Assembly: GCF_000002075.1 (NCBI RefSeq)
Contig: NW_004797374.1
Location: 502,693 to 566,692 of the forward strand
Reading direction: 5' to 3'
From: Aplysia californica
Lineage: Eukaryota
Length of the DNA: 64,000 bases
Made by a program: the position numbers and the translations under genes. Below are positions 1-64,000 of the stretch, piece after piece. Position 1 is the first letter of the stretch. The number at the start of each line of letters is the position of its first letter. Under the pieces are notes generated by a model. It searched no databases. It was not told the origin of the DNA and saw only the letters and a list, made by a program, of their open reading frames with translations.

Positions 1-13800: not shown

Positions 13801-14143
13801 TGAGACAGCTGTCATGGTTAAGGAGCTTAGATGAAAATCAGAATCAGTGCTGACCGTGGGAATGCGCACCCCTTAGCAATGAAGGGGTTATGCTCTGCAT
13901 GCAAATTTTAATGCCAGCCTACAACCATGTTATCCCGGCATTTACTGTTTAACTTATTCTTAAGATGTGGGAAAACGTTTTGCTTGCCCATCTATAATTT
14001 TTCGACTTATAAAATCAAATAAACAATTTCATTTCCAGGGAGAGGAAGGTTGGCTTCGTCTTGTTACCAGCACCTACAAGGACGGATCATACACCCTGGG
14101 TGTGGAGACAGACTGTGCATACGGAGATGTGATCATGGAGTGA
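1632..14143 (+). CDS. CTSZ: Cathepsin Z (cathepsin X), papain-family carboxypeptidase, 7 exons, ~327 aa
   Basis: Exons 1632-1849, 6112-6233, 6967-7191, 8350-8500, 9955-10030, 11731-11817, 14039-14143; all GT-AG, phases compatible, total 984 nt. Signal peptide, propeptide PCY, FDWRNV, the CTSZ-specific RNQHIPQYCGSCWA, INH and RNSWG catalytic motifs. Confidence 0.96.
1879..2800. repeat. Minisatellite-like arrays of CTTAAGTACGGCTAG/CTAGCCGTACTTAAG flanking a CTATTCTCACC-family element
   Basis: Arrays at 1879-1968 and 2652-2800; internal 2090-2640 is homologous (inverted) to 45530-45900. Confidence 0.65.
2926..3463. mobile_element. Foldback / MULE-like MITE
   Basis: ~73-bp TIRs GGTAGTGTCAATTGCCACCGAGTGACGCGG..., T-rich ~9-bp flanks. 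Confidence 0.8.
3484..3578. repeat. 28-bp tandem repeat, ~3.4 copies
   Basis: ATTCATTAGCTGACTCGGTTTCAAAACG units. Confidence 0.85.
3650..3825. other. Assembly gap
   Basis: N run. Confidence 1.
6112..6233 (+). CDS. CTSZ: CTSZ exon 2
   Basis: TKPRPFE...[26 protein letters not shown], flanked by AG/GT. Confidence 0.95.
6420..6736. mobile_element. piggyBac-like MITE
   Basis: TTAA|CTCTTTGAGCC ... GGCTCAAAGGG|TTAG. Confidence 0.7.
6967..7191 (+). CDS. CTSZ: CTSZ exon 3 (catalytic Cys)
   Basis: [27 protein letters not shown]...DETCNNYQA. Confidence 0.96.
8350..8500 (+). CDS. CTSZ: CTSZ exon 4
   Basis: [10 protein letters not shown]...[11 protein letters not shown]. Confidence 0.95.
8690..9204 (-). 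mobile_element. Mariner transposon relic (N-terminal HTH fragment)
   Basis: TA-CGAGGG terminus at 9204; translates [44 protein letters not shown]. Confidence 0.8.
9955..10030 (+). CDS. CTSZ: CTSZ exon 5
   Basis: [20 protein letters not shown]. Confidence 0.95.
10164..10688 (+). mobile_element. tRNA-derived SINE with Nin/Deu-like central domain and LINE-derived 3' tail
   Basis: A box TGGCCTAGAGG, B box GGTTCGAACCC; core ...GGAGGTCTCGTGTG...CACGTTAAAGATCCC...AAGAGTA; 13-bp TSD TCTAATCTTCTGG (10151-10163, 10689-10701). Confidence 0.88.
10764..11520. mobile_element. Tc1/pogo-type MITE (CAGTGGAAACC termini, TA TSD)
   Basis: Inverted second copy at 42947-43707. Confidence 0.88.
11731..11817 (+). 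CDS. CTSZ: CTSZ exon 6 (catalytic His and Asn)
   Basis: [29 protein letters not shown]. Confidence 0.96.
11966..12374. mobile_element. MITE of the ATGTG..GGTGGAATCAGGCGCTC family
   Basis: Imperfect TIRs; further copies at 16757-17105, 36854-37254, 40012-42315, 57019-57460. Confidence 0.75.
14039..14143 (+). CDS. CTSZ: CTSZ exon 7 (last)
   Basis: [14 protein letters not shown]...[15 protein letters not shown]. Confidence 0.95.
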
Positions 14144-16756
14144 GTGTGAGGGACTCAGCCATGGCATACCAGCAAGAGGATTTTCTTGTTGTCTCTTGCC
14201 ACTAACCCTTTTTTTTTTTTATTATATTTTTTTAGAATTAGAATCAGAATACTACTTTCTACAATTCCATATATCACTTAATTTGTTGAGGCATAGTATC
14301 TGTACGGGTCCCGTAGTTACCTCAACTTTTAATTTGTAATTGTTTGCGTTTTGAACAGCTTACATTTCTGTTTACCTGAACAGTAAGCTATAGATTATTC
14401 ACTTCTTCAAAGGAGTTGTATATATTGTCGCCTCTAAATACTTGATTTTCTGTGTTAATGAATAATGAGGTTTCAGCATGTTCAATTTGGCTTCAAGAGT
14501 CAAATCTGAGTTGAATTTACAACAGGTGCCAAAGTAGAGAATGTTTATTCACTTCATCTGGTTGTTATACTTTACAACCCTACCTTATGTTTTGGCTATT
14601 TGTGACACAAACTTATCTCTTTTGATAACTCTCTCAGTTTTATTCCCACAAAGATCTTCTTTATGTTTCTGTCACATAATGTAAAAAAGCCGTTGTTTGT
14701 GTGAAAATGAAAGGGGGAAGAACTTGGATAATTTAATTTTTTGATGACTAACTCATGGCTTGGAAGTTGGGTAGCTAAACCCAAATCTCAAGGTACAGAG
14801 AATTACTTTCAAGTGGAAGAAAATAACGAATTTCTTGCCCTTCTTAAAAACTATTTTCTTGTAGTCAACAGATTGTCTATATTGGGATTTTAAAAAGGTT
14901 GAATACAGCTGATAAAGGATGAGATATTCTCATATTCACATTCCATAGAGGGATTCTGAACAGCTGGTAGCATTGTACACTGATATTATAGTGACCACCT
15001 GTCCATAACGTTCACTTTTCTCTGTGACCTTGAGTGGCTTATTATGGGAAGTTTCAGCTGCATGTCTGTTTCTAAGACTTACCCTAGGTACATGGCCAGA
15101 GTCGTGTTCTAGGATATGCGTCAAGACATTTTCCTGAGTCATGAAATGTGTACAGTATGAGATACTTTTTTGATAACCTGTACACTTAACTGATTCCTTT
15201 GAGGTGGATGAATGCTGTGTTTCCTCAGTGTTTTATTGGATCAGTCAGGGTAAATTATACTCAGCTTATGAATGAACAATTTCTTTGTTTCTGTGCCATT
15301 GAAATGTGTTTGAAAGAACCAAAATTTTACCTGCTAGATTCTCCACATATGTATTACTGACATCTTTTATTTTTAGTTTTTAACATCATCTCTTGATCTA
15401 ATCAAAGATGCCATTATGCCATTTTAAAACAAAATTATTTTCAAAAGAACTGGTTGTTTTTCCAAGCCTTTGTTTTCTATTTAAACCCGATATTAGTTGT
15501 GTCTGTTTAATATTTTCTTTTTGCAAATGCAACATTGTAAATCTTCAGATGATTTCACATTCTCAAATGTGACCAATTCTGAGCTTGAGAATCTTTTATT
15601 TTTAAATTGATTGTGGAAAAACATGTTTGCTTTTAGTTTACCTGCATTTGTACAGTTATCATGAATGTGCAGATTACCGCAAGAACTGATTTTATAGTTT
15701 GGTGGATCTGAGAAAGAATTTATTTTCAACCTTCTTTAAAATGGTTCCAGATTACCGTTACCAGTGACTAGTATGAGAGATTAGTTTTGATCAACCTCTC
15801 GACTATGGGTTTGTTTTATTTTTATATATTTCAAAACCGTGATCCGTCTTCATTGTGTAAATTTTTCTCCATCCAGAACCTTTTTTTTTCAATAAAAAAA
15901 CTCTGAAAATTGTCACATTTTATCTCAATTTGGAACATCATTGACTCAAAATCATGTTTTGCTCCTTATTAAATATCTCTACTACTTTTGTGTGCTTTGT
16001 TTTCTTTGATTTTGAATTTTAGTGTTTTGTCAGTGAGCTGTTTGCAGGTGCTCAGGTGTGGTTTGCTCTTTCTTTCCTACCAAACACCTATTGTCCTTAT
16101 CCCCCTTCCTTCTTTATTGTGTTTGTTACTCTCATGTTACGCCTCCGGTCTTTGACACTAAAATGGCCTAATTGTGTTGTGAGTATGACTAAAACTCTTA
16201 CTAAAACTAAGCTAGACTGTTTTGTCACAATCTTCCAATTACCAGGTTACGGTGGGTCTGTGGCGAGTTTTCTGTGTGGTTTGCTCCTTTTTTTCCTTTT
16301 TTCTTTTCTTTGTATGTTACTCTCATGTTAAACGTCTAATCTTTGGTACTTATAAGACCTTTTTTGTTGTTGCAAGCATCGTAAGATTCAGATTTGAAAC
16401 CATCTGGGGAATTTGTCAAGTCCAGTAAGTGACCATAACTTGGACCCTGTTACTACAGTTGACCTCGGATGAGTTGATGTCGTTAGGGGGGTTAAAAAAA
16501 GAATAGAATCATCCGAAGTTCAACGTAACCGTTGGGATCTGTAAACAAGAGGAAGTTCTGGGGCCATAAATAAAAAAACTTAACCGAAGAGTTCACTGTA
16601 CTGACCACTCTATAACGGTCACTTTTCTCCGTGACCTTGAGTGACTGTAATGGACAGTTTTAACTACTATTATGCTTCTAAAACTTGTGCTAGCTATATG
16701 GCCAGAGTCATGTTCTAGGATATGCGTCAAAAGTCTGCACGTCTACTTCTAGTACA

Positions 16757-17105
16757 TGTGTGTCGTGACGCGTTGGAATCAGGCGCTCCTCAATTTTTGG
16801 GTATGTGGAGTTATTGAGTTATTGGCATCATCATAAAGCTTATTCAACTGACTACCTTTCGATGGGAAAAAATACATCTATCTTGAATAGAAGTCGAGAT
16901 ATTTGCAATTGAAGGAGGTGGGGGTCGCCTGTTTTCAGAGGTAAAATTATCAAGAAAATGGCAATATGTTTTTATTTTAAATAGACATGTTGAACCAAAT
17001 AAACAAAAATTCTTTAAAAAATTAGTGAAACTGGCGGAAACATGGCGATATCTCTGCTTTCATTATTATGAGGAGTGCCTGATTTCACCATGATGCCTCA
17101 CAATG
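16757..17105. mobile_element. MITE of the ATGTG..GGAATCAGGCGCTC family
   Basis: Same TIRs and body as 36854-37254. Confidence 0.75.
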
Positions 17106-17285
17106 TATTTTTTTCTTAGGAATTTATAAATCGCTTTTAAAAAGAAAATAGACATCTTATAATACTCATTCTCTGTCATATGTAAATGTTTATAATAAAA
17201 TGTTGTCATCGGAAATTAGAACATCAAGCCTAGGCTAACAAATAAGCTACATTTCTAGAGAGCTAAATACTAAACGAGAAAAAGC

Positions 17286-17700
17286 TAGCATCTGCGTTTG
17301 TTGTCATTTTTTTGTCCAAAAGTTGCCCAAAAAATGACAAACGTTGCCATAAAAGTTGCCATTAATTTTCAAGCTTTTAAATCTCTGTGACGACGTTTAT
17401 AGCAATATGTTGATAGAGGTAACTTAATCTAAAGCACCAAAATTTCTTGTGAAGAGTCCAGAAGATCATTTGTAGCCACACGGAGTGCAAAAACGTAAAA
17501 AAAGTTTTCCCAACCGAATGAAACCGAAATTAGAACAGCGCATAAACAACCACAGAAATTAACAAACAGCCTAATGCTATTGTTAGACCTTGAAATATTT
17601 TAGAAGCTTTAAAGGCATAGTTGACAAGCTCTTGCTCTAGCTGATCACTGAAAACTTTCCTTGGTGTTGTTTATGAGCAATTGCCACAACGTGAGACTCT
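17286..17700. mobile_element. Partial TAGCATCTGCGTTTGTTG-family DNA element
   Basis: Homologous to 42569-42830. Confidence 0.7.
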
Positions 17701-18214
17701 TGAGACTCAGTGGTGCCAAACCAAAAATGTTTTCTTACCAATTTGACTCCCTTTTCTGTCAGTCACAGATTGACTTTTAGTGCTCATATTCCTGGAGTAT
17801 TAGAGTAAGGAGACGTAGGGTTTTGGAGATATGGGTTTATTGGTTTGGCAACCACTGTATTTCTTGTATGTAACAGTGATGACAAAAACGGATAAGCCGC
17901 AAGGCAAATTATAGACTTTAATATATTCCATTTGTTTAGTAAACAAAGACTTTATACTTTATACACTATGAACTTCATTCATATACGGTAATATAAATGA
18001 CAAGCATTGTAACAATGACGCAGAGCACAGAACATGTCATCATTGTTATGCACAAGAAATGATACACATTGGATATTATCATTCACAACACATCACAATA
18101 AATAGTGAAAGGCTGTACAAATACAGTCATCAAAGCCTCAATGCCAGAAAAACACATTTGCAAAACAATTTTAAACTAATACTAATAAGAGGCAAAAGCA
18201 CAAAATCAGCGGGG

Positions 18215-18690
18215 CTGACAGTGATGACAAAAATGACTTGTACATAACAATGATGACACAATGTACAGGAAAAGACAAAGTCATGCCTCCAGAGAGAAAT
18301 GTGTACTTTAAGAGTAAAAAACCCCAACAACCCAGGACAGGTCTCTTTTGCTTTGAAACAGATATCAGGTCAAATCAAAGACAGTGGACAATAACAATTA
18401 TGCTATTAATTATGACAAACAGTACTCGTACATAACAGTGGTGACAAAACATACAGGAAAAAGTTCAAAAAGGTAAAATCATGCACTACAAAGAACAAAT
18501 ATGTGCACTACTGATCAATAATTGGGCATATTTTTTTTCCCTAAATGAATCATGCATGTGTGAACTATATGTTGAAAACGTATTGATATTAATATTAGCA
18601 ATTATGATAAACATTACTTGTACATAACAATGATGACACGATGAATAGGAAAAAGGCATTCATGCCAACAAAGAACAAAATTTTAATGTA
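18215..18690. repeat. Degenerate ~190-bp tandem repeat, 3 copies
   Basis: Recurring ACTTGTACATAACAATGATGACAC...AGGAAAA...TCATGC at ~18236, ~18424, ~18616. Confidence 0.7.
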
Positions 18691-19494
18691 TAGGCCTACT
18701 TCTGGGTTAGACAGATAAACAAGGACATGTTTGTTTATTTGTGTGAGGTGTGAGTAAAGAGAAGCACATGACTTTAATAAAGCTTGCTCTTAGGACAATT
18801 TAATTTCTGGCACGCCAGCAGTCTTGTACGGCTGCATGACGACATCCCAAGTGTCCTCACTAAGCACAAAAACTAAATATCTAAAACCATAGAAATGACC
18901 CATCTCTCGAAGTTTGTTCACACATCACACTCTTGTTCCAGGAATCCAAAGTAAACACCGCAATTTCACAAAAATATTTAACAGGGTAGCATAAAAACAC
19001 GCAAAATAGTCTTGTATGTCAGATTCAACGGTTGATTCTTGTGCGTCACCGAACGCTGACGACAATGGCTACTTTCGTTTTTCTCTTCCCGCCTTTGCTG
19101 TAGCTTCGGCTGTTCTGGGGAAGCGGGTAAGGGGAAGTCACTCGAGAAAACAAGAAAAAAACAAAACCAAACAACGGTGTTTGCCATTTTTTACTTATAC
19201 ATTTTTAACCCTATCCCCAGTGACACATTACATGTCATATAGCCTATCGAGTGACTGGGTGTTTGACACCCGTACACTCTGATCGATAAATATCCATACT
19301 GCGTCACATTCGAGATACTTTAGTTCGTGAGCGCACGTGCCGTGAGGTCAGCGTGACCCCGGGGTCAGAGTTCGGGCAACACGCTGCCGGTCCAGAGCTA
19401 CGGTACGGATGATTTTTTTTTTGCGTGCGTTATTTAGAATATCACTCAATAATAATTATAATCAGTATCTTTTTATAAGATAGTGAAAATAGAT

Positions 19495-21454
19495 GTTGTT
19501 GTTGTTGTTGTTATCGATCCAGCAACAGCTGGGCTCTCGCCCTTCTGTCCAATGCCATGTAGTGATAAGTGCAGGTCTGCTGCAGTTGCTGTAATGTTCC
19601 ATAGAGTGTGTTGTCTATGTTAGGTCTCGGAGGGAGAAGGATGCTCCACAGTCTCATATGCATAGTCACACAAGGGACACACTGGGGGAAGTTCCGGGTT
19701 TATACTGTTCAGGTGGAAGTTGAGCTGTATAAATTATGTTCTGTTCGTAGGCGGAAGATCGTGGTCTGTTTCTTTCTCTGAAGGCGGTTGATATTGTCAT
19801 TCCTTTTTATTGTAGTCATATGTTTGAAAACTGCTCTGCCTGTCTTTCCCAGGGCCCATCTGTTCATCCAATCTTGTTTGTTGTTGGTTTTGATGATTTG
19901 TTTTGCAGTGTTGTATGAAGCTGGAGTGTCGGGTTGTTCCTGTCTAGATCCCCGTTTGGCTAGTGTGTCTGCTCTGTCATTTCCAGGTATGTCTGAGTGT
20001 CCGGGGACCCACTGCATTACTAGGTTGATGCCACAGAATGTTATCAGATGATGGGATCCAAACAGTATATGGGTCAAATCTTGGCTTAGATGATGGTCAT
20101 TTTCTATGGCTTGTAATACTGATAGTGAGTCAGTGAAAATCACAATTTTCTGTGCTTTTCCAGGGTGAGTGTCAAAAACTGTGCGGAGATGGTACAGTGC
20201 TGTTTCAATTGCCATCATTTCTGCATCGTAGTTGTTGCATTTCTCTCCACAGGCTGCATAGATCTCATTGGAACTTCCATCTGGGTACTGTATTAGTATT
20301 CCATATCCGGCCTTGGTTGTGCCTTTGAATGCTGAGCCGTCCGTATAGACGTGTATCCAGTCATCTGAATAGCTGTCGATTGTTTGATGTGATGCAAGCA
20401 TCAGCGTCACTGGGTCTGAAGATTTTGTGCTCTTGTCTTTGAGAGATGTTGTAATGATTGGCTTTTTTAAAGAAAGGTGGGGAGGGATGTTTTGATTGAC
20501 TCTTTTGGTTTCTTTTCTGTTTTGTGGTAGATGGTGGCTCTCCATTAGTTCTATGATGTTATGCATGATTGACTTTTGTTGAATTCGTTTCTTTGGTTTC
20601 CATGTTTCTACTAATTTCCTGTTTGGGTGGTTGGGGCACATTCTTTTAGTTCTTTCATGTAGCTCCAAAACTGCTCTATCTCTGCGGATTCCCAGGGGTT
20701 CAACATTTGCAAGGATTTCGCACGCGGCGGTAGATGTGGATCTCATGCCGCCATTTATAAAACGAAGGGCATTGTTTTGGACCTTGTCAAGGGTGTTGCA
20801 AGTAGTTGTACTGCACATTGTGAGTAGGCTATTGCTGTATTCCAGGGAAGATCGGACATAACCCAGGTATAGAGCTCTCAAAGTTTGTTTGTCTGATCCC
20901 CATGAACTGCTTGCGAGTTTTTTTTAAAGTTGGAGTCTTTTTTTAGCCTTGTTCCTTATGTTCTCCACTTGGCTTTTCATGGTTAGCCTATGGTCAAGTT
21001 TGATTCCTAGGTAAGTTGGATGTTCTTCTTTGGGGAGACTTTCATTTCCTATCTTTAGTTTGAGATTTTCTTTGGCTGCTTTATGGCTCTTCGTGAAGAT
21101 GGTGTATACTGTTTTCGTGCAGTTTATTTTAAGTTTCCATTTCTGACAGTAATTATGGAGCCTCTTGAGGTCTTCATTTAATTTCCCTGCTCCTACTATC
21201 GTGCTGTGATGTGTCTGCCAGAGAGCAAGATCATCGGCATAAAGAGTCTTTTCTGATTTCAGCACGTTCGTTACATCATTAAAGAAGACCAGGAACAAAG
21301 TGCAACTCAGACAGGAACCTTGAGGTAAGCCTTCCTCGAGTACTTCTCTTGACGAGTGGGCATTGTTTACCTTGGTTTCAATGTTTCGATCCGACAGAAA
21401 GAACTTGACCCATTTGTAAAGTTTGCCATGTATCCCGAGGTCCATCAATTTCAT
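19495..21454 (-). mobile_element. 5'-truncated non-LTR retrotransposon with RT, RNase H and C-terminal Cys motif (I/Ingi/Nimb-like group)
   Basis: GLPQGS and LYADD; RNase H YTDGS / FTDSLS / WVPGHSDIPGNDRAD; (AAC)n tail; 12-bp TSD GTGAAAATAGAT (19483-19494, 21455-21466); frameshift near 20920. Confidence 0.95.
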
Positions 21455-22161
21455 GTGAAAATAGATAAAAAGCAAAAAGATGCGGTTTCTTGGGAGAGCA
21501 TTGAGGATTAGTTAATAGAACGAGGAAATGAAATGGGGCAATGGTGAAAGAAGACATACAATAAGTTGAGTAATGCGAAGTATTAGGAAGACACCAATTT
21601 TAATTCAGTTTCTACAACAGTCGAATCGACATAAACGCATTGAACATTTGCTCTCACTGAAAAAATAGAAGGCAAAAGAGGTAGGCGTAGATGGCCAGTT
21701 GACCAATAACAACTTATACAACTTGAATTGTGGGTGACGGGGAAAGCATACGATATGTACCGTAATATTAATATGTTTGTTTCTTTTAGAGCACCCTCAC
21801 AAAGAAATGAATAGTGAACCATGATCGACGATGTCTGTTTCAGGTCTAGTTCTTCGTGAAGATGATCTCAAAGCTTTCATGTGCTTTCATATATGGCTCA
21901 CATATTGTTCTATTTGGCGAGTGCAAAGGGGGGGGCAGGAAATATATTCGGTTTTGAAAAGAAAAAAAATATGGTAAAGAGTGACCAAGCAAAGATTAAA
22001 GAAAACTTTCATGATACGGTGAGGGAAGCGCAAGAGCAGGCGTGGGCCTATTTAGATCAACGAGCTTCTACTATGGTCCTTGTGTATTTGACATCACGAC
22101 GCAATAACCACGTCCGTTGCGGCTTCTCCTCCACTCAAGGTCAAAGTCAAAGGGTATTGTG

Positions 22162-22334
22162 CTGTCCCCGTCGTTTTATGCAATGAAAATTTCTGAAATT
22201 ATACAAACTGAGCACAAATATGTGAAATTATGCGATTCTGTTAATTTTAGCAAAGAATGGTAAAGGAAAAAAAATTATAAATTATGTTTAAAAAAATGTC
22301 AAATTATGCGGGGTGCACAAAACCACGGGGACAG
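22162..22334. mobile_element. Small MITE with CTGTCCCCGT...ACGGGGACAG termini
   Basis: Second copy nested at ~35768-35952. Confidence 0.7.
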
Positions 22335-22804
22335 ATTATGGTGCACCGAGAGAAAATGTATAGGCCCTACCGGGTAGTACAGTAACATTTCAAAATAACA
22401 TGCTGGGCTGAAAAAAGTATTCTCGACTGTAATGTAACTTAATAATTAGTGAAAATATTTACTTCCAATTGCTTGGAGTTGGAGTCCCAGTAAGAATTGT
22501 TACCATCTAAAAGTTGTTTATCTAAAGCGTACCTGTGTAAAACGTTTTTTTTCGATAATAATAATAGCTTTCACTTTTCAAGAGGTTTTAGTAGTGATCT
22601 AACATGGTTCGTGTATAACGGACATTGTAGGCCTACATTGTGAGAATTAAAAATATGGCAAACAGTGATAGTTTTACTAGGAATACAGAACTTAATCAGC
22701 GCAGTGAGAGTGCAAGTTGATAAGATTGTCGCAGATTTACACGTTACGATTACAAGCGTATTAATTATTGTCAGCATAACCGTCAGTGGGCGCTTGCAAC
22801 CTCC

Positions 22805-22971
22805 NNNNNNNNNNNNNNNNNNNNNNNNNNNNNNNNNNNNNNNNNNNNNNNNNNNNNNNNNNNNNNNNNNNNNNNNNNNNNNNNNNNNNNNNNNNNNNNN
22901 NNNNNNNNNNNNNNNNNNNNNNNNNNNNNNNNNNNNNNNNNNNNNNNNNNNNNNNNNNNNNNNNNNNNNNN
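22805..22971. other. Assembly gap
   Basis: N run. Confidence 1.
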
Positions 22972-24859
22972 AGTAAATATCGGCCTTCTGGGAAGGATAA
23001 GAACCACTGGTTTAGGGAGCCTTCTACTTCTTCTTGAAAGAAGATTAAAAAGAAAAACAACAACAGCGCAACTTTAAGTATACCACAAAACTGCCCGTTT
23101 GACACAACGTGCGAAGTCCATTGGTGCTGGTATCCAAAGCAGCAGCACAAGTGACGATTTCCATTAGACCTATTTTGCCGTTGGTTACCAACTGAGAAGA
23201 GCCCAGAAATCTAGGCCTTCAGCCAGAAAAAGATCTATACGTGTATCCCACTCTTAAAACCGACCCGGGCTGCAAGCTCACGGTATACCGTGTATTTACT
23301 GTCAGCTCTCTCTGTGCGGTCTTTACACGTATACCGTGTATTAATTTACTGCCAGATCCTTCTCTGTGCGATATTTACACGTACTCCGTGTATTTACAGT
23401 CAGCCATATATCATTATATAAGATTATATACAGATGTGATATAATGACGTAGCAAGTTTTGTCTGTATTCTTATAAGTGATGAATACGTGTACATGCACT
23501 CAAATGCATGTTCCATAGACTAATAGGGTAAGCCCCAAGCAAGATACAGGTTGTTCGCAATTTTATGAATGTAAAAAAAAAAAAAAATTAAATTCAATGT
23601 AATAGAAATACCGAAACAACCACTTAGTGACAGGTGAGTTGGAAAAGTTACAGGGCAGCTAAAAAGTATTTCAATTTGAAATGAATAATTTTACCATGAT
23701 TTTTTTAAATTTATGAGTGTGAGATCTTGAGAGAAGATACGTTTAACTTAATTAATATGTACGCAGAACCCATTGTTAGGCGTAATACTAGACCTATATT
23801 AATAATAAAATGCACTTCGAATATATTTGAAATTTTGAACATTTATTGCCCATCACTTACTCACTCAACAGAAGATTATTCCTTATTTTAAAATAAAAAG
23901 TAAGACTACATGAAAAAGCAAAAGTGAAAAGCGAATCCAAAATTACACGATGCTTGAAAATGAAAAAAAAACACTGCTTAAGCTTTAACCTAACTAAACT
24001 AACTTTCTATTACATTAAACTGATAAAGTTACAGTTACAGCAATGATAGTACATAACATGTAGGCCAGGCCTACTACTATCCTTGGTTGGGTTACAGATA
24101 CAGAGTGGGTCAAAGTTCACAGACATCTTGTTTACATACAATCGGCTGAGGACTAGATCTAGAATCTAGGGCTAGGACTTACAAGGAGAAAAGCGAAAGC
24201 GAACACCATCACCGCAAGTGGCGCAAGCTGAACGCTCTAAAACATTTCCTATTGAACAGAGGTACATTTTTTCGCTCTTTTGGTCGTATATTTGTCAATA
24301 AAAAGTGACCAGTAAAAAGCGTTTCCTCAAGGCCCACCCGTCCTGAAATCCTGGAAAAACAAGGCTAGATAGTACCGGTATTCATTCTCTGTTCTGCTTA
24401 CTTAAACATTTAGCCTTACTTAATAATTATTATATATATAGATCTATATATATATAATACATTAGGTACTGATATTTGTGGTAAGATTGACAAACCAGAC
24501 CAGCGGATTAGGAATACTTTTGCCTATGTCTCGACAACCTTAGGAATTCATGATTTTCCCCAGTTTTTAATCTCTTTCTATGAAGAATCTCAGACCTAGA
24601 TCTATTCATTAACAACAGTTAGTCGGGGGGACCCCCCTAAACCCCCCGCTCCCCCCCCCTTCCATACTAATCCCTTCCCCCCCCCCCCATTCTTGCGCAA
24701 TAATACGAGTGGTCCGGTATTCTTAAATCTTCCCATATTTGTAATGAGTGGCCAAACCATTTTGTTTGTTGTTGGTTTTCTATGAAATGCCGAAGAGATG
24801 CTGTACAAACAGCTGTTCTTTTATCATTGTTTTCCTGCCCGTGTATGCTTTTTGAATCT

Positions 24860-27109
24860 TGCTTGACCCACCAATAGCCAATGGAGATCGTCAGATGCAA
24901 GGAGAGCCTTCACGACCAAGAGGAGACAGACTCCCACACTCAGCACAATATAAAAGAAATGCGGGGCACAGGGAAAAAAAGTTTACTCTGAGGAGTGGTC
25001 AGGCGTGTCTCAAACCAGCTCCTCATGGAGACAGTTAGCAGGAAGACCCTGGTGTGGACGCTGGAAAGGAGAGATGAGCAGCTATGGACATGTGCCGTCT
25101 GCTATGATTCTAACTCTGGATCCAAGTAAGATGCTTTACAGTAAAGTCCACGAATCTCGAATACGAAAATCACGATTTCTAGGGTATCTTGAACATAATG
25201 CTGGGTCCCGTTTTAGTCCCAGTGTTTTCTTTGTATTGACTTTATGGAGTTCCCGAATATACTTGTGGCACTCGAATCTCAAACAAATCCACTTCGCATT
25301 CTCAACTCAAGACCCAGCTTTACAGCCATTTCTGGCTGCAAGTAGGTGTTTCTTTGTTATTGTTACAGCACAGCACATTACGGTGGAACTCGGATTCAAC
25401 GAGGTCGCCGGGCCTGACCTAAAATCTCGTTGAATCTGAGTCTTCGTTATAGCAAACACAAGGTTTTGTGTAGATAATTACAGGCACTGAGCAAGTAAAG
25501 TATAAAGAGAAGTCACAAGTAGTGCCTGAAATGCCTCCATATTATGAGCTGTGTAAAAAAAAAAAAACCCCAATTCGTTCAAATGCACACGCCTGTGTGA
25601 TCTCGCTTGTTTACCAAAAAGTTGTATTGCTGTGTAGAGCCAAGCATACGGCAACTTTTGATTCCATAGACCAGCGCACAATTCATTACGTAGATCTACG
25701 TCAAGACTAGCTTATCATTGTAATAATGATCAGTTGCCGAGGGGAAAAAAATACTGTGACGCGTTAATATCTTTGCGGCGTTCAACGCTAGTCCCCCCCC
25801 CCCCTCCCCGATACGCACATACAGTCACCACGTGTGCATGCCGCCCATCCGACCCCGACACACACCAGAGTAGACACGTGCACGTACTAACAACTCATGT
25901 GTTGATATTAAAGAAGACCGCTGATTGGTCGCATGCAATCGGCTAAGAAGTGAATAATGGTTCACGATGCAGGTGCAATGGATGGTTTCCGGGAATAGAT
26001 AAAGTTCATTCTTGGAGAAAAATGAGCGAAGCCACGTCTGTGGGGACTGTTCACCCTGGAAGCAACCTCCTTGAATCCGAGCTCGCTGATTTAAGTGCTC
26101 GTTGAATCCGGGTTATTTTCATTGATTTTAAAGAAGGAAAAAAACGGGGAATCTATCTCCTCTCGTTGAATCCGAGTTCCATTGTATAATACGTGGTCCT
26201 GATCTTACCATGAGAGGCTGGAGAAGGAGGGGACGGCGAAAGTGGGTTGAGGAGTGATGCTGACCGCACCGCACGACTGGCTCGCCACGCGTGTAATCAT
26301 GCTGTGGGACGCATGCGGTGCAGACGGCAAGATGCGTAACTTTCTGTAAGCCAATGAAATGAGAGGAAAGAAATGACTGGGAGTCGGCTGTGCACACATA
26401 AGAACCCTTCTTTGCAAGAGCCTCTTGTTTCAAACTTTCCAAATCAAGGGAGCTAACCACATTTTATTGTTCTTTTTTTTACCTCCCTTGATTTTCTCTT
26501 TTTTAAAATTTGTATTTGGGACTTTCACGGACATGAAGAATTACGGAAATCTCAAACAATATTTCCAATCCCCGGTGAATTCGAGTTACTTGTGTTTGAC
26601 TGTAATTCTCTTGTCAAATTTCTCACAGCCATTGTTGAGTTTGGTGGTGTGACTTTGGACACTTTATTGACTAAGAGATAAAAATATATAAGGCAAGGCA
26701 ATGGTTGTTTTAAGAAGACGTGTCTAATTTCACAAAAGCTAGCTCTAGTTCAAGTGTGAATAGCTGAATATTAATTGAGATTGAGAGTGTTAGCGCAGGG
26801 TATTTTCCCTACCATTGCCCATCCTCGTGGTGGTCTCCTTCTTCACATGCCCCTTTGCTAGAGCTCAGGGAGGTCTGACTATACCGTACATGGTCGTTTT
26901 CAAGCACAAGGGGCTATCCTGAAAAATGCTGCTTTGAGAATATTGATGGTGCAGTTTTTGGACCCTTGTTCAGTTTCTTTAAAAAAGACAAGGAAAGTTT
27001 TCTCTATTACTTATTATCAAAACAAATATATATACAAATGAATCCAAACTTCTCCAGTAGGGCAATGCTCACTTTTGGTGTTGGTCAAGTTTTCTGGAAA
27101 CCCTGAAAT
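24860..27109 (-). ncRNA. Putative spliced, highly structured non-coding RNA downstream of TERT (exons 27109-27073, 26918-26813, 26343-26209, 25060 to at least 24860)
   Basis: Four acceptors and three donors (GTGAGC, GTAGGG, GTAAGA); exon 26918-26813 has stops in all three frames; several helices form only across splice junctions. Confidence 0.6.
25381..26184. mobile_element. Tc1/pogo-type MITE (CAGTGGAACTCGGATTCAACGAG)
   Basis: TIRs and TA TSD; copies at 28800-29602, 35667-36671, partial ~62925-63260. Confidence 0.9.
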
Positions 27110-27901
27110 CTGGGATAAAAGCGATCACATGTAAGTAAGAAGATCTTCATTACACAGCGCGGTCTGAATAGTCTGATTCTATGTACATGGTTATGTTATC
27201 TACAAAAAATATAGAATCAGTCTTTGTCTGACAGACAGTCCATCACACACCATTTTCGTAGGTACTCTTGATATAATTTAAACTAAACTGAGTGGTGTAG
27301 TTTCAGTTTTTGGGTTGAAATAAATTTTTAGCTGTGCCACGACAGTGGCCTAAGGGGCTTACTCTTTTCAATGAAAACTTTAGGACCGTCAAGGGAGTCT
27401 TTACTTACTTTTACCTTCCTCTGGTATCCTTAGGATGTCGAGGGGAGGGAATCTTTAACAAGCAAAAAATGTACACATGTGACCCCCTAAAGTTTTCTTC
27501 TATCTTACCTACCCTAGGGTCAGGGAGTGTAGGAGACATTCATATTAATATAAGAAAAAAACCTGATGCTGGTGGGGATCAAACTCCTGCTTGACAGGCG
27601 AACACCATGTTGAGCTACTGAGCCCCCTCCCTGCTCCATTCCCCCCCCCCCTCATGAAAATGAAAGTAAAAGTAAAAGCAATTTTGTAAACATTACAGAG
27701 ACAATGTTAAAAACAGTTACTATTTTAATTTTGACCTCTCATCCCAGCAGTGTGAGACTGTTACGACTACGGTACATCTTCATCTATAATAGCAGCTTCG
27801 TGTTCATAGCAGCTTCGTGTTCAGTACAATGTTATGTAAATGACTAGGTATCCATTTATATATTTTGCGAATTGCATTGTGCATATTATTTTATTTATGT
27901 A

Positions 27902-28513
27902 CAGTGGGTGCCGCATTCAACGAAGTCACATTCAACGAGAAGTCGGCTCCGATGAGGCAATCCTTAGTCCCCGATTTTTCCTCTTTGTAAATGTATGTCG
28001 GCTCCAACGAGGTTGCAAACAGACCAAAGTCGCTTTCAACGAGGTCACGCTAACCAAATAAAAATAATATATAGCGGCTCCAAAAGCGAAGAATTGTTCT
28101 CTTTTCTCTCCATCTCTCTGGATGGGTAGCCTCTAGATCGAGACCCTCATTTTTTTCAATTTTCTTTTCTTCCCCTGATCACAAACTCCAAGCTCCCGTC
28201 TTTACTTTATGTAAATCTAAGCCTAGATGTGAGAGGGTATATTTCCACACGAGAAGTGTTCCGGAAACAAAAATATTTTAAAAAATGCAGAAATGACTTT
28301 CAGAACTCAGTTCAAATGCGCACACTGTTGTTTGAGATTTTCGTCATCAGGGGGAATAACTGTTTTAGTTTTAATTACTGGTATTGGAACATCCTATAAT
28401 ATAATAACTTGTCTCCTTTCTTTACTTTAGCCGTAGTCACGTTCAACGAGAGGTCGGATCCAACGAGGAAAACAAGCCGGTCCCGGCAGCCTCGTTGAAT
28501 GCGACACCCACTG
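27902..28513. mobile_element. Tc1/pogo-type MITE (CAGTGGGTGTCGCATTCAACGAG)
   Basis: TIRs and TA TSD; copy at 37550-39122. Confidence 0.88.
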
Positions 28514-28799
28514 TATTCGTATGTGCTCATTTCGTAACGATGTGTAAGCATGAGCGCGTGACAAGCAAGTAGATATGTGTGTGTGTTTGCGTGCGTGTGT
28601 GTATGTGTGTTTGGCATGCATGTGTGTGCATATATGTGTGTGTGTAATGTGCGTGTGTTTGTATGTGTGTATGTGTGTGTGCATATGCATGTGTGAATAT
28701 TGTTCGAAACATGCATTTACGTAAAGCGCCTAAAGCTGTGTTCACACGAGAGTGGGTGCTATAGAAATGATCTTAGTTATTATTATTGTTATTATTATA

Positions 28800-29602
28800 C
28801 AGTGGAACTCGGATTCAACAAGGTCACCGGGCCTGACCTAAAATCTCGTTGAATCCAAGTGCTCGTTATAGCAAACATGAGTTTTGTGTAGATAATTACA
28901 GGCACTGAGCAAGTAATGTATAAATAAAGAGAAGTAACAACTGGTGCCTGAAATGCCTGCATATTATGAACTATGCAAAAAAAAAAAGAAGAGAGATTCG
29001 TTCAAATGCATGCCTGTGTCATCTCGATTGTTTACCAAAAAGTTGTGTTGCTGTGTAGAACCTAGTCTAGCATACGGCAACTTTAGATTCCATAGACCGG
29101 CGCACAATTCATTACGTAGATCTACGTCAAGGCTAGCTTATCATTGTAATAATGATCATTTGCTGGTGAAAAAAAAGACTGTGACACGTTTGTATCTGCG
29201 ACGTTCCACACTGGGAGCGTTGGTGCCCCCCGATACGCACACACAGTCACACATGTGCAGGCCGCCCATCCGACCCCGACACATGTGTGCGTATGAAAGA
29301 AGGCCGCTGATTGGTCGCATGCAATTGCAATTGGCTAAGTGAATAATGGTTCAAAGCACAGGTGCAATGGATGGTTTCCAGGAATAGATAAAGTTCGTTG
29401 TGAGAGAAAAATGAGCGAAGCCACGTCTGCGGGGGGCTGTTCACCCTGGAAGCGACCTCGTTGAATGTTGAATCCGAGCTTGCTGATTTATGTGCTCATT
29501 GAATCTGGGTTATTTCTACTGATTTTAAAGAAGAAAAAACAAAACCGGGGAATACGTATTCTTTTGTTGAATCTGAGTTCTCGTTGAATCCGAATTCTGC
29601 TA
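28800..29602. mobile_element. Tc1/pogo-type MITE (CAGTGGAACTCGG family)
   Basis: Colinear with 25381-26184. Confidence 0.88.
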
Positions 29603-31468
29603 TGTTTAAAAAACAACAAAGGGCAAGGCAATCAATAAGTTATTAGGAGATGAAAATAGAGTGTTAGTGTTAATTTCTATTTTGTTAAAATTCCTGATCT
29701 TTCAATCTCTCCAACACTTCGTTCCTGTCAGGGGAGGTGGAAACAGGACAAAGTAGGGGATAGCTGGGTCTGGGTGAAGTATGGTGTGATTTTTATTACT
29801 TTATGTCACTGAGGCATTACGCTAGCCTCGAAGGCCGACTCGGGTCACCCCTAGTAAGCCGACAGTGGATAAATCATGCTACGAGACAAACAAAGGAGAA
29901 CACATGGAAAATAATGTCAATGGACAAATTGTTGGGGGTTGGATTTACAATTCAACAGGAGGGAAGGTTGGGGGGAGGGGGGGGGGGGAGTGAGTTGGGG
30001 TGCATGGATTGTAGGGTTCAATCAAATCGGAGTAAACTTTATACATATTATTATGTGATGTTAGCAGAACATGTACATTACTGGTGCCATAATGTTCCTA
30101 GATTGGACCATGACTAATCATTATAACAGTCTAGTTCAGACACAGCATACACACACATATATAAGAACAGAGCACCCGATTTACTAAGCTGCCTCACAAA
30201 TATGTTTATTCACAGACCTCAAATAGATGCATTCAGATCTATGTGATCACCATAGGATTCAAAGTCAAAGTAAAAAGCACTTTTGAAAATCTCTGAGGAA
30301 TACAATATGTACAATATGTGAGAAATAAACGAATATTTTTTAAAAGCAAGTGTGAATCATTGACAAAAGCCTGGAAAGGTGACCCAGGGCCTGAGCTGGT
30401 TAGAGAATGTAAGTAAGAGGCTGTTCAAATATAATCTTACACCTTTCTTACATTTGCCTCTTACCCCCCCCACCCCCCCCATCCCGTAATATTACATTGT
30501 TCGCTCAAAATAATAATAATCTATGACATTAATGTCAGTGTTACAATCATTGTAGGCTACTCTATGCGTCTTACATAGTATTCATGAAAAACATGCATCC
30601 ACACAAACGTGCTCATAATAATATATGCTGTTCTACATTCAGTAAAAAAAAGACAGTAAATCCTTCAAGCAAAATATTGCATACTCTCTTTCTTACTAGT
30701 AAGGAAAATAATGAGACTCATGTCAATGTCAAAAGCGCCTTAATTGGCTTAATTACAAACAAAACAAATTACAGTGGAATTCTGATTAAGTCAAACACCT
30801 CGGAACAGAAAAAAAGTAGGCTATTACATTGGTTCAAGACACACACCCTCCCCCCCCCCCTCCATCTTACACTTTTCTTATTGGAGCCAATGACTCCTCC
30901 CACCCCCCCCCCCCCCCCCCCCCTTCCAGTCGTGAGATTATACATGTATTTTGAACGTCCACTAGTGTGCAATTGCTAAGTAAAAAAAACTGAAGTAGAA
31001 GAAATGTTTTCTTTACATGTATTCATACTTTTCTGTTCTGTAAGAATTTATGACTGTGAATTCATCAATGTGTGCGAGGGTGTCTGGGTAAGCTTTGTGG
31101 AATTGTCTTTACTCAAGGATGTACGAGAGAGAGAGAGAGAGAGAGACAGAGAGAGACAGAGACAGAGAGAGAGAAAGAGGATTACTATAGGAGCAGTTGG
31201 CTGCATATATATTATGTTCTTTGTATTATTATTGTACAGCGCATTGAGCATTTCTTTGTGGAAATGATATAAATGCAATTTATTATTATTATTATAATTT
31301 TCATTCATTCGTGCGATTCAGTTATATAATACTCAATTAATTTGACCAAAAAACTGGAAAAAATTAGCAAATTATAATCTCACTTCTCCTCTCCTGTCAC
31401 AATGAAAAAACGCACAATGTAGCACCAACTGTAACCTGTTCAACATATCTGGCGGCCATATATATATA

Positions 31469-32282
31469 CAGTCGAACCTGCCCTGACGGCCACCTCTATA
31501 AGACGGCCACCCGTACAAACGGCCATTTTCCATTCCCCCCCTTGCGTTTTTTCTATATAATTTAACTGTGTAAAACGGGCACCTGTCCAACGCGGCCACC
31601 TTATTTTAACACAAAACCCCTATCTCACTAAGCAATAACACCTGTCTTAGACGGCCACCTTAGTGACTGCATTTCGTTTAGTCATAAATTGTGCATTGGC
31701 CCCTGGCGTTGTGGGCGAGCCGTCAGAATTCAATCTCCTGTCGTTGTTAGGTAGTCCCTCCAACCGATCATGTTGCGTAGGCCCCTCCCAATGTTGACCA
31801 ATAGCTACCAATTTTCAGCTGCTGGTGAGGTAAGCGTGTGATCCCTCATAACCCATAAGCCCCGCCCAGAACTTAAACACAAATCGTAAGTGAGATGAGT
31901 GATCACTGTTTACCCAGTCTGTAAAAAAGTAACAAAGGACGTCAACATGAACTTGTGACAGAAACGTCGCTCGTTCTCCGAGTGGTGGCGACCCATGAGT
32001 TTGTTTTTACATGGCACTCGGTCTTCCTCGTCTGATACATTTCGTTTTATTGTCACCCTTGTGCGAAATCAGCATCAAAATAAAAATTACAAACAAAATA
32101 CAAACCACCACCACCAACAAGAACATAAACAACAACAATGCGGCTAGCTACTTTCAATTGGGACCTCTGATAGGAATGATTTGTTTTCTCTATCTTGATT
32201 AGTCCTGCCTAAGATGGCCACCTGTCTTATACGGCCACTTTTCTCCTTGACAATGGGTGGACGTCTTACACAGGTTTGACTG
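31469..32282. mobile_element. Tc1/pogo-type MITE (CAGTCGAACCTG...CAGGTTTGACTG) downstream of the TERT stop
   Basis: TIRs, TA flanks, subterminal GACGGCCACC repeats. Confidence 0.85.
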
Positions 32283-32679
32283 TATATAATATATACATAT
32301 AAATATAATGTTTATGTTGCATGAAAGAATCAAAATACAGTCGGAGGAAAAAACAATCCAACATCATCACATTTTAACGTCTTTCTGTTGAGTTTGGTCC
32401 GTATTCAGAGTGTAAAAATAAAAGAAATACAGCAACTAATGTCGGTGACTCTACAATGTATTAACAAAGTTATCTTCTGGGAAGAATATGATGCAGACCC
32501 CACTGCAGAAGAAGTGATTGAGAGTGGACGGCAACATGGGGGAGGGGGAGGGAGAAGTGGGAAGTGATAGTTTGTAAAGATTACTGTTTTTTGACAGGTA
32601 GCAGTAAGAACAGGTTTGACTGCACATGTATTTGGTAACCGAAAGAGCGTGGCAGATTATATTATGTACTCATGAGAGT

Positions 32680-34708
32680 TTAAAGACAAACAGCCCTGTA
32701 CACTTCTGACAGATCCACAATAGTGAGGTCCTGACCTTTATGTCTTTGACGCTCTTGTACTTGAAGCTGCTTGATCAGCAATTTGTACATGCTGTCGTGC
32801 ATTCTCAGTTTATACAAGAACGCTCTGGTGCAAAGTCTCTTTACTATTAGTGTGCTGAGAGGGAAGGAGACCATGCCTTGATCAGAACTTTGTGACTTTT
32901 GCAGTTTTTGCACCACAATCTTCATAAACATATGAGGCATTTCTTGAATCAATTTGAGGAAAAAGTTTGGGTTGCTTTCAATTCTTTGCTTCGGAGGAAG
33001 TTGCTTAATGTGAGAATGAAATTTGACTGCAACAAGCATAAAAATGTGCAAAACATTTGTTATGATGCTTGTCTCTGTGTTAATGTCTTTATCAAAGAGA
33101 ACAGCATAGCTCTTGGGTCTCAAGTACCATGACAACAGTTTCTTTAGCTGTAGCCCGGGATGATTGGCAAGGCACAAGGAGACAGTATCTCGCACAGTTA
33201 TGTTCTTGTTGTTGGAAAAGTCCACCAGAATGTTCAGACTTCGGCAGTCAATGGCCAAGCCACAAAATGTCAACGGTTCAGAAGGCTTTAGGGTGTGAGC
33301 ACGGCCAAACTCAGGGTGGCTGTAGTCAAATGTGGCACAACATTTACGGAGACTGCTCTTGCAGTTGAACTCTGGGACACCCTCGATCATCATAGTGAAG
33401 AAAGCTTCAGCCCTTTTTCTGCTGGGAGACACAAAGAGCATATCATCTATCATACGGACCAGAAAGTTTGGTTTTCTCTGAAACTCGTAAAGTTTTACTT
33501 GATCCATATATCCGTAGTAAAAGCTGCAAAGGATGCTGGAAATGCTAGATCCCTGTGGAATACCCATGGACTGAACATAGTGTTGTCTCCCAAGCCTTAT
33601 GACATTGGCAAAAAGCAATGCTTGAAGTTTTTTCAAAAGCACTTCAGATGAGACAGAGAAGGAATGAACAAACTGAGCACCTTGTCTGGTTCTACATTCA
33701 ATCTCTGGTTTGTCAGAGCTTTGGTAATAGACCACTTTAGATTGCCCATCTGACTGAATATTTCTCTTGTAATGGTAAATGTGGTATTTCTCCTGACTGA
33801 GAAGCTGGTTTTGGACCACGCTGTAGAGCAAACAAGGATTGATTGTATCAAAACATTTCTCAATATCTATTTTCACAAAGTACAATTGTTTAATAGACTT
33901 ACTTTTCACATAATCAGTAAATGCTTTCCATCTGCAGTGAATATCATCTATGCTCAGAATTGATGCTCCTAACATCACAGGATGTTGATCTTTGAGCCAG
34001 CGGAGAGCTAAAAGTAGCGCTTTGAGGTGCTTGTTTATGGACACATCGTGAGATTTTTGAGACATATTTACTATAGGTCTTAATGAGGGCTTTTTCAGAA
34101 GGAATCGAACAGTACACACTCCCAAGCAGAGACCTTTCTGTCTTTTCTCCTGGACCCATGCTTGTGGCACCAGCTTCAGGCCACACTGTTTTATGAAATG
34201 TGCACAAGACTGCTGGTGCAATCTGTGCCACGTCTTTTTTCGAAAGAAAAACAATCTTTTCTTGTGCGTCGTAGATTCAGTGACATAGAAGAAAGACTGT
34301 ACCAAAGGGAAAATAACTTTCATCATGAAAAAGTCAACTGCTGACGACAGCAAAGTCCTTCTTTTCCTGTGTTCTTCAGCTTGAATCCATGGGATCACCT
34401 TCACTTTTATATTGGCACACAAGTAGTGTAAAGACATTGTTCCTTTGAGCTGGATGGACAAAAATGTTTGCACATGCTTGAGGAATGTATTAAAGTTCCT
34501 TTTATTTCCAAGAGCAGATTTTGGCACCACTTTCAGGAATATGCATCGTATAAACAAGAATATACTTTGCACTGGTAAAAAGTCATCAGAAAGATTCATG
34601 TTCTTCTTCGCCCCGTTTTTGGAGGCACAACATGATTCTTTTGCGCTGAGGGAGATGTCAAGGGCACATGGACAAAAGTGTTTCAGCAGAGTCCAGTACG
34701 GACATTTT
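32680..34708 (-). CDS. TERT: Telomerase reverse transcriptase, large terminal exon (CP, QFP and T motifs, RT domain, CTE)
   Basis: AG acceptor at 34709-34710, then KCPYWTLLKHFCP (CP motif), in frame with ORF 32680-34599: FFYVTE...FFRKKTW (T), LRPIVNM (2), YFVKIDIEKCFDTI (A), GIPQGSSISSILC (B'), LVRMIDDMLFVS (C), FCG (E). All three catalytic Asp present. Confidence 0.97.
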
Positions 34709-35666
34709 CTGAAAAGGAAGAATAAAATAAAACATGTTGAGCAAATTGTCTCATAAAGTTCTAATGTTGGGATTTAAATGAAATTTCTATTCAGTATCAA
34801 GTACTTAATCTCATCAAATTGACAAGTTTATCTGCCGTAAAGACAATCAAACAAAGTTAAGATTTTACCAATGAATACAATTCTCATGTTTACTTGACCC
34901 AATAAAATGAATAAACTAGTATCAAAGAAAGAATCTTTGTACCGAACCCAAGTCCTGTAGGGATAAACGCATCAGGGAAGATCAGGAGATCTCAAGAGAC
35001 TCAATATTAAGTCAAAGGCAGCACAACATACAGTGGTGCTGGTACTGTGGTGGGTTGTCGAGCCATAGTGTAGACCAGGGGTCTCAAAATTATGGCCTGT
35101 GGGCTAATTAAAACCTGCAGGACAATATTTTGCAGCCCCTACTTGACCTCACAGTTTATTGTTAGTGTTAGTGCGGGCTGCACATTTTTTACACATGTAC
35201 CTTTTTGCCAAGGTGTTTCCCAAGATCATTTATTTTTTAAAGATGTGGCCTACCACGGCTAAGGATTCAGCACTTATATTACCTTATTGTGTTGCAAGTG
35301 CCGTAAAACTCTTACTAAAACCAAATAGCTAAGGCTCATGACAGCTTCCAATGGTGTTTGTTAACAACTTGTAAACATAATTTTCAAATTGTACTTAAAA
35401 AAAATACTGTCAACATTTTAAAAAATTTATAGAATTCTTAATGCTGCCTAGGCTCCTCCAGATTTTACTTCCAGCAACTCCTATGTAATTTGAGTTTAAA
35501 ACCTCTAGTGTAAACCTACTTTATCCAAGATTGTGTGTTGTAGATCTAGTGAATTAGATTAGAAGTGTAAGAACCAAGACGAGAAAATAATGATAACTTA
35601 GCTAACAACTGATATAAAAACATATAATTATTATCATAGACTAAAGCCATCAGTGCTGTGCAAGTA

Positions 35667-36671
35667 CAGTGGAACTTGGATTCAACGAGGTTGCCGGGCC
35701 TGACCTAAAATCTCGTTGAATCCGAGTGTTTGTTATAGTAAAAAGGAGGTTTTGTGTAGATAGTTACCTGTCCCTGTCGTCTTACGCAAGAAAAATTCTG
35801 AAATTATGCAAAGTGAGCCCAAAAATGTGAAATTATCATTATGCAATTCTGTTAATTTTAACAAAGAATGATAAAGGAAAATAGTAAAAAATTATGCAAA
35901 AAATGATCAAATTTTGCTAAATTATGCGGGGTGCATAAAACCACGGGAACAGAATTACAGGCACTGAGCAAGTAATGTGTAAAGAGAAGTAACAAGTGTG
36001 CCTGAAATGCCTGCATATTATGAGCTGTGCAAAAAAAAAAAAATACTGGTTCAAATGCACGCCTGTGTCATCTCGATCGTTTGCCAAAAAGTTGTGCTGC
36101 TGTGTAGAACCTAGCATATGGCAACTTTTGCTTCCATAGACCAGCGCACAATTCATTATGTAGATCTACGTCAAGACTAGCTTATCATTGTAATAATGAT
36201 CAGTTGCTGGGGGAAAAAAAAGACTGTGACGCGTTTGTATCTGCGAGGTTCCACGCCCAGACCCATGGTCCCCCCCCCCCACCCACCCCCCGACCCGCAC
36301 ACTCAGTCACACACGTGTGCAGGCCACCCATCCGACCCTGACACGCGTTAGAGTAGACATGTGCGCATGCCAACAACACATGTGTTGGTATGAAAGAAGG
36401 CCGCATGCAATCAGCAAAGTGAATAATGGTTCACGATGCAGGTGCAATGGATGGTTTCTGGGTATAGATAAAGTTCATCGAGGGAGAAAAATGAGCGAAG
36501 CTACGTCTGCGAGCGCTGTTCACTCTGGAATCGACCTCATTGAATCCGAGCTTGCTGACTTTAAGTGCTCGTTGAATCCGGGTTATTTCCATTGATTTTA
36601 AAGAAGAAAACAAACGGGGAATCCATCTCCTTTCGTTGAATCTGAGTTCTCATTAAATCTAACTTCCACTG
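35667..36671. mobile_element. Tc1/pogo-type MITE with a nested small MITE
   Basis: Colinear with 25381-26184 plus a ~185-bp insert. Confidence 0.88.
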
Positions 36672-36853
36672 TACAATGGAAAACATTTTAGCTAGTGCTG
36701 TAATATTGCATTAACATTTGTCTACTTCGAGCGATCCCATTTCTATTAATTATTTCCATCTGTTTTTAAAAAATCTCAGTGTATTTTGAATATTTCACCA
36801 CAAGAGGACATTCACTAAAACTGTCCCTAAAGGGCTGCAAAGTTCTGAAATAT

Positions 36854-37254
36854 ATGTGTCACGACGCGGTGGAATCAGGCTCTCGTCAATTTTTGACATG
36901 TGGAGTCATTGGTATCATTTTAAAGCTTGTTCATTTGTCTTGCTTCCGGGGGAAAAAATACTCATCTATCATGAATAGAAGTCTAGATATTTGCTATTGA
37001 AGGAGGTGGGGGTCGCCTGGTTTCAGAGACTAAATTAGCAAGAAAATGGCTGCCAAAATTTGGTGACTTTTAAAGACTTTTCAAAGTCCTTAGAAACTGC
37101 AAATCTACATCACAGAAATATGTTTTTAAATGGACCTTAGAGGTGTTGAGACAAAAAATGAAAATTCGATAAAAATTGTCAACGTACAGAAAAATGCCGG
37201 TTTCTTCGATTTCATTATATTGACGAGCGCCTGATTTCACCATGTTTCACATAT
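36854..37254. mobile_element. MITE of the ATGTG..GGAATCAGGC family
   Basis: Terminal inverted GAATCAGGC / GCCTGATTTC. Confidence 0.75.
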
Positions 37255-37371
37255 GAGGTTGATAGTTTCCTCATTTGATTGATTTGATTGCGTTTAATGA
37301 ATAAAATAATCAAAAGAGTACTGGAGGGTCTGTATGGCAAAATATTCTAAATCAACTAAAATATATCATAC

Positions 37372-37435
37372 CTGTGATTTTCTACCATTTCAGTGACAAA
37401 TGGAAGCTTGCTGTCCTCTCCGCTGTAAATGAAGT
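37372..37435 (-). CDS. TERT: TERT penultimate exon
   Basis: ttttgttttcAG ... GTATGA; encodes (D)FIYSGEDSKLPFVTEMVENH(R) and joins KCPY in phase, matching vertebrate LFLELLGNHAQCPY. Confidence 0.85.
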
Positions 37436-37498
37436 CTGAAAACAAAAAAGGTAGTTGGCTGTTTCAAAATTATTATTGTGATGAAATTATTTATGTAC

Positions 37499-39185
37499 CT
37501 TTCACTGCTCAGTCAAGAAAGTGCCCTAGAAATCAGTAAAGAGCTTGCATAGCGGGTGTCGCATTCAACGAGGTCACATTCAACAAGAAATCGGCTCCAA
37601 CGAGGCAATCGTTAATTCCAGATTTTTACCTCTATATCTCTTTTGTAAATGTACGTCAGCTCCAACAAGGTTGCAAACAGGCCAAAGTCGCTTTCAACGA
37701 GGTCGCGATAACCAAATAAAAGCAATTAGTGGCCCCAAAAGCGTAGAATTTTTCTCCTTTCTCTCTATCTCATGCTAAGCAGCACAAAGCAAGGCCCATC
37801 CTCGATTCCTAACACATTGCATTGCTAGATCCAGTAAACCTCCTACAGTGGAATCCTGTTATAATGAGAGGGAGGGGACCGAAGCAAAATGTCCGTTATA
37901 GCAGGATTCTCGCTATAAGGGATCCAGTAATAAATTCAAGGGAAACTGTAAAGTAGGCCTAATCTATGAGTTTAATGTTCTGTTTTTCCTTTTGCTATCT
38001 CCCCTGATGATGATTTTGTTTCAACATGACCTCTAGGTCTTACTTGATAAAAAATCGAATCAGGTTTGTTTCTCTCTAGCGCTAGGTCTAGCGATGTGGA
38101 CTGACAGCTCGGCGTTGGCGATCAGAAAGAAAGGGCTCTGGGCTAACTTGCCCGCTGTGTTTTCCCCCCCACCCCACCCCACCCTGTGGTGCATTCTGTC
38201 TGCTTGCGCACGTCACACATTCAACATTCGCTCCATCCATCACATTGCTGTGACCTCTCCATCCCCGCATCCGAGAAGTGAGAGGCATGGCAGGCCTTGA
38301 TAATCTAAACTGGCCTATCACGCGATACGTTCTACTTGTCTGTGCATGCCACACCTTCCCTACTCAGTTGCTCCGGCCTTCATTGTTGACGCACATGGGC
38401 TCTCCTATTCTTTGTTTCGCAAGATCAGCAACAAGTTTCTCAACTGGCGAGGTCTAGCATTATGTATAATTGGTCTATGCACTGTACACAGCAGCAACAA
38501 TACTCCGCTATAACCGACTCGCAAGTGTGTCTGATAGCGCTATAGCAGTATTTTGTTTACAAAGTTAAATAGGAGAAAAAAACGGGGTTTTAGAATAGTG
38601 CCTTTATAACAGACTTCTCGTTTTTTCCGGACTCGTTATAAGTGGACTCTAGACCAAGAGGATGGGCGAGGGTTAGCCTACAGTAGGGACAGGAGTCAGT
38701 GGGCTGTGTGAAACTGGGTGAACTCTGGACGGGTAGGTCTAGATCAAGACCTTCATTTTTTTTCAATTGTCTTATTATCTTACCCTGATCAGAAAATCCA
38801 AGCTCCTGCCTTTACTTTACGTAGATCTAGGCCTAGATGTGAGAGGGTATGTTTCCACACGAGAAGTGTTCCGGTAAAAAATATTCTAATTAAAAAGCAG
38901 AAATGACGGTCAGAACACAGTTCAAACGCATACACACTGATGCTGTTTGGGATTTTCGTAATCTGGGGGAACAACTGTTTTAATTACTGGTATTGGTACA
39001 TCGTGTAATATAATAACTTGTCTCCTTTCTTTTCTTTAGCCTTGGTCACGTTTAACGAGAAGTCGGGTCCAACGAGGACAACAAACCTGTCCCGGCAACC
39101 TCGTTGAATGCGACACCCACTGTATTCCTTTGATTAAATTATTTTTGCTGGGATTCTTTAGGTGCACTTGGCTGCTTTTGAGCAG
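37499..39185 (-). pseudogene. Decayed TERT exon (VSR-like region) split by a MITE
   Basis: Removing MITE 37550-39122 joins 39185-39123 to 37547-37499: LLKSSQVHLKNPSKNNLIKGIQALY*FLGHFLD*AVK, with AG acceptor, GTACAT donor and phase 1 matching the next exon. Confidence 0.5.
37550..39122. mobile_element. MITE (CAGTGGGTGTCGC) with a nested CAGTGGAATCC MITE at 37846-38650
   Basis: Outer part matches 27902-28513; inner part matches 44295-45104. Confidence 0.85.
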
Positions 39186-40089
39186 CTGCAACAAAAATAA
39201 AATGAAAGAAAGATGTTTCCATTAATTAAAGAATTAGACAGATACTTGCCCTATACTATGGGTTGAAAGATTTAATCAGGGTCCCCATGTACGAAAACCA
39301 ACAACAATTGGAGAAACTTAATGGAGCTCAATTCATGAATGATTTAAATTTTAAGAAACCCTTAATTCAAAGTAGATTTTCATCAGTATTAAAAATTTTG
39401 AGTGACAAAAATGTGATTTTTACAGGGTAGAGTGTTGTGGGGTAACACAGAAAACACAACATACATTTTATACATTTTTACATGTTCAGTATTTTTATTA
39501 TTTTTATTTCTATACACTTACAGTTTTTATTTAATCGTTCTTGAAAGGATGTGGTATGGAAATTCAGCCATGTGTACTCAGAGTTGTCTGTGGAGTAATC
39601 AAAAGTACACTTCATTAGTGTTCAATTAGCTGTACTATGATAGGAAGAGAAATAAATGCTAATTAATTAGACTATCAAAGTCAATGATAAAAAGAGAAAA
39701 TTGATAACTTTTGCTATTATGGCGTGTCATGGTAATGCAAGCTAGTATAGAGCCAGAAAAACTCCTTCCAATGACCCAAGCATGTGATCCTGAGAACTTG
39801 AACTAGAGTTAACCATACACAGCCAAGTCTATATAACAATTTTAAGGTAATGGCTTAAAAAGGAACTTGAATTTTTGTTTAAAAAACCACAACCCCCCTC
39901 CTCCAAAACAAACAAAACAAACCCCAACTTCAACATTATGAAAAGATGTAATGAAAACAATTCTTCACTTCAGTTTCAGTGCAAAGAAAAAAATTACACC
40001 TGGGAGTAAATATGTGTCACGACGCGGTGAAATCAGGCGCTCGACAATTTTTGGGCATGTGGAGTTATTGATATCATCTGAATTGCCTG

Positions 40090-40635
40090 CATCATCATCA
40101 TTGCCTTTCTCAAGGCCACAGACGAACACTTTCCACCTTTCTCTATCCTGGACTAGCCTCTTGACGTTATTCCACGTCTTCCCACTTTCCTGTACATCAA
40201 TTTCTGTAATTCTTCTCCAGGTTCCACGCGGTCTTTCCCTTGATCTTTTACCCTGTGGATTCCAATTCAACAATTTCTTTGTTATGCAGCTGCCTGACTT
40301 CCTGAGAGTATGTCCAATCTATCGCCACCGCCTTCTTCCTACCTCATCTCTGACTGGGATCTGTCTTGGTTTTTTTTAAACACTTACTCGTTGGTGACCC
40401 TGTTTGTCCATCAGATCCTCAGTAACTTTCTTAGACACTTGTTCAAGAAAACCTGGATCCTCTTATGCAAGTCTGTGATATGAAAGCAGCCTGTGCTTTT
40501 CCAATGCGGGACTTTATTATTTCAGCGCCTGTTCCTCCCTCTCTGTCAATTATACTCCCAAGATAGCTAAATGATTCAACGTCTTCTAGTTCTAGTGCAT
40601 TTCCTTCTGGTGTGACCTGCTTATTTGGCTTGCTT
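40090..40635 (-). mobile_element. RTE-clade LINE 3' fragment
   Basis: LNWNPQGKRSRERPRGTWRR; (GAT)n tail; same family at 57480-58160, 61110-61482, 61856-61949. Confidence 0.85.
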
Positions 40636-40646
40636 CCAAAGAAATA

Positions 40647-42012
40647 CAGAGTGATCCAAAAAAACCTGTATGCCTACAACTTTTTTTGTTAATGTTTTCC
40701 CTCTACACTGAAGTTTTGCACTTCAAATTTGTACAGAACATTTGGAAGTCAAAAAGAATTGGTCTGATATTCATTTTAGAAAAATCCATTTTCAGCTGTG
40801 TCTCCATTTTTGTAGCATGGTGCACTAGTTCGCATTAGGCCTACCGCTAAAAAATCCCAACGATTGCGCCATTTTGCAAACTGCAGTAGTCTAACAGGCC
40901 AATAGAAGTTTGCAGATAGTTTTTCTCAAGTTTCCTTTGCTTGTTGTGATCATGATTAAGATTAGTAAAGAGTAGAGAGCTTTTACTTTTTGTATTGAAC
41001 ATTTCCTCACCACCGACTGATTTAGTAAGTGTCGCACAAGGTACAGAAATAATGTTAAAGTAACCATAAGGACTTCTTTGATGTCATGAGTGGAAATGGT
41101 TTCTCGATTAGTACCTGTAGAGAATCAGAGCTAAAAAGTCCCAGACAAAATGACCACTTGAGGAGAAACACATGTCTAGCATCTGCACCCCTTTAAACTT
41201 CACCAGGGTGCAGAATTCTGTGGATGGGCCCCATGATGAGATGTCTGTCCGTAGACAATGTCTGCAGCAATGACTTTCCTACATCTCAACTGTCCGCATT
41301 CTCAAGGCAGATATTCTATGACTACCATTTTCCCATTCGCGAAACTATCAGAGGTCATAACAATGTGTTTTTGATTCCTCTATCGTCTTGAAAAGAGTGG
41401 ACATTTCCTCTGTGACATTTTGGTTCCTTGGCAAAGCCCATTCACCTTTCAGCTTATATCAACTCCACAAATGCTGTCTACGTATTTGAGCAACCTCACT
41501 CCTCCCCCATTTGTCTCTAGAAATAGCTCCATACTATAAGGTGTGCAGTGTAAGTGGCTTTGAGTACTCATGGTTGAGTGGATCCTTGTGTTGGCCACAA
41601 TTGAACATTACCAACGACACGTTCAAATGTGTCGAGTCCAAATGAGGACATATTGACCTTTTGGTTCTTGGAATTCCAGAATTTGAAAAAAAATGTTTCA
41701 CTTTGTAGTGTAGGAGATTGTTTAAAGGTTACAGGGCTGGAAAATTTAGATTTTAAAAATAAAAGGAAAGGAAAAAATCAAACGAGTCATTTCATGACTT
41801 TCCTTTAAATTGGTGCACTTTGCATTTTTAGGTGGTTTTTATAAAAGCCATTTCCGTTTTCAAAAATAAGTTTCTTCTTTGTGAATTTTATGTCAAACAA
41901 ATTCCTTTTGAATGAATGATAAATGTTCCAAATTACAACATTCTAGTACAAATTTTGTGCGAGATATTATTTAGAAAAAAGTTTGTACAGTTGTTTTTTT
42001 TGGATCACCCTG
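40647..42012 (+). mobile_element. Degenerate Tc1/mariner-superfamily transposon
   Basis: TA-CAG(A/G)GTGATCCAAAAAAA TIRs; decayed WFxDEAHFHL-like transposase remnant near 41420. Confidence 0.7.
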
Positions 42013-42568
42013 TAAGTACCCACATTGTGTTTGAAAACGTGAGGTTACCTGGTTTCCGTATTGAAATTAGCTAGAAAATGGCCGCTAAAGTTTGGTCCAA
42101 TAGCCAAAGAGTCTTTGAAAACTAAAACAATGACATTTTGTGCCTTTAATCAAGTTTTTCAATAAAATTCACAAGGAAGCGTTTTTATATTGACATAAAA
42201 GAGGTTGAGCCAAAAAATGAAAATTCGACAAATATGTTCAAACTGGCGGAAAAATGCCAGTTTCTCCGATTTCTTTATTTTGACGAGTGCCTGATTTCAC
42301 CACCCTGCCTCACATGCGTTTTCACTGTAGCAAGGTTCCATAGCAAGTTAAAAATCATGACATACACCTTTGCGATCGATGATAATTTAAGTGAATAAAA
42401 TTCACCGCGTTGATGGAGCAGATGGAGAGAATCTTGAGAAATAATCTATTTGTTCAAATATATAGCTTGTCTTGTCTTACTTTTTACCTTCTTTCTTCTT
42501 CTCAATCGCATCACACTTGAAGTCTGGTTTCTGTCATATACTGGGCCAGCCTGCTCAGTTCACATGTC

Positions 42569-44197
42569 TAGCATCTGCGTTTGTTGCATTTTTTGTCTAA
42601 AAGTTGCCACAAGTTGCCATTAATTTTCAAGCTTTTAACTTTCTGTGACGACGTATCTATATAAGGAATATGTTGATAGAAGTCACTTAATCTAAAGCAC
42701 TAGAATTTCTTGTGCTCTGTATTTTAAGCATCCAGAAGATCTTTTGCAGCCACACAGAGTGTAAAAACGTGAAAAATAGAGGTTTCACAACAGAATGAAA
42801 TCAAAATTAGAACAGCAAAAATTAACAAATAGGGCGTATGTCCACCTATCCGAAGACTGGTCATTTTAACCTTAAATGTTTGTAAGTTTTAAAAAAGTAC
42901 AGAATATTACATCATGTAAATTATGGAATCACACACAGTGTGAGTATAGTGGAAACCTGATATAACAGGGATGGTGGGAGTAGAGAAAAAGTCCTGTTAT
43001 ATCCGATCCCTGTTAAATCAGAAAGGCGAGGAAAGTAAGCATTTGTGGACAAATCCAGCTGTACTTACTCATGGGTAGTTGCCCTTGCCACAAGTACCCA
43101 CGAACAGGGGTTTTGGCACTCACTTTCTCCTTGCCTCCTTAAACCACATCAGAAGAGCTTGGTCCACAGCATCTGCATCGGGTAGTCTCATCTTCTTTCG
43201 ATCCCGATCTTCTCTTTATCCTTGATAATAGTGTGAATCGACCCTTGTGGAATGTCGAACTGACGACAAATCTTTGCCAGTGGAACTTGCTTTTTGTCAA
43301 CAGCCTGGATTATTTCACATTTTTGTCAAATGAAAGGCATTTTCTCTTGCGCTTGACATCGTTGATGACACATTACACGTGCATGTTGCTAGGTTTCAGG
43401 CCAGATCGAGGTCTGCAGCGCACCGCAACCCTCTCTCACTTCACACGCTGCGTGTGCTCGCAGTGGCATGTCTTGCGTGGGCTTGCTCCATCACTGCGTT
43501 ATTTTCTCTCTCTCTCTCTCTCTCTTACTTTTTACTCATTGTTAACGAGCCTTTGTCCCTGCTATAACCGGTTGGGCTCCGATGAGGCCCTGTTATTGCC
43601 GATAACTTTTAATAGAGACAAAGAGTAGGAAAAATTGGGGATTTTTAAAATCGCTGTTATTACCGGATCCCTGTTATTACCGGGCCTGTTATATATGGTT
43701 TCCACTGTATTCAGTTTTGGTGGAAACACACTCTAACATAGCTAACACATTTATGTATTTAAAAAAAGGTAGACTACATTAAGCTATATCACAAAAAAAA
43801 AAAGGAAAAACAGCACATCAGAACAATAACAAAAAAAATTAAAAAAATTTACCCACCAGCAAATTAAAACACAACAAAGAGGGAAACATGAAAGAGAAAA
43901 GGCAATATAAATAGTATGTAATGTACTTTTTTTCTTCACTTGAAAATTACAAATCAACGTGGTGTCAACAAGTGAGAAAGAGATAAAGTGAAGTGAAAGT
44001 GAAAAGTAACCTTTCTTTCTAAAAGCAGAGGTTTGTTCCTTTTTTTTCCCCGCCCCCCCCCCCCTATTTTTCGACTTTTTATTACTCGGCTGTGTTTTTT
44101 TGTAGTTGTTTTTTTTTGTTGAAAAATGCCAAAATCGCGGCAGCGATTCACTGACCAAAAATGCCAAAAATCGCTGCCGCAACAAACGCAGATTCTA
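42569..44197. mobile_element. DNA element with TAG(C/A)ATCTGCGTTTGTTGC TIRs and a nested MITE (42947-43707)
   Basis: Inverted termini at 42569 and 44197; degenerate ~9-bp TSD ending ATGTC. Confidence 0.8.
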
Positions 44198-44294
44198 TAT
44201 TATGTCAGCCGTACAGCTTCTCTTGTAGTGTCAATGGGGTTGGCCACATTTCCTGTCTCAGGTTGCTTTATGAATGGTTTTGTTATATAAATTA

Positions 44295-45104
44295 CAGTGG
44301 AATCCTGTTATAACGAGAGGGAGGGAACCGGTGTCAAATGTCCGTTATAGCAAGATTCTCGTTATAAGGGACCCAGTAATAAATTCAAGGAAAATAGTAA
44401 AGTAGGCCTAATCTATGAGTCTGGTTTTCGGTTTCTTTCTTTTTGTAATCTCCCCTGAGGATGATTTGGTTCAACATGATCTTACTTGATCAAAAGTCGA
44501 ATCAGGTTTCTTTCTCAAAGGCTAGCGATATTGAGAGCTCGGCGTTGGTGATCAGAAAGAAAATTCTCTAGGCTAACTCGCCCGCTGTGTTGTCCCCCAC
44601 CCCACCACACCCTGTGGTGCGTTCCGTCTGCTTGCGCACAAAGAAACATACCACACCCCGCCCACGTCACACATTCACTCCGTCCATCACAGTACAGCAC
44701 TATGACCTCTCCATTCCCGCATCGGTGAAGTGAGAGGCGTGGTAGACCTAGATAATCTAGACTAGGCTGGCCTATCACACGATGCGTTCTGCTTGTCTGT
44801 GCATGCCACACTCTCCCCACTCATTCAATCAGGCCTTCATTGTTGGCACTCGTGGGCTCTCCCATTCTTTGTTTCGCTAGATCACCAAGTTTCTCAACTG
44901 GCGAGGTTTTACATTAAGAAATAGCCTATGCGCTGTGCACAGCAGCAGCTGTATTACTGCATAACCGAATCCAGTGTTTGTCCTATTGCGCTATAGCAGT
45001 ATTTTATTTACAAAGATAAAGAAGGGAAAAAACGGGGTTTTAGAATAGTGTCTTAATAACAGACTTTTCGTTGTTTCAGGACTCGTTATAAGTGGATTCC
45101 ACTG
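44295..45104. mobile_element. Tc1/pogo-type MITE (CAGTGGAATCC..TTATAACGAG)
   Basis: TIRs and TA TSD. Confidence 0.88.
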
Positions 45105-45287
45105 TAATGTGATTCCCTTTATCGCAATCAGTAAACTTTGCAGAGCAGATGAAAGTGAAAGCCTCATAATATTAAACTGTAATAGAATAGACCTGTGATT
45201 AATCTTTAAAAGAAAAATATTTGATAGATCAGTTAGAAATCCTGCTTGCTACTACTGAAAAAAACAAAAACAAATTTGTAGACTTGC

Positions 45288-45339
45288 CTTCCATTGTTCT
45301 GTTTGATGAAGAAACTCTAAGGCAGTCATTATGGCCACT
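45288..45339 (-). CDS. TERT: Putative TERT 5' exon (GC donor); ATG at 45294 gives M-E-D in phase with the 37435 exon
   Basis: Strong acceptor (T-tract + cAG), AAG|GCAAGT donor, ACA-ATG-G start context; an out-of-frame upstream ATG at 45329. Confidence 0.5.
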
Positions 45340-47121
45340 CTGAAAAAAAACAACACAAGTCATGTTTCAAGTCCTCGATCAAACAACCAGAAGTAGACAA
45401 ATGTTTTTTGTTAACTGTTACTTTAATTTTAATGGATAAAAGTTCACCAGTACTATTAATTTAGCACAAACTATCATTTACGGTACTTAATTTTCTTATT
45501 TTAAAGTCATTACAATTTTATCGACCTTTCACCGGGGGTGAGATTTGCTAGCGTTGGCTATTCTCATCCGGTGTGAAACAAAACCTGTTTTTCCTAATTT
45601 CTGAATACTGTCTATCGGTGGGGATGATCAAATTTACAAAAACAAAGAAAAAATGATGTTGTAGCACTAAAGTAAACATATTTGGTCGTCTAAAAAGATG
45701 CTACACGGCTATTTCGAGCCAAACTACGCCGGTCGCCATTTTGTTTTGCCCAAAAGTTCTCGTTACTCCTCTCTCTGGAATGTTTGTTTACACTGGTACT
45801 GGCATCACAATCACGGTGAACACACACCAGGTGAGAAAAGCCAAAAGGCTCGATCTCTCACCCTGGGTGAGTGGCCTACAACTGCGCTATTCTCACCTGA
45901 AGTGACCTAATAAAAAATATGGTGGGGGGTTTCAGGGGGGCATGCACCCTGAATTTTACCATAATTTGATGTTTTGCAGTTGTTAGGTTTGAAATCTTAG
46001 CTCGCCGCACATCAAACGTATTGATAAAGATCTAGATGTAGAATCTAGATCTAGATCTAGATCTAAGCCCAAATAAGGGGGGTGGGAACTACGGTACCGA
46101 AAAAGCACCTCTATTTCTCTGTCTCTCTCCCCTCTTTTTCCGACTCTCTCTCTCCTCTGTGTATCACTCACCCTCTCTTTCTCTTTGTCTGTCTCTGTCT
46201 TTCTTTCTCTCCCACCTACTTTCCCACTCTATCTTTCTCTCGTTCCCTTATTCTGTCAACTGGGGCATGTAATTATTTCCCCCTGTTTTCTACCACCTCC
46301 TCTCTCTCTCTCTCTCTACTCTCTCTCACCACACACACACTCTACCGGATCTGGGCGCTGAAACTTTCCGAAATCACAAAAGATTTCCCCTACTGGGTCT
46401 GTAGATCTATACTTATTGATTTTGTTCTCGGTTACCGGGTCTGTACACACTTCGTTATTTATTATGTTGGTTGGGGGGGGGGGGGGGGGGGGGGTCGCTC
46501 GTTACAGTACTGTAGTCCTTTCCCTTTATGGAGTCTACTCCCCCTCCCCAATTGTCTTATTCTCCTTTTATATTTCTTCTAGCCTGCATTTCACCCCTCT
46601 CGGTCTCTCACCATGCTTGGCCGTCTCTTATTGTTCGAAGATCATCGTCATTCAATTCATTGTTGGGGGAAGTTGAAGTTCATGGCCATGGGAGCTTGCT
46701 GGGTGCATCGACTGATAGAAAAAAAAAAGTGGACTATCCTGAGAAAATGACTTAAAACGCGGGCCACCAGCTCTTGTAGACCAGAGTCGCTTCGGCATCT
46801 AACTTAGACTTCAGTGATCAGAGGGAGCCTGATGAAGGGCAGTTTCACCCTCAGTTTGAACACATCGCCTCATCATAGTCATAGGCCTAGTCTTTGCCAA
46901 GAAAGTAAATATTGAAAAACATAATGTTAAAGAAAGCAAACTCAAGCAGTAAAGAAAAGAAAAGCCCGGAAATATTTTGTTTCGCCTTGTTTTTCACCAC
47001 AACAAATTAATACTTTTACCATGGATTCAACAATACCTGTTATAATATGTATGTCAATGTACAGATGTGTTCTTATTATGTGTTTGAGATAGGCCTACAG
47101 TGTTCAAATGTGTTTGTGTGT

Positions 47122-47182
<61 letters not shown>

Positions 47183-47524
47183 TTTTATGATTGTCTTCAG
47201 TGGCTACTGTGAGAAGCTGGTTATCTTTTTATTTTACATTATCGTATTTTATTTCTTTTGATGATCAAGGTTTTCTTTTTTTGGGGTGGTTAGAGGGTGC
47301 TCTGGTGTGTTTTTCTCCTTCTTTCCTATCAAACATCTGTCATCCTAATTTCTCCTCCTTTTTTTTGTATTTGTTACTCTCTTATGTAACGCCTCTAATC
47401 TTCAGCACTTATATGACCTTATTGTGTTGCTAGTGACGTAAAACTCTTACTGAAACTAAACTAAAAGATTTTCGTATTGTTTCACTTTTCATATATATGA
47501 GTCAATGAGAATTTCAAAGTATGG

Positions 47525-48560
47525 TAGGCTTTACTTTTCTTTACTTTTATCCGCCGCTTATACCCTTTCTTTCGGGTGTCGCGGGAAGAAAGAGACGTCT
47601 CTCTGTCGCCAGCCGGAGAGCTTGGGTCAGGGGGATGCCGTGGGTGGTTAATGTTTCCCTGATTCCCTTTATCCAGGTCTTTCTCAGTTGCCCTCTAGCC
47701 TTGTTGCCATTGAATTTTTGGATGTAGGCACGTTGTGCGGGATAGTGTGTTGGTAATCGTAGATGTCCGAACCATTTGATTCTTTGGTGTTGGATGTGAT
47801 GCATGACATCATTTGTGCCCACCTTTTCTCGGATTACAGAGTTTCTAATTTTGTCTCGCCTGGTCTTGTTTACTGCTTTTCTAAGGCATCGCATTTCACA
47901 TATTGTAATTCTTTGCTCTAATGTCTTGTTCGTGGTCCATGTTTGGCATTGATAGGTGAGTGTTGGGATGAATAATTATGGGGTTGATCATTTTGAGTTT
48001 GTTGTCATGGAGATGTTAGGATGTTTCAGTAGTGGAGTAAGCTGGTAACTAACATTATTGGCCTTTTGTACTCGTGTTTCAATTTCTCTGTTCAGTCGCC
48101 CCTCCTCTGTGAATATATATACTTCCGAGGTACTTAAATTCTTTGACCTGTCAGAGACTGTTGTTGTTGATGTGTATCCTGAGTGGTTCTGGCTTTCTGC
48201 TTACTTTCATTGTCTCTGTTTTGTTGATGTTGATCTTCGTGTCGTAGTTGTTACATTCTTCATTTAATCTGGTGGTGTGGTGTTGGAAACTTCATTCATC
48301 TTTGTGCGCCAGGCTTTGGTCATCAGCGAAGAGTAATTCATTCTGTGTTGGCCTCTTTTGTAATTCTATCCATATACATGTATATATGATAAATAGTAGT
48401 GGTGATAGGACACAACCTTGTCTTACTCCGGATGTTGTGTCGAACCATTCTGTGAGTCCCTTTGATGTCCTTACTGTACTTATGCTGTTCTCGTAAATGG
48501 CACAGATGTTATCTAGAAGTTGGCCTCTTAGTCTTACAGTGTAGTTTTCGAGTTTTCGAG
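47525..48560 (-). mobile_element. RTE-like LINE 3' fragment
   Basis: MRCLRKAVNKTRRDKIRN...IKWFGHL...; upstream GVRQGCVLSP and FADD remnants. Confidence 0.85.
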
Positions 48561-48562
48561 TT

Positions 48563-48671
48563 CGAGGAAATAGAGAGATTTTTCATCAGGCTCTGGCAGT
48601 TCTAGAGTAGGCTTATGGTTTTCCCAGTACCCACTTTGGCTGCTATCAGTGGTAAACGATCGGTACACAGT
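48563..48671 (+). pseudogene. Duplicated fragment of enoyl-CoA isomerase exon 2 plus its donor site
   Basis: About 90% identical to 49993-50101; TGG>TAG stop; 5' end abuts an RTE-like insertion. Confidence 0.9.
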
Positions 48672-48742
48672 ATGGAAGGCACTACATTAAAATGACTTTA
48701 TTTTTCACTGCAAGTCGTTGTATTTCTTACACTTCAGGCATA

Positions 48743-63439: not shown

Positions 63440-63492
63440 AGGCAGGACAGGAAGCCGGATTCACGAGTCACAGGAAGTCGGAAGTGATGTCA
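63440..63492. promoter_or_regulatory. Cluster of ETS/GABP-type motifs, probable promoter of a neighbouring gene
   Basis: CAGGAAGCCGGA, CAGGAAGTCGGAAGTG in a CpG-rich patch. Confidence 0.4.
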
Positions 63493-64000
63493 TGCTGGAC
63501 AAGAATCAGAGTCCGAATAACATTTTTTCATATTCGGACTCGAGTCCGAATAATCACTTCGTTTCTCCAAACGCTCGAGAAAATAAACTTGAACTCTATT
63601 TCTCTGAACGGCATCCGTTCTCTAGATTTTTTGGTTATTTGCGAATGAAGTGGCCCATGCGTTTGTGTGTGTGTGGGTGTGTGTGTGTGAGTGAGTGTGC
63701 TAGTGTGTGTGTGTCTGTGAGTGAGTGTGCGTGCGCGCGCGCGCGCGCGCGCGTGTGTGTGTGTGTATGAGTGTGCATATATAAATATATGTATGCGTGT
63801 GTGTGTGAGGCGTGAATGGGGCGAGGGGGGTGGGGGGGGGTGGAAGGATTTATTTTGTTTTCATATAAGGATTATAGTTTTTGCTGGGTAACTAAATGCA
63901 AAATAGGTTACTGCCAAGGTCTATCAGTCTTGTTTTCTCGCGGTACTTTTTGAAGCATTTTCAAATGAAGTACCCGGTATAGTCCGGGAATGTGCCCAAA

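Follow-up and report, generated by a model that had tools for sequence, protein, structure and literature searches.

Human, yeast and ciliate telomerases depend on the TEN domain of telomerase reverse transcriptase (TERT) for repeat-addition processivity and for TPP1-type recruitment, and the natural TEN-less enzymes studied so far come, to our knowledge, only from insects and nematodes, in which the RNA partner is unknown or the telomeres are unusual. A TERT gene of Aplysia californica, contained in a 64,000-nucleotide stretch of contig NW_004797374.1 (positions 502,693 to 566,692; hereafter the window, to which coordinates refer unless another locus is named), raises the question of whether a non-ecdysozoan animal has also lost this domain, and, if so, whether the shortened gene still encodes a telomerase. 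Very probably, it is a single-copy orthologous TERT with a complete ring of RNA-binding (TRBD), reverse transcriptase (RT) and C-terminal extension (CTE) domains, which lacks TEN and linker through one old loss on the heterobranch stem. Judged from its sequence, the gene most likely specifies a working TEN-less telomerase, and not a paralog or pseudogene.

The gene occupies one locus on the minus strand, which is the sole TERT match in the 927-Mb assembly and so supplies the genome-wide copy count that an earlier note on this DNA had proposed. It consists of four exons, with three introns that all lie in its 5' part. Exon 4 (34708-32680, minus strand; 2,029 nt) is coding and intronless, and comprises the latter half of CP (R/KCPYW), QFP, T, RT motifs 1 to E and the CTE, with the stop codon at 32682-32680. 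Its open frame (34707-32683, minus strand) of 675 codons encodes an intact TERT ring that is 100% identical to the RefSeq protein "telomerase reverse transcriptase [Aplysia californica]". Two studies provide spliced RNA contigs (X5 record 10 and X7 record 16) that join 39589..39523, 37435..37372 and 34708.., end exactly at 34708, and thereby establish both the acceptor at 34709/34708 and the 64-nt exon 3 (37435-37372, minus strand; encoding ..YFIYSGEDSKLPFVTEMVENH-R), as the earlier note had anticipated. Exon 3 lies between two introns that match those of Pomacea in position and phase. Exon 2 (39587-39522, minus strand; 66 nt, 22 codons, D-NSEYTWLNFHTTSFQERLNKN-Y) is frame-neutral, is bounded by a cAG acceptor at 39590-39588 and a GTAAGT donor, and encodes a TFLY/CP2-like start of the RNA-binding domain; it is based on the spliced RNA contigs, on tblastn of the older RefSeq model and on the TERT protein alignment. 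Since this exon was omitted from the protein of about 699 aa proposed earlier, the predicted length is instead 721 or 744 aa (728 aa in the current RefSeq model). Single exons and database proteins served as search queries.

In the current RefSeq model only, exon 2 is extended in the 5' direction (39624-39588, minus strand); this extension contains an in-frame TGA (39624-39622) and, downstream of it, an ATG (39615-39613). The RNA contigs diverge from the genome at 39589/39590 and therefore do not contain this ATG, so that the current RefSeq start codon (39615; 728 aa) is without backing from the RNA contigs examined. Beyond the 39589 junction, which ends in ..AG, these contigs carry 52-62 extra 5' letters. 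The older RefSeq model (P0204, 744 aa) maps to exon 1 (45369-45288, minus strand; 45369 marks the in-frame TGA and not a mapped 5' end), which is unspliced up to a first ATG at 45363-45361, the TGA (45369-45367) lying 6 nt upstream of it. A second ATG (45294-45292, ATG GAA G) has a strong context, and the donor is of the GC-AG type (G/GCAAGT at 45287, after ..ATGGAAG). The assignment of exon 1 rests on the older RefSeq model and on the ..AG junction of the RNA contigs. The exon at 45339-45288 that was suggested earlier is indeed used in the older model, but it runs on unspliced to the ATG at 45363 rather than starting from an acceptor at 45340. Because the frame across 45339-45288 is open upstream of the second ATG, a coding exon spliced at 45340 could be accommodated; none with TEN similarity is seen. 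The protein begins 6 residues ahead of the YTW that is conserved in the RNA-binding domain, or 29 when counted from the ATG at 45363. Intron 1 (45287-39588, minus strand) contains SINE-like repeats and an ORF that resembles a LINE tail (39965-40273), and its part upstream of the RefSeq extension (45287-39625) has no N and no TEN or linker homology. Intron 3 (37371-34709, minus strand) is packed with very high-copy repeats and has no TERT-like coding sequence. A retrotransposon-type RT ORF is situated just downstream of TERT within the window.

The ring itself is readily recognized. Pfam detects Telomerase_RBD (PF12009, E 2.6e-31), RVT_1 and TERT_C (PF21399, the C-terminal extension or thumb, E 4e-23), RT motifs 1, 2, A, B', C, D and E are present, and both the CP motif NHRKCPYW and the stretch FFYVTEST..RLFFFRKKTW can be read directly. 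All invariant columns of a 99-TERT alignment are kept (K258, R263, D334, Q438-G439, D474 and K508), as is the nearly invariant D475, and the best sequence match is human TERT (E 2.4e-88 across residues 43-709). The Pfam families, the 675-codon frame and the RefSeq identity thus uphold the earlier reading of an intact ring with its catalytic residues. The AlphaFold model (pLDDT 92, pTM 0.91) is predicted to form a closed ring like that of solved TERTs, and its best Foldseek match is human TERT (E 1e-43, TM 0.80-0.84), followed by Tribolium TERT (TM 0.60). In human telomerase, the IFD packs against TEN, and the TRAP element of TERT works together with TEN. The IFD between motifs A and B' comprises 98 residues in Aplysia and 95-106 in the seven short TERTs that we recovered; the 64 TERTs whose N-terminus is long have a median of 116 (range 103-126), so that the segment is about 18 residues shorter in the short heterobranch-type TERTs. 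The predicted model includes a TRAP-like beta hairpin at 360-383 (strands 360-372 and 375-383) and a strand at 397-406.

The TEN domain was sought at several levels. The 14 kb upstream of exon 4 (34709-48700) are free of gaps and N, and in this region neither a TEN HMM nor tblastn of long N-termini detects a TEN-coding exon, in agreement with the earlier note; near-threshold TEN or linker matches on its minus strand are likewise absent. Across all six frames of the window, the TEN HMM yields nothing better than E 0.2-1, nor does tblastn with eight long N-termini, and the idea of TEN or linker remnants upstream of the ring is rejected on these blank searches. An HMM of mollusc TEN domains from which caenogastropods were left out recognizes five TEN exons at the Pomacea locus (E 4e-8 to 3e-3), and detects none in the Aplysia window or at the Biomphalaria locus, with a best E that exceeds 1. 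Whole-genome queries with PF11474, a 200-aa TEN (cDNA contig L004), full-length Pomacea TERT and an alignment profile return the ring only; as the control genomes of that search are prokaryotic, this genome-wide blank means that TEN was not found with these queries. Among 5.8 billion proteins, no stand-alone TEN-like protein of 110-350 aa was found. Every candidate ATG in Aplysia has an in-frame stop just upstream, as does the Biomphalaria ATG. Taken together, these sequence searches indicate that Aplysia TERT is truly without a TEN domain or linker.

It is very unlikely that a TEN domain exists and has merely been missed, either in unannotated far-upstream exons or in a separate gene that supplies it in trans as part of a split telomerase. 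Such a reading draws on the open frame through 45339-45288, on the retained hairpin and strand of the predicted model, the element that partners TEN in human TERT, and on the rapid divergence of the domain, whose Pfam score is weak in Mya and absent in Pomacea. TEN is a rapidly changing domain and the branch leading to the heterobranchs is long; sequence searches might overlook a TEN that has diverged strongly or that is encoded at another place in the genome. Against this stand the four whole-genome queries and two local HMMs that are blank although the same HMM detects the five Pomacea exons, the older RefSeq model with its unspliced exon 1 and a TGA just upstream of the ATG, the Biomphalaria locus, in which only 1.8 kb separates MINDY4 from a TERT ATG that itself follows an in-frame stop, the lack of stand-alone TEN-like proteins of that size range, and an IFD that is shortened in 7/7 short TERTs. 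A related and similarly improbable idea is that heterobranch telomerase has been split or re-wired, the trimmed TRAP hairpin being kept because a very diverged stand-alone TEN or an unrelated substitute anchors and recruits the enzyme in trans; if so, sea hares and pond snails would constitute a natural system separating the function of TEN from TERT.

The taxonomic distribution of TEN favors a genuine loss. Pfam TEN_TERT (PF11474) has no match in the TERTs of Aplysia, Biomphalaria, Bulinus and Candidula, and scores above the Pfam cut-off in Nucella (a caenogastropod), Liolophura (a chiton) and Saccostrea (an oyster), which bears out the independent TEN loss in a non-ecdysozoan animal that had been inferred from the window. 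It is weak in Sepia and Mya, and gives no Pfam score in Pomacea; the GQ/TEN motif nevertheless aligns plainly in the long mollusc TERTs, including those of Pomacea, Mya and Sepia. The pattern thus suggests that the loss is confined to the heterobranch-type clade. The seven short TERTs of this type, of which four come from the named genera, all lack TEN and form one clade (support 100, stem length 0.77 in FastTree), which points to a single loss on their common stem. The absence of GQ in Aplysia is already published, so that the core fact is known from the literature as well as from RefSeq: Lai et al. (2017; PMC5405514) described Aplysia and Biomphalaria TERT as lacking the GQ motif, intron-poor and sharing zero intron positions with human TERT. 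These authors also reported a complete absence of GQ from arthropods and lophotrochozoans, with CP missing too from Aplysia, Biomphalaria and Crassostrea (PMC5405514), whereas here the TEN_TERT cut-off is exceeded by the oyster, chiton and caenogastropod named above, and the CP motif is plainly present in Aplysia. Sequence comparison therefore corrects that generalization, in that the loss appears specific to the heterobranch-type clade and not phylum-wide. New here are this clade restriction, the Biomphalaria/Pomacea MINDY4 synteny, the retention of two introns with the loss of ~19, and the shortened IFD.

A TERT repurposed as a paralog or retrocopy, or as an ortholog with a non-telomeric role while telomeres are kept by another mechanism, is very unlikely. 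The giant ring exon recurs in Biomphalaria (locus L005:13543-15597) and in two other short-type contigs. The intronless ring does have a retrogene-like look, the heterobranch stem branch is long, and the retrotransposon-type RT ORF lies just downstream of the gene. The paralog raised as one option in the earlier note is contradicted, however, by the single TERT locus, by the ancestral location, MINDY4 being head-to-head with TERT in Biomphalaria as in TEN-bearing Pomacea, and by two ancestral introns shared with Pomacea, EKFSKY^F (phase 1) and NHR^KCPY (phase 2). MINDY4 was not found on the Aplysia TERT contig and lies on other contigs, so that the synteny argument rests on Biomphalaria. A retrocopy at a new locus is rejected on this Biomphalaria synteny and the two shared introns; a processed retrogene has a wholly intronless coding sequence at a new location, and three 5' introns, two of them ancestral, are found here. 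Moreover, the catalytic and RNA-binding motifs are all conserved across seven lineages, the assembly contains TTAGGG arrays ((TTAGGG)8 has 259 matches, against 1 for the reversed control), and published telomerase RNAs exist for two heterobranchs, Elysia and Bathyberthella (PMC8480181 supplement).

One poly(A) RNA-seq run (X21) has no reads on the TERT exons, which suggests that TERT expression is low or tissue-restricted. That the gene is a recently disabled pseudogene is scarcely credible, since this blank run and the low depth (2-5) of the RNA contigs are outweighed by a frame of 675 stop-free codons in DNA of ~39% GC, correct splicing in two studies, intact frames of the same architecture in Biomphalaria, Bulinus, Candidula and three further contigs, and the retention of all invariant residues. 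The available heterobranch TERT pairs are ~40-45% identical, and synonymous sites are saturated.

A working TEN-less telomerase thus remains the preferred reading, and its history may be outlined as follows. TEN would have been lost once, on the common stem of the short heterobranch-type TERTs. The same stem shows three further changes. The ~19 introns that divide the ring in Pomacea have gone, most likely through recombination with a partial cDNA; a very small new first exon, which supplies M-x(1-4) and one base, has taken the place of eight TEN and linker exons; and the IFD, which lies between motifs A and B', has become about 18 residues shorter. The resulting enzyme may still pair with an H/ACA-type telomerase RNA and make TTAGGG repeats; in the window itself, an Rfam scan detects no family and the 10-nt template word TAACCCTAAC is absent. 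As TEN-dependent anchoring and recruitment would be missing, repeat-addition processivity is probably low or achieved differently. On one branch, then, a vertebrate-like ring would have lost TEN together with part of the IFD that faces it. Heterobranch gastropods would offer a cleaner TEN-less comparison, with TTAGGG arrays in the Aplysia assembly, H/ACA-type telomerase RNAs described in related slugs, and Pomacea, whose TEN-bearing enzyme has been reconstituted, as a usable control.

The TERTs of Tribolium castaneum (PDB 3DU5/3DU6/3KYL) and Bombyx mori are the classic TEN-less insect TERTs. Aplysia TERT resembles them in having no TEN or GQ, a TRBD-RT-CTE ring, and few or no introns. It differs from Tribolium in that its model is nearer to human TERT, that CP and a TFLY-like piece at the N-terminus are retained, and that its relatives among the slugs have H/ACA-type telomerase RNAs, while we know of no telomerase RNA for Tribolium. 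In Tribolium, the IFD consists of a short pair of helices. The minimal insect type, with no TRAP hairpin and a reduced TRBD N-terminus, does not describe Aplysia, in which the 98-residue IFD is predicted to hold a TRAP-like hairpin. Human TERT has a TEN domain at about residues 1-195, a long linker and a full-length TRAP segment. All RT and TRBD motifs are common to human (PDB 7QXA, 7TRD, 7BG9) and Aplysia TERT, the latter beginning at the equivalent of human residue ~350-390. The nearest TEN-bearing relative is Pomacea, whose telomerase has been reconstituted in vitro (PMC8480181) and whose TERT is the same gene, with a ring 31-32% identical to that of Aplysia and introns around the pre-CP exon that are equal in position and phase. 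Pomacea encodes TEN in exons 1-6, followed by a long linker, and has ~29 coding exons in all, with 116 residues in its IFD, whereas Aplysia has no TEN or linker, four coding exons, as in Biomphalaria, and an IFD of 98.

The sea hare Aplysia californica possesses a single-copy TERT gene, which is spliced and encodes an intact and conserved catalytic ring without a TEN domain. The ring is contained in an open frame of 675 codons on the minus strand of the window (34707-32683, stop codon 32682-32680), which matches the Pfam families Telomerase_RBD (E 2.6e-31), RVT_1 and TERT_C, and which shows 100% identity to the RefSeq protein 'telomerase reverse transcriptase [Aplysia californica]' (XP_005095494.3, 728 aa). 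This locus is the sole TERT found when all 927 Mb of the assembly were searched in six frames. All invariant columns of a 99-sequence TERT alignment are kept in Aplysia, including D334 of motif A, Q438-G439 of motif B', D474 (with D475) of motif C and K508 of motif D. The AlphaFold2 model based on the 99-sequence alignment is confident (pLDDT 92, pTM 0.91), and its top structural matches are human TERT (E ~1e-43, TM 0.80-0.84). Thus, the ring is real and intact, in agreement with the earlier note.

The same note had seen no intact TEN-coding exon upstream of the ring, and the searches of the window agree with it. A TEN HMM built from the alignment, and a second version rebuilt without the two caenogastropods, detected no TEN in the six-frame translation of the window (best E 1.1-1.7, in unrelated stretches); the rebuilt HMM detects five separate TEN exons in the genomic locus of Pomacea, at E 4e-8 to 3e-3. 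With the full HMM, the Biomphalaria locus also gave no TEN (best E 2). Eight long N-termini covering TEN and linker, used as tblastn queries on the window, returned nothing, and the 14 kb from the ring to the divergent ECH-family gene contain no N. Whole-genome searches with PF11474, a 200-aa TEN query from a cDNA contig (L004), full-length Pomacea TERT and the mixed mollusc alignment A2 recovered the ring only, a result which, having no eukaryotic positive control, reads as 'not found with these queries', and no stand-alone TEN-like protein turned up in a dedicated search.

Comparison with relatives places this absence in a wider setting. The relatives at 40-45% identity returned by a homologous-protein search are all short, namely Candidula (695 aa, partial), Biomphalaria (733 aa), Bulinus (712 aa) and one further contig (658 aa). 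When a profile was run against 1.8 billion representatives, two further short TERTs (P0071 and P0040) appeared, along with long mollusc TERTs whose clusters identify them as Pomacea, Nucella, Liolophura (a chiton), Saccostrea, Mya and Sepia. In the alignment, the long proteins have in common an unmistakable GQ block (NVLTxGF .. PNS .. W..LLSRIGD..M.YLLE .. Y.QLTG.P.Y) followed by a variable linker, and heterobranch TERTs start only at a TFLY-like piece directly ahead of the CP motif. Against the Pfam TEN_TERT cut-off of 25 bits, Liolophura scores 40, Saccostrea 30.6 and Nucella 28.2 bits, all three having the CP motif in alignment A2; the N-terminally incomplete Sepia model scores 23 and Mya 14 bits, and none of four heterobranch TERTs gives a TEN_TERT match.

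The structure of the gene was established by tblastn of the RefSeq protein and its older version P0204 (744 aa), which placed the small exons, and by reading their borders from the DNA. On the minus strand, exon 4 (34708-32680, 2,029 nt) follows the acceptor ttttcag, exon 3 occupies 37435-37372 (64 nt), and exon 2 (39587-39522, 66 nt) lies between a cAG acceptor at 39590-39588 and a GTAAGT donor. The last bases of exon 1, ..ACA ATG GAA G up to 45288, precede the donor GCAAGT, which is of the GC-AG type and has the strong context customary for such sites. Two Logan contigs from independent RNA studies (X5 record 10, 261 nt; X7 record 16, 292 nt) join 39589..39523, 37435..37372 and 34708.. exactly, and hence spliced TERT transcripts containing exon 2 exist. 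This exon had been overlooked in the earlier model of 699 aa, which would be the in-frame form that skips it. Genome matching of both contigs stops at 39589/39590, with 52-62 more 5' letters beyond. The ATG at 39615 (within 39588-39624, minus strand), which is the current RefSeq start and has an in-frame TGA 9 nt upstream, is absent from both contigs, as these are spliced at 39588/39587 to an upstream exon. The contig junction ending ..AG fits the previously proposed exon ending ..GAAG, which the older RefSeq model also uses, unspliced back to an ATG at 45363 with an in-frame TGA 6 nt upstream. Therefore, the protein has 721 aa (MED-NSEYTW.., ATG at 45294) or 744 aa (ATG at 45363), the RefSeq 728 aa being an alternative, and the identity of exon 1 is supported but not proven. 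The older 744-aa model agrees better with the spliced contigs than the current XP_005095494.3 does. A poly(A) RNA-seq run (X21) has zero reads on the TERT exons, and TERT expression is thus low or tissue-limited.

The TERT introns are dense with very high-copy repeats (35200-39200 and 40000-40400), where the summed contig depth in RNA-type runs reaches ~1.7e5 at 35200-35399 and 35800-35999. SINE-like units repeat at 38088-38354 and 44515-44820, LINE-tail-like ORFs occur at 39965-40273 and 47547-47894, and none of these four has a Pfam match. Downstream of TERT, two adjoining long ORFs of 390 and 183 aa (19709-21475, minus strand) carry a retrotransposon-type RT motif, GLPQGSCLSCTLF, whose weak similarity to motif B' of TERT showed up in tblastn; they are probably a LINE copy. 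Three runs of N (3650-3825, 22805-22971 and 56102-56286) represent assembly gaps or masked stretches, all of them outside the TERT gene and the region upstream of it.

Biomphalaria TERT (L005) has the same four-exon plan as Aplysia, with a tiny exon 1 (ATG GTA TTC AAA ACA G, then gt) that has an in-frame TAA 15 nt ahead of it. After exon 1 come two small exons and one of 2,055 nt that begins R/KCPYW, and 1.8 kb separates exon 1 from the divergently transcribed MINDY4. Pomacea TERT (L006) is head-to-head with MINDY4, too; its coding sequence is split into ~29 exons, of which 1-6 encode TEN, and the ring is interrupted by roughly 19 introns. Two introns are common to Pomacea, Aplysia and Biomphalaria, one in phase 1 after EKFSKY, ERLNKN or EKLSTD plus one base, and one in phase 2 within the R of NHR/KCPY. 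A retrocopy elsewhere is ruled out by the MINDY4 neighbour in Biomphalaria and Pomacea and by these two introns of identical position and phase, and for the same reasons heterobranch TERT is the ancestral gene in place. This gene retains introns as far as the CP motif and has lost all those downstream, as well as the eight upstream exons for TEN and linker; such 3'-biased, all-at-once intron loss would be expected from recombination with a partial reverse-transcribed mRNA. In Aplysia, MINDY4-type matches sit on other contigs (C317 and C894), which means that either the upstream flank of TERT was rearranged later or the assembly has a break at this point; the gene divergent from TERT (48692-50089, plus strand) encodes an enoyl-CoA hydratase/isomerase domain (ECH_1, E 1.7e-6). 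The seven short TERTs group as one clade in a FastTree phylogeny, with support 100 and a long stem (0.77 changes per site), which is consistent with a single TEN loss. In the GenBank protein PVD30073.1 of Pomacea canaliculata (1,630 aa; L006 from CM009762.1, positions 10001-37429 of L006), TERT is joined to a concentrative nucleoside transporter with Nucleos_tra2 domains; most likely the gene model has merged two adjacent genes.

The IFD is also shortened in these proteins. The stretch that spans it, between the aspartate of motif A and the glutamine of motif B', measures 114-116 residues in all TEN-bearing molluscs, and among 64 TERTs with long N-termini the median is 116 (range 103-126). The seven short TERTs have 95-99 residues here, apart from Biomphalaria with 106 and a low-complexity insert. 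The Aplysia model still contains a TRAP-like hairpin, formed by strands 360-372 and 375-383, and an extra strand (397-406), and the residues absent from the short IFDs map between the two in alignment A2. Cryo-EM structures from 2021-2022 show the IFD-TRAP of human telomerase packed against TEN and TPP1, and IFD trimming alongside TEN loss makes structural sense; the trimming also speaks for a long-standing absence of TEN.

The Aplysia assembly contains 259 overlapping (TTAGGG)8+ matches versus 1 for the reversed control, and telomerase RNAs are listed for the heterobranchs Elysia timida, E. cornigera and Bathyberthella antarctica (Logeswaran et al., PMC8480181 supplement). An Rfam scan of the whole window, 24860-27109 included, gave no RNA family, and the window does not contain the 10-nt template word TAACCCTAAC, though a shorter template could escape. 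Aplysia TERT probably acts as a telomerase with an H/ACA-type RNA, and without TEN it would use the ring and other factors for DNA anchoring, recruitment and any processivity.

TEN-less TERT is a known kind, and this case is already reported, since Lai et al. 2017 (PMC5405514) analysed the Aplysia gene itself and described it as lacking the GQ motif, and the short Aplysia TERT is in RefSeq; a full-text literature search found, besides that study, no paper on TEN loss in snails or on telomerase in Aplysia. The earlier note had correctly spotted a real feature, with a slightly wrong exon model. What is added or corrected here is that the CP motif is present, that the locus and two introns are ancestral, that the IFD is trimmed, and that the current RefSeq start codon is missing from the two spliced RNA contigs, a refinement of moderate value for telomerase specialists. 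The presence of TEN in other molluscs confines the loss to the heterobranch-type clade and makes it independent of the ecdysozoan cases. Structurally, the matches of the Aplysia model to the TERTs of Tetrahymena, yeast and Tribolium (TM 0.60 for Tribolium) rank behind those to human TERT.
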